This document shows, piece after piece, positions 1 through 64,000 of a DNA stretch of 64,000 nucleotides. Numbering within the stretch: the first letter of the stretch is position 1; every line of letters starts with the position of its first letter. The notes below the pieces were generated by a model, which was not told the origin of the DNA, searched no databases, and was given only the letters and a program-made list of their open reading frames with translations. The stretch is from a virus, in the IMG/VR virus record IMGVR_UViG_3300037485_001404, positions 11,235 through 75,234 of that record, one strand, 5' to 3'. Both the position numbers and the translations under genes were made by a program.

Positions 1-3000
1 GCTCATCCTTCTCTGAGAATTCTTTCAGATAGTCAAAGTCTTTATTCGCTTCGTCAACTATTCTTTGGTAATACTTTGCTCTCTCCTTCGGAGGAAGCTT
101 AGATATATGGTCAGCATCGTATTGTCTTCGGAGTTCTGTATGCCTTGCTATAAACCCTCTTTTATTGTTATTGGTATAGATACCTTGAGTGTTCTCATTT
201 TCTACCATAAACATCTGCTGAATAACCTTACCCTTGCTGGTAAGGTAGTGCCCACCTTCGTATCCTCTATGCCCGTCGTAGAAGCCCGAGAATCCAGCCA
301 TACCATCTATCTTCTTAAGGGCTAAGGTGACATCTTCTCCCCAGTTCAGAATAGCTCTATGGCGAGAGGACACACGCTGACTCCATATCTTATAGATCGC
401 TCTATCGCCTTTTCTATTATCTTCTGCGAATGTAGCAAGGCCCTGGACTGAGGCATAGCCTGTCCTAACTGCCATCTCATGCTCGCCCATAGTAGCTGTC
501 CACCAGCCTTCATAGGCACTGCGATTAAGCTCTTTGAGCTTCGCTTCGGCACTAACCTGGAGCCGTGTCAGGTTGAGATAGCCTCTCTGCAAATCCTTCC
601 AAGCATCAAAGGCATTGGTAGGGACGAGAAATTGAGCTAGAAGCATTTCCTTGTCCATCTCTTTACCAAAGATCTGTTGGTGCATCTCCGATAACCCTTC
701 CAGCATTCCTTCTGGCAAGTGTGTCAGAGCAGCTTTAATATTTGAGATGTGAGCTTCCATCACGTTTCTATACTCTGCCGGATTCTCTATCTTGCGGAGC
801 TTATATGCCAAACCCCCTGTCAATTCCATGAACATTTCATATTTACGCTCATGACTGAATGGCATATTCTCTGTGAAATCATTCCAGAGAGGAGATAAAT
901 CTCTCATAGCTCGGATAGCGGAGGTTCTGAATCTCTCAATGTTGAATTCATTGATAGCGTGAGAAGCCTTAGCTAATGCGGTGAAGAAAGAATCTGAATC
1001 CCCGTATTCGACTACATTCTTAACTGATTTCTCTATATCTAGAACCCAAGACCTCTCCCTATTGTACTGCTTCAATGCTTTATGAAATAGAGTTGTGGAA
1101 GAGGTGTACCCTTTGGCGGTATTCTTAAGTTCTTCTTTAACCATTCTAAGTTGGTCTTCAAAAGCTTTAATATCTTGAGGTCTATCGCCCATAGCGGATT
1201 CTTCTATAAGGCTTTCGATATCCGATTTCTGCTTTCTAAGATTTGCGCCTGTCACTGTGTCAGTTAGCTCTTTGTACTCAGCGGTGAGGTTCTCAGGAAT
1301 AGCTCTCCCCATAGTCATATGGTTTGATATCTTTTCCAGATTGACCAGCATCTTTCCTTCGTTTTCAGCAGGGAAAGATTTATCAGTCAATAAGTCTCTG
1401 TGATGCTCAATGATATTAGAATGAATATCGGGTTGATCGTTCCCATTCTTGAAGATATAATTGACAAGATTGGATGGTCTGTAGGAAGATTGACTTGAGA
1501 GTCTTCTCTGCTTTACAGCGTACTGAGATTGGGTTATTGAATCCTCCATGGAAGAAAGAATCATTTTCTCTCTGTCAATATCCATCAATCTTTGTTTCTT
1601 ATTCCATACCTCGACGACTCTTTTTGTTCTCCTAACTGCTCCTCTGAATCCCTCCGAGGTCCCTTTCATCTCATAAAGCTTGGTGAGCTTCTTTGTCACC
1701 TGCTCTTTGGTGAAATTAGATTGTGTCCTGAAAGCATCACGGAGAGTAGCATTGATCTCTACTGCAGTTCTAATGATTTCATCGTTGCCACCAGAGTTCT
1801 TGAGAATGGCCTTCAGTCCCTTGTCAGCCATTCGATAGGATTGCTTGATATCCTCTGCTCTCCTACCTAGCTTCTCTACAGTCTTTATTCCAGCAGGGAT
1901 ATTCAATTCCATACTGGATACGCCTTCAAGGATTCCAGCGTTCTTTCTTTTGTTCAACTGTCTTGATACGTCATCTGTCTCAGAGTTGAGAAAGTTGTTG
2001 AACATATCAACCATGACTTTTCTTCGTACATCATTGACACCAACTCTACCTATGAATTCCTCCATTGGAGTGTGGATGCTTTCATGGTTCTCTTTCACAT
2101 AATCCAATAGCTCTTTGGTGTCAGAAGCTCTTCGGTACATTTCTCTCTTAGCTTCTTGGATATCCCTCATGGATGCTTTATATCCAGGCTCTGCTGTTCT
2201 GCCTTCATAGGCAGATTCTATTTTACTCACTCTATTCTGATACGCGAAGTTGATTGCATTGGCATTTCTGTAGCTCTCAGGTGTCTGACCTGCTACCTCT
2301 AAAAGATGAACATCGATCATCTTCTTAATCTCAGGATCGTCTACTCCGATATCAAGAGCTGTTTGAAGCATATCTGGACTGGTGTCTAGTTTGGTTTCGA
2401 TTCTTTCCTTGAGTCTATTAGCTCTGGTTACGTTTACTAGTTCATCCTTAATAAGCTTCTGAGGTACCCCTTTTATCAGAGGTATTTCCATTTCGCCCGA
2501 TAAAGTTCTTTCTGCGGTTCCCCTGGAATAGAGATCTTGTGCTATGAGTCTAGCTTGCTTCTGACTCTTAGGTGTGAAGTCATATCCATGTAAAGCGCCT
2601 CCAGCTCCTTGAAGAATTGCAGGCAGCGCAGTATCCAAGACACCCATCCCATCTTGCGGGTATTCCCGTAGGAATGCCCCCTCTGTGGCTTGGGTGAGTG
2701 CAGCCATAGCGCGAGGATGATTTCTCATGGCTCTTATAGCTGCAGCAATCTTTCCAGATGATTTGGACATGTTGACTATAGCTTCTGCCTTAAGAACTTG
2801 TTCTGCTAGAACCGTTGTAGGTGAAGCATATTTCCCGAGCTTAGATGCCATAGACATCATTGAGAGGTCATCGTAGAAACCATTTCTAGTAGCGTAGATA
2901 AAAGTGTCAGTTACTTGGTCCTGAAACTTTTCCCAGACTTTCTTGTTGACAGATTCAATGCTCTCTCCAGGCTCTACAATTACCGTAGTGCCGTTGAAAT

Positions 3001-3916
3001 TCATTTCTTTGTCATCATCGAGAACGTCAATCTCTTTCTTTCTATCCCCTGCGAAATCTATTCCTTCTGGTACCGGAACATAGTCATAGGTTCCTCTTGC
3101 CCATCCCACCAAAGCAAGGGGTGCATTGGCAACTATATGATCCATCAACTGAGCGCCGGATTTGATAAGAGTACCTAGGTGCTCTGTATCTGGGAATAGT
3201 GGATCCCCCCGTTTGAAGTGAGCTTTATTCTCAGCGACATTCATTATTCTCTGTCTGAGCTGAAGACCTTTAGATTCACTATCAGGAATACCTGCCGCTT
3301 TCTCTGCATCCACGATTTGTCTGGTCAAAGCATCGGCAAGGATTTCATCCTTGTTTGCTTGGATCATATTAGTCTTAATCAATTGCTGCAGGTCTACTTC
3401 ACCTTTTGGACCTATCTGTAAATCTTGGATGTCCACAGTTTGCGGTGGAGGGAGATCTTCTTCATCCTCGTCTTTATCTATCGCTTTCCCTGAACTCACA
3501 AGGTCCTTAGCAATACCCCAAGCCCCTACCGCAGCTTTTCCTATCCCCCTGAATGCTGGACCCAGTACATGCTTTTCTATACCTCCTTCATCTGGGTTAA
3601 TAAGCCAATCAGGAGATACGAAGGGTAGCTCAGCTCTGCGTTCACTTTCTGCTTGCATAATAGCTTGCTGGTGAGGTCTTAGAATATGTTTACCCGGTTC
3701 AGGCTTTCCACCTTCTACCTTTTGCATAGCTTGTGCAATTTCATTGACCGGAGCTGCTTCTGTTTCAACTGCTGCCGGTGTGGGAGTAGCAACAGGCTTC
3801 TTTGGTTTAATTGCTTCGGGAGTAGCTTCTACTCCCATAGCTTTAGAGATCTCGTCTTGAATGGTTTCCTCTCCCGATTGAGAGGCTGTTTCATCTTGGT
3901 TCAGTTCTTCTTCCAC
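1..3916 (-). CDS. Very large (>1300 aa) putative internal virion/ejection protein, partial (runs off left edge)
   Basis: Not in the ORF track because it has no stop in the window. GTG at 3916 follows GAGAGG and reads (M)EEELNQDETASQSGEETIQDEISKAMG...; the same frame is open at positions 2-190. Last gene of the virion operon. Confidence 0.75.
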   Translation of the reverse strand, partial: MEEELNQDETASQSGEETIQDEISKAMGVEATPEAIKPKKPVATPTPAAVETEAAPVNEIAQAMQKVEGGKPEPGKHILRPHQQAIMQAESERRAELPFVSPDWLINPDEGGIEKHVLGPAFRGIGKAAVGAWGIAKDLVSSGKAIDKDEDEEDLPPPQTVDIQDLQIGPKGEVDLQQLIKTNMIQANKDEILADALTRQIVDAEKAAGIPDSESKGLQLRQRIMNVAENKAHFKRGDPLFPDTEHLGTLIKSGAQLMDHIVANAPLALVGWARGTYDYVPVPEGIDFAGDRKKEIDVLDDDKEMNFNGTTVIVEPGESIESVNKKVWEKFQDQVTDTFIYATRNGFYDDLSMMSMASKLGKYASPTTVLAEQVLKAEAIVNMSKSSGKIAAAIRAMRNHPRAMAALTQATEGAFLREYPQDGMGVLDTALPAILQGAGGALHGYDFTPKSQKQARLIAQDLYSRGTAERTLSGEMEIPLIKGVPQKLIKDELVNVTRANRLKERIETKLDTSPDMLQTALDIGVDDPEIKKMIDVHLLEVAGQTPESYRNANAINFAYQNRVSKIESAYEGRTAEPGYKASMRDIQEAKREMYRRASDTKELLDYVKENHESIHTPMEEFIGRVGVNDVRRKVMVDMFNNFLNSETDDVSRQLNKRKNAGILEGVSSMELNIPAGIKTVEKLGRRAEDIKQSYRMADKGLKAILKNSGGNDEIIRTAVEINATLRDAFRTQSNFTKEQVTKKLTKLYEMKGTSEGFRGAVRRTKRVVEVWNKKQRLMDIDREKMILSSMEDSITQSQYAVKQRRLSSQSSYRPSNLVNYIFKNGNDQPDIHSNIIEHHRDLLTDKSFPAENEGKMLVNLEKISNHMTMGRAIPENLTAEYKELTDTVTGANLRKQKSDIESLIEESAMGDRPQDIKAFEDQLRMVKEELKNTAKGYTSSTTLFHKALKQYNRERSWVLDIEKSVKNVVEYGDSDSFFTALAKASHAINEFNIERFRTSAIRAMRDLSPLWNDFTENMPFSHERKYEMFMELTGGLAYKLRKIENPAEYRNVMEAHISNIKAALTHLPEGMLEGLSEMHQQIFGKEMDKEMLLAQFLVPTNAFDAWKDLQRGYLNLTRLQVSAEAKLKELNRSAYEGWWTATMGEHEMAVRTGYASVQGLATFAEDNRKGDRAIYKIWSQRVSSRHRAILNWGEDVTLALKKIDGMAGFSGFYDGHRGYEGGHYLTSKGKVIQQMFMVENENTQGIYTNNNKRGFIARHTELRRQYDADHISKLPPKERAKYYQRIVDEANKDFDYLKEFSEKDE

Positions 3917-3941
3917 TGGTAGTACCTCTCAACGGGAATAG

Positions 3942-5348
3942 TCAATTGGGTGCCTGACGGGTAGGTGTTGCGCCTTCGACTTGAGGAGTTCCCACTTCAG
4001 ATTCAAGTGCAGGCCATCCAAATCCAGCTCCCATGTACTGATTGATTCTAGCCCTGTGTTGATTTACTGCGGTTTCATTTCCTGCGGGGTAATTGCCTCG
4101 AAGGTCACTGAAGATCCTTGTCAACGCAGCTTTCATTCCAGCTTTTCGTTGAAGATCCGTGACTGGTTTACCTGCTGATGCCTTATTGACTTCGGCTTCA
4201 GCAAATGCCCATACAGATTCTGGAGATAGGTTTGGGATACCTCTGGTACGTGCTTTCAACTCTTGAAGGGACAAAGCTCCTTCAGGGGCCTGTGCCTTAG
4301 CTAGCAATGCCATATTGTCTGAAATGGCTTTGCGTTGCTCAGGCGCTTGTGGCTGTCTGAACTGTACCTTCGGTACAGCAGCATTGGCATTCCTCGGGCT
4401 TGGTGCAATAGGAGGAATAATGTACGTGGCACCTTGAGTTGTGCCTTGCTTATCCCCGGTAACAGTCTGACGGAGAATCCCAGTATCCATAAGAGTCTTG
4501 AGAATCCTTTGGACTTGTTCCTCAGTATTACCAGCTTCTCTGAGAGATTTCTCAAGCATTGCCGTTTTATTTGCAATGCCTTGTTCTGTTGATTTCCCTT
4601 CTCCCTCTAATCTCTTACCGAGAACGGTCTTGGATTCATCCGCTCCTTGCTGAGCATTGTAAGCATCGGTAGGTTGGAATTTAGATCCGACATCAAGATG
4701 GGTCATTCCTCCAACGGTACCGGCTGTCATCTTGCCGAGATTCTGGATAATGAGATCCCACATCTCACGTTTTCTATTCACGTCTGCTTCATTGCGATAA
4801 TCCTGAATAGCTGAGTGCATATTAGCTCGTTGGCTAGCAATATCACCGCCGATTGAGTTCTGTGTCCCGGAGATAGCGGATTGTGCCCAACGTCCTTGAG
4901 CATCAGTAGGTGAAGGTAGTCCAGGTGCAGGTGGGGTAATTAGCCTGCCAGCTTCTGTGGCCGCTGCCTGTGCTGCAGGTGCCATTTCTTTTTCAGTAAT
5001 AGTGGTAGATTTAGAGTCTGAAGATCCAGCCTTACCAGTGCCTCCAGGAACCACACCTTTTCCAGGTACTCCAGGGGTATTCTCTTTCGCCTTTGCAGCG
5101 AGACCTGAAGCAGGTGCCGCACCTGTAGCAGCAGGAACAGCTCTGGTCTTAGAAGCAGGTGCCGTAGTAGTCTTGCTCACAGACGGAGTAGCAGCAGGTA
5201 TTGACCTAGCTTTTGAGGGAGCCGGAGTAGGAGCTGTTGCAGGCTCTCCGCTAGGAGGAAATTCTTGCCAAACCCAAGAGCCATCAGGTTGCTTGACTTT
5301 GTATCCCCATTTCTGCGTGGTAGGGTCTTTAGCTTTAGTCCATGCCAT
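3942..5348 (-). CDS. Putative internal virion protein (Ala/Pro/Thr-rich N-terminus)
   Basis: 468-aa ORF with GGAGA RBS, inside the virion operon. Confidence 0.65.
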   Translation of the reverse strand: MAWTKAKDPTTQKWGYKVKQPDGSWVWQEFPPSGEPATAPTPAPSKARSIPAATPSVSKTTTAPASKTRAVPAATGAAPASGLAAKAKENTPGVPGKGVVPGGTGKAGSSDSKSTTITEKEMAPAAQAAATEAGRLITPPAPGLPSPTDAQGRWAQSAISGTQNSIGGDIASQRANMHSAIQDYRNEADVNRKREMWDLIIQNLGKMTAGTVGGMTHLDVGSKFQPTDAYNAQQGADESKTVLGKRLEGEGKSTEQGIANKTAMLEKSLREAGNTEEQVQRILKTLMDTGILRQTVTGDKQGTTQGATYIIPPIAPSPRNANAAVPKVQFRQPQAPEQRKAISDNMALLAKAQAPEGALSLQELKARTRGIPNLSPESVWAFAEAEVNKASAGKPVTDLQRKAGMKAALTRIFSDLRGNYPAGNETAVNQHRARINQYMGAGFGWPALESEVGTPQVEGATPTRQAPN

Positions 5349-5359
5349 GATTTTATCTC

Positions 5360-6208
5360 CTATGTATTCGATGCGGAATTTACTGTCCTACCAACTTTAG
5401 TTCCTGTAGCACCTCCAGCAGCAGCTCCTGCCGGACCTCCATAATAGCCACCAACTACTGCACCGATCACGCCAAAAGCACCAGATAGAATAGATGCAAG
5501 ATTTCCGGCTTTAGCTTGAGCTTCCGCAGCCTTTTTAGCCAGATTGAGTATCCTGTTCATTCTGGACTTGGCACCTTCTATGTTCTTATTGGCAACGTCT
5601 ATTTCAAGCTGCCCTTTAAGAGCCGCCATTTCTACATCGAATTTCTCTTTGTACCCAGCAGCTTCTAGCTTCAATTTCCCTTCGAGTCTTTGAATATCAT
5701 CTTTATTCGCTCTACCTGCTTGGAGATCTTGATATAGTTTTTGCATCCCAATATCTGAGATGTAAGCATTCTGGTGTAGAGCCAATTCTCCACCTTGGAT
5801 ACCTAAGTCAAATGCTTTGATTGCCAGAGCTGTTGCTGCCTCTTCTTTGGCATCGGCAGTCTTTCTAAGATATCTTGTCAGTGCAGAAGTCTGTCTGCCT
5901 GCAAGCATATCCTCTTTCATTTTTGAACCCTGGATATTGAGGGTATCTTGTTCCTTGCCCTGAGTAGGTAACATCTCTGCTGCCTTCATTTGGGCTTCTT
6001 CCATCGCAGCACTGGTCTTCTCTGGTGTTCCCATCCTGGCATTCTGAGCTGCTGCCTTGGATACATCTTCTACTAATTGACCGCGCTGTATTTGACGCTG
6101 TTCTTTTGCTTCTGGCTGTGCAATATTGATGAACTTGTCATACGCTTTCTCACGCATCCTAGTTGCGGTATCAGGATCTACCCCGAAATCTTGAAACTCA
6201 ATCGCCAT
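5360..6208 (-). CDS. Putative ejection/pilot protein
   Basis: Helical Ala/Gln/Lys-rich body with a Gly-rich hydrophobic C-terminus (GAFGVIGAVVGGYYGGPAGAAAGG). Confidence 0.6.
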   Translation of the reverse strand: MAIEFQDFGVDPDTATRMREKAYDKFINIAQPEAKEQRQIQRGQLVEDVSKAAAQNARMGTPEKTSAAMEEAQMKAAEMLPTQGKEQDTLNIQGSKMKEDMLAGRQTSALTRYLRKTADAKEEAATALAIKAFDLGIQGGELALHQNAYISDIGMQKLYQDLQAGRANKDDIQRLEGKLKLEAAGYKEKFDVEMAALKGQLEIDVANKNIEGAKSRMNRILNLAKKAAEAQAKAGNLASILSGAFGVIGAVVGGYYGGPAGAAAGGATGTKVGRTVNSASNT

Positions 6209-6905
6209 TAGATATCTCCTCTAGCCCAGGGAGGTTGAAAAACTCTAGTGCGGAGATACCTTTCGACAAAGCATAATAATAGCTTTGATTCCTTTTACCT
6301 GTCAGTCTGTAAAGGTCTGTCAAAAGTATTCTCCCCCCGTTCAGGGTGAATTCCACATTCTGCCTAGTATTTCGGCTTTGCAGGGTTCTCGGAATCCAGA
6401 CGCAGTTATCCTTAGAATACCCCTTAGAGTTGTCTACCCGCTCTATGCTCATGTCTTCCGAAGGGGGATACCCCATATCTGAAATAAATGTGCCAAAATC
6501 TTCCCACTCTTTGCAAACAGAGATACCTCTGCCACCGTATCTATCAAATGAAGCATTCGCGGGGTCTGAACATCTCCTCCACATGTTCCTGAAAGCCGCA
6601 GCAGCCTTCTTAGAGAGCCCTGTTGCGTTAAGAGTTATAAACTTGCCAGACAAGAACTGTGATTCTTTATAGGACTCAAGATTATTTTTCTGTTTCTCTG
6701 TGGCGAGACATCCACATGACTGAGTGCGCCCTAGGACGACATTTCTCAATTGCGTATCCTTAGTCTTGCCGCAAGAACAAATAAACCCGCCTCTCCACCT
6801 AGTAACACCAGAATTATTTCTGTGCATATACACTAGCTGACAAGTGAGTCTTCCATATTCCTTCCCTAGACTATCCGTAGCTTTAATGTGGTCTGAAGAG
6901 ATCAT
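6198..6905 (-). CDS. HNH-type homing endonuclease-like protein
   Basis: CSCG...SCGC, MWRRC, RYGGRGISVCKEW, SIERVDNSKGYSKDNCVW...NTR motifs typical of phage HNH-like proteins. Confidence 0.85.
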   Translation of the reverse strand: MISSDHIKATDSLGKEYGRLTCQLVYMHRNNSGVTRWRGGFICSCGKTKDTQLRNVVLGRTQSCGCLATEKQKNNLESYKESQFLSGKFITLNATGLSKKAAAAFRNMWRRCSDPANASFDRYGGRGISVCKEWEDFGTFISDMGYPPSEDMSIERVDNSKGYSKDNCVWIPRTLQSRNTRQNVEFTLNGGRILLTDLYRLTGKRNQSYYYALSKGISALEFFNLPGLEEISNGD

Positions 6906-7231
6906 ATTTCACTCCCCGACAACACCATTTCAGAATATTGTTCAGGCTGTTTAGCCTTACCTTGCAGTGTCATCATATGCCGCAACATCCTCTGTCTAGG
7001 AGTCAGCTCTGGGCTTGGTTGCACATTGGCTTGCTCCTGTGCCTGAGGTGTCTGCAGTGCTGCATTGAATGCCGATGGCCTAATTGGTTTATTAGGATTT
7101 GGCGTTCCTTCCATTCCCTCCATAGGGAGAGGGGGAGTAGGCTCTTCTGGATCGCCTTGTTCCCTAGTTCCCGGTCTGGTAATGAATGCCGGATTTTTCA
7201 TTTGTTCAAGGATCTCTCTTAACCTACTCAT
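6902..7231 (-). CDS. Hypothetical protein (Pro/Gln-rich)
   Basis: 109 aa, 4-bp overlaps with both neighbours. Confidence 0.65.
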   Translation of the reverse strand: MSRLREILEQMKNPAFITRPGTREQGDPEEPTPPLPMEGMEGTPNPNKPIRPSAFNAALQTPQAQEQANVQPSPELTPRQRMLRHMMTLQGKAKQPEQYSEMVLSGSEI

Positions 7232-7947
7232 GATAGATACCCCGCAGCCGCAGACCCTATGCCGAAGAGTCCACTAATAAAGGATGATAGATTATTGCCC
7301 TTAGCTTCAATCTCCTTCAAAATCATATCCCTCTCAAGACCGCCAATGGCAGTTATATCCTGCAATTGATTATTCAAATCAGTTTTCAGTAGGGTGAAAT
7401 ACCTGTCCAAGTCTGCAGTGTCTAGCTGTCCCTGTTGAGCGATGGCAAGCAGATCCATTTCTAGAATGCCTTTGTTGTAAGCATCATTCATAGAGTCTAT
7501 TCTATCAGCGGCGTTCTGGAAAGAGGAGAACTCTATTTTATTCAGAGCTTCCTTTCCCTGCTGCTGAGTCTCTCGTTGTTTGAGATTTGCCCCAACTTCA
7601 AGCTGTCGTTGCTTTTCAGGAATATCAGTCTTGAGCTTTGAGCGATCATACAATGCAGAGCGTACTTTTTCTGCAAAATCTCCAGTACGTTCATCAATCG
7701 ATTTAGATAGATCGTATGCTCCCGTGGTGGCTTGTTTCCTTCTATCATATTCCCCTGCATCGTACTTATTCTCTGCTGCGATATCTGCAGATGCACTAGG
7801 CTTAGCTGTTGATAGTCTAGTTCCAACTCCGCCGTACTGCTTGTTCGCTGCTTCTGTAGCCTGTTGCATCATCCTACGGATAGCAGAGTATTCCTGCGGA
7901 TCTTTTTCTGCTGTGCTTGCCATTACATCTGACGTAAATGCTGCCAT
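7228..7947 (-). CDS. Putative ejection/internal virion protein
   Basis: 239 aa, helical; C-terminus GNNLSSFISGLFGIGSAAAG resembles that of 5360-6208. Confidence 0.6.
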   Translation of the reverse strand: MAAFTSDVMASTAEKDPQEYSAIRRMMQQATEAANKQYGGVGTRLSTAKPSASADIAAENKYDAGEYDRRKQATTGAYDLSKSIDERTGDFAEKVRSALYDRSKLKTDIPEKQRQLEVGANLKQRETQQQGKEALNKIEFSSFQNAADRIDSMNDAYNKGILEMDLLAIAQQGQLDTADLDRYFTLLKTDLNNQLQDITAIGGLERDMILKEIEAKGNNLSSFISGLFGIGSAAAGYLS

Positions 7948-10900
7948 TACGTGTTCCTCCCTTCCGCTCTTCTACTGCCACCACCAATGGATTTGTCTCT
8001 ACCGCCGGATTGCTCTCCTCCCGAAGAACTTCTGTTTTTAGGGGTATTGCGCTCTCTGTAAGGATCCTCTTCCTCTTCCGTGATATCAGTCTCTTTTGCT
8101 GTAGTTCCCCAGGGGACTTGGGGAACGTAGGCATCCGGTACTTCCTCCGCTCTCCATGCTCTCGCTGCTTCTTCTGCCGCCGCTACACGTTCTGCTTCAG
8201 CCGCTGCTACTGCATTTTCAACTATAGCTCTGACAGCACTGTTCCCGCCATAGGGATCGGCAACAGCTACTGTGTTCGAGCTGGCGGCTGCTATACGTGC
8301 TGCCTCTTTATCTTCTGCTACTTTTTTCTCGGACGCTATCAGTGAATTTCTTGCAGCTTCCTCTGCTGCTGCTTCCGCTGCTCGAATGGATGCGCCGGAT
8401 GCCGCTGCTGCTGCAAAAGCTTCATCAGATGCTGTCTTAGCTGCAGCCTTGGCTGCATCTCTTTCATCTGCTTCCTTCTCTTTTTGTTTAATGAAAGCAT
8501 CCCATTTAGCATCTTCGGCTGCTTTATCAGTAGCTGCTTTATCAGTAGCTGCTTTATCAGTAGCTGCTTTATCTTCGGCTGCTTTAGCAGCCGCTGCTCT
8601 TGACTTTTCCAAGAATTCTGCAAGAGAACCTGAGTCGGCAGTAGGACTTCCTACTGGTCCCGGAGTAGCAGGTGCAACCTCCAATCCCTCCTCTTCTCCT
8701 TCTCTGTGCATAGTTCTCTCAGTATCAGCTTCTTGTTCAGCGTCTACCGCTCGCTCTGTTTCATCTGTATCGGATGTCTCTTTTTCATCGCCCCATTTAA
8801 TTGGAGTATCTTCTACCTCTGCGTCTACTTTCAACTGTTCAGTAGCTTCCTCTCCAAAGGTATCCTTGTATTCCTGCTCAGACATACCAGGATTTATTTC
8901 TTTTTTTGGCTTCTCTTCAACCGTTTGTTGTTTATCTATTCTCTCTCTAGGAGGTTTTTCGTCAACGGTTGTTGTAGTCGTAGTCTTTGTCTCTGGAACC
9001 ACAGGAGGAGCTGTAATTCCGATATCTGCCGTTTCAGGTCCTTGAACTCCAACTCTTACTGGACCATATTCTTGAGCTGCCACAGGAATATTGAATTCAG
9101 TAATAATGCCAGTCAGGATTGCTTCATCCAATGGCTGATACTTTCCATCTCCCATTTTAACATAGGGAACGCCATTGATTTGAGAGATGCTAGCAGGGTC
9201 TATCTTGAGAGACTGAAGGACTTCAGGTTGAACCCCAAGCGTCATTCCTGCCGTACCCAGTTCTTGTTGTTTCCCTGTCTCCAGAGCATACTTCATGAGT
9301 TGGTCTGGACTGAATATACTCCCATCAAACTTATTGGCCATATTGTCTATCGTTGCACCTGTGGTAGTAGTTTCAGCCTTAGCTGCTTTAGCCTTAGCAA
9401 GACCATCATCAATGGCTTTCCTATTCAGGTCTGCTTGCTCAATTCTAAGTCTCAATGCAGCTTGCCATGGTTGACTCTCTGCAGGTCCCTCTGGTATTGG
9501 AAGCTTTCTTGCTTGAAGAATGTACCTTTGGAAAATCTCTGAGAGTTTATCTGGCGGCAATTGTTGAAATGCTTTAATTCTATCAGTAATGCCTAGCAAC
9601 TCAGAAGTATCTCCAGACCTAATGGCTGACTCTATAGCAGAGGTGTAGGTGCTAGCATTAACCGCAACTCCAGCAGACTGAAGAATCAAATTATACAGCT
9701 CTGGTGATTGTTCTTGAATTGACTTTATTGCATCTCGGTATGAGTACGACATTGCAATATCGCCAAGTTCTTTCGGATCAATCTTTCCAGATGCAATTGA
9801 GGCTGCTACAACAGGATTGACACCTAATCCTTTTCTGTACAGATCGAACCCAGAACCCAAGGTTGTTACCACCTGGCGCGAGATCTCGCCTGGTAGATTG
9901 CTCAGAAAACTCGCATTTGTGTCTGACAAACCTTTGAGCCTACCACCTGTCAGTTCACCTTTTTCGTCAAAGGTGGCTTCTTTGTCGATAGCTTCATTTC
10001 TTTTGGTCAAGTTATCCTTGGCTGTCTTGATGCTTTGATCATAGCGGGTTTTTATTTCCCGAGCTTTGCTGAAAATCTCACTAGCTTTACCTTCGATAAG
10101 ACCTGGGTTGTCCTTCAAAGTTTGAGCTACTTGATTCTGCTTTTGCTCATCCGACATTTTACTCCAGGTAGCATCGTCTATGCCCATTGCAGATCTCACG
10201 GCATTCTCTGTGAGACTTCCGGCAAATGTTTTCAAAGATTCGACGAGGCTCGTTTTCATTGTTTCAAGTCCGGCATCCAAGTTGTTAGTCCTTGTTGCTT
10301 CTGCAATACCTGCCTGAACAATCGAACCAATAGTCTGTCCTGGATTCACCGCCATTTGCTTGACAAGGGTTTTAAGCTCCGCCTGTTTCTGTTCAGGCGT
10401 AAGCTTTGGATCGTTCATAACTCTGAGGATATCGAGTTGCTGTCTAGCATCCGGGGAAATTTGGACTTCCCTGTCCTTCCCCTGAGAGTCCTTCGTCACT
10501 ACAGTAATCGATCCTGTTTGCTGCAGTGAATTCAGCCAGGAGAATAGTTGATTCCCTGTCTGCTCTCCAGCCTTTCCGATAAACTTGGTAATCTCCTTTC
10601 TTTGATCAGCACTCATGCCACTATCCGGGTCATTAAGCATACTGTACAAAGTACCGGAAAGGTTTCCACCTTGAACTGCTTCTGCCCACATTTGAGCTTC
10701 GATGGTTTTACCGCTTTTCTGCAAATCATCGACAATAGCTTTGCCGATAGCAGTAAAACTATCTTCATATTTCTTGCGTGCATCGGCGAACTGGCCTCCA
10801 GCTTCATCGACAAAAGATTCAAACCCAGCACTCATTTGATTTCGGATTGCTTCTTTTTTTCTATTTGATTCTCTGATATCAGCCGATTCAGTGTCGAACA

Positions 10901-11831
10901 GTCTTTGAAGCGACGATTCAAAATCCCCGCCGAACAATCCCGAAGAGAAATTGAGAGAGTTTTCAACTTCTGATTTAATAGTGTCCGCACCCAACTGCGA
11001 CAACTCCAATGCAGTGTATCCGGTGTCTCCCCTATCTCCGTACCATTTGAGATCTGTTTCATTTCCGGGAATCCCCATCATCCTTTCATATTGACGCTTG
11101 GATTGGAAAATCCCAGAGATATCTCCGGTATGATCCATTGCTGCCAACTGTTCCATAGCTGCTCTAGCTTCGGATGAATCACCTTTTCCGCTCTTATTCA
11201 AGTTGTCCAGGGTGTCCATAGCTTGATTGATGTAAGAAGCTGTCTCCGGGTCTTTCGAGAACATTTCCCCTACTACATCTTGGAAACTCTTCGCTACTGC
11301 CTTGCCCCCAACCATTTTGGTGTAAGGACTGAGGACCTCCTGAAGTCTTTTCTGTTCTTCTTGCTTTTGTCTGACAACAGGGTCTACGCTACTTTCGGTG
11401 ATATCCTGAATAGAGTATTCTCCACTCGGATTTACCGTGAACATAGATTTGTCAGACATACCTACAGAGGTAGCGCCTTTCGTGAGTAATTGATTCACTC
11501 TTTCCTGCAGCACAAAGCCGAAAGAGCCAAGTCTGGACGCTACCCCTTGCACCTGGGCATGAAATTGACCTTGCTCGGTTTCCTGGAGCTTCTGCTGGGC
11601 TTTGTCGAGCTTCTCTCCCTGTTGCCCAAGAGTGCCTCTCTCAGGCGCTGAGGTTTCAGTTCCCTTGGGCTTGACCTCATTGGGTTGGTTCAAGTTTGCA
11701 GGGTGCCTTGCGCCTTGCATTCGCTGCTGGTGTGAGGTGAGTTCCCCACCGGCAGGTTCACCTGGTGCTTGGGCCTCCTCTTCCCCCGTGAATCCGGGTG
11801 CAGCCCATTTTGATCTATCGGTTAATGCCAT
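7947..11831 (-). CDS. Large putative internal virion protein
   Basis: 1294 aa, helical, Ala/Glu-rich low-complexity C-terminus, AGAGG RBS. Confidence 0.7.
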   Translation of the reverse strand: MALTDRSKWAAPGFTGEEEAQAPGEPAGGELTSHQQRMQGARHPANLNQPNEVKPKGTETSAPERGTLGQQGEKLDKAQQKLQETEQGQFHAQVQGVASRLGSFGFVLQERVNQLLTKGATSVGMSDKSMFTVNPSGEYSIQDITESSVDPVVRQKQEEQKRLQEVLSPYTKMVGGKAVAKSFQDVVGEMFSKDPETASYINQAMDTLDNLNKSGKGDSSEARAAMEQLAAMDHTGDISGIFQSKRQYERMMGIPGNETDLKWYGDRGDTGYTALELSQLGADTIKSEVENSLNFSSGLFGGDFESSLQRLFDTESADIRESNRKKEAIRNQMSAGFESFVDEAGGQFADARKKYEDSFTAIGKAIVDDLQKSGKTIEAQMWAEAVQGGNLSGTLYSMLNDPDSGMSADQRKEITKFIGKAGEQTGNQLFSWLNSLQQTGSITVVTKDSQGKDREVQISPDARQQLDILRVMNDPKLTPEQKQAELKTLVKQMAVNPGQTIGSIVQAGIAEATRTNNLDAGLETMKTSLVESLKTFAGSLTENAVRSAMGIDDATWSKMSDEQKQNQVAQTLKDNPGLIEGKASEIFSKAREIKTRYDQSIKTAKDNLTKRNEAIDKEATFDEKGELTGGRLKGLSDTNASFLSNLPGEISRQVVTTLGSGFDLYRKGLGVNPVVAASIASGKIDPKELGDIAMSYSYRDAIKSIQEQSPELYNLILQSAGVAVNASTYTSAIESAIRSGDTSELLGITDRIKAFQQLPPDKLSEIFQRYILQARKLPIPEGPAESQPWQAALRLRIEQADLNRKAIDDGLAKAKAAKAETTTTGATIDNMANKFDGSIFSPDQLMKYALETGKQQELGTAGMTLGVQPEVLQSLKIDPASISQINGVPYVKMGDGKYQPLDEAILTGIITEFNIPVAAQEYGPVRVGVQGPETADIGITAPPVVPETKTTTTTTVDEKPPRERIDKQQTVEEKPKKEINPGMSEQEYKDTFGEEATEQLKVDAEVEDTPIKWGDEKETSDTDETERAVDAEQEADTERTMHREGEEEGLEVAPATPGPVGSPTADSGSLAEFLEKSRAAAAKAAEDKAATDKAATDKAATDKAAEDAKWDAFIKQKEKEADERDAAKAAAKTASDEAFAAAAASGASIRAAEAAAEEAARNSLIASEKKVAEDKEAARIAAASSNTVAVADPYGGNSAVRAIVENAVAAAEAERVAAAEEAARAWRAEEVPDAYVPQVPWGTTAKETDITEEEEDPYRERNTPKNRSSSGGEQSGGRDKSIGGGSRRAEGRNT
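8518..8577. repeat. 15-bp coding tandem repeat (GCTGCTTTATCAGTA x3 plus one degenerate copy; encodes KAATD repeats)
   Basis: Read directly from the sequence. Confidence 0.9.
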
Positions 11832-11843
11832 TATTGCACCTCT

Positions 11844-12362
11844 TTAGATTACGGTTACAGTAACAGTGTCCAATGCAAGTGGTACCACTGTTACATTATC
11901 ACAATTGACTTCAGACTCAAGAGTCACCAAGTTACCATTGACATATTTAACAACTCTAGTCTGGGTACCAAATCTTAAAGTATCTTTGACATAGAGCTGT
12001 CTAACGTCTTCAAACTGAATCTGACTCTTAAATCCAGACTGTCCGGGAGTAAGCCTAAAAGAAATGAGTCTACAGTTTATAGTAGTAAAAGTTGTGCTAG
12101 AAGCTCTCAGCACACAACACTCTACTCTCCCCATAGTAGTTATTCTACTAGAAACTACACCAAGATTGTGAAAGACTTGAACATCTGTGGTATCCTGAAT
12201 AGGAATGGTAGCTGTATACTCCGCAACATCGGGGCCTACCTTCTGTTTATGGAGATTAGATTCCACAAGGTATTTAATGACTCGATTATAGTTGAACAGA
12301 AATTGTATAAACCAAGTAGGTTCTACTCCCTCTGCTGCAAATGGCGCTCCATCAAATTTCAT
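11844..12362 (-). CDS. Hypothetical tail-associated protein
   Basis: 172 aa, beta-rich, VFHNLG motif common in small phage tail proteins; coupled to the 1835-aa gene. Confidence 0.55.
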   Translation of the reverse strand: MKFDGAPFAAEGVEPTWFIQFLFNYNRVIKYLVESNLHKQKVGPDVAEYTATIPIQDTTDVQVFHNLGVVSSRITTMGRVECCVLRASSTTFTTINCRLISFRLTPGQSGFKSQIQFEDVRQLYVKDTLRFGTQTRVVKYVNGNLVTLESEVNCDNVTVVPLALDTVTVTVI

Positions 12363-15300
12363 CGATCACCACTCCTTGTGTCTTTCTGAGGTACAAGTCT
12401 TGTGTTAAGCAATAGTCCTTCGACGCTGATATGGTAGATAGGACAGTCTGTATCCGCCGATTCTTCGCGTAGGATAAAAGCAATTTGAGCCGTTCGTTTT
12501 CCGAGTGTATCTCTGAGGGTTTTAACATATCGGTCTGTACCGTAAATTGGATTTGTTCCATTAGTGTCTGCACCTAGTATATTATAAGTTTCTAGTGGCG
12601 TTTCGGTGGTACTGTAGTTCTCAGAATAATACACGGCCATGGAGAAATCGCTAGTATTACCAAACTGGAAGATAGCATTTCTCCAGAATTTGAATTTGAT
12701 ATTGGCTGCTTCTCCTCCTTGGTAAGCCTCCTGTGCAGGAGCATTAGGGGTGTATCTGGTCCTCAGTGCAAAAGGAATAGGTGAATCATAGTCATTGTAC
12801 CGAGTGAGTTCGGTCTCGGTTCTCATTTTACCGACGAATCCTCGGGTGGAGGCAAAATAGTATCTACCGTCCCTTTCAACCCATCGGAGGGCATCGATAC
12901 GAGTATTCACTAACCAACCAAGTACACCGTCATTATAAGAATAATTATACTGAGCATCGGGGTGGCAAATATGGTCACTGTAGGGACTGACGTATGGCGC
13001 TCCTAGATAGACATTCTTGCTATAGGTATCTGTGTACCCCGCTGCCAAGGAGAAGAGGGTTCTGTCTTTGATGGTGTATTCATCGAAAACCTTATTCAGT
13101 TTGAACATAGGCTCTACGTTCACACCATCGGTGTAATGAGGTCCTGTGTCATGGAGGAAATAGCAGTAGGAATCTGTCACTGGTAGATTGTAATGACTGA
13201 ATGCTCCAACTGTAGTCTGAAGCCTCTTTACGGTATAATCCAACAACGCTTCACCGAAAGTCACAGCATATATGGAGTTGGACTTGAACATCAGTGCTTG
13301 AGACTGAAAGGGTGTTCCACCTGTAAGCTGTGTACCATCTTGTGATCCTAAATCATGATAGGCATCTTGTTTGAAAGTAGGGATGAAGTTGTTGATTATG
13401 GAACTAGAGATAGCTGCTGTCCAGACGAATGCGTTAGGGTAATTATCTACTCTATACGTGAAAGTTGTTGCCACATAATCGGCTTTAGCTTTCTCTATCG
13501 TAACATCAAACGGATCTCCGGGGGAAGGGCGAATAGCCGCATTTATTTGATAGCTTTCAGGGTCTCCCCTGAACTTAAATACGATAGAGTCGAAGATTTC
13601 TGAGGTACCAGTGTTATGGTAGATTTCTGGGTAGGCCCTGTATACCTCCATTCTTCTTTTTTGGGAATTCGGCGATACCATTGAAAGCACGAAGAATGAA
13701 TTCGCAGAGAGGTCTATCTCATATCCATTATTCTTCCCGTAAGAAGAGTGGATGTATTCCCGTAAACCTAAATCAGAATCCGCAACCGCTACATCTTGAT
13801 AATCCAAAGTACCTATAGCGGCAGAAAATCTCTTGGAGATCTGGACTAAAGGATTGTTGGTCAACAAAGGATTCGCCGTAAAGTAAGGTAAAGCTAAATC
13901 AGACAGACTTTCAGCTAACCCTAACTTATATGGAACAGGGACAGGGAACACTCCAGGAGTATCGGCAATAATAACATGACTCATTGAGATAGAGGTTATG
14001 CTTGGGGCGAAGTCGGGGTATATCCCCTGTTGAATATCGAAGCTGGACGCTAGGACAAGAGTATTTCCGCCATCCTTGACTTCGCGGACGATGTACCAAC
14101 CTGAAAGCTCCATACACACAGAGTTGTAATCTTTACCCCTAATAATCAAGAATGCTCCGCATTCAGGCGACGGACTAGCTCCAGATATCGGGAATTCTAA
14201 AAGAAAACAAGTATTAAGATAACTGGGTGCGAATTTCTTTGTCGCATTGACTGCAAAAGAACTTGCACCGAAACTGAGAGAAGTAGCTACTGCTTGGGTC
14301 CAAAGCTCAAAACTGTTCAAGATTCTAACTTTTATCTCATTCTCGCTAATCCTAGTATCTATCTGCATAGCAACATCTAGACTAGGGTAGTTAGAGGGAA
14401 TCTTTGCTGCGTCTGCATCTGAGAGAACAAGATTCAAATAATCGCCAGCGGGAAAACCAGTTACATTCCCTATGCCGACAGCTTGGATATTCAGGAACAA
14501 CGAAGGGACTGAAAACCCAGTAACTGCCGTCACATCCAAATACGCCAGGGTATTTCCGAAGATGGACATACTATATCCAGGGAGAGCTGGCTCGCTAACG
14601 GTTTGACTCGGGTAGATAGGAGACACTACAGAAACTACCGTAGCTCCTACCACATTTGACAATCTGACAGGGGTTAACTCCAGCCGAGATACAGGCCCGA
14701 ACCCTGTCACAGATGCTGCTGCTGAAGTGAAAGTCAGTCTAGACTCCCAATCCAATATCTCTGAATCATCCCCTGACTTGTATCCGCCAAGTCTACCAGG
14801 TCCTTGGATTACTAGTACTTTACTAGTAAGGGAACTTATTACCCCAGAAGCGGAAGGAGAAAAGGTTAGATAGGTCTTACTACCTGTATTATCATTCACA
14901 CATTCCACATAGGCATCTTTACTTAATACCTCTGCAGCGGTATACGCTTGAATGAAATCAAACGCAGTGAGGGAATGCCCGTTTAGAATTCTAGGTTTCA
15001 AAGCGGCATCAAGATTCTCATCTGTCCACTTAGTTGTTGCTTCAAGCACTACATCTGAAGAAGATGCGTCAGTCCTTCTAGTAAACACATCTCCAAGGAA
15101 ATCTATAGAGGTCCCCCTTGGAAAATCCTTGGAAGTAGCTCTAAGCTTCAACTTAAGAGCGGTAGTTGCATGAGCCAGTCCCAAATAGAACTGTTGAGAT
15201 AGGTCATTGTACACCACAACCGGACTTGCTATGACGTGAAGTCCGGCTACCAGTGAGATCTTGAAGGATGTGAAATCGGAGAAACCCGAAGCGGCAGTTT

Positions 15301-17866
15301 GTGCCGGAAAACCCGAAGCCGCAGCTCTATTTGCCACTACAAGCCCAGTCCCTGGGTCTAATCCAAAAGGCATTGTCTGAAGGGTTAACTGGAAATTATC
15401 ATTGAATGGAATAGGGTTCGATGTCTCTGCTACGTAGGCAGATCCGGGAAAGTTAGGTAGAAATACGGAGAGGCTGGCATATGCCTTGAAGTATCCTGCA
15501 AGGGTAGTTGTAGTATGGAATACCCCTAATGGCTCTATGATGAAATAAGGATGGCTTGAAATATTAAGCCCTATCAACCTATTTCCAGCGGAAAGAAGAT
15601 ATTTACATCTTGGAGCTGGTACGTTGTTACCTTCATCCAGAATATACAGTTTTCTTCTCTCTGCAGGATTGAAGAATTCTGTCTCACCTATAGTAAAAGT
15701 GAATTTGTTATGCGGAACCCCGGTCAATACCGTTTTCTCAAGTCTGTAATTGAGTTGTGCATCCGCTAATGGGTCTAGGGCATTCCTGTAGACATTCAAG
15801 GATACTGGATAGAACATACCCCTAGAAGTTGGGGGTGCTTTTACACAGACTTCGACCAGTTCGGCATAATTGCTACCGTCCCTCGCTGCCTGGGGAGTAA
15901 AAACCACCTCTCCGGGTTCTGTAGACCTAGACTCGTAGGTCCTACCCAGAGAATCCACATAGGAGTAGGTAAAACACAGATCTATTTTCTCACCTATCCT
16001 GGCATTTGCTCCATATTGACTAGACGGGATGTTACTTCTGGTCCCAGGGATAGACCTGATAGAGATTAACTCCGGTTTCGGGATATTCTCACAGGCTAGA
16101 GAATCACCAAGCAACCTCCAAGGACTTCCGTCAGAAGAAACGTGACACAGTGAATCAGCAAAAGCTATGGAACTCTGGACTGAGGTATTGTCAAGTAATT
16201 CTCCGGTCTGATATTCAGAAGAAAATGGTATAAAGGCACTCGATAGCAGGTGTATCAGATCCCACATAGCCCCAAAATACAGCGTATCTGTGGAGCTAAA
16301 TGTTACCTCTCTGTCGAGATACGCATTTGTCAAATCTGTGCTAATGATTCGATAGGTAGGAGTATCCTCACTATCGCTGTTAAAAGAAAGGGTTAAACCT
16401 GTTATCAAACCACTCAGCGGTAAAGTTCTACTTGTACGAGTGACGTTGATCTTAGAATACAGGTATAGGTTTAGGGTGGTCCCAAGATAAGATACCTTAA
16501 TCGAGGGGGTTATCTCAACCACGGTAAAAGTAACTGAAGCTTTACTGCCTGAAGTTTGAATAATCTCATAGGTTAAAATATCACCGACGAGTAGTTTGGA
16601 AGCATTATTCAAATTCGAGGTTATGTCAAAATACCCGTCAATACCTGCCGTTACTGCTGCTGCCACGGCTACCCAAATATCGGCTAATAGGGTAGGGGCA
16701 GTAGGGAAGAACTCACTAAAATCCACCTCTCTAAACAGATTACTGTTATTTGCGGCTACTAAGGTATTTAGATTTGTAGCTAGATTCAAATATGAGGCTA
16801 GGGATTGTATTCTCCCTGCATTTAATCCTAACCCATACATGAACCTATTGAGGCCACTTGCGGTATTAGATCCTATTAGAGTTATAGGTGAAATGTAGAA
16901 ACGAAATGTAGTGCTATCAACAGCAGCACCACTACTTCTTATCAGTTTGAAGTTCTGACCGGAAACGTACGCCATCCTGAAATAATTCTTGACTACAGTA
17001 AATCCTGTTCCAAAGGTGCTAGCACCAGTACACCCGATTACAATTGTCCTACTTGCATGGGTGTTAGAGATTACTTTCTGACCGGAAAGATTATAAGTCC
17101 CTACTATCATTGCAGGAGACCCTACAGGAAAGAGATATCTTACATCATCCACTGTCCAAGTAGAAGCAAAGACAATAGTAGCTTGGGTATTTGCCACATT
17201 TACAGAAACAGAGGCAATATCCGACTCAACAACACAGTTTGGTTGAATTCCAACACATAGCTGTATCTGGTAACTAGCTGCAGTTACATCAACCGTACTG
17301 GACCCTGCGATAAATGCAGGGTAGGCTGCTGTCAGTACTACTCTCAGATTATTTGCGTCGCACTTAGAGATAACGAAATATCTTCTACTTAGAACTGCTG
17401 CAATTGGTATAGGGTATATGCTGGGATAGGTTAAAGAAGTAGAGGTACCTATCAGCATATGATTTGTAGAAAGAATTATTTCAGGGTAGTCCTCCCAATC
17501 TGTCCAATCTACAAGTACGTGCGTGCTAGTCAAATCTCTAGTGGACTGATACCCGAGATATTTGTCTAGTGAGGCTGATATCATTCCTGTATTGTATGGA
17601 ATGAATTTGAGGTCTGGTACGGCTATGGCCTCCCATTCGAGTTCTAGGACTGTCGATACTCCGGTATTGTAATGAACTCTAGCCGGAAACTCACATCCGT
17701 ATTGCCCATATCCTGGTCTTTTCTTGATAACCCCTTTAGTGGAGATATCGGCATTTTCCATAAGATCGCAGTATCCGTCCGGGATAGCAGTGACAGCAGA
17801 GCTTCCATCAATCCCGTGGGAGGAATCAATGGTGAAAATAGTATTAGGGTCTTGTTGAACTCCCAT
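12359..17866 (-). CDS. Tail tubular/nozzle (stabilisation) protein-like, unusually long
   Basis: N-terminus GIDGSSAVTAIPDGYCDLMENADISTKGVIKKRPGY matches the typical start of podophage nozzle proteins; beta-rich; follows the adaptor gene. Confidence 0.65.
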   Translation of the reverse strand: MGVQQDPNTIFTIDSSHGIDGSSAVTAIPDGYCDLMENADISTKGVIKKRPGYGQYGCEFPARVHYNTGVSTVLELEWEAIAVPDLKFIPYNTGMISASLDKYLGYQSTRDLTSTHVLVDWTDWEDYPEIILSTNHMLIGTSTSLTYPSIYPIPIAAVLSRRYFVISKCDANNLRVVLTAAYPAFIAGSSTVDVTAASYQIQLCVGIQPNCVVESDIASVSVNVANTQATIVFASTWTVDDVRYLFPVGSPAMIVGTYNLSGQKVISNTHASRTIVIGCTGASTFGTGFTVVKNYFRMAYVSGQNFKLIRSSGAAVDSTTFRFYISPITLIGSNTASGLNRFMYGLGLNAGRIQSLASYLNLATNLNTLVAANNSNLFREVDFSEFFPTAPTLLADIWVAVAAAVTAGIDGYFDITSNLNNASKLLVGDILTYEIIQTSGSKASVTFTVVEITPSIKVSYLGTTLNLYLYSKINVTRTSRTLPLSGLITGLTLSFNSDSEDTPTYRIISTDLTNAYLDREVTFSSTDTLYFGAMWDLIHLLSSAFIPFSSEYQTGELLDNTSVQSSIAFADSLCHVSSDGSPWRLLGDSLACENIPKPELISIRSIPGTRSNIPSSQYGANARIGEKIDLCFTYSYVDSLGRTYESRSTEPGEVVFTPQAARDGSNYAELVEVCVKAPPTSRGMFYPVSLNVYRNALDPLADAQLNYRLEKTVLTGVPHNKFTFTIGETEFFNPAERRKLYILDEGNNVPAPRCKYLLSAGNRLIGLNISSHPYFIIEPLGVFHTTTTLAGYFKAYASLSVFLPNFPGSAYVAETSNPIPFNDNFQLTLQTMPFGLDPGTGLVVANRAAASGFPAQTAASGFSDFTSFKISLVAGLHVIASPVVVYNDLSQQFYLGLAHATTALKLKLRATSKDFPRGTSIDFLGDVFTRRTDASSSDVVLEATTKWTDENLDAALKPRILNGHSLTAFDFIQAYTAAEVLSKDAYVECVNDNTGSKTYLTFSPSASGVISSLTSKVLVIQGPGRLGGYKSGDDSEILDWESRLTFTSAAASVTGFGPVSRLELTPVRLSNVVGATVVSVVSPIYPSQTVSEPALPGYSMSIFGNTLAYLDVTAVTGFSVPSLFLNIQAVGIGNVTGFPAGDYLNLVLSDADAAKIPSNYPSLDVAMQIDTRISENEIKVRILNSFELWTQAVATSLSFGASSFAVNATKKFAPSYLNTCFLLEFPISGASPSPECGAFLIIRGKDYNSVCMELSGWYIVREVKDGGNTLVLASSFDIQQGIYPDFAPSITSISMSHVIIADTPGVFPVPVPYKLGLAESLSDLALPYFTANPLLTNNPLVQISKRFSAAIGTLDYQDVAVADSDLGLREYIHSSYGKNNGYEIDLSANSFFVLSMVSPNSQKRRMEVYRAYPEIYHNTGTSEIFDSIVFKFRGDPESYQINAAIRPSPGDPFDVTIEKAKADYVATTFTYRVDNYPNAFVWTAAISSSIINNFIPTFKQDAYHDLGSQDGTQLTGGTPFQSQALMFKSNSIYAVTFGEALLDYTVKRLQTTVGAFSHYNLPVTDSYCYFLHDTGPHYTDGVNVEPMFKLNKVFDEYTIKDRTLFSLAAGYTDTYSKNVYLGAPYVSPYSDHICHPDAQYNYSYNDGVLGWLVNTRIDALRWVERDGRYYFASTRGFVGKMRTETELTRYNDYDSPIPFALRTRYTPNAPAQEAYQGGEAANIKFKFWRNAIFQFGNTSDFSMAVYYSENYSTTETPLETYNILGADTNGTNPIYGTDRYVKTLRDTLGKRTAQIAFILREESADTDCPIYHISVEGLLLNTRLVPQKDTRSGDR

Positions 17867-18852
17867 TATCTCCTCCCGACAGGTCTGGATTGTGGGATAT
17901 TGTTGTACCTAGTTTTTCGGATGTGCTGACCCAAAACTCTACCGCCAGTATCGCCTTTGAGAGCTTCAAGTTGAAGCTTCAAAGTCTCCATCGCAGAAGG
18001 ATCTGTTTCGTTCAGAGCGCCACGGATTCTAAGGACAGCCCAATCAACGAGGAATTGATCAAAGGCTTCACCGAAGATAGAAGTGCCAGTGGTGTAACCA
18101 AAGGTCACATTATCATCCAACTCAGCAAGACCTGTCCATACCGCACCAGGAAGGGTACCGATAGGGTATGTAAGATATTGAGTTCTACCTGCTGGCGCTG
18201 TGGTTAAAGTGATTGTCTTAGCCACAGTGTCTACAGCATTGTAGCTGTACATTGCTTTGATTTCACCTGTGAGTTGATCACTGATAGAGATGAAAGCAAG
18301 AGAGGGGATAGCTTTATTTGTATTGATTCTAGAATCGTTCAAGCTTTCCACAGTGATAACATTAGTACCCAAAGCAGTAATACGTCCACCAAAGATACCC
18401 AGCATTGGGATTCTTCGATTGATGATTAGATGGGCAGTAAAGTCGGTAATAGGAAGCGGGTAAAGCCCAATAACATTGTTCATGATGGAGCATACTTGAG
18501 GGAAGTATGTTTTGATTTTACTTGAAATATAGGGATATGCTTCTTTTCTAGAAACGATAGGTATCCTAACGTATCCCCATGGAGTCTGAGATTCATGAAC
18601 TGGACTTGGAACTTCTACTTGCTCTATCCTTTTAGACCAAAGATTCTTGGGTAATTCATACTCAGATACGCCAGCGGTAACGGAAAGTAGATGCTCTTGA
18701 GCAAAAAGCATATCATTGCTTTTCACCATATGGTTGTAAGTATACCGATAGGCAGAGTTTATCAGTCTGAGGATATACTCATCGTCTACGGGGTTGGTAT
18801 CATATTCTAGACATTGATCCCTTATGGTGTTTACCAATTCTAATGTTTGCAT
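17866..18852 (-). CDS. Head-tail adaptor / tail tubular protein A-like
   Basis: N-terminal TLELVNTIRDQC...DEYILRLINSAY and VTAGVSEYELP motifs; position in the operon. Confidence 0.65.
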   Translation of the reverse strand: MQTLELVNTIRDQCLEYDTNPVDDEYILRLINSAYRYTYNHMVKSNDMLFAQEHLLSVTAGVSEYELPKNLWSKRIEQVEVPSPVHESQTPWGYVRIPIVSRKEAYPYISSKIKTYFPQVCSIMNNVIGLYPLPITDFTAHLIINRRIPMLGIFGGRITALGTNVITVESLNDSRINTNKAIPSLAFISISDQLTGEIKAMYSYNAVDTVAKTITLTTAPAGRTQYLTYPIGTLPGAVWTGLAELDDNVTFGYTTGTSIFGEAFDQFLVDWAVLRIRGALNETDPSAMETLKLQLEALKGDTGGRVLGQHIRKTRYNNIPQSRPVGRR

Positions 18853-20387
18853 TATTCTTCACCTCCTGTAGGAGTTTCTTCTTCTTTTCTCTTCTTACGC
18901 TCAGCTAACCACCCGGATAGTGCAGCACCCCCAAGGATTGCTGACCCACCATACTTCTTGAGATACTCTTGAACCTTCTCCTCTGGAATATCTTTTCCTT
19001 GTTCTCTAAGCTTATCGACAATACCTCTGATATTACCGCCTCGGGTATGTTCAATCTTGTGTGCTGGAATGCCACCAGTCTGATAGACTTTGACCCCAGT
19101 TTCTTCTGGGACTTCAGCTTCAAGAGCCTTGAGTGCATAGGGAGAGTTTCTGCCAGCAACATCTGAATAGAGATTGCCTCTAACTTCAGCTTGCTTTTTC
19201 ATCGCTTCCCTGATTACATTCTTACCAGCTGATCGTATCTTAGCGTAATCTTCCGGGTGTTCTCGAATGTATTCTTTCATGTTTCCATAATTTGCGAGGT
19301 CAGGGCCTAGATGGGTGTAGCTTGCAAAGGTTGCATCTGGGTCATAAGGGAAAGTAGGATGTACCCCTAGCTGCCCTACTACTATAGGCCATTCTTGCGA
19401 AGCTTCATCCGGCACTGATTGTATCATACCTCCTTTACTCATCATAGTTTTGCGGCCAGAGGTATTCTCTACGTCTAAAGGTATCCATTCACCGATGAAG
19501 TCAGGCCAAGGTCTTCCGGGCTGAACCTCCCTTAATTCTTCTGGGGATGGAGGTTTGCCCTCTCTATTCTTAATCTTTTCTATAGACCCTCGAATCCCTT
19601 TTTCTCTTCGCTCTTCTCTACCCTTAATCCTTCTGGCTTCACTCTCAGAAAGAGCTTCAAAATTTAATCTACTACCTCTTTCCCTATCAAGTACTCCACG
19701 GGCCTCAGGACGTTCAAAGATACTAAGAGGAGCGACTCCATCGACTGTGTGATCTATTTCGCTATTAGCTAATAGTTCTTCAGTTAATTCCTGTAATTCG
19801 GTCAGAGATACTCGATCCGTAAGTGCCGAGGATATTCTCTCCCTCGTCTCCGAATCAATGTTTAGTGGACGATCTGCATTCTCACGATAAACTATCCCCG
19901 CAAGTCTATCCCTAGCCTCTCCGATTAACGGGGTATCCCCCGTCATCGGGTTGGTGTTTCGATAAGTATAAGAGGTTCTCCTACCCGACAAGTCAAAGCT
20001 GTGAGAAGTTTGATTCTCAGGTATTGCGCCTTCAGCTACAAAATCAGGTCTTCTTCCGATTTCATCGAAATTAACCGTCATATCGCTCATAGGAACATCT
20101 GGCATAGTTTCATGAACAATAGGGATATCTTGAACCAACTGCGACGGAGTATTAGCTATGGCTCTAAGTCTATTCCTAACCCCTGTCAAATTACCGTGAG
20201 TTGGGTTATTCCTCACAGAGTTCATTAGCATTGAATATTCAGCGGTCTTGGGAGTATCATGTGCGAGCATTTCGATTTCACGCATGAGACTACGAACAGG
20301 GACATGTTCTGCGACCCTACCAGCAGCTCTAGCAACAGGTGCCATGTGCGGTACAGTAAATCGTCTGGGTCTTATGTTTACTGGCAT
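18852..20387 (-). CDS. Hypothetical protein (possibly virion-associated)
   Basis: ORF track gives 18852-20420. ATG 20387 has an AGAGG RBS and lies downstream of the terminator hairpin, so it is the likelier start. Confidence 0.6.
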   Translation of the reverse strand: MPVNIRPRRFTVPHMAPVARAAGRVAEHVPVRSLMREIEMLAHDTPKTAEYSMLMNSVRNNPTHGNLTGVRNRLRAIANTPSQLVQDIPIVHETMPDVPMSDMTVNFDEIGRRPDFVAEGAIPENQTSHSFDLSGRRTSYTYRNTNPMTGDTPLIGEARDRLAGIVYRENADRPLNIDSETRERISSALTDRVSLTELQELTEELLANSEIDHTVDGVAPLSIFERPEARGVLDRERGSRLNFEALSESEARRIKGREERREKGIRGSIEKIKNREGKPPSPEELREVQPGRPWPDFIGEWIPLDVENTSGRKTMMSKGGMIQSVPDEASQEWPIVVGQLGVHPTFPYDPDATFASYTHLGPDLANYGNMKEYIREHPEDYAKIRSAGKNVIREAMKKQAEVRGNLYSDVAGRNSPYALKALEAEVPEETGVKVYQTGGIPAHKIEHTRGGNIRGIVDKLREQGKDIPEEKVQEYLKKYGGSAILGGAALSGWLAERKKRKEEETPTGGEE

Positions 20388-20400
20388 AAGATATCCTCTA

Positions 20401-20437
20401 AAATAAAAGCTATCAGACAATTAAATATCTGATAGCT
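20401..20437 (-). terminator. Rho-independent terminator after the capsid genes
   Basis: AGCTATCAGA/TCTGATAGCT 10-bp stem (20408-20437) followed on the minus strand by TTTATTT. Confidence 0.7.
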
Positions 20438-20495
20438 CACGCATAGAGAGAGAGAGAAACAGCAATTAGTATCTAGACCTACCCATCTGAGATAC

Positions 20496-20855
20496 TTATA
20501 CCGGCATCTTCCCAGGGGGGATTGCAGCAGGTGCGCCTGCGCCCATAGCCCCAATTCCAGGTGCTACGTCCGGTCCCTTCGGAGGTGCCGTAAGGATAGC
20601 TTGGATCTGTGCCAGTTTGTCAGGGTCAACTTCAAACCCTGCCATGGTGAGAGCTTCAGCGAGTGGGTCTTGACCCATCATATCGCCTTCTCCTCCACCC
20701 ATGATATCTTGTCCCATGATATCGTCAATCTGGGATTCATCACCTTCAGGCTCTGCATGAGGAACAGCGCCCATATCATCAGCAGGATCATCAAGCATCA
20801 AGGGCTTATCTTTAGCCAAGCCAATAGGCTTTTTCTTAGCAGGAGGGAAAGCCAT
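20496..20855 (-). CDS. Hypothetical acidic Gly/Pro/Met-rich protein
   Basis: 119 aa, GGAGA RBS. Confidence 0.65.
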   Translation of the reverse strand: MAFPPAKKKPIGLAKDKPLMLDDPADDMGAVPHAEPEGDESQIDDIMGQDIMGGGEGDMMGQDPLAEALTMAGFEVDPDKLAQIQAILTAPPKGPDVAPGIGAMGAGAPAAIPPGKMPV

Positions 20856-20857
20856 TG

Positions 20858-21724
20858 TTATTCTCCAAATGCAAGTGGCACTGCGGCCATGATTGCGTCA
20901 AGCTGCAGGACAGAAGCTGTAAAGCCAGTAGTCCACGCAGCACCGTTACAGGTTCTGACAAAGCACTGCAAGGGACCAGTGATTACGCCATTCAATGACG
21001 CAACACGCTTGTTATTCAGATGAACAACCGTATTGGCATCCACACCGTTGGCATTGTATCCGTATTCCATCCTAAGTCCGAAGGACCCAGAAGAAGGAAC
21101 CTCGAATACATCAGACTCAGTAATCGTTCCAGATGTCGTCTTACGCAGACGAATTTTACCCTTACCTGATGCAATCTGAATAGCCAGGAACACATTGCCA
21201 TCACCAGGTTCTTTGGCAGGATCGGCAATATTGGCCTTAGTAGCCTGTGAACCCATAACGCCGAGTTCAGCATAAGTTACACCGGATGCCTGTGAAGAGC
21301 CAGTAAGACCGGCAATATCCCAAGCACATTCAAAAGAAGCATCAGAGGTGATCCACAAAGCATTATCCTGGATAACTGCCATGCCTTCAGAAACGGCAGC
21401 AGCTCCAAGCACAAGACGGCCACGGTGAGTGGCTGCTGTGGGATCGATAATTCCCGTACCAGTGACAGCACCAGCGGCGCTGGTATAGATAGCCAAGATC
21501 TGGTTGGAATTGTAGACGTAGTAAGGGTCGGCTGCGCCATTCACAGGACCTACGATGAAAGTCGTAGGAGTTGCAGTGGCTGCAATAAGCTTACCTTGAA
21601 ATGATTCACACAGACCAGAAATAATACCGGACAGGGCCAAGCCTGACCAAGAGAAACGGCTACAGGCAAGATGCCGGTTAAGGGCATCCATTTGCAATTT
21701 CGTAGTTCCAAGTTGACGTGTCAT
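20858..21724 (-). CDS. Putative capsid decoration/minor structural protein
   Basis: 288 aa, Ala/Gly/Thr-rich beta composition, just downstream of the major capsid gene. Confidence 0.5.
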   Translation of the reverse strand: MTRQLGTTKLQMDALNRHLACSRFSWSGLALSGIISGLCESFQGKLIAATATPTTFIVGPVNGAADPYYVYNSNQILAIYTSAAGAVTGTGIIDPTAATHRGRLVLGAAAVSEGMAVIQDNALWITSDASFECAWDIAGLTGSSQASGVTYAELGVMGSQATKANIADPAKEPGDGNVFLAIQIASGKGKIRLRKTTSGTITESDVFEVPSSGSFGLRMEYGYNANGVDANTVVHLNNKRVASLNGVITGPLQCFVRTCNGAAWTTGFTASVLQLDAIMAAVPLAFGE

Positions 21725-21762
21725 GATAACTCATTCCTTCTGAGTTAATTGTTTCGGTCCAC

Positions 21763-22557
21763 TCATGGTGTTCCCATGAGTTTCATCTTACGTTTTTCAG
21801 ATCTAGGAACATAACCCATCAAGAATGCTATATCGAGATGTTTGTTTCTCTCTTCTATAGCTTCCTCAAGGGTATTAAAGGTACCAGCTCGTAGCGGTTT
21901 TCCGCCTCCATACACTGCCGCAGAAACCTGGACAATATACTTGCTGCCCTTTTTGTTTATCCAAAGCATATCAGGATTACTGTACGGACCAGGATCTGGC
22001 TCCCAAACTTCTTCCGTAGAGTCTGGAAAATTAAGTCTAGCGTACTCCCCGAAAAACTTACGGGCATAGGTATCATAGCACTTAGCTGCCCGTACTTCAT
22101 CGTGAAAGAAACCAAGATTCTTTAGAATCTTTTCGACCCTAATCATTACTCGATACTTGCCTGTACCTTCATCCCAGAACACACCTTTATAAAAAGAGCT
22201 AGTCTTAAAATCGCTCCTCTTCCTGTTTTGCTGATTCTGAGTAGTATCTACTATCCTGAGATTACACTTTCGATTGTCTAGAGTGTTTCCATTAATGTGA
22301 TCTACTATCTTGCCGGAAAGGAAAGGTAGTCCTAGCACAAAGTGGCTTAGTTTGTGGATACGTTGATCATACCCATGCTCAGCCACTCTCTTGTGAACCG
22401 AAATCCTTTCCTCCCCGACACCCCCCTGAACGCTGCAGTAGCGAGCGAGCTGGCACAGCCACTTGAACGGGCTAGCCCTCTCAAAGTCTTCGCTATCAAT
22501 CAACGCCTCGGCGATCACTTCGTTACTTCTCCAAACCTTCAACATTGCTGTAGTCAT
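21763..22557 (-). CDS. HNH endonuclease with AP2-like DNA-binding domain(s)
   Basis: IVDHINGNTLDNRKCNLR (HNH) and YKGVFWD...KYRVMIR...LGFF...AAKCYD...FFGEYARLNF (AP2). Confidence 0.9.
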   Translation of the reverse strand: MTTAMLKVWRSNEVIAEALIDSEDFERASPFKWLCQLARYCSVQGGVGEERISVHKRVAEHGYDQRIHKLSHFVLGLPFLSGKIVDHINGNTLDNRKCNLRIVDTTQNQQNRKRSDFKTSSFYKGVFWDEGTGKYRVMIRVEKILKNLGFFHDEVRAAKCYDTYARKFFGEYARLNFPDSTEEVWEPDPGPYSNPDMLWINKKGSKYIVQVSAAVYGGGKPLRAGTFNTLEEAIEERNKHLDIAFLMGYVPRSEKRKMKLMGTP

Positions 22558-22625
22558 TCCGCCTCTCTCCTTTCAGAAAGAGGCTAACATACTCCAGCAA
22601 CAAGATCAAGACGCCTCAGCAAAGT

Positions 22626-24449
22626 CTATAGAATAGATATGCTGAAATTCCGTGCATAACAGGTGTCACGCAGGTTCTCTACGGTATTTTCGCCCATTAT
22701 TGTGAAGTATGACTCAATAGCGTTAGTTCTACGGCCAGAACTATTCAGGGACAGGAATGCCTTTTGCCCGTCTGCTTCAACAGGCTCCATCTCTCCGCCG
22801 TACATCTGCAGAGAGTCTTTAGGCATACCAACAACGCGGTCAAGGCGCTGCGAGCTATTCATGTTCATCTCGTAGGTCTTGGTGCCAACTTCAATCAGCT
22901 TGGCAGAAGTACCACGAATACCCTTACCGTCCGTAATTCTACGGTCGGTTTCGGACAGGGACAGGAACGAGCTATAGACCAAGGGATTCATGTCCAGCAG
23001 ATTGAACTGCGTCACTTCCTTGGAATTAGGATCCTTATCCCGGTTACGGACAAAGTGCTCAACCAGCGTTGAGAACAGAGAGTTGAACGTCATAGGCTGA
23101 CCATTCAAATCCTTCTTCGTAGGCAGGTACTGCTGGACCTGGTACCGAGGGATACCATGAACCATTCCGGTTTCATTATACAGGAGGGTTTCAATACCTG
23201 TCATAATGTAAGGGTTGATCATGGAAACATCGATCTTGGTAACATCAGCAAGGGTATCAACAACTGGATCCCAGCCAAGGCCGAGCATACGACGGGCAGA
23301 GTCATAATCGTCCGAGGTATTGAGGTACGTGCTGTTGGTGAACGAACTGAAGTCCACATTGCCCGTTGCCCAAGCTTGCGCTCCCGTAGGAACATAACCG
23401 GGAAGAACAACGAACGTAGCAAGAGGTGTCGTAGTAGCACCGCCACCGCCCATTGAGGCAGGGGCAAACACGCCGTAGAAGTTGATTGCCGTAACAATCG
23501 AAGGTGCAGTCTGGGTGTTATCCCGACCGCGATACAGCGTAGCCGTAACCGCTCCCGTTCCGTCACACCACATGGTAGACGATCCGCCCTGTTGAACATG
23601 CTGATCGGCAGTCCAAGTAGTGTAGGGAGTGTAAGTAGTACCATGGTTAGCTGCAGCCCGACGAGCAGGTGCAACCAGCACTTCATTAGAAGACTGGTTC
23701 ACACGGACAACTCGGAAAGCATCGAAGAAGTTGATATAGCTTCCCGTTGCAGACTTGAAACCGATAGTCAAGAACCGAGGAATACAGGTTGCAAGAGCTT
23801 TGTTCACGGTATTGGTAACAGCTTCATCGTAGGAAGCATACATCAAGGAAATGACCATGCCTTCCATAAGGTGAGCGGCGGCACCAATTGCAGTGTCAAC
23901 GCCGGAGAGCTTAATCTTCAACAGCGTGGTAGGACTTGCGAGTGAGAACGTAGTATCCGTCGTACCATCTGCGCCCTTGTTCAAAGCACCAAGGCCGATC
24001 GGCGTAGCCATACGGCCAGTACCATCGCCCAATTGCTGAAGGTTGAGGAAAGACTTCTGGAACAGTGTCTTCTGTTCATACTCAAGCTTCATGTGGGAGA
24101 CATAAGCTTTCTTCTCGTTGTCGGTCAACTTTGCGGTAATCTTGTCGAAGTACATCGTCATCGTCTGGTACTTCGGCACTGCAAATCCCTGGATACCATA
24201 TGCACGATCGTTATGTGCAAACGTACCACCTGTCTGAGCAAGACCACCAAAGGCAAAACCACCCGGATCAACCGTCAGATGATAGCGAATCTCTTTTCCG
24301 CCAGCCCACTCTTTACGCTTGGTAATAGAGTCAAGACCTGACACTGTACGCCAAAGAACCTTGGAGCCATTTTCCTGTACAAACTTCAGAAGGTCTGAAG
24401 ATGTAAACTGTGCATTCGAGAACTGTGAGGCTTGAGATACATTAGGCAT
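22626..24449 (-). CDS. Major capsid protein (HK97 fold, P22-like) with large insertion
   Basis: Follows scaffold and portal; LGDGTG and TGIETLL...HGIPR motifs; 607 aa. Confidence 0.8.
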   Translation of the reverse strand: MPNVSQASQFSNAQFTSSDLLKFVQENGSKVLWRTVSGLDSITKRKEWAGGKEIRYHLTVDPGGFAFGGLAQTGGTFAHNDRAYGIQGFAVPKYQTMTMYFDKITAKLTDNEKKAYVSHMKLEYEQKTLFQKSFLNLQQLGDGTGRMATPIGLGALNKGADGTTDTTFSLASPTTLLKIKLSGVDTAIGAAAHLMEGMVISLMYASYDEAVTNTVNKALATCIPRFLTIGFKSATGSYINFFDAFRVVRVNQSSNEVLVAPARRAAANHGTTYTPYTTWTADQHVQQGGSSTMWCDGTGAVTATLYRGRDNTQTAPSIVTAINFYGVFAPASMGGGGATTTPLATFVVLPGYVPTGAQAWATGNVDFSSFTNSTYLNTSDDYDSARRMLGLGWDPVVDTLADVTKIDVSMINPYIMTGIETLLYNETGMVHGIPRYQVQQYLPTKKDLNGQPMTFNSLFSTLVEHFVRNRDKDPNSKEVTQFNLLDMNPLVYSSFLSLSETDRRITDGKGIRGTSAKLIEVGTKTYEMNMNSSQRLDRVVGMPKDSLQMYGGEMEPVEADGQKAFLSLNSSGRRTNAIESYFTIMGENTVENLRDTCYARNFSISIL

Positions 24450-24452
24450 TTA

Positions 24453-25652
24453 TTAGCCCTTTCTTAATTTGAGTCGTCCTTGATCCATACCCTTCAAAAC
24501 TTCTTCAAAAATTCCAACAGGGTTATCTTGGTCCGCAATCAGTCTTTTCATGCCTGTTTGATTGGCTGCGGGCTGACGCTGTGAAGTAGAAGACTGAATC
24601 CTTGATAGATTCTGCTCTTTCTTGCTTTGCGTAGCTTGTCCGACTTCTCTATCGACGTTTCTAGTGGGTTTATCCTGTGAGATCAGTTCCAGAATTGGTT
24701 TGATCTTCAGGTTTAGCATAGCATCGAGTGTCTTGACTGTGACCACTTCTTTCCTACGAGTCTTGTCTCTTGCTTCCATCATAACATATTTCATCTGATC
24801 TTCAATAAGCGACATGTATTTTTCTGGGACCTTAGAGCCAAGCAGAGATCTCTTACCATCGAGCCACGATCCAACGGTGTGCCGGTCGGCATCCATCGCC
24901 GCCTTCCTTCGATCTTCGACCAAAGCGGCCTCTCTCTCGGTCAGAGCATCCATCTTAGCCTGAAGCGCAGCATAATTCTTTAGCTTCTTCTGGGTATCTC
25001 TTTGCTGGGGATCTTGATTGAGTTCTTCTGCTTTAGCCATGATCCATTGTCTGACTACTTCATCGTCAAGGTCCTCAGTAAAGATATTCAACAGTCTATG
25101 AGGATCTTTTTCAAGCATATTGTCTATATTGTCGAGAGATTCTCTATCCTTTCTAAGAACATCTGTTTCTTTCTTCAGTGCTTGATAGTTAGAATAGACT
25201 TTATCAGCTACGATAGCTTTGGACACAATAGTGTTAAGCTGTTCAGGGGTACTAATATCGAAATCGTACTGCTTGCCGTCAATCTCTTGGCTGAATTTGT
25301 GTTTAGTGAAATCTGTCTTATTTCCTTTTTCATTAGCGGGTCGGTTTTCCGTAGAGGATCCATCTTCTTTAATAGATTCTGCTGCAGTGTCATCAGTTGA
25401 CTCACCATCTCCCTCCTCATCACCTAGTCCGAGGAAATCTTCTTCCGTAGCAGCTCTACCGGACTGAGATTCAGTAAGATTTGGCATCTCTTCTGATTCA
25501 AGGCCCAGAAGCTTTTCCATATCCGCAAACATTGACTGACTATCTGTGTATCCACCTTGAGGAACACTCGGGGTAGACGAACCTCCTCCTGAATTAGGAG
25601 TAGGTGCTGCCCCACTTTGAGCTACCGGGGTATTTTGTACGTTATCTGCCAT
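24453..25652 (-). CDS. Capsid scaffolding protein
   Basis: Acidic disordered N-terminus, EIDGKQY motif, coiled coil; lies between portal and capsid genes. Confidence 0.75.
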   Translation of the reverse strand: MADNVQNTPVAQSGAAPTPNSGGGSSTPSVPQGGYTDSQSMFADMEKLLGLESEEMPNLTESQSGRAATEEDFLGLGDEEGDGESTDDTAAESIKEDGSSTENRPANEKGNKTDFTKHKFSQEIDGKQYDFDISTPEQLNTIVSKAIVADKVYSNYQALKKETDVLRKDRESLDNIDNMLEKDPHRLLNIFTEDLDDEVVRQWIMAKAEELNQDPQQRDTQKKLKNYAALQAKMDALTEREAALVEDRRKAAMDADRHTVGSWLDGKRSLLGSKVPEKYMSLIEDQMKYVMMEARDKTRRKEVVTVKTLDAMLNLKIKPILELISQDKPTRNVDREVGQATQSKKEQNLSRIQSSTSQRQPAANQTGMKRLIADQDNPVGIFEEVLKGMDQGRLKLRKG

Positions 25653-25673
25653 TGCTGTTTCTCCTATATGCTA

Positions 25674-27662
25674 TTATATTGTCGGACCTTGCATCGTATC
25701 TACTGGAGTTGGAGGTGCCCTAGCCGGAGGTGGTGGCTCATTTCCAAATGGTTCACCCTGATCTTGACCGGCATTTTCTCCTCCTGCCTGCAGAGGTTTT
25801 TGTTTGGCCAATTTCTTAGCCAATTCCTCGGTGTGTTTCTCACCGTGTGCCCAAATAGTCTCTTTAAGCTCTTCTTCTAGTGCCTCGAAGGTTGCACTGT
25901 GTATGAATTCATCCACCATGATAGCATGTGCTTCATGATCGTCCCATTTACGAACTTCTACCTTCTCTCCCTTCAGGATCTTAGTAATCTCTGCATCCTG
26001 CAATTTAGCAGACTTCTCAAAGATATTCTTTACATCCAACATGCTACCATCTACGAGCAAAGGTCCAATCTTACGCATATCCCCACCAGCCTTCTCAAAG
26101 AATCCACTCTTGATGAATTCAAGGAGTTGCTGTTTACGTGCTGCCGGGTCTACGGGGATGTACTGACCATAGTCTACATCAACTCCGTAGTCTCCCTTGA
26201 TATCGGCTACACTGAAGAATTCATCATTGGCAAATCCTTCAATTCCTGTAACCTTGAGCTTTCTAGTATCTGTCATGAACTGTTTGGTGATCTCAAGACC
26301 CATAACATAGATATCACGAAGGAACTGTTTCTTCTTATTGAATAGCCGAATTCTATATTTATCATCCATCTCTAGTGCCATCTGGACAGCATAAGAAGAT
26401 AGCTCACGAGGGATTTGACCCTGAGAAAATTCATTCATACCGTACAGATTGTTTATCCATGCCTGAAGGATTTCATATGCTCGCCATACATCAGAAGTAA
26501 CATTGGAAGGCTTAAACTGAACAGGTTGAGCGCCAAGAGCAGGGTTGAAAGTACCAATGGCAGATGGGTCATTAGTATCCATATCATCATTGGTAGCGCC
26601 TTCTGGCTTCAAGAATTTAGCTGAACCGTGGAGTGAGATATTCTCCATGATCTGAGTGATCAGAGAATCGATGCTTTTCTGTATCTGCCAAGCGTATACG
26701 ATACGGCTCATGCCAAATACATTACCTGGGATATCAATATCTGTAAGCATTGCGTAAGGGAGTCGCCTATGCTTAAAAGTATTGTTTTCCCTTCTAAGGA
26801 TCTTGGGAGCGATAGGATCAAAGAAAAACACATGTGCTCCAAGGAAACCATTCCAAGGTTTACCTGGTTCCCAGTACTCATAGATAGTGAGCTTTGTCTT
26901 CTTCTTTTGTTCAGACATCTCCCCTATCTCTTGGTCATTTGAGACAGCTTTCATGTGGGTATCGATCATGGCTTGTTCTTCGGGCTTATCAAAAGAGAAC
27001 ATAGCCTCAGAGTATTCTATCTCTCGTTCTTCTATAGCATGATTTGCTTTTGCCAAGCATGAAGCGTTGGCATCGGGGAAAAACTTATCTGGCATGATAT
27101 TCCGAAGTTCGTAGTCACCTTCCATCTTGAAATCTACAGTGGTGATATCCACGTTCTCAGGGATATCATCCAAAGGAAAATCTCCCCCGTCTGGATTCCA
27201 TCCAACATAGAGGATTCCATTCCCGTACACTGAAGTATTTAGATATGGACCTGATTCAAGTTCTTCCTGTAGACCTGTATGCTTCTTGAAATGTGGGATG
27301 TATGCCTGAGCATTCTCTGCCGCTTTCTTATTGGTAGAGTCTTGATTCAGCGGAGTACAGGTCACTACTGGTTCTGAAACACAAAGTTTGGAATGCAAGA
27401 AAAGAACAGCCTTTATAAGGTCTAATCCTTCTATGTTCAACGGAGTTGTTTCACCCTGAGGAGGTTGAAACAAAGCATTTGTCAATAGACCTGTATCTAA
27501 TCCACCTTGAGAATATTCGCTGATTCCTTGATGGAAATGCTTGCACGCATCAAATTCTATCTTCATGATATCTTGTTTGTCTTTAGACTCTTTGTATTTA
27601 CTTGCGATTGAGGCGCACAGTTCCTCATCATTAAGGATTCTTACCCTGGCCATGGCTATCAC
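25674..27662 (-). CDS. Portal protein
   Basis: 662 aa after TerL; FFPDANA, TIYEYW, WDDHEAH motifs and a Pro-rich tail typical of P22-like portals. Confidence 0.85.
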   Translation of the reverse strand: MIAMARVRILNDEELCASIASKYKESKDKQDIMKIEFDACKHFHQGISEYSQGGLDTGLLTNALFQPPQGETTPLNIEGLDLIKAVLFLHSKLCVSEPVVTCTPLNQDSTNKKAAENAQAYIPHFKKHTGLQEELESGPYLNTSVYGNGILYVGWNPDGGDFPLDDIPENVDITTVDFKMEGDYELRNIMPDKFFPDANASCLAKANHAIEEREIEYSEAMFSFDKPEEQAMIDTHMKAVSNDQEIGEMSEQKKKTKLTIYEYWEPGKPWNGFLGAHVFFFDPIAPKILRRENNTFKHRRLPYAMLTDIDIPGNVFGMSRIVYAWQIQKSIDSLITQIMENISLHGSAKFLKPEGATNDDMDTNDPSAIGTFNPALGAQPVQFKPSNVTSDVWRAYEILQAWINNLYGMNEFSQGQIPRELSSYAVQMALEMDDKYRIRLFNKKKQFLRDIYVMGLEITKQFMTDTRKLKVTGIEGFANDEFFSVADIKGDYGVDVDYGQYIPVDPAARKQQLLEFIKSGFFEKAGGDMRKIGPLLVDGSMLDVKNIFEKSAKLQDAEITKILKGEKVEVRKWDDHEAHAIMVDEFIHSATFEALEEELKETIWAHGEKHTEELAKKLAKQKPLQAGGENAGQDQGEPFGNEPPPPARAPPTPVDTMQGPTI

Positions 27663-27931
27663 CTCGGTGTTCTAGTGAACCTTTGTTTGAGCTGTGTTTC
27701 TGCCTTCTTCTTCTGCAGAATTTTAGTTTCATTTTCATAGATAGAGAGCACTTTTCCGAGAGTGTCAGTATCCTTTCGGATATTGGCAATATGCTCTACA
27801 ACGTACGAGGTCCTAACATCGATTGAATGAAGTTTCTTGTTTATCTCCATCAACCATCCCAGAATGAGTATAGAAAGGGAAATAAGGATTCCCAACATTG
27901 CTACAAATAAGATCTGTGTTCCCTCGTTCAT
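27659..27931 (-). CDS. Small membrane protein (one N-terminal TM helix plus coiled coil)
   Basis: ILFVAMLGILISLSILILGWL; overlaps both neighbours. Confidence 0.6.
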   Translation of the reverse strand: MNEGTQILFVAMLGILISLSILILGWLMEINKKLHSIDVRTSYVVEHIANIRKDTDTLGKVLSIYENETKILQKKKAETQLKQRFTRTPR

Positions 27932-29463
27932 CGTGCTCTCCTGCGTTGTAAATTACCTACCCATAGCAGATTTCTCTTTTGGAGATTCTGCTTATCAGCC
28001 TTTCTCTTTTCTACTGCATCGATATGTTTCTGCAATATTTCTTTCTTTTCGTCTACTGCTGGTTCTTCGTATTTCTTCAATGGAGTTGGCATCTGTCGAG
28101 AGAAGTACATCAGAGTGTCCAGGCAATGATCATCCTTCTTGACTACACCTCCCTTACCGTCCTCTGAATACCTGTAGTTATTGATCTGCTCCACTAACTT
28201 TGCTGCACCTACTCTGAATATCTTGATCTTCTTATTATGAAGCATATCCCGAGTACACATGATAGCTTCTTGCCTATTCTTTAACAAGCAAGGCTGAAAT
28301 CCAAGAGATCTGGACTCTGCACCGAACCAAGCTTCTGAGTTATCATATATCGAAAGGATATACCTAAACTTAGGGTGTGGTTTCTTCTTCTCAATGGCTG
28401 CTATGATATCACTAGCTGTTGCTAGTTTACCTCCACCCCAAGTGAATTCATCACCGCAAGTGCAGTACCAAATCCCTGTCGTTGGATCCTCTGCAAAGAT
28501 TCCAATTCCTGTAGTATGTGATGCGGGGTCTACAACTCTAGCTTGTCTCCAATGATTTGGGATTGGAAAATCTTCTACTATCTCGAAGTCCACATTCTCG
28601 AAAACAGCTCTTGCCTTGGGTTCTATGTACCAGTCACCGGAAATACGAGCTGCTCTTTCATGCGGGGACATGTGAGCAAAAGCGTCCATAGCTCTGGCTA
28701 GCTTTTCCGGGTTATCTCGATAGAGAGGGTTCTTATAGAATGGCCAAGAATGTAGAGAAAGCGAGCCTGATTCTACCATACCATCGAGTAAGATACGGAT
28801 GTCGTCATTTTCTACAAGAGGAGTGAAGGCAAGGTTTATACAACCGTCCTTGTCGAGAGTACGGACAATAAGTTCATTGATAATCTGAGTATCTGGAGGA
28901 AGTTCATCAATATAAATTAAGTGACAGGCGAATCCCATTTTAGTTGAGTCTTGTTGACTATAACTTTTAACCTTGAGGATGTCTCTATTCTTAAATATTA
29001 TTGAATCGATGTTTCCTTGGTTTGTCTTCTTAATATCCTCAATAAACCACGGAGGAATCATTTCAGATAAATACTGTCCCCACATAACATTGTTGACAAA
29101 ATCGATCGTCGGCCCTAGAATCCAGATTACTTCCGGTTTCGATTCGAGATATTTTATATCGAATTCCGGGGTAGACATCTTTTTCTGCCAATTCCCTTTA
29201 CACCCCCAAAGATTGTAATTGGCGCTATATGGGTGTACCCTGCATATTCTCCAAGCCAGGTCTCTCATTGCTGAGAAGGTCTTAGAGGATCTGTTCCCAC
29301 ATCTTAAGAGCTTCGCTAATGAAGGATCTTTGAAATAAGCTAGCTGCTCCTCAAAAGGCTTAGCAGTCGGGTTATTTGGAATAAAAGTGGATAGCAGTCT
29401 ACTTCTCTGCTTTATCTTTTCCTCTAAGATGGCTTCTATTAGGTCTATTCTATCATTATCCAT
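27928..29463 (-). CDS. terL: Terminase large subunit
   Basis: Walker A-like CGNRSSKT, Walker B LIYIDE, FTP coupling motif, nuclease VVDPAS and KKDDHCLDTLMY. Confidence 0.9.
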   Translation of the reverse strand: MDNDRIDLIEAILEEKIKQRSRLLSTFIPNNPTAKPFEEQLAYFKDPSLAKLLRCGNRSSKTFSAMRDLAWRICRVHPYSANYNLWGCKGNWQKKMSTPEFDIKYLESKPEVIWILGPTIDFVNNVMWGQYLSEMIPPWFIEDIKKTNQGNIDSIIFKNRDILKVKSYSQQDSTKMGFACHLIYIDELPPDTQIINELIVRTLDKDGCINLAFTPLVENDDIRILLDGMVESGSLSLHSWPFYKNPLYRDNPEKLARAMDAFAHMSPHERAARISGDWYIEPKARAVFENVDFEIVEDFPIPNHWRQARVVDPASHTTGIGIFAEDPTTGIWYCTCGDEFTWGGGKLATASDIIAAIEKKKPHPKFRYILSIYDNSEAWFGAESRSLGFQPCLLKNRQEAIMCTRDMLHNKKIKIFRVGAAKLVEQINNYRYSEDGKGGVVKKDDHCLDTLMYFSRQMPTPLKKYEEPAVDEKKEILQKHIDAVEKRKADKQNLQKRNLLWVGNLQRRRAR

Positions 29464-30035
29464 TAGCTAAGTATCTCTAATTCTTCTTGAGACATGAACA
29501 AATGAGTAACTCTCCTGCATCCTCTGACACATTGCTTAAGGTGTTCCTCCATCGTACAGAGATGGCATTCTCGTGTCTCAAGGTTAACTATGACTACAAA
29601 ATCATCGTCCCTCCTATAGGGACTAACTTTACTTGTTTTCAAATACTGTCTATACTTGCCATCTTTGGAGGTTGTTTTTACCTCTATTGTTTTAATTACC
29701 CCTTCGCCCATGTCCCAAATGAGGTCCGGTCTTCCTCTACCTCCAACTCTCTTTATATTATAGCCTAGTGACCTTAGATAGGATTCAGCGAGTAGTTCAC
29801 CCAGTACGCCATTCCTCACCGAAGCCATCGGATGATTTTCGTTACTGGGCAGTATCCCTCTTGCTCTTCTCTCCGGCACCCTTTGCCCTAATCTGCAATC
29901 GGAACAGTATTTCCCATGCCAGCGTTTCCCTTCGCAGTCCACGAAGATTTGCTGGTGGCTAGCTCCCTGTCTCCCTATGGAGGTGTGCCCCAAAGTACGA
30001 CCACAACCCTTACATGCTCTCTCTTCTTCACACAT
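29463..30035 (-). CDS. PD-(D/E)xK endonuclease with Cys pairs
   Basis: GELLAESYL...GRPDL...IEVKT; CKGC and CSDC. Confidence 0.75.
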   Translation of the reverse strand: MCEEERACKGCGRTLGHTSIGRQGASHQQIFVDCEGKRWHGKYCSDCRLGQRVPERRARGILPSNENHPMASVRNGVLGELLAESYLRSLGYNIKRVGGRGRPDLIWDMGEGVIKTIEVKTTSKDGKYRQYLKTSKVSPYRRDDDFVVIVNLETRECHLCTMEEHLKQCVRGCRRVTHLFMSQEELEILS

Positions 30036-30050
30036 TTTGAATTAGTACCT

Positions 30051-30320
30051 TTAAGGGTGTTTCGCCCGAGCTGCATTCAGCCTATCTCTTAAATTCACGT
30101 CTGAGATTTTCGTTCGCTTGTCTTTTTTCTCTTCTAGTCCGCGTTTCCTTACTGCTGCTCTAATATCTATTCGATTAGGACGAGCTGCTGAAATGGTCTT
30201 TGCATCAACGAAATCTGAAAGATTGCTGTTTTTGACCTTCTCAAGAAGTTCTTTTTGATCCTGTCGAGAAGTCATTTTCTTATCACTGTGGTTATACATT
30301 GTATGGGTATCTCGAATCAT
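30051..30320 (-). CDS. Hypothetical basic protein
   Basis: 89 aa, coupled to the upstream ORF. Confidence 0.6.
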   Translation of the reverse strand: MIRDTHTMYNHSDKKMTSRQDQKELLEKVKNSNLSDFVDAKTISAARPNRIDIRAAVRKRGLEEKKDKRTKISDVNLRDRLNAARAKHP

Positions 30321-30622
30321 TTCTTCTCCTTTTTCTCAAACTTCTTATCGCGAATCTTCTCGCGAGCTTTATTGCTGTCGGAAGTATTATCACTCCTGGT
30401 ATTCCAGTAGGCTTTTCCTCCACCTTTCTCGAAGTGAGAACCCCCTGTAACGTGAGATGCTACAGTATTCACGCCAGGATCTCTTCCAAGCTTCTGCATG
30501 AGATTCTCTCTTGCGAGAGACACTCTTTTGCCGTATCCGAATTTATCCTTGGATATCTTACTGCGGACTGACTTGTATGCTCTATTTCCGCCAGCCGACG
30601 TGAATTTGTCGCGTATGGTCAT
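30317..30622 (-). CDS. Small basic protein, possibly degenerate HNH-like
   Basis: AAGGAG RBS; ASHVTGGSH...NTRSDN pattern. Confidence 0.55.
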   Translation of the reverse strand: MTIRDKFTSAGGNRAYKSVRSKISKDKFGYGKRVSLARENLMQKLGRDPGVNTVASHVTGGSHFEKGGGKAYWNTRSDNTSDSNKAREKIRDKKFEKKEKK

Positions 30623-30654
30623 AGCTTCTCCTTTAATCTAGGGAAACACACTCC

Positions 30655-30683
30655 AGTCTAGCAGGTGCCTAGACTTTGGTCAA
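30655..30683 (-). promoter_or_regulatory. Sigma70-type promoter for the leftward structural operon
   Basis: Minus strand TTGACC-17 nt-TAGACT with TG extended -10; overlaps the inverted repeat AGTCTAG/CTAGACT (30655-30675). Confidence 0.7.
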
Positions 30684-30686
30684 ATA

Positions 30687-30715
30687 TTGCAAACTTTGAG
30701 CGCCCGTGGTATGAT
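30687..30715 (+). promoter_or_regulatory. Sigma70-type promoter for the rightward arm
   Basis: TTGCAA-17 nt-TATGAT with TG extension. Confidence 0.7.
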
Positions 30716-30720
30716 CGTTC

Positions 30721-30744
30721 AGATACTTTAGATACTTTAGATAC
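30721..30744. repeat. 9-bp tandem repeat AGATACTTT (about 2.7 copies) at the predicted transcription start
   Basis: agatactttagatactttagatac. Confidence 0.85.
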
Positions 30745-30768
30745 GCTCTCCCAAAAAGGCAGCACACA

Positions 30769-31275
30769 TTGATGAATATTAAGGGCTTTGACATCTTGGA
30801 TGCCATCGACATACAGGAAGACCCTTGTGAGTTCAAGCCCACAGATCGTCAGATCTCCTTCAAAATCAGACTGTTGAAAACAGTCTCTCCTGCTGTCCTA
30901 TCAAAACTGAGCGCGGATTCATTACATATCATAAAGACACAAGTAGCTCCATTCTCTATAGATCGAGTGAGAGAGTGGATAGAAGATAATCCATGTTTCT
31001 TAGAATGGTGTTTGCTTACAGATATATCTGAAGTTAAGCTATACAAAGCTAAACAAACAGCAATAGATACCATCATAGAAATTATGAGCCTATCGGAGAC
31101 AGATGAGAAGACTATGGCTCTACGACTAAAAGCTGCTGAAGCTATCCTTAAAACAGAGAAGGTAACTACAAAGACAGTAAATAATCTAAAGATGCCAATG
31201 TTAGGTGTTCCTAAGGACCTACAGAATAAACCTGTAGAAGCGTTACAAGCAGAACTAACACGGTTGCAAGGATGA
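30769..31275 (+). CDS. Putative terminase small subunit-like protein
   Basis: AIDTIIEIMS...MALRLKAAEAILK helical pattern seen in TerS-like proteins. Confidence 0.45.
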   Translation: MMNIKGFDILDAIDIQEDPCEFKPTDRQISFKIRLLKTVSPAVLSKLSADSLHIIKTQVAPFSIDRVREWIEDNPCFLEWCLLTDISEVKLYKAKQTAIDTIIEIMSLSETDEKTMALRLKAAEAILKTEKVTTKTVNNLKMPMLGVPKDLQNKPVEALQAELTRLQG

Positions 31276-31279
31276 ACCT

Positions 31280-31702
31280 ATGACTAATTACCAAACGATA
31301 CCTCTATTGAGGCGGGATACCGTACATGGAGGAACGTGTAGTCTCCGAGTGGTTACAGGACAAACGAAGGAAACTAGAGCGTTCGATATTACCAATGATG
31401 ATTCTATCGATGGATTATCGGTACACTACCAGGGATATAGATGGGGTGGAGCCATGACGGTCCAACTCCAGCATTCTATGAACGGCAACGGTTCTTTGTG
31501 GTACGACGTAGGACTTACACATGATCTAGGCACAGGTGGTGCAGATGAAACTACACCCGCAGATCTTGATGAGATTCACTGGTATGCCCCTCCATCAGGT
31601 AACTTCTTTCTCCCTAGCCTTAGAATTAAGATCTCCACGGCGGTAGTAGATACCGGAGTTGTTCTTGAAGATCTCTTCAGGACAGTTAGGGGGCTTAAAT
31701 GA
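31280..31702 (+). CDS. Putative virion protein
   Basis: TVQLQHSMNG...WYDV beta-sandwich motif common in phage structural proteins. Confidence 0.55.
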   Translation: MTNYQTIPLLRRDTVHGGTCSLRVVTGQTKETRAFDITNDDSIDGLSVHYQGYRWGGAMTVQLQHSMNGNGSLWYDVGLTHDLGTGGADETTPADLDEIHWYAPPSGNFFLPSLRIKISTAVVDTGVVLEDLFRTVRGLK

Positions 31703-32667
31703 GTGGACAATATCAACTCAGGGAAATCACAATCCCCAGTCAGTTACGTCTTGTCACCAATGCCGATCCTTTACTGCTTCCACTGGGAACTATTTCCGGT
31801 GTCGATGCTTCTACCCTTACTACCTCGGTTGTTGTAACCGCAGTAGCTAATATCCCAGCTCAGACCGCAGCTATGATGATCCAAGAATCATGGGATGGTG
31901 GTGTTACCTGGGATGATCTTTCAGGTCTGGACGCGGATACCATTAACGCTGTAGGTACTTTCAAGGTCAAATTTACCAACACTACAGGTATTTGTTCCCC
32001 TCAAATTAGGTTGAAGATCACTCCAACAGGGAATGGAACGCTGTATCTCACCAAGGTATACTGTACCACCAATCCGCATGGGCAGATTATTCCCCGTGAC
32101 TCCTTTACCGCTACAGGTGCTGGCACTACGGATTTCGGAGCTTCGGCTACTGCGTTGCGATGTGCTTCGCTGCTAGGTAATGTTAATGGCATTGCAGACT
32201 TTGGAGCGGGGGTAGCCACTGCTCAAACTCTTAGGGTGTATGATGCTGCCGCTGCTTCAGGAATTACAGTAAATCATACTGACCTATTAGCTATCCAAGC
32301 ACAGCTTACTACTATGCTGGGATACATCGATGGGCTTGAGACACTCGTAACTGATTTGAAAACCCAGGATAAACCAGAATACTCTTCTGCATTCGCTCCT
32401 GTTAGCGGGTTGTCTCTCGTATTGGTATCTAATGTCTGGCTCCAATTCATTGCCAGTACATCTGCAAAAGCAGTAAGATTCCAATATGTAAACGAATCAG
32501 GGTATGCTATTGAACTAGGCTTTGGGGCTGGTGGAGCGGAAGCGTCTAAGGTCGTACTAGCAGAAGCGGGAGATGTTGATCTTCTGATACCTGCAGGCAC
32601 CCGGCTCTCCCTTAGATGCGCCACTTCAAACACGCTCCCTGTATTCTGGTTTAGTGCATTTGTTTGA
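31699..32667 (+). CDS. Putative tail/virion protein
   Basis: IQESWDGGVTWDD motif, short coiled coil, beta C-terminus; precedes the tail fibre. Confidence 0.55.
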   Translation: MSGQYQLREITIPSQLRLVTNADPLLLPLGTISGVDASTLTTSVVVTAVANIPAQTAAMMIQESWDGGVTWDDLSGLDADTINAVGTFKVKFTNTTGICSPQIRLKITPTGNGTLYLTKVYCTTNPHGQIIPRDSFTATGAGTTDFGASATALRCASLLGNVNGIADFGAGVATAQTLRVYDAAAASGITVNHTDLLAIQAQLTTMLGYIDGLETLVTDLKTQDKPEYSSAFAPVSGLSLVLVSNVWLQFIASTSAKAVRFQYVNESGYAIELGFGAGGAEASKVVLAEAGDVDLLIPAGTRLSLRCATSNTLPVFWFSAFV

Positions 32668-32717
32668 CAAAGGATTAACTCATACTAGGTGAAAGCCTAC
32701 TTTCCAAGGAGGAAACT

Positions 32718-35207
32718 ATGAGTATAAAGAATTCAGGAACAACTCGACACGGACGACTAACAAAGATTCTGTCTGATGATGGAATCGAAATGAAGGACGC
32801 TGCACGGATCAGGTCAGGAGCCGTTGACCCTTCTGTCACTGCAGTAGACGCACCTGCTGCGTCACTCTATATGAGTTCTGCCACAGGCAAACTATACAGG
32901 AAATCTGACGCGGGACTGACTACAAACTGGCAGCTTCTGAACTTCAGCGAGTTCACGAATGACCCGACAGGATTCATTAACGAAGAGACAATTGTCGTCA
33001 CGTATGATGGACCAAACCGACAGTTCTCTCTGTACAACACAGCGACTCCAACGAAGATTGAGTTCCTGTTGCTTGGGAAATATTACACGTACCCTGCATC
33101 TGTCGGAGTTCCATGGATTGTCCCTACGGTCCTAGGGGGCGCAACACCTATCCAACACACAAATGCAGATGGTATCTATTACCTGCGTGTGAGTGGAGGA
33201 AAAGGTGGATACACTCTAGGGCAAGTGGTATTCGACATCGTTCCTCAGCTATTCACAGACCTTCAAATCGCTGTCGCTTTCAAAAATGCTACTGCACAAT
33301 TCGGTATGCGAGAATGCCATAACTTCATGCCTCACGAGGACCATGAAGAGTTCCACTACACGAATGGATGCTACCTTCGTGCCGCTGCTGTGCTGACAGG
33401 CTACACTCTCCCGTCTACAAACACAGCACAAAATATGATCGCTGTTGCACAGATCACAGTCTATGATGAAGATTTGTCAACGTCGATTCTCGCAACACCT
33501 GCAGCCGTGTGGAATGTGAACACCTACACTTCCGGTGCGTATACTATTGCGTACCATGCCGGTCCTGCAGGACTGATCAACTTCTATACCACAGCACAAG
33601 TGCCGTATATCTCGAATGCTGCAGCTCCTGCCACTGCAGACGCAACGCCTATCAACTACACGTCACTCGTCGCTGGAACAGGAACTCTGACGAATGTTGC
33701 GGAAGATAACTACGTCAATATCTTCACCCTAGCTCTTCCTGTCACCGCAGATGCCGAGTCACAGAAATTCCGGCGCATATTCTTCACAGGGCAGAGAACC
33801 TTCACGACTCTCGCCGCTGCACAGCTTGAAGTTCCGTCCCAAGTAGATTTTGGGCAGCTTAGAACTGCTCTGCCTGAGATGGTCGTGACCTCGATGATCT
33901 CGTACCGAAAGAATGCTCTGGGGGTAGGCGCTGTCGCATCAAGTATGGGTCAGTGCATGCTCGATGCCACGGCAACTCCTGTCGTGTTCACGGGAACAAG
34001 GGCTTCGCTCATTGGTGTGACTGGCGTGTCACCCTCGGACCATCAGTCCCTCTCCAATCGGAATGCCACAGGCGCGACTGTGGCTGATTGCACCCATCCG
34101 TCCTACGCTATCAGTACAGAAGGGGTTGCATGGACTGGTGGAGGCGTCCTGAGCGCCACAGAGCTTACGGTGCAATCGTCCCTCGATAAGCTGTCAAGCA
34201 CATTCGCCGGGACAGGAGCTGTCGGTCTTGTCAGCGCAGCGGCACAGAACTTCAGCGGGGCGAAAAGCTTCTTAGCCCTCGCCACTGCAGTACTCGGCCT
34301 AGCAGTGACAGGAGGTGTTGCTGCGGCTGGTACTCTGTCCCGAGCAACGACTATCTGGAACCTTGGAAACGCACTCACAATCAATGAGACAGGATGTGTC
34401 ATTGACAGAGTAGCTGGCGGGGATATTGCAATTGGTGGTGTTGCTGCTGTCGCAACATCCATTACGCTTGGAAAAGCCAGCGCCACAACATGCACAACTT
34501 CGGTTGTCGATACGACAGAAGCGACGGTCGGCGGCTTAGGTGCGCTGAAGGTTTCGGGTGGTATCTATGTTACCAAAGCATTGTTTGGTGGCAGCACAGC
34601 CACATTCGCGACGAGTGTGAGTGCACCACATCTTATTTGTCCCACTGGCGGAACAGCAGCTACCACAAAAATCACGCTGTCTGGCACGACTTGGCAGTTT
34701 GGACTTGATACCACTGTGAAGAGTTCCATTACCGAAGCAGGCGCGGCGGTGTTTGCGACGAGCATAACAAGTCCAATTCATTCTCTTAATTCAGACTCTA
34801 TAAACGCAGGACTACGCTTCAACGACGCGGCTGGGACAACGGCGCGGTGGTGGCTAGGGAACAGACAAGCAGACAATTATTTCTACGTGCTGGCAGCAGG
34901 CGCAACCGACGTGATGAATTGCTCACCAACAGGCGCGTGGACGTTTCCGGTGTCGGCCACCATTGGCACTGCCAGTGGAACTGAAGCACAGACAATTCAC
35001 GGGTATGTACAAATTGCTGGCCATGCTGCAGGTAAAGTTGGTTTCTTCGGAACAGCGGCTGCAGTTCAAGCAACGGTAGCAGATGCGGCAGTATCGTTCA
35101 GAAGTGACACATTAGGAAATCTCGCAACAGATTGTGGATCACTGCAAACCGCAGTAAACGTGTTAATAGATGCATTACAAGCATACGGGTTCGTGAAAGC
35201 AGCGTAA
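32718..35207 (+). CDS. Tail fibre / receptor-binding protein
   Basis: 829 aa, Thr/Ala/Gly-rich; GALKVSGGIYV and AQNFSGAKSF fibre motifs; C-terminal GKVGFFG...VNVLIDALQAYG. Confidence 0.8.
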   Translation: MSIKNSGTTRHGRLTKILSDDGIEMKDAARIRSGAVDPSVTAVDAPAASLYMSSATGKLYRKSDAGLTTNWQLLNFSEFTNDPTGFINEETIVVTYDGPNRQFSLYNTATPTKIEFLLLGKYYTYPASVGVPWIVPTVLGGATPIQHTNADGIYYLRVSGGKGGYTLGQVVFDIVPQLFTDLQIAVAFKNATAQFGMRECHNFMPHEDHEEFHYTNGCYLRAAAVLTGYTLPSTNTAQNMIAVAQITVYDEDLSTSILATPAAVWNVNTYTSGAYTIAYHAGPAGLINFYTTAQVPYISNAAAPATADATPINYTSLVAGTGTLTNVAEDNYVNIFTLALPVTADAESQKFRRIFFTGQRTFTTLAAAQLEVPSQVDFGQLRTALPEMVVTSMISYRKNALGVGAVASSMGQCMLDATATPVVFTGTRASLIGVTGVSPSDHQSLSNRNATGATVADCTHPSYAISTEGVAWTGGGVLSATELTVQSSLDKLSSTFAGTGAVGLVSAAAQNFSGAKSFLALATAVLGLAVTGGVAAAGTLSRATTIWNLGNALTINETGCVIDRVAGGDIAIGGVAAVATSITLGKASATTCTTSVVDTTEATVGGLGALKVSGGIYVTKALFGGSTATFATSVSAPHLICPTGGTAATTKITLSGTTWQFGLDTTVKSSITEAGAAVFATSITSPIHSLNSDSINAGLRFNDAAGTTARWWLGNRQADNYFYVLAAGATDVMNCSPTGAWTFPVSATIGTASGTEAQTIHGYVQIAGHAAGKVGFFGTAAAVQATVADAAVSFRSDTLGNLATDCGSLQTAVNVLIDALQAYGFVKAA

Positions 35208-35221
35208 CAAGGAGAGACAGT

Positions 35222-35560
35222 ATGAAGTTTAATTTGAATGTGGAAATCATAGGGATCAACGGAAAACCAATGACGAAAGAGGTTGGAGGTAAGGAAAACG
35301 ACACCTTTCTCAATATCTGCAAAAGCGTAGTTTCATCTGTTCACCCAGATGACCCTAAGAACCTTGAGCATCTTAATAAGTCGATGAAGATTTATGAAAA
35401 GCTCGAAGCAGCAGTTGACGGTGAGGTAGAGTTCAAGAAAGAGTCTATGGTGTGGATTAGGGACAGAATGCAGAAGTTCCAACTAAATAACCTTGTCATC
35501 TTTAAGTTCACAAAGCTTTTCGATGAACCGTTGACGCAGGGCCAATTAGACGAGGTTTAA
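35222..35560 (+). CDS. Hypothetical protein (possible fibre chaperone)
   Basis: ATG 35222 after AAGGAG, directly after the fibre gene. Confidence 0.55.
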   Translation: MKFNLNVEIIGINGKPMTKEVGGKENDTFLNICKSVVSSVHPDDPKNLEHLNKSMKIYEKLEAAVDGEVEFKKESMVWIRDRMQKFQLNNLVIFKFTKLFDEPLTQGQLDEV

Positions 35561-35563
35561 GCT

Positions 35564-35791
35564 ATGGCGAAAAGTAATTTGACAGATGCGGAAAAAGCTG
35601 AATTTACCTTGTGTAGTACCTCTTACCTTCATGAGCAACTAGGTCAGATTTTCCCTAATTGGGCATCTGATATGGAGCGAATGATGCACGAATGGGTCGA
35701 TGCAGGAACACTGTCGGCAGCGAGTAAGGCAAAGATTAAGACTGAGATTACTGCTGACAGTATAGCTTACAAGGCGAAAGGAAAGAAGTAA
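35564..35791 (+). CDS. Hypothetical protein
   Basis: 75 aa, GAGG RBS. Confidence 0.6.
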   Translation: MAKSNLTDAEKAEFTLCSTSYLHEQLGQIFPNWASDMERMMHEWVDAGTLSAASKAKIKTEITADSIAYKAKGKK

Positions 35792-36375
35792 TGCATCTCG
35801 GTGAAAGATTCTATACTGATTCTGAATTGAAAGACTTCGGTTTCAAAAGCCTCGGAAGAAATGTTCGGATCAAAAGAAATGCTGGGATCTATTTCACCGA
35901 GAATATCTCTATCGGAGACAACGTAAGAGTCGATGACTTCACTGTCATCGTAGCAAGTAAAGAACCTGTAGTGATAGGAAGCCATGTCCATATAGCCAGT
36001 CTTTGCTATATTGCAGGTAGTGACGGTTTCGTTATGGAAGATTTCTCTGGGTTTTCTCCCGGTGTACTAGCCTTCACTGGAAGTGATGACTATACCGGGG
36101 GGAAACTCACCAATCCTACTATTCCACACCAGTATGCTGGAGGACCTGCAGGTAAAATAATCCTCGGTAGACACGTTATCATTGGAGCTGGTACTATCCT
36201 TCTGCCTAAAACTTCATTAGGGGAAGGATGTTCTGTAGGAGCAGCTTCCTTAGTTAAGTCTGGGGATTATCCTCCTTGGGGTATCTATGTGGGATCTCCT
36301 GCTAGATGGCTTAAACAAAGGAAGAAAGACCTACTTACACTAGAAAAGAAGTTCTTGGAGGAATGGAATCAATGA
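35791..36375 (+). CDS. Left-handed beta-helix sugar O-acetyltransferase
   Basis: Hexapeptide repeats (SLGRNVRI, ISIGDNVRVDDF, IILGRHVIIGAG), GSDDY and WGIYVGSPAR. Confidence 0.9.
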   Translation: MHLGERFYTDSELKDFGFKSLGRNVRIKRNAGIYFTENISIGDNVRVDDFTVIVASKEPVVIGSHVHIASLCYIAGSDGFVMEDFSGFSPGVLAFTGSDDYTGGKLTNPTIPHQYAGGPAGKIILGRHVIIGAGTILLPKTSLGEGCSVGAASLVKSGDYPPWGIYVGSPARWLKQRKKDLLTLEKKFLEEWNQ

Positions 36376-37031
36376 TAGTAGATGTAGTAATGCTTGCGGA
36401 TTCTAAATCTCCATCTTTGATACAGATGACTCAGAATGCTATTGACACGCTTCATGCCAGTGAGACTGATCATCAGTTCAATGTAATTCTAGTAGAGTCT
36501 AATCCGCATTTCAAGGGCTATGAAAATGCTCACAACATACATCCAGACTTTAAGTTCAACTATCACGGATATATGAAATATGGGTTGCAGCACATCTCTC
36601 AACAGTTCTCTGATTTCATCTGTCTAGCAAACAACGATCTAATATTCCATAACCGATGGTTCTCTAAAATTCTAGAAGCTAGTGAAGCATTACCCGCTGT
36701 CCAATCATTCTCTTCTTTCAGTCCAAATGACCCGTGGCCGCATGAATCTGGTTGGTTTCTAGGATATGGAGTTGGTGGAGTCGTTACAGGCTGGTTCCTT
36801 ACTATGAAAAGAGAGATTCTAGATATCATCGACCTCTCAGAAGATGTTTCCTTCTGGTGTTCTGATAATATCTACAACGATGAACTGATTAAGCATAAAA
36901 TTCTACACGCTCTTGTTAGAGATAGCCACGTTACACACTTGGGAGGGTCTACTCTTTTCACCCTATCCTCAGCGGATATCGGAAGACTCACTGCCGGACA
37001 GGTTGAAGCCTACAATAAGAGGATTAAATGA
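36372..37031 (+). CDS. GT-A (GT2-like) glycosyltransferase
   Basis: VILVESN, FNYH, LANNDLIF (DxD equivalent), FWCSDN, VTHLGG. Confidence 0.8.
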   Translation: MIVDVVMLADSKSPSLIQMTQNAIDTLHASETDHQFNVILVESNPHFKGYENAHNIHPDFKFNYHGYMKYGLQHISQQFSDFICLANNDLIFHNRWFSKILEASEALPAVQSFSSFSPNDPWPHESGWFLGYGVGGVVTGWFLTMKREILDIIDLSEDVSFWCSDNIYNDELIKHKILHALVRDSHVTHLGGSTLFTLSSADIGRLTAGQVEAYNKRIK

Positions 37032-37771
37032 AAATACACATCGTATCTCCTCCATATCACTCTTCGTCAGGGGGAATTAAGGTTCTTCACTATTTAGGAT
37101 ATCTTGCCAATTGGCTAGGACATTCGGTTGATATGCGTACCCTAGGCATGAATCCAGACTGGGGGCCTTATCATAAGACTGTCATAAACCCAGATATCTA
37201 CATTCACCCCGAGATAAACCCTGCTACTACCCCAGAAGATGGAAATATTGTCAGATGGGCACTGTATTATCCAGGGAGAATAGCTGGGCCAGTGCCTTAC
37301 CCGGAACATGAACTGGTTTACAGCTTCCACACCAAATACTTGGAAGAAACACAGAAAGCATCCCCTCACAGGCCAGTAAAAGTATTTTGCTTGTCAGCAG
37401 TAGAGCTTCCGGGGTTTACATTTCCCGTAGAACGTACAAATTTGACTTGTTTCTGGGAAGGTAAGGGAGATAGAACAGGCACACCTACTGAAACTCAAGC
37501 AAATGAGATAACAAGAGGCTGGCCTGCTCCACGATCTGAGCTTATTAAGTTTTTTAAGCAGTGTAAGACTCTATATTCTTGCGATCCATGCTCAGCTATC
37601 AACGATGAAGCTATAATGTGTGGGTGTAAAGTAATGCTGTGGGACGGTAAGCAATATAATCCCTACACTGAAGCTGATCCCGAACTGGTGCCTATGGAGA
37701 TGACTCGGGATTTGAAAAAAGTTGAGCTTTTCCTTAATGAAGTCGCCAAACATTTTTGGATTAAAGAATGA
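37028..37771 (+). CDS. WavQ-like / GT-B glycosyltransferase-like protein
   Basis: PPYHSSSGGIKVLHYL, IHPEI...NIVRWALY, YSCDPCSAINDEAIMCGC. Confidence 0.65.
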   Translation: MKIHIVSPPYHSSSGGIKVLHYLGYLANWLGHSVDMRTLGMNPDWGPYHKTVINPDIYIHPEINPATTPEDGNIVRWALYYPGRIAGPVPYPEHELVYSFHTKYLEETQKASPHRPVKVFCLSAVELPGFTFPVERTNLTCFWEGKGDRTGTPTETQANEITRGWPAPRSELIKFFKQCKTLYSCDPCSAINDEAIMCGCKVMLWDGKQYNPYTEADPELVPMEMTRDLKKVELFLNEVAKHFWIKE

Positions 37772-38502
37772 AAATAGGAATAGGTATCACGACAAGAAAT
37801 AGACCAGAACTTTTAGCCTATGCTTTGAAGCATTTCTTAACTTTCCCTACCTTCCATAAGTCAATTATCGTAGTTTCGGACGATGATTCAGATGAAGCAC
37901 CGAAGATACCAGAAGAAGTACACCTTCTTACCTCGAATACTAGGCTTGGAATAGCTAAGAATAAGAATAAATGCGTAGATTACCTTAGATCTCAGGGTGT
38001 AGACCACTATTTCTTGTTCGACGATGACTGTTTTCCTATCAAATATGCCTGGGATTTACCATTTATAGCTCTTTCAGCTACAGATAACATCCACCATAGC
38101 CTATACCTGGTAGCTGCTGGTGAGGTTTCTGTGAAGGAGACCCATGAACACTATCTTTCTTACTACAATTGTGGTGGATACTGTCTATTCTTCACGAAAC
38201 ATGCCATGGATCTACTGCAAGGAATGAATCCTGAGTTCGGAATCTATGGTTTCGAGCATTCTGAACTGTCTAAACGTGCTTTCGATAAAGGTTTGACAGG
38301 GTTGAACCAGTTCAATGCTCCTATTAGAGCATCCGAATACCTATTTTCTCTCGATATGGATTCCGGTTGGCTTCACAAAGAGTCGCCTTTGGGTCCTTTC
38401 ACAGGGGTTTTCACCTCTTCTGTTGAAAGAGAACGGCCTCTAATTGCTGGATATATCGAAGAAAATAGGAAGGTGTATGAAAAAATTGTCCTAGGGAAAT
38501 AA
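37768..38502 (+). CDS. GT2-family glycosyltransferase
   Basis: IGITTRNR, VSDDDS, LGIAKNKN, FLFDDDC, FGIYGFEH. Confidence 0.85.
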   Translation: MKIGIGITTRNRPELLAYALKHFLTFPTFHKSIIVVSDDDSDEAPKIPEEVHLLTSNTRLGIAKNKNKCVDYLRSQGVDHYFLFDDDCFPIKYAWDLPFIALSATDNIHHSLYLVAAGEVSVKETHEHYLSYYNCGGYCLFFTKHAMDLLQGMNPEFGIYGFEHSELSKRAFDKGLTGLNQFNAPIRASEYLFSLDMDSGWLHKESPLGPFTGVFTSSVERERPLIAGYIEENRKVYEKIVLGK

Positions 38503-38534
38503 TTGTGTTAACGTCTTGCTCACGGAGAGAGCTT

Positions 38535-38780
38535 ATGATATTCAACCTGTTCGCGCTGTTAAGTAATAACATCAAGAGCATACCCCTGTTGATTCTTATG
38601 GGCCTAATGGCTTGGATGGCGAGCACCCTATCTGATGTGGAGGAAGGTATCGCAGGGATGAAAACAGAAATAGCTGTAATGAATGAGAGTCTTAGATTGC
38701 ATATGGTTTATACCTACCCTAATACGGGTGTTCCTGCCTTCGTTCTACCTCCTAGCCTTCAGAAAAAGGAAATACATTGA
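38535..38780 (+). CDS. Putative holin
   Basis: One TM segment (IPLLILMGLMAWMA) plus coiled coil; upstream of the endolysin; ATG 38535 after GGAGAG. Confidence 0.5.
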   Translation: MIFNLFALLSNNIKSIPLLILMGLMAWMASTLSDVEEGIAGMKTEIAVMNESLRLHMVYTYPNTGVPAFVLPPSLQKKEIH

Positions 38781-39415
38781 ACCATACCTTAGGTAAATAC
38801 ATTTTTGACAGAATAAATAAACTGTTTATCCTAGATATCGTTGTCAAGAATGGAAAAACCTATTTTCAATGCTCCTGCGATTGCGGTATCCTCTGCGAAA
38901 AAGATGTCTATAAAGTCCTGTCGGGTCACACTAAATCTTGTGGCTGTAATCTGGTCAATAGGGACTACCAAAAAAGACATGGGGGGCACAAATCTTCAGA
39001 ATACGGCACCTGGGAAGCAATGAAAGCCAGATGCAACAATCCTAAAAATAAGAAATACAGGCTGTATGGAGGAAGAGGAATAAAGGTTTGCGATAGGTGG
39101 AATGATTTTGTAAATTTCTACGAGGATATGGGCCTCCGCCCGGAAGGGTTAACTCTGGAGAGGATAGACAGTGACGGAAATTACTGCCCTGATAACTGTA
39201 AATGGGCTACTTATTCAGAGCAGAATAGAAATACAACTCAAAATCACTACCTAACTCTTGGAGAAACTACTTTAACTATCGTTGGGTGGGCCGAGAGATT
39301 GGGATGGGATCCCGCAGTAATCCACGCTAGATTAAAATATGGCTGGTCCATAGAGGATACTTTAACAATACCGAAAAGGAATAGGAGTCCCAATGGTACA
39401 AGAGAAGCCTTCTGA
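38777..39415 (+). CDS. HNH-type homing endonuclease-like protein
   Basis: CSCDCG, SCGC, WEAMKARC, YGGRGIKVCDRW, TLERIDSDGNYCPDNCKWAT; same family as 6198-6905. Confidence 0.9.
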   Translation: MNHTLGKYIFDRINKLFILDIVVKNGKTYFQCSCDCGILCEKDVYKVLSGHTKSCGCNLVNRDYQKRHGGHKSSEYGTWEAMKARCNNPKNKKYRLYGGRGIKVCDRWNDFVNFYEDMGLRPEGLTLERIDSDGNYCPDNCKWATYSEQNRNTTQNHYLTLGETTLTIVGWAERLGWDPAVIHARLKYGWSIEDTLTIPKRNRSPNGTREAF

Positions 39416-40610
39416 TAAGTTTTTGAAATTTGTATCCGCAGTTAAGGCCGAATCAATTGAGTTTCCTGAACTGAAACCGTATCTGGTAGCCCAAGCCATT
39501 CTTGAATGTGGCAGGGGTATTACAGAGTTGTTCGACCAATACAATAACCCTTTCGGAATGCACTACCATGATTTCCTGGCACCTTACGGTATCGGCGTTC
39601 AATATGTGGCCTGCGACGGACCTGGGCTTTATACCAAGTTTGATAATTATTCATCCGCTATTAAGGGTTTCTACAAGTGGTTCGATGCCTGGGCACACTA
39701 TGGCGACTGGAGAACCGAGGCACGCAAAGGCGGGCTTGCTTTTCTGAAGCACATCGGACCTTTCTACTGCCCTCCCGGATTCACTGAATCCTGGAAAACT
39801 GCACATGGAGGTCTTGACTATGCGGACTATATCGTTAACAACCTGCTGGTAGAAGCTAAGGTTTTGTTGAATGATGCGACAGCAACCCCCGATAAACCCA
39901 CCCCAAAACCAGTACCGAAGGATTTTACCTATCTTTCTGCAGATACTGCTGAAGCAAAGAACTTGGTCAATGCTTTGGTGTCTAATTTTCCAAAAGAGTT
40001 TAGCTTTAAGCTGTATAAACCACCTACGGATACTCCAGTAGAGCCACCAAAACCCCCAAACCCGCCAACAACTGCCGGGAAAAAGATACTTCTGAACCCA
40101 GGACACAGTGCTTCTTCCCCTGGCGCGGATGGACTGTCATCTAGCGTCCATGAAGAGGTGCAAAATCTCCTTGCCGCAAATATTATGGCCTCAGATCTCA
40201 GAGCTGCAGGGCATACTGTAGATATCTTTAGGTCAGAGAGCAATGATCTTCAAGCTGTGGGAGACAAAGCTAAGGGGTATGATGCTGCATACTCTCTCCA
40301 TCACAATGCTTTTGACAAGAAAGAGCATTACGTCTGGATATTCGGCCCGAGTGGAGAAGCTAACCAAGCATCTAAAGATCTTGGAGCCAAGATTACTGCA
40401 GCAATTGGAAAAGCTCTTAATCTTGCAGATAATGGGATGGAAAAGTCGGGATATACTGTCCCCAATCTGTTCGCGAAGAATTGCAAAGGCCCATCTGGTC
40501 TTATTGAATTCTATTTCATTGATGCATATGGGGATCTTAATGTTGTTAATGATAGAACAACTAAAGCGGCACATGCAATGGCTGGAGCAATGATTAAATA
40601 CTTCGGGTGA
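39393..40610 (+). CDS. Endolysin: N-terminal GH73/glucosaminidase-like domain plus C-terminal Amidase_3 domain
   Basis: VAQAILECGRG...NNPFGM; ILLNPGH...E...SLHHNA...LIEFYFID; Pro/Lys/Thr linker. Confidence 0.85.
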   Translation: MVQEKPSDKFLKFVSAVKAESIEFPELKPYLVAQAILECGRGITELFDQYNNPFGMHYHDFLAPYGIGVQYVACDGPGLYTKFDNYSSAIKGFYKWFDAWAHYGDWRTEARKGGLAFLKHIGPFYCPPGFTESWKTAHGGLDYADYIVNNLLVEAKVLLNDATATPDKPTPKPVPKDFTYLSADTAEAKNLVNALVSNFPKEFSFKLYKPPTDTPVEPPKPPNPPTTAGKKILLNPGHSASSPGADGLSSSVHEEVQNLLAANIMASDLRAAGHTVDIFRSESNDLQAVGDKAKGYDAAYSLHHNAFDKKEHYVWIFGPSGEANQASKDLGAKITAAIGKALNLADNGMEKSGYTVPNLFAKNCKGPSGLIEFYFIDAYGDLNVVNDRTTKAAHAMAGAMIKYFG

Positions 40611-40613
40611 TGT

Positions 40614-40772
40614 ATGAAAAAAGAATCAATGATTGAAGAACACCGGAGATTAGTGAGAATTCTTACTACTGGAACTAAAGCTGAGCAATTGAAAGAAGCT
40701 AAAGGCCAGAAGGAAGAACTCAAAGAGATGATCAAACCTAAAATTCGAGAGAAACTATCAAGGAAAGGGTAG
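40614..40772 (+). CDS. Small hypothetical protein (52 aa, below track cutoff)
   Basis: MKKESMIEEHRRLVRILTTG...; fills the gap between endolysin and the GT gene. Confidence 0.55.
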   Translation: MKKESMIEEHRRLVRILTTGTKAEQLKEAKGQKEELKEMIKPKIREKLSRKG

Positions 40773-40773
40773 T

Positions 40774-41817
40774 ATGATAAGATTGGGGGTATTGTCTCCT
40801 TCGCCAATAGATACCACGGGTTTGTTTAGGGTAGGTTGGCCTCTAGCTCTATTACGTAGGCAAACCCCTAATTTTGTATATACGTACATCAATGAAGTAT
40901 CCTGGCTATCGGCATCTCAAATTGATGCTTGTATGTTTCAAAGACCGTTTACTCCTGAGCATGTGACAATCCTTAATAGGTTCAAAGAAGAAAGTGTTCC
41001 GACCTGGATTGAGTATGATGATCTTCTTACCGCAATACCGAAGCACAATCCTTCTTTCGATACTTACGGTAAGCCAGACATACTGGAAGCATTGAAAATA
41101 ATACCTGCTCTGGTAGATATTATTACAGTTACTACCCCTTACCTCAAAGAATGCCTACAATCCCCTTCAGTGAAAGATGTTAGAGTTGTCCCCAATGCTT
41201 GGGATGACTATCATCTTCCGATGGAACAAGAGAAGCACGCGGTCAACAAATCTCTCCGTATCGTATGGAGAGGAAGTCCAACACATATTTCCGATCTTGA
41301 TCTATATGCCGATCCGGTTATTAGACTGCACAAAGAGGATCCAAGCATTCACTGGTTCTTCCTTGGGTTTAGACCTTGGTTTACTAGACAAATGGAACAA
41401 ACACACTGCCATGTCTTCGAGAAACCTCTAGATATGGTAGAATACATTAGATTTTTAGGGACTATCAGACCAGATATTCTCGTAGTACCTTTGACAGATG
41501 ATCCGTTTAATAGGGCTAAGAGCAATATTGCTTGGATGGAAGCATCCTTTGCAGATGCTGTGACTGTTGCTCCTGATTTCCCTGAATGGAATAGACCTGG
41601 GATTATAAACTACAAGGATTCTATTCTAGATACGCTATCGGATACGATAGTGAACATTGATTCGTTGAAGCACAATACAAAACTATCCTGGGATTTCATC
41701 CAAGAAAATCTTCTTCTCTCCAAGGTTAATTATTTGAGATGGGAAGTGCTGGAAGAAATAATAAGTAAGAAGAAGCCTATTACGACTTCTTTCTTACCTC
41801 TAGGATCGAGACCCTAA
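40774..41817 (+). CDS. GT-B (GT4-like) glycosyltransferase
   Basis: FQRP, IEYDDLL, VTTPYL, VVPNA, WRGSPTH, PLTDDPFNRAKSNIAWME. Confidence 0.85.
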   Translation: MIRLGVLSPSPIDTTGLFRVGWPLALLRRQTPNFVYTYINEVSWLSASQIDACMFQRPFTPEHVTILNRFKEESVPTWIEYDDLLTAIPKHNPSFDTYGKPDILEALKIIPALVDIITVTTPYLKECLQSPSVKDVRVVPNAWDDYHLPMEQEKHAVNKSLRIVWRGSPTHISDLDLYADPVIRLHKEDPSIHWFFLGFRPWFTRQMEQTHCHVFEKPLDMVEYIRFLGTIRPDILVVPLTDDPFNRAKSNIAWMEASFADAVTVAPDFPEWNRPGIINYKDSILDTLSDTIVNIDSLKHNTKLSWDFIQENLLLSKVNYLRWEVLEEIISKKKPITTSFLPLGSRP

Positions 41818-41824
41818 CGCTAAG

Positions 41825-43175
41825 GAACCATACGGTACTATACCAGAACCTCACCACATCTCAATACGCACTACCTCTATTCCACTTTATCGCACAATGC
41901 CGTCATGATAACATACAACGCATTACCCTCTCGACACTATAGCATACTTCACCTATTCTTCAAAGTATATGATACCACCCTACCTACATAAAACCTCGCT
42001 CGACTTCTACGCCACGGGACGGCATCTTACCACTACCGTACCGAACAGCACTCCACTTTACCCTCACTCCATGGAACAACACCTAACCAAAGCCCGACCG
42101 CATCTCACATCGCTTTATCCGGATAGCAAGTTAAGAGACTATACCTCCATGCCACGAGGCTCGGCTCGACCACAACCTTACATGACGAAACAATGCTATA
42201 CCCCAACTGTACGGTCCCGTATAAGATTTCACCTTCTGCAGTACCGATACCAAACCACAACACCAAACTACATAACTATGCCGTCACCTTTCCCACCTTA
42301 TCGGATCTCACCTTTACTTCACGCGAAGAAACTTTACCCCCTACATTAAGGCATCCTAGCTTAATCTACCTCGACCACAACTAAGTCCACTTGACCATCG
42401 CCTTACGTCATAATATCCTATCTTGCAGGAACGCAATCCCAGTATACAATGATTCAACACGACCATCGCCTTATCAAACACTGGTTCATCTTACCATCAC
42501 ACCAATGTACGTGGCTCTACCCCCATCTAATCTTATTGCACCCCACCTCTGCTGGAAAGCACATAGCGCAGCTTTACCTACACCGCAAGACACGTAACGC
42601 AGCATTGCCGCTACCTTGACGAATCGAACAGAACAATACCGCTACTTTATTGCCAGATTACTTGACCTCAACCCACCTTTAATAGGCGGTACGTGGCATA
42701 ACTTTAACGGCACTGGACCAAACCTGGACCAAAGACGAATTTACTCCTAACACATACTACGCGGCTTTACCTTTACCTGCATTAACCTACTACACCTTCG
42801 ATTGAAGTTAGTTTACCCCACCTACAACCTCACATCGCTTTATCAAACCAATACTACACTTGACTTTACCTAGACGAAAAATTCATATTATATCACCGAA
42901 ACTGCAACCTATTTCACTTTACCGTGGCATTGCGCCAATCCAGTCTACCACAACAACATACCGCAAAATCCTACCATCACCGAACTGTACCGAAGACAAC
43001 CATACCCTTACAGAATCCAGCGAAACCAGGCCCGCACTGAAGACAACGAAACCAAACCCTCACTAAACTGCACCGTGACAGAAGGTGGCTTAACTCTAAC
43101 TTTACATCGATGGCTTTAGTGCCACCCTTCGATTGAAGTTAGTTTACCCATCCTACAACCTCACATCGCCTTTCT
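41825..43175 (-). ncRNA. Putative guide-RNA array with 5-nt periodic (G/N)GY-NN motifs
   Basis: No minus-strand ORF of 60 aa or more. Plus strand parses as RC(C)NN pentamers, e.g. accat acggt actat accag; gcccg accgc atctc acatc gcttt; acatg acgaa acaat gctat. CYTTAY recurs about every 55-90 nt. Directly downstream of a Cas7-like gene. Confidence 0.75.
42795..43169. repeat. 44-bp direct repeat pair (42795-42838 and 43126-43169, 42/44 identical)
   Basis: CCTTCGATTGAAGTTAGTTTACCC(CA/AT)CCTACAACCTCACATCGC. Confidence 0.9.
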
Positions 43176-43243
43176 TATAACAGTCAATCTCCCACAGACT
43201 GTTCCCACCAAAATCATCCGGATTCTCCAGTCATTTCAAGCAC

Positions 43244-44092
43244 TTAGAGCCATCCGGGTGGTAAATCTTCTTCGTATCCCGGCAATTCTTCCAACTGATA
43301 AAGAAATGCGCCTTTGTTTCCACTGCCTCTCCATGATCCTAATCCCTGATTCTTACCAAGGTCTAGCAATACCTTCAACGCTTCAAATGTAAATGGTGAT
43401 CCCTTTCTAACTCTAAGCACTGTTCCCATTTCCGTATCCACAGGTAAGACTTCTGAAACAGCGATAGCAGTCTTTCGCTTGCCCATAACATCAAAGTGAA
43501 TAGCTCGCTCACAATAAGCGGGATTGCCCTCACTGTCACGAGCAATATCGCGGTCAGGGCGCATAAATTCATCAACAGCTTTAAGGTCCAGAGCACCACA
43601 ACCACCAGCAGCCACTTTAGTCTTGACAATGGATCTATCCTCCGTAGAAAGCATCACTTCGAGATTAGCCTTGATGTTACCAAGGATCATATGAGTAGAC
43701 ACCATAGGCCAACCCTTTTCATCTCTCATGAAAACTGTTGCCTGCTTTTGAGTTCCTTCTTTTACTGCTTCATCAAACTCTTTCTCAACGTCTACGATCA
43801 ACTCCAGCAATTCAGGGATAGTCTCAGGCAAAGCTTCATTCCTTCCAAGTCTTGCTTGAAAGGATCTGACTATCCCCTGTAGTTCCATTATTTCTTTCTC
43901 CACAGCCAATGCACTACCGGAATACTTTGCCAGTGCCTTGGTGACCTTGGCACCGAGCTTGTTGGCTTTCTCCAATTCTTTCTTGGTCTTAGAGAGGACG
44001 TGCTCATTGTAGATCGATGCTTTAGGGCAAGTGCCCAACATGTCTCGGATAAGCTTGAGGCGAAGGCGATAGTACAGAAAATTCCCAGTCAT
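43244..44092 (-). CDS. Stand-alone Cas7/RAMP-superfamily-like protein
   Basis: N-terminal strand YRLRLKLIRDMLGTCP, P-x-V...ILGNIKA helix, ER...SEVLP segment, C-terminal Gly-rich loop GKNQGLGSWRGSGNKGAF; AAGGAG RBS. Confidence 0.8.
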   Translation of the reverse strand: MTGNFLYYRLRLKLIRDMLGTCPKASIYNEHVLSKTKKELEKANKLGAKVTKALAKYSGSALAVEKEIMELQGIVRSFQARLGRNEALPETIPELLELIVDVEKEFDEAVKEGTQKQATVFMRDEKGWPMVSTHMILGNIKANLEVMLSTEDRSIVKTKVAAGGCGALDLKAVDEFMRPDRDIARDSEGNPAYCERAIHFDVMGKRKTAIAVSEVLPVDTEMGTVLRVRKGSPFTFEALKVLLDLGKNQGLGSWRGSGNKGAFLYQLEELPGYEEDLPPGWL

Positions 44093-44132
44093 AATTGCTC
44101 CTTATGCGTTAAGTGACTTCAGAACCGTTTTT

Positions 44133-44160
44133 ACCCTATCACACCCACCGAGGATGTCAA
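44133..44160 (-). promoter_or_regulatory. Sigma70-type promoter for the Cas7-like gene and array
   Basis: Minus strand TTGACA-16 nt-TAGGGT with TG extended -10. Confidence 0.6.
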
Positions 44161-44415
44161 CAGGCAAAGCTTGGACAGCCAAAATCCCGACCACACTTTG
44201 GACACCGCAACCCCTTGATATCATTAGACCGATCCAGGGAGATCTACTATATTGAATGACAAAAAAGACCCCTTTATCCAATAGTCCTAGCACCAAGGCT
44301 GAAATCGATTTGGACCCTATACTGATGCGATCTGCTCGAAAAGATTCAACCTTGAGCCTCTGAACGCGACAAATTTCAGGGCTTATCTGATTGACCGGCC
44401 AGTCAAGCCACCCTC

Positions 44416-44444
44416 TTGTATTCCACCTTATAACATGCTATGCT
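44416..44444 (+). promoter_or_regulatory. Sigma70-type promoter
   Basis: TTGTAT-17 nt-TATGCT with TG extension, upstream of GAGGAG/ATG 44466. Confidence 0.5.
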
Positions 44445-44465
44445 TCTACTATGAGGAGAATTCCA

Positions 44466-45098
44466 ATGAGAAGACTGTTCGCGATCTTAACGCTTTCTGC
44501 CTGTACTAACGCATCTTTAGAACCAGTACCGATAACTTATCCCAGAGCTACTCTACCCTTTCTTATCGAGGGTATTCCGTACACAGGTATAGCTGCAGCC
44601 CAGAGGAAAACCTCACAGAAGATAACAGTGAACACACAAAAGGATTCACCGTATCTGTTTATGACTACCTGCCATAGGGAACAGTTATTTGAACGTCCGG
44701 CACTAAACTTCGACTTCACTTATGTGCCCCAGTTCTGGATAGAGAACACATCCTACTGCCTTATAAAGTTCACAATGATTTCTGCTCAAGGAAAGACCTT
44801 GGTTGGATTCATCGATTTGTCCTCAGAAGATGATCTCCCATATCGCCTTCAGTGTAATGGAAGTTCTACTTCTCCAGTAGGATATTCTATTTGTCAGTCT
44901 CGTTCTGGTTTGATACAGAGAATATCATTTGATGTTAGAGTGGTAGTAGAACCAGCAAAGGGATGTAGTCTACCTGAACCAGACGGCTTCAGCTACAATA
45001 TCCCTCTATCTTCAGGTTTATGTCTTTATGTGTTCAGGGCTACCGATGGAAGATTTGCTAGATTAACTACCTACGGGTACACTGAGGTGCTACCATGA
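44466..45098 (+). CDS. Putative lipoprotein, Cys-rich periplasmic domain
   Basis: MRRLFAILTLSAC lipobox when started at ATG 44466. Confidence 0.65.
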   Translation: MRRLFAILTLSACTNASLEPVPITYPRATLPFLIEGIPYTGIAAAQRKTSQKITVNTQKDSPYLFMTTCHREQLFERPALNFDFTYVPQFWIENTSYCLIKFTMISAQGKTLVGFIDLSSEDDLPYRLQCNGSSTSPVGYSICQSRSGLIQRISFDVRVVVEPAKGCSLPEPDGFSYNIPLSSGLCLYVFRATDGRFARLTTYGYTEVLP

Positions 45099-45301
45099 TA
45101 GTTCCATTCCTTCCCCTTATTGCGTCAGTGGCCACTTACTTCGTCAACCTATTCATAAAAGACAAAGCGAAGCAAGAAGAGTACAGACTTAAAGTTCTTC
45201 AGGCTGTAGACTCTTACAATGCTACAGCTCTGGATTCAGCAAAGTTAAGGTCAGAGTATGTGAGGTTGAAAAATAAACTTAAGGCTGGACCTACTACTTA
45301 G
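45095..45301 (+). CDS. Small membrane-anchored coiled-coil protein
   Basis: Hydrophobic N-terminus; 4-bp overlap with the lipoprotein gene. Confidence 0.6.
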   Translation: MIVPFLPLIASVATYFVNLFIKDKAKQEEYRLKVLQAVDSYNATALDSAKLRSEYVRLKNKLKAGPTT

Positions 45302-45374
45302 GGTTTTTGTAGTATATCGTTTCTATAATTTCTTAGAAACGATTGTGGATATCTGTATAAGAGGAGTGGATATA

Positions 45375-45740
45375 ATGACAAAAGAGACTCATGAACCTAT
45401 CGGTTCTTTCGGTGTGAATGAAACACTGGAAGTTATTTCCTTTGGGATGCTTACTGCGAAAGGAATCGTAGACTCATTGAAGTCGGATGGAAAACTTGAT
45501 CCGTCAGACTATACCAACTTTCTTCCGGGTCTTATGCAAATACCGGATGCGTTGACAGGGTTGACGGATATCCCTAATGAGTTGAAAGAACTTTCACCGG
45601 AAGAGATGATCCTTATTAGGGACCATATTCTCACTTCACTCCCTGATATCGGTGAGAAGTGGATCGTTGTCGCCAAGGAGTCTTTCACCATCGGATTCTC
45701 AATCCTCAATATCCTTAAGGCGATCAAGAAGACTGCATGA
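45375..45740 (+). CDS. Hypothetical phage protein
   Basis: ATG 45375 after GAGGAG; ETLEV...DG...IPNELKEL. Confidence 0.65.
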   Translation: MTKETHEPIGSFGVNETLEVISFGMLTAKGIVDSLKSDGKLDPSDYTNFLPGLMQIPDALTGLTDIPNELKELSPEEMILIRDHILTSLPDIGEKWIVVAKESFTIGFSILNILKAIKKTA

Positions 45741-45756
45741 AAGATGCCTCCGTTTT

Positions 45757-45789
45757 AGGGTTCTACAATGCTTCTTGTAGGACCTTTTA
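45757..45789 (+). terminator. Putative rho-independent terminator
   Basis: AGGGTTCTACAA/TTGTAGGACCTT stem followed by T residues. Confidence 0.55.
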
Positions 45790-45904
45790 TGTTATAGTCC
45801 TTAGTATATTAAAGGTAGAACGAAGTGCCACTAAGATTCCTCATCCTTTCAAACGCCCAATTTAGCACGCTGGCAGATTACATCTCCCTATGTAGCTGCC
45901 GGAG

Positions 45905-46264
45905 GTGCGGGGTATGACTCATTTAGATATACTATTAGACAAACGAAAAGAAGCTAGAACTGAGGTAAAAAGAGTTGAGCAATCCATTGCAGTAGAAGCT
46001 TGTCCCCATAAATTAGGACAACTTGTAACCTATACCCATAAAGGTGGAAAGGTTCAAGCTATAATAACTCAGATCAGCTTTAGGGTTACTCCTCCTTATT
46101 ATTACATATCACTGAGTGTTATCAATGAGGACCATACACTGAAGAAACCTAGAAGAGTTTATCGTGAGAGTAGTTTAACTATACTAGACCTCAAAGATGG
46201 AAAGAACGATGCTCTCCTCAAGAAAAGGGTCAAAGAGTTATCGGAGAAAGGATTCATCCTCTAG
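45905..46264 (+). CDS. Hypothetical protein
   Basis: 119 aa, GGAGG upstream (start may be ATG 45914). Confidence 0.6.
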   Translation: MRGMTHLDILLDKRKEARTEVKRVEQSIAVEACPHKLGQLVTYTHKGGKVQAIITQISFRVTPPYYYISLSVINEDHTLKKPRRVYRESSLTILDLKDGKNDALLKKRVKELSEKGFIL

Positions 46265-46355
46265 ACTATCCATAATAGTAACATGGTATATTGTTGTTCC
46301 TCCCTAACAACAAGCGATGGTGGGGGAGGGGAGGGGTGGTATAGGTCTTCCCTTA

Positions 46356-46428
46356 TAAAATAACGCAGGGCCACCATAATACAGTGTCGTACAAAGAGAT
46401 TCTTTATGTAAAATAACGCAGGGCCACC
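46356..46428. repeat. 20-bp direct repeat TAAAATAACGCAGGGCCACC x2 (46356, 46409)
   Basis: Read directly. Confidence 0.9.
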
Positions 46429-46498
46429 TTGAGAGCGATTTTTTGTACCCCCTTGAGAGCGATTTTTTGTACCCCCTTGAGAGCGATTTTTTGTACCC
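46427..46498. repeat. 24-bp perfect tandem repeat CCTTGAGAGCGATTTTTTGTACCC x3
   Basis: Read directly; no spacers. Confidence 0.95.
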
Positions 46499-46645
46499 CC
46501 TACCCCACACCCCTACGCCATCCCACATTACCCTTATCCCGCCATGATATATCTAGGCATAGTATTACCTAGTCATAATAATAATTAGTCTTATCCTGCC
46601 TTGTCTGATTCTATCCTGATATGACCTGTCAGAATAGACTGTCGG

Positions 46646-46744
46646 GCTAACATCACACCAAAACGTGATCAAACTTCTTGAGCAATTCCAGCGGGTTTCG
46701 CCAAATCACGCGCTAACATCAAGCACACTCCCGCGCTAACATCA
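46646..46744. repeat. Dispersed GCTAACATCA x3 (46646, 46712, 46735)
   Basis: Read directly. Confidence 0.85.
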
Positions 46745-47112
46745 CGCCACTCCCTGATATTAACCACCAGTTAAGATCCCCCTTACCTCAACAATTTCCC
46801 TAGCTTACACCCTATTCATTCCTTTTATATCCATCTACCCTACATAAGATTTCCTCTATGACCTGACCTACATCGCCAGCCGCTCATCATTCCTCCCCTA
46901 TGATGACTTACCATAGGATATCCTTCACCTTTACCGCCAAGTGTCTAAGCATTTTTTCCTCTCAACTCCTTGGACACCTCCATCTAGCCATCCAACACTC
47001 TTTCCATTATCAACTACGACACAAAAAGTTATTCACCTTTCACTATTCAACCATCTATTCCTTGTACACTACACTTAAACATCAATCGTAATAATTCTAC
47101 ACGGTTAATGTT

Positions 47113-47128
47113 TGGCACGATACCTGCA
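47113..47128 (+). promoter_or_regulatory. Sigma54 (RpoN)-type -24/-12 promoter
   Basis: TGGCACG-ATAC-CTGCA versus consensus TGGCACG-N4-TTGCW; exact GG/GC spacing; upstream of the early genes. Confidence 0.6.
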
Positions 47129-47427
47129 ATGTGTTTTTTCGATGGCGCAGTATACTCCGGTCATCTTGGCACCCAACTGATTGCGTGGTTTGGTGTCCTC
47201 CCGCATAGCGTAAAGCCAACCGGGAAGTTACTCGTCGACGATGCCCGTTCCTTGCCCCGTCAACAAAAAGGCGGTCGGTACAGCAACAACCGGGACTAAG
47301 CGGAGGAAAGGATAACTCGAAATCCTACTAGGCTATAGGAAAGAGTATATCAAAACTCTTCCTGCTATGATGAATACAATGCCATTGTATTCATCTCAAT
47401 GCTGGTATACAACATGCTAGCAGTGAG

Positions 47428-47709
47428 ATGAAACAAGACAATAACGATGAAAAGGATAAGACAATGTGTTTGATTCTCTGTATCTCTGATGGATTTGGTG
47501 TTGAACAATACTGTGGTTTCTTCCATGATGTTGACCTCGATGAATACAATAACGATGATGAAGATGAAGACTGCGATAACATCTTCTCTCTGTTCAAGGT
47601 GAATGATGATGACTGGCTTAACAAAGAGGAGACATGGTTTAATGAATTCCATCCCTCATTCTGGTTGGCTAGACATGGCAAGGAATTGTGCTTCGGTGAC
47701 TACGTTTAA
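47428..47709 (+). CDS. Acidic hypothetical protein (early region)
   Basis: 93 aa, Asp/Glu-rich. Confidence 0.55.
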   Translation: MKQDNNDEKDKTMCLILCISDGFGVEQYCGFFHDVDLDEYNNDDEDEDCDNIFSLFKVNDDDWLNKEETWFNEFHPSFWLARHGKELCFGDYV

Positions 47710-47719
47710 GGAGAATGAT

Positions 47720-48376
47720 ATGCTAGTGAATACTAATGGTTTCAATGTGACTCGTGCTATCGTGGAGAACATCAAGACAGTGGACCGTATCACTTACTAT
47801 GATATGGTTGCCTTAATGGAAACAATCAACAGTCTTACCAATCCTATCCTGGATTGCATCGTCTTGAAACGTGGAGAGAATGGCATCATACCGATGACAA
47901 AGGTATCACGTCTGAGTCAATTCGATATGACTCATGTACAGAACCTGAACATGTGGAAGAAGAACTATCCTGACTTGTCAGGGTATAGCATCGTGAGATG
48001 CAAGTACAATTCCAACCTCGATATCGTCCCATCTACATACGATGAACTTGTCAAGGTGTGTGAGATATGGGATAGTGAAGCGGAACATTACGAAGCTCCT
48101 ACCAATGACGGTATCTACTGTCGTATCATGGGAGATATATCTGAGCATATGAAACAGGTTGTGGATGAACAGGGAACAACACTACAGCAGAAGATAGATT
48201 ATCTATCCAACGTTGATACCTTTCCCAGCAATCAACGCCTCACCCTGTACCCTGAAAAAGGTGGTGTCTATCTTGACTTTGTTATCGAGAAGATAACTGA
48301 GAAAGGATGGACAAAGATGATCAACGGTGGTCTAGTATACCGATTGCCTGATTGTACCTGGACTTCCCATACTTAA
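47720..48376 (+). CDS. Hypothetical protein
   Basis: ATG 47720 after AAGGAG, within track ORF 47603-48376. Confidence 0.7.
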   Translation: MLVNTNGFNVTRAIVENIKTVDRITYYDMVALMETINSLTNPILDCIVLKRGENGIIPMTKVSRLSQFDMTHVQNLNMWKKNYPDLSGYSIVRCKYNSNLDIVPSTYDELVKVCEIWDSEAEHYEAPTNDGIYCRIMGDISEHMKQVVDEQGTTLQQKIDYLSNVDTFPSNQRLTLYPEKGGVYLDFVIEKITEKGWTKMINGGLVYRLPDCTWTSHT

Positions 48377-48389
48377 TGCTTGACAATCT

Positions 48390-48413
48390 GAGCATCCATT
48401 GTTATGGATGCTC
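48390..48413. other. Perfect intergenic hairpin GAGCATCCAT-TGTT-ATGGATGCTC, preceded by TTGACA (48380)
   Basis: 10-bp stem read directly; function unknown. Confidence 0.6.
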
Positions 48414-48437
48414 TAGTGGTCTTAGTGTTAATACTCA

Positions 48438-48710
48438 ATGGAGTTACCAATGAAAGCTTTCTGCCTCTTCGCTTTACTGTCATGTTGTGCTACTGCTTCT
48501 CCCGTACCTGATACAACATACCGTTGTGTCTGTAACAACGTAGACAAGGGCAGATGTGAAACCATTTACATCAAATACTCTGAATACACATGGTATGTTA
48601 ATTTCTATTTCAAAGAGACTACCATCTTGAAACGATTGAATGAGTGCAGAGTAGATCGAACTGCGACAGACCCTTTCCCTAACCTTAACCTTACGATAGG
48701 TAGACTATGA
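48438..48710 (+). CDS. Small secreted or lipoprotein-like protein
   Basis: MKAFCLFALLSCC signal-like segment. Confidence 0.55.
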   Translation: MELPMKAFCLFALLSCCATASPVPDTTYRCVCNNVDKGRCETIYIKYSEYTWYVNFYFKETTILKRLNECRVDRTATDPFPNLNLTIGRL

Positions 48711-48775
48711 CCCTTAACCTTTCTGACACTGAGGGATACTGACCTGACTGGTCGGCCAGTCAACTAGGGTAGACT

Positions 48776-49045
48776 ATGAAAGGATTCTTTATGAAACGCA
48801 TGAAATGGAATGGATTAAACCTTGAAGTGACTGAGTTGATACTCCTCCGAAATGGATGGGAGTATTACGTGATCGGTGAACGTACTCAAGATATCTTCAA
48901 TGCTTTGGTATGGGGTTTTGAAATAGAGTTAGGTGACGTATCCTATGAAGAGATTAAGCCATACATCATGTGTAGCGAGATGCTTGACAAAGACAGTGAT
49001 GCTCTCCCAATTCCAGATGGAGAATGGATGGATAACAATGAATAG
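48776..49045 (+). CDS. Hypothetical protein
   Basis: GWEYYV...ALVWGFEIELGDVSYEEI pattern, reminiscent of DUF2958-like phage proteins. Confidence 0.6.
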   Translation: MKGFFMKRMKWNGLNLEVTELILLRNGWEYYVIGERTQDIFNALVWGFEIELGDVSYEEIKPYIMCSEMLDKDSDALPIPDGEWMDNNE

Positions 49046-49232
49046 ATTGCAGAATATGCGTGATAGGTTTGCAGAGTTAATTCAGCTTGACAGTGGAGCA
49101 TGTAGCGTGATAGCGATGGAAGTTGTAAGACTGTACCTCGAAGATACAGGTAACACTGACCTAGCTAAACGATTGATAGGACCAATCAACTATCGCTTAG
49201 CAGAGATAAGGGAGCAAGATCCAAATGGCTAA
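49038..49232 (+). CDS. Hypothetical protein
   Basis: Likely ATG 49038 within track ORF 48933-49232. Confidence 0.5.
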   Translation: MNRLQNMRDRFAELIQLDSGACSVIAMEVVRLYLEDTGNTDLAKRLIGPINYRLAEIREQDPNG

Positions 49233-50682
49233 AGTTAATCCACCGTTCACATGGAAATTTGCAACACCTCCACCGATTAGACCTGATATGATGAAAGGAA
49301 TAGACAATGGACCAGAAGACAAGGTTGAGCATACTGAGGGAACAGATGCGATTGAAACAGGAACAGATGGATCGGCAACTGGAGAACCTGAAGATAATTC
49401 AGGAACAGATGAAGGAATTGAGCCTGATGATACAGACAGTGAAGGGGTATTAGATGGAGAAGATATGCCCAATCCAAGCGGAGATCCAGGAGAGAACACT
49501 GACAGCCAAGAAACTAAAACTCCTGATAGAGAAGATGAAGAGGCAAATCCTGACAATGGAGAAGGAGATAGTACTGAGGACGAACCAGATGACTCACAAC
49601 AGGGAGATGATAGCGACACTGAAGGACAATGCCAGGGAAAGCTCTGCGAGCTAGTCCAACAGCATGACGAGATGATAGGCGAACAGGCTAAGATAATGCT
49701 TAGTCTTAAGCAGGAGACTAGTGCTAACACTGCTACCATGAAGTCTCATGATAGGGTATTGAAAGAGCATCATGATCGTTTCCAGTCAGTCAATGCCGGT
49801 ATGGCCAAATTGTCAGATAGACTTGACTCTTCAGGCAAATGGGCTAACACTGTCAATGAGAAATTGCTTAGCCTTAACGAAGCAATCAAGCTACGACAGA
49901 ACATTGTCCGTATTGAATTGACAAAAGATGATGAAGTTGTCAAGGCAGTAGAAGGCCAACACTTCATGTTTGACGTGTTGCTAAGAACAGTCATGACGGG
50001 CAAATTCGTATGGCTTGTTGGCCCGGCAGGTAGTTTCAAGACCGTATCTGCTAAAATGGTAGCAGATACGCTAGACCTGCCTTTCTACTGTACGTCAGTG
50101 TCTAGTCAGACCTCGGTCACGGCATTAGTAGGGTACATGGATGCAGGTGGTACCTACCGACCTAGTGCCTTCAGGAATGCTTATGAGTTTGGTGGTGTAT
50201 TCCTGCTAGACGAAGTTGATGCAGGCAATCCCAATGTTCTAACGGCATTGAATAGTTCTGAGAATACGTTCTACTCATTCCCTGATCAGATGGTCCAAAG
50301 GCATCCTGCTTTCCGACTTATCGCTGCGGGAAATACGTACGGTACTGGTGCATCAAGGCAACACGTTGGACGAAATCAGCTAGACGAAGCCACGTTGAAC
50401 AGGTACGTGTTCATTGAATGGCCTTATGATAATGAAATGGAGATGAATCTAGCCACTAACAAGGAATGGTGTAAACTTGTACAGCATGTGAGAAAAGAAG
50501 TTGACAACATGGGTATGCAAATCATAATCTCACCTAGGACAACGCTAATGGGGGAAGCATTGCTAAAGAAAGGTATCAAGCAGAAAGATGTAGTCAACAT
50601 GGTCATCATCAAAGGATCCAATGCCGATACCAAGGCGAAGATAGAGAGAGTGATCAATGATTATAACAGACAACTCAAGTAA
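49225..50682 (+). CDS. MoxR/CbbQ-like AAA+ ATPase with acidic disordered N-terminus
   Basis: WLVGPAGSFKT, FLLDEVDAGN, HPAFRLIAAGNT, GRNQLDEATLNRY, ISPR. Confidence 0.85.
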   Translation: MAKVNPPFTWKFATPPPIRPDMMKGIDNGPEDKVEHTEGTDAIETGTDGSATGEPEDNSGTDEGIEPDDTDSEGVLDGEDMPNPSGDPGENTDSQETKTPDREDEEANPDNGEGDSTEDEPDDSQQGDDSDTEGQCQGKLCELVQQHDEMIGEQAKIMLSLKQETSANTATMKSHDRVLKEHHDRFQSVNAGMAKLSDRLDSSGKWANTVNEKLLSLNEAIKLRQNIVRIELTKDDEVVKAVEGQHFMFDVLLRTVMTGKFVWLVGPAGSFKTVSAKMVADTLDLPFYCTSVSSQTSVTALVGYMDAGGTYRPSAFRNAYEFGGVFLLDEVDAGNPNVLTALNSSENTFYSFPDQMVQRHPAFRLIAAGNTYGTGASRQHVGRNQLDEATLNRYVFIEWPYDNEMEMNLATNKEWCKLVQHVRKEVDNMGMQIIISPRTTLMGEALLKKGIKQKDVVNMVIIKGSNADTKAKIERVINDYNRQLK

Positions 50683-51463
50683 ATTTCTGGTACGCTTTGA
50701 TAGCGTACAAGAGATGATGGAACACAATGAAATGATCCCTGAATACAACGATGCTGATGAATTCAGGGGAGGAGTAACCTATAAGCAAGCTGAGGATCTG
50801 CTCCTCAGAGGATGGCCTGAAGGTAGACGTAAGCTAGGTGCTATCACTCATGCTAGTGGGTTCTCAGAAAAGCAATCCAATAATGTATTTGATCTGATCG
50901 AATCGGTATCAGGTAGCATGGTAGATATGGGCAAGTATCTATCAGGTGAGCCAGAATGTATGCTAGAATTCACAGCGGGGAGATCAGACAAGCTAGTGTC
51001 TATTCTCTATGCTCCTAAGCTACACAAGGAAGTAAGCAGCAATGCTATCTTCATGTTAGGTGCTTATCTGATGCAAGCAATTGATTCGCTAGAGGCTGAT
51101 GGGTATCGGACTGAGATCATCTATCGATTTGGAGTAAACGGAGAACGAGCATATGCGGCTGATATCTACATCACACTGAAGACTTTCACTTCTATCATGG
51201 ATGAAGACTTCCTAACATTCTGCTTGTGTCATCCTGCATTTCTCAGATGTTTGCTATTCTGCTACATGGGAAAGATGAAACTTCGAGATCCTGCTAAGTT
51301 GAACGATCACTTAGGATATCCCTGTAGTGCAACGGACAAAGAGAAAGAGAACTATGATATCGTTATCGAAGACTTAGTGCTGTATTCGGAACTATCGACA
51401 AAAGAATCCATCGAGAAATGTTTCGGGAAGTACAATTTGCACTTGACAGAAGAGGAAGAGTAG
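50657..51463 (+). CDS. AAA+ partner protein (vWA-like)
   Basis: GSMVDMGKYLSGEPECM, AIDSLEADGY, HPAFLR; typical partner of phage MoxR-like ATPases. Confidence 0.65.
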   Translation: MIITDNSSKFLVRFDSVQEMMEHNEMIPEYNDADEFRGGVTYKQAEDLLLRGWPEGRRKLGAITHASGFSEKQSNNVFDLIESVSGSMVDMGKYLSGEPECMLEFTAGRSDKLVSILYAPKLHKEVSSNAIFMLGAYLMQAIDSLEADGYRTEIIYRFGVNGERAYAADIYITLKTFTSIMDEDFLTFCLCHPAFLRCLLFCYMGKMKLRDPAKLNDHLGYPCSATDKEKENYDIVIEDLVLYSELSTKESIEKCFGKYNLHLTEEEE

Positions 51464-51504
51464 GATACTGAGATACTACTGTTGAGATTCCAAGGAGATC
51501 GATA

Positions 51505-51804
51505 GTGGGACTGAGTAGGTTTACGGACGTTGGGATAGTTACGATGATCCATCCGAGTCGAGAATCGACAAGGACAGGATCCCCAAGTATCTGTTTAGAG
51601 ATTGATGTGGGAGAAGGGGAGAAGCACTTCGTCATGGCGACAGGACGACAGATGCTTGAATTCGTTAACGATAAGCTAAAGACAGGAGATACTATATACG
51701 TCGAAGGGAAACAGAAAAGAGACAAGACGTTCAGTGCAGAGATGCCGAAAAACATCATCATCAAATTCGCTAATCATATCTCAATTCTATCCGAGGTCGG
51801 ATAG
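51505..51804 (+). CDS. SSB-like OB-fold protein lacking an acidic tail
   Basis: KLKTGDTIYVEGK motif; 99 aa. Confidence 0.6.
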   Translation: MGLSRFTDVGIVTMIHPSRESTRTGSPSICLEIDVGEGEKHFVMATGRQMLEFVNDKLKTGDTIYVEGKQKRDKTFSAEMPKNIIIKFANHISILSEVG

Positions 51805-51840
51805 GTTGAGTCGAGCTACGACAAGAAAAGGAAACAGCAT

Positions 51841-52308
51841 ATGACAGAAGTTATCGCAAATGTGGAAGTTAAGGCCAAGTCGAAGAAAGGTCCCCAAGGA
51901 CCTATTAAGCAATACGTTATCATCGGCGCAGAGCTTGGTGTGTTCGAGATGCTCGAAGAGTATTGCGAACGTACTGGAGCTGCCAAGGAAGATCTTCGGG
52001 CAGCTCTCAACCTTGCTTTTGCAACGGATGCCCGAAAGTCTATCCGGGTTCCCTTTGACCATCCTGCACTCGTTCTGGAAGCCAAGGCGAAGCGTGACCA
52101 CACGCAACGTTACTTGTTCATCTTCGCCGATGGTACTGCGGCATACAGCTCTAAAACGCCAGAGAGCTATATCTCTGTCATTGACCTCAAGAACAAGACC
52201 ATGACCAACTCGGTTGGAACCTTGGCACTCCCTTGGGAGAAGGGCGAATTCCACGGCACCCGGCCTGTCTCGAAGAAGGATAAGCCTGTCGAGGTTACTC
52301 CTGCCTAA
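51841..52308 (+). CDS. Hypothetical protein
   Basis: 155 aa, AAGGA RBS. Confidence 0.7.
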   Translation: MTEVIANVEVKAKSKKGPQGPIKQYVIIGAELGVFEMLEEYCERTGAAKEDLRAALNLAFATDARKSIRVPFDHPALVLEAKAKRDHTQRYLFIFADGTAAYSSKTPESYISVIDLKNKTMTNSVGTLALPWEKGEFHGTRPVSKKDKPVEVTPA

Positions 52309-52331
52309 GCACTATACCAAGACATTAACCT

Positions 52332-52363
52332 GATAGGGAAGATATGCCAATATCTTTCCTATC
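52332..52363 (+). terminator. Intergenic hairpin / putative terminator
   Basis: GATAGGGAAGATAT-GCCA-ATATCTTTCCTATC (14-bp stem). Confidence 0.55.
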
Positions 52364-52382
52364 TCTATTTGGAGATCCTAGG

Positions 52383-52706
52383 ATGATTAAATTTAGAGCC
52401 AGTAAAGAACAGCTTTGTCAGATTATGGCTAATGCTGTTAATGCCTCTGCCCCGATGGGTATGGGATTTCTTCGCTACGACAAAACTAAGCAGTATAAGC
52501 CTGAAGACTTTGAAGATAACGTTGCATCTGGAAACCTAGAACTAGACTATGTTGACGGTAGGATGGTTAAGTTATCCATTCGTTCTGCAGAAGAAGATAC
52601 CTACACACTACGGGAACCGAGACCTGATTACCAATCTTGGTGCCGGAAATACCATACCGTGGCTGATCTGGTCACCAGTGCTGGTGCAGAGGTACTTGAC
52701 ACCTAA
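52383..52706 (+). CDS. Hypothetical phage protein
   Basis: ASAPMGMGFL...LDYVDGRMVKL; ATG 52383 after GGAG. Confidence 0.7.
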   Translation: MIKFRASKEQLCQIMANAVNASAPMGMGFLRYDKTKQYKPEDFEDNVASGNLELDYVDGRMVKLSIRSAEEDTYTLREPRPDYQSWCRKYHTVADLVTSAGAEVLDT

Positions 52707-52757
52707 CTGGTGCTCAACATGCTCTGTTGAGTCTCCTATCGCTATTTTGAGGGTATT

Positions 52758-52922
52758 ATGGTCCGCGTCCTGCTTTGCTTCCTTGGCTTGGCCTGTATCT
52801 GTGCCTTGATTTGTGTCATCTTGGATTGGCTGCACTCGGTCTACCGGGAGATCTTTCCAAAGACAGACCCGGTAGTAGTAGCCTGGAATAGGGATAGGAG
52901 AGATTCTGAGACACTCTCTTGA
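52758..52922 (+). CDS. Small membrane protein (54 aa, below track cutoff)
   Basis: MVRVLLCFLGLACICALICVILDWL...; GAGG RBS. Confidence 0.45.
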   Translation: MVRVLLCFLGLACICALICVILDWLHSVYREIFPKTDPVVVAWNRDRRDSETLS

Positions 52923-52924
52923 CC

Positions 52925-53482
52925 CTATGGTATGGTAGGAGGTTTGACTTCTACCGCTTCACCTTGAGCCTCTAAACGCTGAACAGCGCCTACCTCCAAT
53001 CTCAATGCCTCTACTCTTTCCCTAAGTTCTATCTCTTCTTGCTTTAGCTTTGCTCTCTTGACTTTACATGCCTCACGGTATTGTGCTACCTTATCTGCCT
53101 TACTTTCATCCTGCCTATAGGCTTTATGCCTCTTCTTCTCTCTTTCTTTGAACTTATACTCACCTAAAGCAGACAATGCTAATTCATGTACGTTAGGTAT
53201 ATCGATACATCTATTGATTAGATCTAGGATAGGTCTGAAAGATAACCTAAACGTAGGAGGAACATAGTATTCCTCACCAGTAGCAGTTACCAGTGTATCA
53301 TGATCCTGTTGTGTCACCCTGAATACTCCTACTTCAGGGATAACCAGTAGTCTATGTTTCTTTAGTTGATTCCTCATAGACTCTACCATCGACAGATAAG
53401 ACGAGCTTGAATTTATTGGTGCCTCTTGTCCGAATATCTCTTCTAAACCTTTGATTGTTTTTGACTTTGAAAAGAAGATCAC
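52925..53482 (-). CDS. HU/IHF-like DNA-binding protein with coiled-coil C-terminal extension
   Basis: LVIPEVGVFRV...TGEEYYVPPTFRLSFRP matches the HU/IHF arm pattern. Confidence 0.6.
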   Translation of the reverse strand: MIFFSKSKTIKGLEEIFGQEAPINSSSSYLSMVESMRNQLKKHRLLVIPEVGVFRVTQQDHDTLVTATGEEYYVPPTFRLSFRPILDLINRCIDIPNVHELALSALGEYKFKEREKKRHKAYRQDESKADKVAQYREACKVKRAKLKQEEIELRERVEALRLEVGAVQRLEAQGEAVEVKPPTIP

Positions 53483-53855
53483 GATCTACTAACCTCTCTG
53501 CAATAGATAAGAACAAATCTTCTAGCTTACTACTAGCATTGAATATCATCTCTACACATCTCATAGCGGTAGGTTTATCTCTATTGACTGTCTTCCATTT
53601 GTATTCCTCTTCTAGCCATAGTGTACCAATGCTTGCTATCTCTACCTTATGGCCTTCAGCTAGGGCTTTGGCAATGACAGTGCCAAAGGCCCAGACATAC
53701 TGCTGACATTCATCGTAACCTTTGCCCGTTGCTTTCGACATCTCCATGATCAGTTGATGAATTGCAAGTCTATAATCTTCCGATCCTTTCTTGCAAAGCT
53801 TGTCCTCCAAGGGTTTGAAGACGGAATGAATTCTAAACTTATTGAGCACTTGCAA
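53352..53855 (-). CDS. HU/IHF-like DNA-binding protein
   Basis: LIMEMSKATG...VWAFGTVIAKALAEGHKVEIASIGTL...FNASSKL. Confidence 0.7.
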   Translation of the reverse strand: MQVLNKFRIHSVFKPLEDKLCKKGSEDYRLAIHQLIMEMSKATGKGYDECQQYVWAFGTVIAKALAEGHKVEIASIGTLWLEEEYKWKTVNRDKPTAMRCVEMIFNASSKLEDLFLSIAERLVDRDLLFKVKNNQRFRRDIRTRGTNKFKLVLSVDGRVYEESTKET

Positions 53856-53881
53856 TCCCCTCTTGCCTAATCCTACCTACT

Positions 53882-53910
53882 ATACTATAGTGACACATGA
53901 ATTCTGTCAA
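53882..53910 (-). promoter_or_regulatory. Sigma70-type promoter for the HU/IHF-like pair
   Basis: Minus strand TTGACA-17 nt-TAGTAT. Confidence 0.7.
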
Positions 53911-53943
53911 CCAGGGTAGGTCTGAGAGAGAAAGGCAAATGAA

Positions 53944-54600
53944 ATGAGCATCATAGCACTAAAGGTTGGGGACCGTTATGTCTGTGAAAGGGTCGAAGAT
54001 TGTGCTAGGTATCGGTTATTCCAGAGAGAAGGGCTGACTCCTCTCGATGGCTGGCATCAGGAAAAGAAGTTTCTCCATTCACTACTGGATCTTATGCCCA
54101 CCATACTGAGCCAATCTTCCAACGAGGCAACGAGTCTGGAAGATGGCACTGTGAGGATAGGATTGAAAAGGTATCTCCCTATCCTAGCCTATACTTACAA
54201 ACATGCTGAGAGAGTATTCTCACGCAATACACCTTACTGGTATGATGTAGCATGTGCTGTGAAGATAATGCAAGATGCAGAGATAAAGACTGTGAACATT
54301 ATCTACTTTCAGATATCTCCTTTTGTATGTGGGGTTAACAAATACCTCCCTAACTACAAGTCTTTTAGGGTAGACCTTGAGGCAGATAAGGCAACGATAG
54401 ACCTAAAACCTTCTTCTGCTATACCTTTGTCATACATAGCCTATCTGCCTGATGATGTGTTGCCTAGTAGGACTGAGTATTGGAATGGAGGGTTAGAAGG
54501 TAATCCATGCAATGTTTGTCACTACGCTTCTATGTGTCACCTCATACATAGGGATAGCCTTACATTGGAGCAAGTGCTCAATAAGGAATTCCAAATATGA
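53944..54600 (+). CDS. Cas4/AddB-like Fe-S protein, nuclease motif apparently degenerate
   Basis: N-terminal DCARY and C-terminal CNVCHYASMC (1+3 Cys arrangement). Confidence 0.5.
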   Translation: MSIIALKVGDRYVCERVEDCARYRLFQREGLTPLDGWHQEKKFLHSLLDLMPTILSQSSNEATSLEDGTVRIGLKRYLPILAYTYKHAERVFSRNTPYWYDVACAVKIMQDAEIKTVNIIYFQISPFVCGVNKYLPNYKSFRVDLEADKATIDLKPSSAIPLSYIAYLPDDVLPSRTEYWNGGLEGNPCNVCHYASMCHLIHRDSLTLEQVLNKEFQI

Positions 54601-55091
54601 CAGATAGGATTAGATACTTTGATGCTCTTAATAGACCAGTAGAGACTAGGGTTACCAAGCACGTAGAAGGGTATATCGTAGTATCTGAAACCTTGGGAGA
54701 ACCGCTAAGCAAAAGAATCATAGCGAGCTACGACAACACCAGAATCCCAAGGCTCCATTCTAGAGGGCTAGATGTATCTCCAGTGATATGGTTTGAGCTT
54801 ACCAGAGAAGATGTGATGCCTATACTCAAGGCTATTATGAAAAAGGAATGCCCTACCGATTTCGAGGATGAGCCTCTTCCTTGGACAGAGACAGAACTAA
54901 ATTCAACCAATCTAAAGGCATTCATCCTAGATACTAGGAGTAGGTATCTCTATGGACTATTGCCTGTATTGCAAAAATGGCACAAGGTAAGCATTGGAGG
55001 TGAGATGTCATGGAATAAGATGTTGGATATATTACTTACGTTCTTTAGTAAACTACCGCAAGACAACACGGAGATAGGTCTATTGTCATGA
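54597..55091 (+). CDS. Hypothetical protein
   Basis: 164 aa, coupled ORF. Confidence 0.65.
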   Translation: MTDRIRYFDALNRPVETRVTKHVEGYIVVSETLGEPLSKRIIASYDNTRIPRLHSRGLDVSPVIWFELTREDVMPILKAIMKKECPTDFEDEPLPWTETELNSTNLKAFILDTRSRYLYGLLPVLQKWHKVSIGGEMSWNKMLDILLTFFSKLPQDNTEIGLLS

Positions 55092-55390
55092 GCACAAAAG
55101 TTATTACTTTTGATATAGATGAACAAGCAGAGCTGAATCTCAGGAAACAGTATAGAGGATCCACGGATTATAGGATAATGCCTATCATTGCCTGCAGTCA
55201 ATGTAAGTACAAGAGGGCAAAGACTGCGGCACACTTCTATTGTGGGTTAAAGAATTCAGTGAAGAAGCTATCGCCTAGAGAATTGTACATGGTATTGCCA
55301 GATGATTGTCCGTTGAAGAAAGCTAAACCAGAACATATGCCAGAAAAGGAATTGAAAGATGAAAGTGAAAAGCATCCAAGAGCAGAATAA
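55088..55390 (+). CDS. Hypothetical Cys-containing protein
   Basis: CSQC...C...PDDCPL. Confidence 0.6.
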   Translation: MSTKVITFDIDEQAELNLRKQYRGSTDYRIMPIIACSQCKYKRAKTAAHFYCGLKNSVKKLSPRELYMVLPDDCPLKKAKPEHMPEKELKDESEKHPRAE

Positions 55391-55613
55391 GATATTAGTC
55401 CTTAAGCTTCTCTCTTGTGTAGAAACTTATCCTTTAATGAGATTCTCTCAGATCCTGTACAACTTTGGATTTGTCACACAAGCAGGAAAGATGTGGGAAG
55501 ATGAATACCCTAAGCATCCTTCAGAGATTATCGAAAGAGTAGACGAAGCAATGAAAGAGATATTCTCTATAGTCGTACCGATTAAGGGGACTGATGATGC
55601 CAGTAAAGCATGA
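55359..55613 (+). CDS. Hypothetical protein
   Basis: YPLMRFSQIL motif of small phage proteins. Confidence 0.6.
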   Translation: MKVKSIQEQNKILVLKLLSCVETYPLMRFSQILYNFGFVTQAGKMWEDEYPKHPSEIIERVDEAMKEIFSIVVPIKGTDDASKA

Positions 55614-56013
55614 CTATAGATGTAGACTATGTGATGTAATCATCATGGATTCTTATGAGAAAGAGACTTGTCCTGAATGCAATGGTCTCATGGAGATTAC
55701 CTATGAACACTGGACTGAGAATGATCTAGCTATCCCTAATCATGGACGATGTAAGAATGAACTGACAGACCATGACGGAAAGCGTAAGATGTTCAAGGCA
55801 TCTGAGGATCCAGTATGTTCTATTGAGTTGGGGTTGATTGATGACCCTGCTAGTAGGGGGCTTAGGACCTTTACTCCTGAGCAGGCACAGCACTTCAGGA
55901 ATAGACTGATACGAGACAAGGATGATAGCCCTACGATGAGGAGAGAGATCCTAAGAGCTAGGGCAGACAATGAGAAAGCTAAAGGTATAGTGACCGGATA
56001 CGATACGATGTAA
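55594..56013 (+). CDS. FmdB-like zinc-ribbon protein
   Basis: MPVKHDYRCRLC...CPECNG. Confidence 0.65.
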   Translation: MMPVKHDYRCRLCDVIIMDSYEKETCPECNGLMEITYEHWTENDLAIPNHGRCKNELTDHDGKRKMFKASEDPVCSIELGLIDDPASRGLRTFTPEQAQHFRNRLIRDKDDSPTMRREILRARADNEKAKGIVTGYDTM

Positions 56014-56022
56014 GGAGATATT

Positions 56023-56181
56023 ATGCACAGAAGGGTACAGGTTCAAGTTTTCTATTGTCCTATCTTAGAATATCATAGCTTCATAAAGAAGATGAGGAGA
56101 TATAATTGGGAGATAGTACATGCTACGTTGTTAGAGGGTGGTAGGAAAGAGATTAGGTTTATAGTGGAGAAAGAAGTATAA
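56023..56181 (+). CDS. Small hypothetical protein (52 aa)
   Basis: AAGGAG RBS, ATG 56023 to TAA 56181. Confidence 0.55.
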   Translation: MHRRVQVQVFYCPILEYHSFIKKMRRYNWEIVHATLLEGGRKEIRFIVEKEV

Positions 56182-56194
56182 CAAGGAGTCTATC

Positions 56195-56440
56195 ATGAGC
56201 TTAGAACCAGCGGTATTTTGTGCAGGGTGTGAAGAGTTTGCAGTGGTGTCAGAGGAATGGAAAGAATGCCCTAACTGCAACGGTCATATCGATAGTGATG
56301 ACGTTTGCTGTCAGGGTTGCGGTAGGTGTGCCGAATGCGGAGCTATGGCTGACGAATTCTGTGATGAATGTGGATACTGTATCTCCTGCTGTGATTGCGA
56401 TGAAGATGAGGATGAGGATGAGGATGAGGTAGCAGAATGA
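56195..56440 (+). CDS. Very Cys-rich small protein with (DE)n tail
   Basis: 15 Cys in 81 aa; AAGGAG RBS; GATGAG repeats. Confidence 0.65.
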   Translation: MSLEPAVFCAGCEEFAVVSEEWKECPNCNGHIDSDDVCCQGCGRCAECGAMADEFCDECGYCISCCDCDEDEDEDEDEVAE

Positions 56441-56787
56441 TCAGAGAAGGCATACTTATTGTAGAATCGGGATTGACTCTGCCCTATCAACTTGAGGTAA
56501 GAATCCCTAGAAGGAACAATACTGTCAATGCCTTTTCATCTATAGATGCTTTACCCTCTGCTGAAGGACTATACACGACCGATGTCTATCTCGCAGATAG
56601 AGATTGGTATATGACTACAGATCTTCCAGGGCATGAAGTACCTGTAGACTATATGCTTCGATCAATACTTGAAGCTATCCGTAGTTATGAGCAGCATAGA
56701 GCTAAGTGTCCAGCATATGGGTTCATTGTGAACAAGGATTATACAAAATTGATTGTACATGGGTTTAAGATAAGGATGCCATACTGA
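56437..56787 (+). CDS. Hypothetical protein
   Basis: Coupled ORF, 116 aa. Confidence 0.6.
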   Translation: MIREGILIVESGLTLPYQLEVRIPRRNNTVNAFSSIDALPSAEGLYTTDVYLADRDWYMTTDLPGHEVPVDYMLRSILEAIRSYEQHRAKCPAYGFIVNKDYTKLIVHGFKIRMPY

Positions 56788-56999
56788 TGAAATTAGATTT
56801 GGAGAATGAGAACCTGATCAGAGAGTTGAATAAGTGCATAGATAGTAGATCGAGCTACGACGTTTGTGCTGACATCATAGCCATTAAAGAGAAGCTCGTA
56901 GCTAGACTCTGGGTGCTACAGTGCAGAGAAACCATGTTTGTGAAACAACGTGACATCCTTATTGACATTAAGGATCTTGTTGGAGGAGCTGATTTGTGA
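56787..56999 (+). CDS. Hypothetical protein
   Basis: Coupled ORF, 70 aa. Confidence 0.55.
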   Translation: MKLDLENENLIRELNKCIDSRSSYDVCADIIAIKEKLVARLWVLQCRETMFVKQRDILIDIKDLVGGADL

Positions 57000-57382
57000 A
57001 AGAGTCTATCAATAATTCCCCGCTTATAGACGCTGTGCTGAATAACTGTGATGTAAGTCCTGATATCAAAGAGGAGTGTAGAGCAATCCTTACGAAAGCA
57101 ATGCACTCTTGTGAGATACTGATGAAAACTTATGATAAGGACCCCCGTCGCCATACGCTCGGACCGATACCATTTTTTCTGTTAAGTATTGCGAACCTGC
57201 TTAACCTCATTGCACTATCCCCTGAGAATAGGGAATCTGAATCAATAAAAGTAATGATGTCTGGTAATCATTATCTTATCTCTGAGTTCCTTACTCACAT
57301 CTGCAAGAAAGGAATCCAAGAGGTAGATATGACAGGAGTAGAAGTGAGGATAGAAGATGGATCACAACAGTCTGAAGAGTAG
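56996..57382 (+). CDS. Hypothetical protein
   Basis: GGAGG RBS, 128 aa. Confidence 0.6.
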   Translation: MKESINNSPLIDAVLNNCDVSPDIKEECRAILTKAMHSCEILMKTYDKDPRRHTLGPIPFFLLSIANLLNLIALSPENRESESIKVMMSGNHYLISEFLTHICKKGIQEVDMTGVEVRIEDGSQQSEE

Positions 57383-57581
57383 AGATTTGACAGTATTTCA
57401 TAGAGTCATGTGCTATGAATGTAAGTATCAGGATGATTGGGAGTGTCATCTAAACCCTCCTCAAATGGTATTTACTGTGCAGACTAGTAGAGAGACTGAC
57501 TACAGGGATGAAAATACTTATCATTTCTTTCCTACAGTGAGCGGTAAAGATTGGTGTTCAAAAGGAGAGTTGAAGGTATGA
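57357..57581 (+). CDS. Small Cys protein (CxxC...C..NPP...FP.V...DWC)
   Basis: Motif common in small phage proteins. Confidence 0.6.
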   Translation: MDHNSLKSRDLTVFHRVMCYECKYQDDWECHLNPPQMVFTVQTSRETDYRDENTYHFFPTVSGKDWCSKGELKV

Positions 57582-57757
57582 GAGCAATAGGGATTATGAG
57601 TGCTGTAACCGCAATGGGGATTACACCATTTGAAGTAGAACGTAGAATAGCTAATCGGGATATCTATGAAGCTGGTATTAAAGCCCAGAGAGTTGATAGA
57701 CCGAAGGCTAAAGCTCAGAGGAAAGCAAGAAGGATTGAAAGAAAGAATAGGAAATGA
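57578..57757 (+). CDS. Small basic protein
   Basis: KAKAQRKARRIERKNRK tail; ATG 57578 after GGAG. Confidence 0.55.
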   Translation: MRAIGIMSAVTAMGITPFEVERRIANRDIYEAGIKAQRVDRPKAKAQRKARRIERKNRK

Positions 57758-57957
57758 TGAAAGAAACTAAGACAATCGTAAACGGAATTAGGTGTGATGG
57801 TTGCGGAAGCCAGATGGTTATCAATGTAGTAGTGAATCATCAAGAAGATGTACATGCAGAGAGTGTCTCTCTACAGTGTACAGATAGAGAATGCTACTAC
57901 GGAAGCATTAGCGGTAGAATTAGTATAGCTTCTCATGCTACCCAGATAGACAAATAA
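57754..57957 (+). CDS. Small zinc-ribbon protein
   Basis: CDGC...CTDREC. Confidence 0.55.
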   Translation: MMKETKTIVNGIRCDGCGSQMVINVVVNHQEDVHAESVSLQCTDRECYYGSISGRISIASHATQIDK

Positions 57958-58217
57958 TGATCTGGTGGCTTACCCCGAAAGAACTGAAGCTATTGGCGCT
58001 TAGTATGGAAACTGATAGGAGACAGTACAAAATGATTTCATATACAATTGTTCATGGTGTTCAGTGTACCGCATGCGGAAGTCCGATCGTAGCTACTGCT
58101 GAACCGATCGGAGACGGCGGAGATGTAGAGATGGGACTGCAGTGTATCGCTAAGTGTCCGGGCAACCCGATGAGAAACATAACCTACCCTAACCACATCC
58201 AAATGAAAAAGACTTGA
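57957..58217 (+). CDS. Small zinc-ribbon protein (paralogue-like of 57754-57957)
   Basis: IVHGVQCTACGS versus IVNGIRCDGCGS; LQC in both. Confidence 0.55.
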   Translation: MIWWLTPKELKLLALSMETDRRQYKMISYTIVHGVQCTACGSPIVATAEPIGDGGDVEMGLQCIAKCPGNPMRNITYPNHIQMKKT

Positions 58218-58242
58218 CAACGCCAAACCCTTATGCTAGTAG
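58214..58242 (+). promoter_or_regulatory. Sigma70-type promoter upstream of the structured RNA
   Basis: TTGACA-17 nt-TAGTAG with TG extension. Confidence 0.5.
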
Positions 58243-58249
58243 AGATTCA

Positions 58250-58460
58250 AGCCGGTTGGGGCGGTAGCTCCGTCCCTGACCGCCAGCCATCTGCCGGTGG
58301 CTGTTGAGCCTCCCAGAGCCGCTGGGGGCACTAGGCGGGACCGGCCAGTCCCTTAGATCCCTCCTGCAGGCGAGATAGAGGATCGGCAACGAAAGAGTTA
58401 TCCAGTAGGCATACTGGTACTTAGTAGGTAGGGTAGAGCCGTTGTAGAGATACAACGGCC
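58250..58460 (+). ncRNA. Candidate structured non-coding RNA (about 7 consecutive hairpins)
   Basis: GC-rich island; stems at 58254-81, 58284-303, 58308-29, 58337-52, 58356-84, 58402-17, 58438-59 (GAGA tetraloop). Confidence 0.6.
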
Positions 58461-58482
58461 TTCTTATTATCTGGAGACTGAT

Positions 58483-59010
58483 ATGATCATAGCATCTATC
58501 GATCCCGGAAAGAAAGGTGCAATTGTAATCCTTAACAAAGGTAAGATAGAATCTCACCTTGTTATGCCATATCACAAAGATCAACTCCAACTACGTCAAA
58601 TCCAATCCTTTCTCTCTCAGTACCCTATTGAGTATGTTATAGTGGAAAAGGAAGCTCCACGTCCAGGTCAGTCATCTCAATCCATGTGGACATTCGCAGT
58701 AGAATATGGGATGCTATTAGCAGCTCTCATAGATTACAAGATAGAACTAGTCCCTCCAATAGAATGGGCAACGTGTTTGGTCGGGCTAGGCAGAAGTTCG
58801 CTTGGGCTAAAATCGTGCAATGGCGGGGATGTGGAGGCCGGAGAAGGCCCTTCTAAGAATCAGACCAAAGTTCGGTTCCGCGAGATCGCCAAGGCACTTT
58901 TCCCCGAAGTACCTCTCCACGAAGGCATCATTGACGCCGTACTCATTGGATTCTATTGGCTTTATCGGCAAGGGTTCATCGCACAGTGGCGGAACACCAA
59001 GCGGCAGTAA
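58483..59010 (+). CDS. RuvC-like Holliday junction resolvase
   Basis: IASIDPGKKGA, VIVEKE, VPPIEW, IDAVLIG. Confidence 0.85.
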   Translation: MIIASIDPGKKGAIVILNKGKIESHLVMPYHKDQLQLRQIQSFLSQYPIEYVIVEKEAPRPGQSSQSMWTFAVEYGMLLAALIDYKIELVPPIEWATCLVGLGRSSLGLKSCNGGDVEAGEGPSKNQTKVRFREIAKALFPEVPLHEGIIDAVLIGFYWLYRQGFIAQWRNTKRQ

Positions 59011-59119
59011 GCGAACTATTCTCACCCCTCCGATCTTTGACAGAATCACTTTTTCATGCTAAAATAGCTTTATCAAGCGGAAAGTTGATCCAATATTAAA
59101 ACAATAGTGTCCCCTGCAG

Positions 59120-59139
59120 AAAATCACTATAGTGATTTT
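59120..59139. other. Perfect 20-bp palindrome AAAATCACTATAGTGATTTT
   Basis: Read directly; lies in a 560-bp gap upstream of the helicase. Confidence 0.85.
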
Positions 59140-59568
59140 TGTGGGCGAGAGTATGAGATCTCACTGTCTCGCACGCGTTGGAGGTATCCAAAAAAATAGG
59201 ATTTTCCTTTTCTCCGTATGAGATCAAGGATCAAGATATACCACTCTTGACCCTCTCTTGCTTTACAGATCAAATCTTCGGATGATGTCAGTAATAGGCA
59301 GATGAAGCAACGACTTGTAAGCTTTACGACAGGATCACTTGCTGTCAAGCCAAAGGTGGGTTATGAATGTCGGTAAGAACTCCCTCGATAGCCCCCGAAG
59401 CATTGAGAAAGTTTGAGGAAATTCAGAATCTTCCGCCAAGAAGCTTCTGAAAAGGAAAAGAAGAACAGGAACATACGCGCCTGCAGTGGAGCCTCTCAGT
59501 AGCACCTCTGTTGTAGCATGGGTGCTTGAACGTGTCAAGACTTTGTGAAACCAGAGGAGTAGGACTAG

Positions 59569-61062
59569 ATGATAACCCCCGATCAAGCTCTTTCCCAATT
59601 CAGACAAGCTACACTTCCAAAGCTTACGAAGGTAAGAAGTAGCACCTCATCCATTATTTACAGGGATACCAAGTACAAGATACCCGATGCTATATCTCGT
59701 ATACAGGAAGAGTTTGGCGACCAGTACCCAGAAGTAGCGATACCAGTAAACAAGATGTCAAGTTTCGTGAAAGAGATGATCAACTCAGTTATCAACCCCT
59801 CTGAAGAATGTGAAGAGGAAAAGAAAACCTTCAGAGCTATAGAATGGGTGGCAGAACTTAGGAAGAAAGTTAATCCGACTCTTATCAACCCTACTGAATG
59901 GGAGAATCTTACGGGTCTAGATATCACAGAAGCCTACTCAGTCCTTCAGCAAGAGGAGGCGGGAAAATACAAAGCCTTCCCGAAAGATAAACAGTTGATA
60001 ATGGCCGCTGCAGATAATGAAAGGCAGATACATCTAGAGGAAGAACGTGAGAAACTATTCAACATGCTGAAGTACGACGGGAGTGATAGTAACCTAATAG
60101 AGGAGATAGTAGACATCTTCGCAGACCACGATGGAGATCAGAGAACACGACTAGCATACATCGGAGCGTTAAAGCATTTCTTCTGGGGCATCAAGAATAA
60201 ACTCAGAGGGACGGATATAAGTAAGAAGTCCCCTTTGATAATCTGTTTCCAATCCCCTACTCAATCGGTCGGGAAAAATACTCTGATCGACACCCTATTC
60301 AAGTCTCTCGGATTTCTCTATAAACCAGATACAACCTTGGAAGAGATATCGGACAAATTCTCTGTCCGAACTATATCTGCCTATGCAGTAGGGCACCTAG
60401 ATGAGTTCTCGGACCATAACGCGGATGTGGCGAAGGTTAAATCTTTTGCAACGGCTTTCTATAAAGGCGGTAGAGGGATATTTTCTGAGACTTATAGGAG
60501 TTTCAGAGTACGTGTATCCCTGGTAATCTCTACGAACTTTAATATCTTTTGTCAGATCCGGGACCAATCAGGCATCCGCAGATTTATGCCAATAATGGTG
60601 AAGAAATCCGAGGAGGCGTTTGCACTATTCAGGAGGCTTGCCACACCGGAAGGGCAGGAAGAGATACTTCAGATGTATAGGTCTATCGACGAAGACTCAG
60701 AAGCACCCGCTGCACCCAATACCCCGGAAGCGATAGAGATAGCTAGGATACAGGAGGAAGTGGTCACTAACGCTACTCTATCCCCATTTATGGAGAAGAT
60801 GGGACTCAGAATGCCGGACATACTTGATATAGTAACAGTCCTACCTGTCAATGCATTGTATGAAGTCTATTCTGCGTTCTGCAAGGAGACTAAGAGGTAT
60901 CACATGGACCCGCTTAAATTCCCTACCGCCCTATCTACGGCAAGGTTCAAGGTTAGCAAGTCTGGACAGGTTGAGGTGATCGTGACACAGGAATTGCAGG
61001 GAGCATTAAGAGAAGCAGGATACAGGAAGGCAACATTTAATACTAAGATATTTGAGGGCTGA
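59569..61062 (+). CDS. VirE/VapE-like P-loop helicase (primase-associated type)
   Basis: ICFQSPTQSVGKNT, HLDE, ISTN, DQSGIRRF. Confidence 0.75.
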   Translation: MITPDQALSQFRQATLPKLTKVRSSTSSIIYRDTKYKIPDAISRIQEEFGDQYPEVAIPVNKMSSFVKEMINSVINPSEECEEEKKTFRAIEWVAELRKKVNPTLINPTEWENLTGLDITEAYSVLQQEEAGKYKAFPKDKQLIMAAADNERQIHLEEEREKLFNMLKYDGSDSNLIEEIVDIFADHDGDQRTRLAYIGALKHFFWGIKNKLRGTDISKKSPLIICFQSPTQSVGKNTLIDTLFKSLGFLYKPDTTLEEISDKFSVRTISAYAVGHLDEFSDHNADVAKVKSFATAFYKGGRGIFSETYRSFRVRVSLVISTNFNIFCQIRDQSGIRRFMPIMVKKSEEAFALFRRLATPEGQEEILQMYRSIDEDSEAPAAPNTPEAIEIARIQEEVVTNATLSPFMEKMGLRMPDILDIVTVLPVNALYEVYSAFCKETKRYHMDPLKFPTALSTARFKVSKSGQVEVIVTQELQGALREAGYRKATFNTKIFEG

Positions 61063-61063
61063 T

Positions 61064-63166
61064 ATGAAATTCGTATACCTAGATACTGAGTTCCGAGACT
61101 CCAATGAGAAATTAGTTACGCCTATATGCCTTGTGACCTTAACCTTTGACGAGCTTGACAGTCCGGTGTGGCATGAGTTCGTAAGACCTTTCACACCGGA
61201 GAAACTATATCAGCTACGACAATTGTTCAAAGATAAAACCCTTGTAGCATATGGCGCAGGTTCAGAAGCCGGGTTCTTGAGAGCTATCGGAATAGACCCG
61301 AATGAATATAAGTGGGTCTGTCTTCTTTCCGAATGGAAGCAACTCACCAACGAGAACGATCAGTTTCAATATGGTGAGATATACGTCACCCGTAAGGAAA
61401 AGGACGACGTTAAAGGTGGTGGCGGATACAAAGTGATCACCACTACAAGACCAAATAACAAAAAAGATAAACAGAAAGCTGATGCGAGAGATGAATATGG
61501 CAACGAGATAACGGCCACCTCCGCACAGGCTCAGTGGAGCTTGGTGTCAGCCTGCTACGGCCTATTAAAGGTGAAGATAGACTCAGAGCACAAGGAGAAG
61601 ATGAGAGATCTTATCTTAGGTAAGAGGGACTACACCGAGAGTGAGCTAGAAGCTATTGTCAAGTATTGCGGGTCAGACGTGGAATATCTGCCAGCATTGT
61701 TGACCACTATGGTTGAGCATGGGTGCAAGCTGAGTTGGATACAGCCAGAAGATTTCTTCAAAAGAGCGTATGCCAAAGCACAATATCAGATTGATTTAGA
61801 TCTTATCCGCAGTGTCGGGATACCTCTTAACAAGGATATGTTTCAAAGGATGGTTAAGGGTCAGAAGGATATCGTGAGAGCATTGCAGGAGGATTGCAAC
61901 CTTCTATACCCGTTCTTCGTTCAAGATAATAAAGGCATATACCACAAGAACGAAGAGGCTTTCATTGAGTTTCTGAGGAGGAAAGACCTGCTTGAAGTCT
62001 GGCCTAGAACCCCGGCATACCACGCTGCAAGAGAAGCCTTGAGCAATCCTGAAGGGCTGAGCGAAGGGGGGATGCTCAAATACAGACGGGCTTTCAATAA
62101 AGGTTACAGCACAGACAAGGATACACTGAAAGACTTTGAGCATATCCCCGAGATATTCCGGCTCAAGGAAGCAATAAAGACAGACTCAAACCTGAGAACA
62201 TTCAGCGGTAACAACTTGCCAAAGGCTATGGAGTACATCGGCAGTGACTGGAAACAGAGAGCCTACCTCAACGGGTTTGGGACAGGTACTTCGAGGAATA
62301 GTCCAAAGGCCACAAGCTTTATCTTGGCTCAATCTCACTGGATGCGGTGCCTAGTACAGCCGCTTGAAGGGTACTGCTGGATCAACGGTGACTATTCAGC
62401 ACAGGAAATATTGATTGCAGCTTGTGAATCAGGCGATGTAAACATGCTTGAAGGATATAGGTCTTCCGATCCTTATATCCACTTTTGTTTGCAGACAGGT
62501 GTGATCCCCCTGGAAGATGCACATCGGCCCATTAAAGAACTGAAAAAACTGTACCCGAAGGAACGGGCACTGGCAAAAGGAACATGCTTAGGGCTTCTTT
62601 ATTCTATGGGTGTTGATAAACTGTGGGCCAAACTGAACAGGGAAATATTCGATGCCGATGGGAATAAGGTCAGAGTAGAGCGCGAAAGAGCGGCAGAATT
62701 ACACAGGCATCACCATAGTATCTTCAGTGACTACTGGAAATTCACTAAGATGATCGACAGGGAATACAGGAAGGATGGGTATCTGCTTACCCGTGACGGA
62801 TGGGCAATGTACGGTGATAATCCGAACGGTGCATCTGTGATGAACTTCCCGATTCAAGGCGGAGGTGCCACGGTGTTGAGAAAAGCTGTAAGGCTGTTGC
62901 ACGAAAGAGGTCTACAATGCTGTGCCACTCAGCATGATTCTTGCACTATTCTTGCACCTCTGGACAGAGAAGAGGAACAGAAGGGTATGTTGATTCAGAC
63001 AATGAAGGATGCTTTCTCATTCTATTATGCTCCTGAAGAAATCAGAGTTGATACTCATGTGCATAGACACGGTGAATGGTATTCCGATGGAGATCCGAGA
63101 ACCAAATTCGTAGAGAAATTGATTCACATATTGGACCCAGAATTGTATAGCTTAATGAACGCATAG
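61064..63166 (+). CDS. polA: Family A DNA polymerase with 3'-5' exonuclease
   Basis: ExoI YLDTEF, ExoIII YCGSDV, motif A DYSAQE, motif B RALAKGTCLGLLYSMG, NFPIQG, motif C QHDS. Confidence 0.92.
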   Translation: MKFVYLDTEFRDSNEKLVTPICLVTLTFDELDSPVWHEFVRPFTPEKLYQLRQLFKDKTLVAYGAGSEAGFLRAIGIDPNEYKWVCLLSEWKQLTNENDQFQYGEIYVTRKEKDDVKGGGGYKVITTTRPNNKKDKQKADARDEYGNEITATSAQAQWSLVSACYGLLKVKIDSEHKEKMRDLILGKRDYTESELEAIVKYCGSDVEYLPALLTTMVEHGCKLSWIQPEDFFKRAYAKAQYQIDLDLIRSVGIPLNKDMFQRMVKGQKDIVRALQEDCNLLYPFFVQDNKGIYHKNEEAFIEFLRRKDLLEVWPRTPAYHAAREALSNPEGLSEGGMLKYRRAFNKGYSTDKDTLKDFEHIPEIFRLKEAIKTDSNLRTFSGNNLPKAMEYIGSDWKQRAYLNGFGTGTSRNSPKATSFILAQSHWMRCLVQPLEGYCWINGDYSAQEILIAACESGDVNMLEGYRSSDPYIHFCLQTGVIPLEDAHRPIKELKKLYPKERALAKGTCLGLLYSMGVDKLWAKLNREIFDADGNKVRVERERAAELHRHHHSIFSDYWKFTKMIDREYRKDGYLLTRDGWAMYGDNPNGASVMNFPIQGGGATVLRKAVRLLHERGLQCCATQHDSCTILAPLDREEEQKGMLIQTMKDAFSFYYAPEEIRVDTHVHRHGEWYSDGDPRTKFVEKLIHILDPELYSLMNA

Positions 63167-63175
63167 GGGAAGCAT

Positions 63176-63388
63176 ATGCCACAGTACATTGTCAGATTAA
63201 AAGGTTGTGAGCATTCTGATGAACTAGGAGAGTGGAAAAATAAAGAAGATGCTAAGTCCGATTTCATAGAAAATAATGCAGAACTATTTGAACATTACGA
63301 TGATGACCCTCATAGATATCCACATGGCTGTCAAGACTATTCCACTGATGACATCATAGTAGAGGAGTATGTTGATGACACACTGTAG
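63176..63388 (+). CDS. Acidic hypothetical protein
   Basis: GGGG RBS, 70 aa. Confidence 0.6.
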   Translation: MPQYIVRLKGCEHSDELGEWKNKEDAKSDFIENNAELFEHYDDDPHRYPHGCQDYSTDDIIVEEYVDDTL

Positions 63389-63980
63389 AACTTGTATCTA
63401 TTATGGAGAACCTGAAGATGGGCTTTATTACAAAACCCCACTTCAATGCCTTGCTGAGCCTAAACCATACGAGGTTAAACCGACCAGACCCGCTTGTCGT
63501 CACTACAAACATAAGTTTGATGTGCCAGCGTTGGATGGGGTAGAAGGAAAAGAATGCCAGAAAGAAACTGATGCCGGATATATGATTTGCCCTAGCTGCA
63601 AATCTCAGAATGTATTCACAGAACGTAGGTTGAATGGAGATCATTTCTGTGGAAATTGTCACCATAAATGGCCGCAGGGTATTGGACGAACTACCACAGA
63701 GAAGCCAAGTATATTGAAACCTGATTCTGTCATCGTGAAGAATGGAGAGCCTTTGAAGTTCTCTGACGGAGCAATGTTTGACAAGAAGATTATGGCTGTT
63801 CTCGGTGGGTGGGTTGATGTTCCTACAGTTGAGGAACAACGAAATATCTATGAGAAGGTTGCAAGGGAATACGCTGAGAGATTGGATAAGATGGGTGATC
63901 ATCACAATGCACTATTGAAATTGGTAAGAGAGAAGGCACCAGATATTTACGTTGAGTTTTGCAATATGGAGATTAAGTAA
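63369..63980 (+). CDS. Hypothetical protein with zinc-ribbon motifs
   Basis: CRTC...C...C; CPSCKS...CGNCHHKW. Confidence 0.65.
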   Translation: MLMTHCRTCIYYGEPEDGLYYKTPLQCLAEPKPYEVKPTRPACRHYKHKFDVPALDGVEGKECQKETDAGYMICPSCKSQNVFTERRLNGDHFCGNCHHKWPQGIGRTTTEKPSILKPDSVIVKNGEPLKFSDGAMFDKKIMAVLGGWVDVPTVEEQRNIYEKVAREYAERLDKMGDHHNALLKLVREKAPDIYVEFCNMEIK

Positions 63981-64000
63981 TGGAACCGAATTTGAAGCAA

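What the first reader, a model, noticed from the sequence alone, without database searches (positions are those of the whole stretch)
41881..43175. Array is segmented into roughly 55-90-nt units by a conserved RTAARG motif, with recurring sub-families
On the plus strand CYTTAY-type motifs recur at about 41885, 42056, 42113, 42176, 42296, 42332, 42401, 42469, 42572, 42645, 42702, 42765, 42838, 42917, 43006 and 43100, with many spacings of 57-73 nt. CATCGCYTT occurs five times (42108, 42396, 42464, 42833, 43164), GACCATCGCCTTA twice (42393, 42461) and TCCACTTTAYC twice (41881, 42052). Between motifs the pentamer register slips by one base every few pentamers. Inference: roughly 15-20 separate guides, each with a conserved handle or processing site.
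Basis: partly seen in the sequence, partly recalled or inferred. Interest (0 to 1): 0.8.

Follow-up and report, generated by a model that had tools for sequence, protein, structure and literature searches.

The report
Phage VIPR guide array, misread punctuation
The RTAARG motif is real, but it is mostly a side effect of the five-base code of a phage VIPR guide-RNA array (a CRISPR-related DNA silencer first described in 2026), whose true punctuation is a one-base register slip about every 26-31 bases.

Summary
Observation confirmed. CYTTAY occurs 18 times, against about 4 expected from composition.

Interpretation only partly supported.
- **What the stretch is.** Window 41818-43243 is the minus-strand guide array of a VIPR system. 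It lies directly downstream of a Cas7-like Vipr gene (43244-44092, minus strand) in a 75-kb uncultured sediment phage.
- **How it is built.** The RNA strand consists of NGYNN units, 213 pentamers and 58 hexamers. A hexamer is usually followed by GGT, which gives blocks of 5n+1 nt (26, 31 or 21 nt). That makes about 47-58 short guides, not 15-20 guides of 55-90 nt.
- **What RTAARG is.** It always sits in phase: anchor T, then an A-rich variable triplet, then the next anchor G. A null model that keeps the periodicity still leaves a 2-3-fold excess.
- **Where the excess comes from.** The first unit of a block prefers GGYAA. Across 28 related arrays this is 28% against 12-16% elsewhere (related test p about 2e-10).
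- **Spacing.** Motif spacing is only weakly regular.

This matches the "staggered vrRNA arrays" of the 2026 VIPR preprints. This scan has already found such arrays on other DNA many times. It is a new member of a known kind. No RNA data and no targets could be obtained.

The parts
43244..44092 (-). vipr gene: 282-aa Cas7-like RAMP protein with a roughly 90-residue helical insertion
   Evidence: ORF. AlphaFold2 model has mean pLDDT 80. Best solved-structure matches are Csm3, type VII Cas7, Cmr4 and Cas7-11 (Foldseek E 1.8e-5; VIA Z 12.2, rmsd 3.7, 152 aligned). Profile-profile match to the SUSP1 Vipr family has Prob 90% and E 1.7e-7 in global mode, 82% and 1.1e-5 in local mode. No Pfam family matched.
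43149..43243 (-). Leader between the vipr stop and the first regular block; weakly periodic, with a small hairpin and U-run at 43230-43218
   Evidence: Parse; hairpin.
41818..43243 (-). vrRNA array: 273 NGYNN units (213 pentamers, 58 hexamers, 2 tetramers) in blocks of 5n+1 nt, each block starting with GGT
   Evidence: Plus-strand G content is 12.8%. The 5.2-nt period stays phase-coherent over hundreds of nt. GGT pair distances peak at 26, 31, 52 and 57. There is no ORF over 126 aa and no 3-nt periodicity.
41770..41791 (-). Terminator-like hairpin plus U-rich tail at the 3' end of the array, inside the 3' end of the convergent + strand ORF 40774-41817
42795..42841 (-). 47-nt segment duplicated at 43126-43172 with 94% identity; it spans more than one block
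   Evidence: family D2.
43126..43172 (-). Second copy of the 47-nt duplicate
42108..42116 (-). One of five copies of AARGCGATG (CATCGCYTT on the + strand); the others are at 42396, 42464, 42833 and 43164
   Evidence: Expected count is 0.04 under the periodic null.
42917..42923 (-). Example of GGTAAAG at a block start; other block-start cases begin (minus-strand first base) at 42870, 42578, 42338 and 42062, and GGTAAGA at 42495 and 42031

Best explanation
The stretch is the guide-RNA (vrRNA) array of a phage VIPR system of the 'staggered' kind.

**Shown here.**
- A Cas7-like Vipr gene is followed on the same strand by 1.4 kb of NGYNN units. G at position 2 and a pyrimidine at position 3 are conserved; positions 1, 4 and 5 vary.
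- About every fifth or sixth unit carries one extra base, and the next unit begins with GGT. The array therefore falls into roughly 47-58 blocks of 21, 26 or 31 nt.
- RTAARG is anchor T plus an A-rich variable triplet plus the next anchor G.
- Its excess over a periodicity-preserving null comes mainly from a preference for GGYAA in the first unit of a block.

**Inferred.**
- The minus strand is transcribed from the vipr promoter and ends at the hairpin at 41791-41770.
- One Vipr protomer binds each G-Y anchor, as in the solved SUSP1 filament.
- The one-base slip breaks the filament register, so each block acts as, or is trimmed to, a separate short guide.
- The two variable bases of each unit pair with DNA, one target base being skipped per unit. 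Binding silences genes of rival mobile elements.
For: **Identity of the protein.** It has a RAMP fold. It is homologous to the characterised SUSP1 Vipr: the family HMM picks the Vipr ORF as the best of all SUSP1 six-frame ORFs (E 0.0026), and hhalign gives Prob 90% and E 1.7e-7 over 188 columns. The glycine-rich loop GLGSWRG aligns to SUSP1 GVGDWRP.

**A fit between protein and code.** In SUSP1, H17 and D177 read the first G of GGY (10.64898/2026.04.26.720927). Here they align to T21 and S253, while the W-R pair that holds the second G and the pyrimidine is kept. This fits a code that has lost G1. It rests on a low-confidence alignment and is an inference.

**Periodicity and blocks.**

**Conservation in relatives.** Arrays with a period of 5.12-5.26 nt lie downstream of, and co-oriented with, the homologous gene in over 30 related loci. 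Block lengths are 26/31 nt, or 36/41 nt in other clades. Between near-identical arrays, G2 changes at 2 of 270 sites against 4-5% at other positions.

**Indels.** Near-identical arrays differ by indels of 151, 192, about 295 and 656 nt; three of the four junctions lie at GGT block starts and the fourth at a TAAGG|G microhomology. One indel is a single 5-nt unit.

**RTAARG.** It is in phase. TAAAG is the top or near-top enriched pentamer in the homologous arrays L003, L006 and L014. Pooled over 28 arrays, 28% of first units carry AA against 12-16% elsewhere. Taking GGT-start first units alone: 24% against 13%, odds ratio 2.1, p = 2e-10. Of 152 in-phase TAAAG, 56 lie in first units, which are only 15% of all units.

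**Literature.** VIPR, its relaxed YNNNG and NNNNG repeats, and staggered arrays are described in 10.64898/2026.04.26.720920.
Against: - No RNA data exist for this phage, so transcription, strand and processing at the slips are all inferred.
- No natural target was found, so the decoding rule and the independence of the blocks are untested here.
- The preprint's staggered-array figure could not be seen; only its legend was read. The equation with 5n+1 blocks is therefore probable, not certain.
- The preprint says staggered arrays were not among the architectures confirmed by small-RNA sequencing.
- Guides of 4-6 units carry only 8-12 informative bases. That is short compared with the 9-16 repeats of characterised vrRNAs.
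- Duplications and indels span several blocks, which would also fit larger functional units.
- The 53-73-nt clustering of RTAARG spacings is not explained by the block model alone.
Confidence: 0.72

Rival explanations
1. One reading: 15-20 guides of 55-90 nt, each bounded by RTAARG acting as a conserved handle or processing site.
For: The motif is enriched even against the periodic null. Its spacing is slightly more regular than chance. TAAAG is enriched in several homologous arrays. One indel junction between sister arrays lies in TAAGG.
Against: The motif has no fixed place in the blocks. TAAAG spacing is random, with a coefficient of variation of 0.90. Fewer than half of the spacings fall in 55-90 nt. 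Many homologous arrays show no excess (L001, L002, L004, L020, L035, L039). No conserved sequence flanks the motif. There is no structured tail: fold z = -0.72 and no Rfam match.
Confidence: 0.1
2. The array, or long multi-block pieces of it, works as one continuous guide or scaffold. The extra base every 4-6 units (in this window) only adjusts the filament to the geometry of the target DNA.
For: The phase is coherent over hundreds of nt. Duplications and indels of 47-656 nt span blocks. The structural preprint notes natural vrRNAs of up to 30 repeats and says filament length follows RNA length.
Against: Block length varies (21, 26 or 31 nt here; 36 or 41 in other clades), so there is no fixed geometric period. 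GGT plus an A bias marks each block start like a start signal. Searches with 12-unit windows across slips, allowing 0-2 extra target bases at the slip, found nothing above shuffled controls, but the database was small.
Confidence: 0.13
3. RTAARG carries no function at all. It is purely a statistical product of T at position 3, A-rich variable positions and G at position 2.
For: TAA alone shows no excess (38 against 37.4). The variable triplet AAA is only 14 against 8.2 in the window and 1.45-fold pooled, similar to TTT.
Against: The first-unit bias is strong when pooled (p = 2e-10). TAAAG is 16 against 4.9 in the window.
Confidence: 0.3
4. The stretch is not an RNA feature. It is protein-coding sequence or a DNA-level element such as curved DNA or a replication origin.
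For: 5.2 nt is half a helical turn of DNA. A 126-aa ORF lies on the + strand at 41969-42349.
Against: There is no 3-nt periodicity. The strand asymmetry is strong and always co-oriented with the vipr homologue in relatives. The anchors match the published VIPR repeat code.
Confidence: 0.02

Closest known systems
VIPR systems with 'staggered' vrRNA arrays and relaxed YNNNG/NNNNG repeats (bioRxiv 10.64898/2026.04.26.720920, text and legend of fig. S18)
   Same: A phage-encoded lone RAMP (Vipr). A co-oriented pentamer-repeat array with conserved G/Y anchors and variable bases. Guides abut without tails, each offset by one base from the last.
   Different: The array is long (about 273 units). The guides are short (4-6 units). 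No conserved accessory (vap) gene was found. The first G of GGY is conserved only at block starts. The A bias of the first unit is not mentioned in the text I could read.
Type II VIPR of Escherichia phage SUSP1 (experimentally characterised)
   Same: Homologous Vipr protein (hhalign Prob 90%). Repeat units with a G and a pyrimidine anchor. Phage context.
   Different: SUSP1 has strict GGYNN units with an exact 5-nt period, 10-12 units per vrRNA, each followed by an invariant structured tail of about 40 nt, and its own flanking elements. Here there is no tail, the period is 5.2 nt, and the protein has an added helical insertion (282 against 195 aa).
CRISPR arrays with Class 1 Cas7 backbones
   Same: RAMP fold of the protein. 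The idea of a multi-guide array with one protomer per short RNA segment.
   Different: There are no repeat-spacer units, no cas operon and no Cas6-type hairpin repeats. The guide code is non-contiguous.

Membership tests
VIPR system | Vipr protein with a RAMP (RRM) core, glycine-rich loop and thumb | tested here: met
   AlphaFold2 model with pLDDT 80. Cas7-family chains fill the top of both fold searches (Z 12.2). The loop G250-x-G252-S-W254-R255-x-S-G258 is invariant or nearly so in 24 homologues.
VIPR system | Homology to an experimentally characterised Vipr | tested here: met
   hhalign of 148 family members against 120 SUSP1-family members: Prob 90.3%, E 1.7e-7 in global mode; 81.9%, E 1.1e-5 in local mode. 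The HMM's top hit in SUSP1 is the Vipr ORF. A single-sequence comparison was not significant.
VIPR system | Adjacent tandem pentamer repeats with conserved anchors alternating with variable bases | tested here: met
   NGYNN with G2 at 0.65 and T3 at 0.80. G2 is nearly invariant between sister arrays.
VIPR system | Non-CRISPR, minimal locus in a virus | tested here: met
   75-kb single contig with terminase, portal and DNA polymerase genes. No CRISPR-type repeats in the region. Neighbouring ORFs have no Cas family match.
VIPR system | Accessory vap gene next to vipr | tested here: inconclusive
   None of the window's neighbouring ORFs is conserved beside vipr in 59 related loci. The preprint says loci 'typically', not always, carry a vap gene.
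VIPR system | vrRNAs are expressed, bind Vipr and direct DNA binding by the 1-nt skip rule | not testable with these tools
   No RNA run holds this DNA. Local target searches showed no excess over shuffled guides.
VIPR staggered array | Successive vrRNAs abut, each offset by one base, with no tail or ribozyme between them | tested here: met
   Blocks of 5n+1 nt. No Rfam or hammerhead match. No recurring invariant tail. No excess RNA structure. Only the figure legend was available, not the figure.
Type II (SUSP1-like) VIPR array | Invariant structured 3' tail of about 40 nt after each repeat tract | tested here: not met
CRISPR array | Identical direct repeats of 24-48 nt separated by unique spacers | tested here: not met

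The most novel reading that the evidence does not exclude
GGYAA at the first unit is a true start signal of each staggered guide, serving as a Vipr nucleation or trimming mark. That would give tail-less VIPR arrays a minimal 5' handle. The recurrence of RTAARG every 53-73 nt would then mark functional two-guide modules.
Probability: 0.18. Interest if true: 0.5.

Novelty: new member of a known kind. Interest (0 to 1): 0.3.

Why it matters
The stretch adds a large, clean example of a tail-less 'staggered' VIPR array, about 50 guides in 1.4 kb, from an uncultured sediment phage.

It shows three things that can be tested at the bench:
- The punctuation is a one-base slip before GGT.
- The first unit of a guide is A-biased.
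- The loss of the first G of the repeat code goes together with replacement of the two residues that read that G in the solved SUSP1 complex.

How tail-less arrays are cut into guides is not settled in the preprints, so these sequence rules give concrete predictions. The RTAARG finding itself is mostly explained by this known system.

Tried and rejected
- **Phage database.** blastn and tblastn of the locus against GenBank phages found no match.
- **Solved structures.** A Vipr profile search against Protein Data Bank sequences found nothing significant.
- **RNA evidence.** No RNA holder is listed. The only holders are two sediment DNA runs, one of them probably the source.
- **Codon-mirror idea.** I tested whether variable triplets avoid stop codons. 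Rejected: the depletion affects TA- and GT-containing triplets in general, and TGA is not depleted.
- **Target search, window guides.** 12-unit windows were run against the phage's own genome and 59 related loci with arrays masked, under rules NN, NNx, NNxx, NNN, NNNx and NNNxx, with 0-2 extra bases at the slips. Real guides scored no better than shuffled ones.
- **Target search, all arrays.** The same was done for 228 guides of 7-12 units from all arrays, with no excess.
- **Promoter reading of TAAAGT.** It could be read as a -10 element, but only four promoter-like sites lie on the minus strand of the array, none recurring with the motif.
- **Higher-order pattern.** The order of GGTAA-start blocks shows no alternation or other regular pattern.

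Full report
**1. The observation**

- Fifteen of the 16 listed sites are CYTTAY and one (42702) is CTTTAA. Three more CYTTAY sites exist (42312, 42771, 42864).
- CATCGCYTT occurs five times, GACCATCGCCTTA twice and TCCACTTTAYC twice, at the stated places.
- The motif is far commoner than composition predicts: CYTTAY 18 against 4.0 under a first-order model.
- CTTTA is the most over-represented pentamer of the stretch, 16 against 2.9.

**2. What the stretch is**

Window 41818-43243 has no ORF longer than 126 aa. It is G-poor on the + strand (12.8%).

It has a sharp periodicity of 5.2 nt, not 5.0 and not 3. Autocorrelation peaks at lags 5, 21, 26 and 31, with nothing at 25 or 30. The phase holds over hundreds of bases.

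Directly upstream on the minus strand lies a 282-aa ORF (43244-44092) with no Pfam family.
- Its AlphaFold2 model (pLDDT 80) matches Cas7-family RAMP proteins above everything else: Csm3 Z 12.2, type VII Cas7 11.9, Cmr4 and Cas7-11.
The literature search found three 2026 preprints on Viral Interference Programmable Repeat systems.
- These describe a phage-encoded lone RAMP (Vipr) plus vrRNAs made of GGY/NN pentamers. Relaxed repeat forms (NNNGG, YNNNG, NNNNG) and several array architectures are reported, including 'staggered arrays' in which one vrRNA ends where the next begins, offset by 1 nt.

**3. Membership**

- The window protein has 24 close and about 194 more distant cluster representatives.
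- A family HMM picks the SUSP1 Vipr ORF as the best hit among all six-frame ORFs of phage SUSP1 (E 0.0026).
- A profile-profile comparison of 148 family members with 120 SUSP1-family members gives Prob 90%, E 1.7e-7 over 188 columns. It covers the whole SUSP1 protein. Residues of about 30-110 of the window protein form an extra helical insertion. In local mode the values are 82% and E 1.1e-5.
- The glycine-rich loop GLGSWRG aligns with SUSP1 GVGDWRP.
- In the solved SUSP1 complex, H17 and D177 read the first G of GGY, while W178 and R179 hold the second G and the pyrimidine. Here the aligned residues are T21 and S253, and W254 and R255 are kept. This fits the code found below, but it rests on a weak alignment and is an inference.
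- The genome is a 75,234-nt contig with terminase, portal and DNA polymerase genes, from a sediment metagenome.

**4. Anatomy of the array**

I parsed the minus strand with a dynamic-programming model that learns the unit profile.
- The units are N-G-T-N-N, with G2 at 0.65 and T3 at 0.80. There are 213 pentamers, 58 hexamers and 2 tetramers.
- After a hexamer the next unit starts with G in 46 of 58 cases and with GGT in 38. After a pentamer the first base is mixed.
- The array therefore consists of blocks of 5n+1 nt: 26 nt (21 blocks), 31 (13), 21 (8), and some short or irregular ones.
- A model-free check agrees: distances between GGT triplets pile up at 26, 31, 52 and 57.
- The array ends at a terminator-like hairpin on the minus strand (41791-41770).
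- There is no Rfam match, so no hammerhead ribozyme. No invariant tail recurs. The RNA folds no better than shuffled sequence (z = -0.72).
- By contrast, SUSP1 vrRNAs are strict GGTNN runs, each followed by a structured tail.

**5. Relatives**

Fifty-nine related loci were fetched.
- More than 30 of them carry a C-poor array directly downstream of the gene and co-oriented with it, with a period of 5.12-5.26 nt.
- Block lengths are 26/31 nt in some clades and 36/41 nt in others, always 5n+1 and starting with GGT or GGC.
- Between near-identical arrays, G2 changes at 2 of 270 sites. Positions 1, 3, 4 and 5 change at 4-5%.
- Sister arrays differ by indels of 151, 192, about 295 and 656 nt; three of the four junctions lie at GGT block starts and the fourth at a TAAGG|G microhomology. 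One indel is a single 5-nt unit.
- No neighbouring gene is conserved with vipr.

**6. What RTAARG is**

- In 19 of 21 cases TAARG lies at the same offset in a unit. It is the anchor T, the two variable bases AA, the next unit's first base (A or G), and the next anchor G.
- A null that keeps the parse and shuffles each column gives RTAARG 9.4 (observed 18), TAAAG 4.9 (observed 16) and TAA 37.4 (observed 38).
- So about half of the motif count is a by-product of the code, and a 2-3-fold excess remains.
- The variable triplet AAA is only mildly enriched: 14 against 8.2 here, and 1.45-fold pooled, similar to TTT.
- The remaining signal is positional. In 28 non-redundant arrays, AA fills the two variable positions in 28% of first units against 12-16% at other positions (window: 31% against about 10%).
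- For GGT-start first units alone, AA is 24% against 13% (odds ratio 2.1, p = 2e-10) and A at position 4 is 49% against 34%.
- Fifty-six of 152 in-phase TAAAG lie in first units, which are only 15% of all units.
- TAAAG excess is strong in some homologous arrays (L003, L014, L028, L045, L006) and absent in others (L001, L004, L020, L039).
- In the window, only about 8 of 58 blocks begin with GGTAARG. The other copies lie in the fifth or other units.

**7. Does RTAARG segment the array?**

Only weakly.
- The coefficient of variation of its spacing is 0.58 against 0.89 under the null (p = 0.02). For TAAAG alone it is 0.90.
- Forty-one percent of spacings fall in 55-90 nt.
- Seven spacings fall in 53-73 nt against 2.2 expected (p = 0.004). 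That window was chosen after seeing the data, and it equals about two blocks.
- The order of GGTAA-start blocks shows no pattern.
- The sub-families are real. A 47-nt segment is duplicated at 94% identity (42795-42841 and 43126-43172). AARGCGATG occurs five times with differing flanks. These read as duplicated or convergent guide content.

**8. Mechanism**

- **Shown:** the protein fold and homology, the unit code, the block structure and their conservation.
- **Inferred from the preprints:** transcription of the minus strand with vipr; one protomer per anchor; a break in filament register at each slip, so that each block is a separate short guide; pairing of the variable bases with DNA, one base skipped per unit; silencing of rival elements.
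- **Not obtainable here:** RNA ends, since no RNA run holds this DNA, and targets, since real guides matched no better than shuffled ones.

**9. Verdict**

The object is a new member of a known kind. This scan has already followed up many staggered VIPR arrays on other DNA.

Noticed in passing
window 42496-42510: A second sediment sample (run X2) holds 151-nt contigs of a close relative. One is identical to the array at 42511-42634. Over the next 15 nt (three units) it differs at most positions, then matches the window again at GGTAAGATGAAC. This suggests mosaic replacement of guide content inside a block.
   Followed up: partly
L003, L022, L023 (arrays downstream of the vipr homologue): Three 99.7-100% identical loci from different samples differ only by 192-nt and 151-nt insertions in the array. 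The junctions lie in short repeats at GGT block starts (GGGTA; GGTGATGGTA).
   Followed up: yes
L005:1650-2100 and 3600-4000: This related locus also has 5.2-nt periodic, C-poor stretches upstream of its vipr homologue, so some members carry arrays on both sides of the gene.
   Followed up: no
window 43244-44092 (residues T21, S253, W254, R255): The two residues that read the first G of GGY in the solved SUSP1 complex align to T and S here, while the W-R pair is kept. This parallels the loss of G1 conservation in the repeat. The alignment confidence is low.
   Followed up: partly
window 44102-44296 (- strand): A 64-aa ORF lies 10 nt upstream of vipr. It has no Pfam match and no counterpart in 59 related loci. 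It is probably not a gene and not a vap accessory.
   Followed up: partly
window 39393-40610 (+ strand): A 405-aa ORF carries N-acetylmuramoyl-L-alanine amidase and glucosaminidase domains. It is a likely endolysin, two genes before the array.
   Followed up: no
variable triplets of 28 arrays (window and loci): Triplets containing TA (TAG, TAC, TAA, ATA, CTA, GTA) are depleted to 0.5-0.7 of expectation. ATC, AAA and TTT are enriched 1.45-1.6-fold. This composition rule of the guide code is unexplained; part of it may come from ambiguity in the parse.
   Followed up: partly
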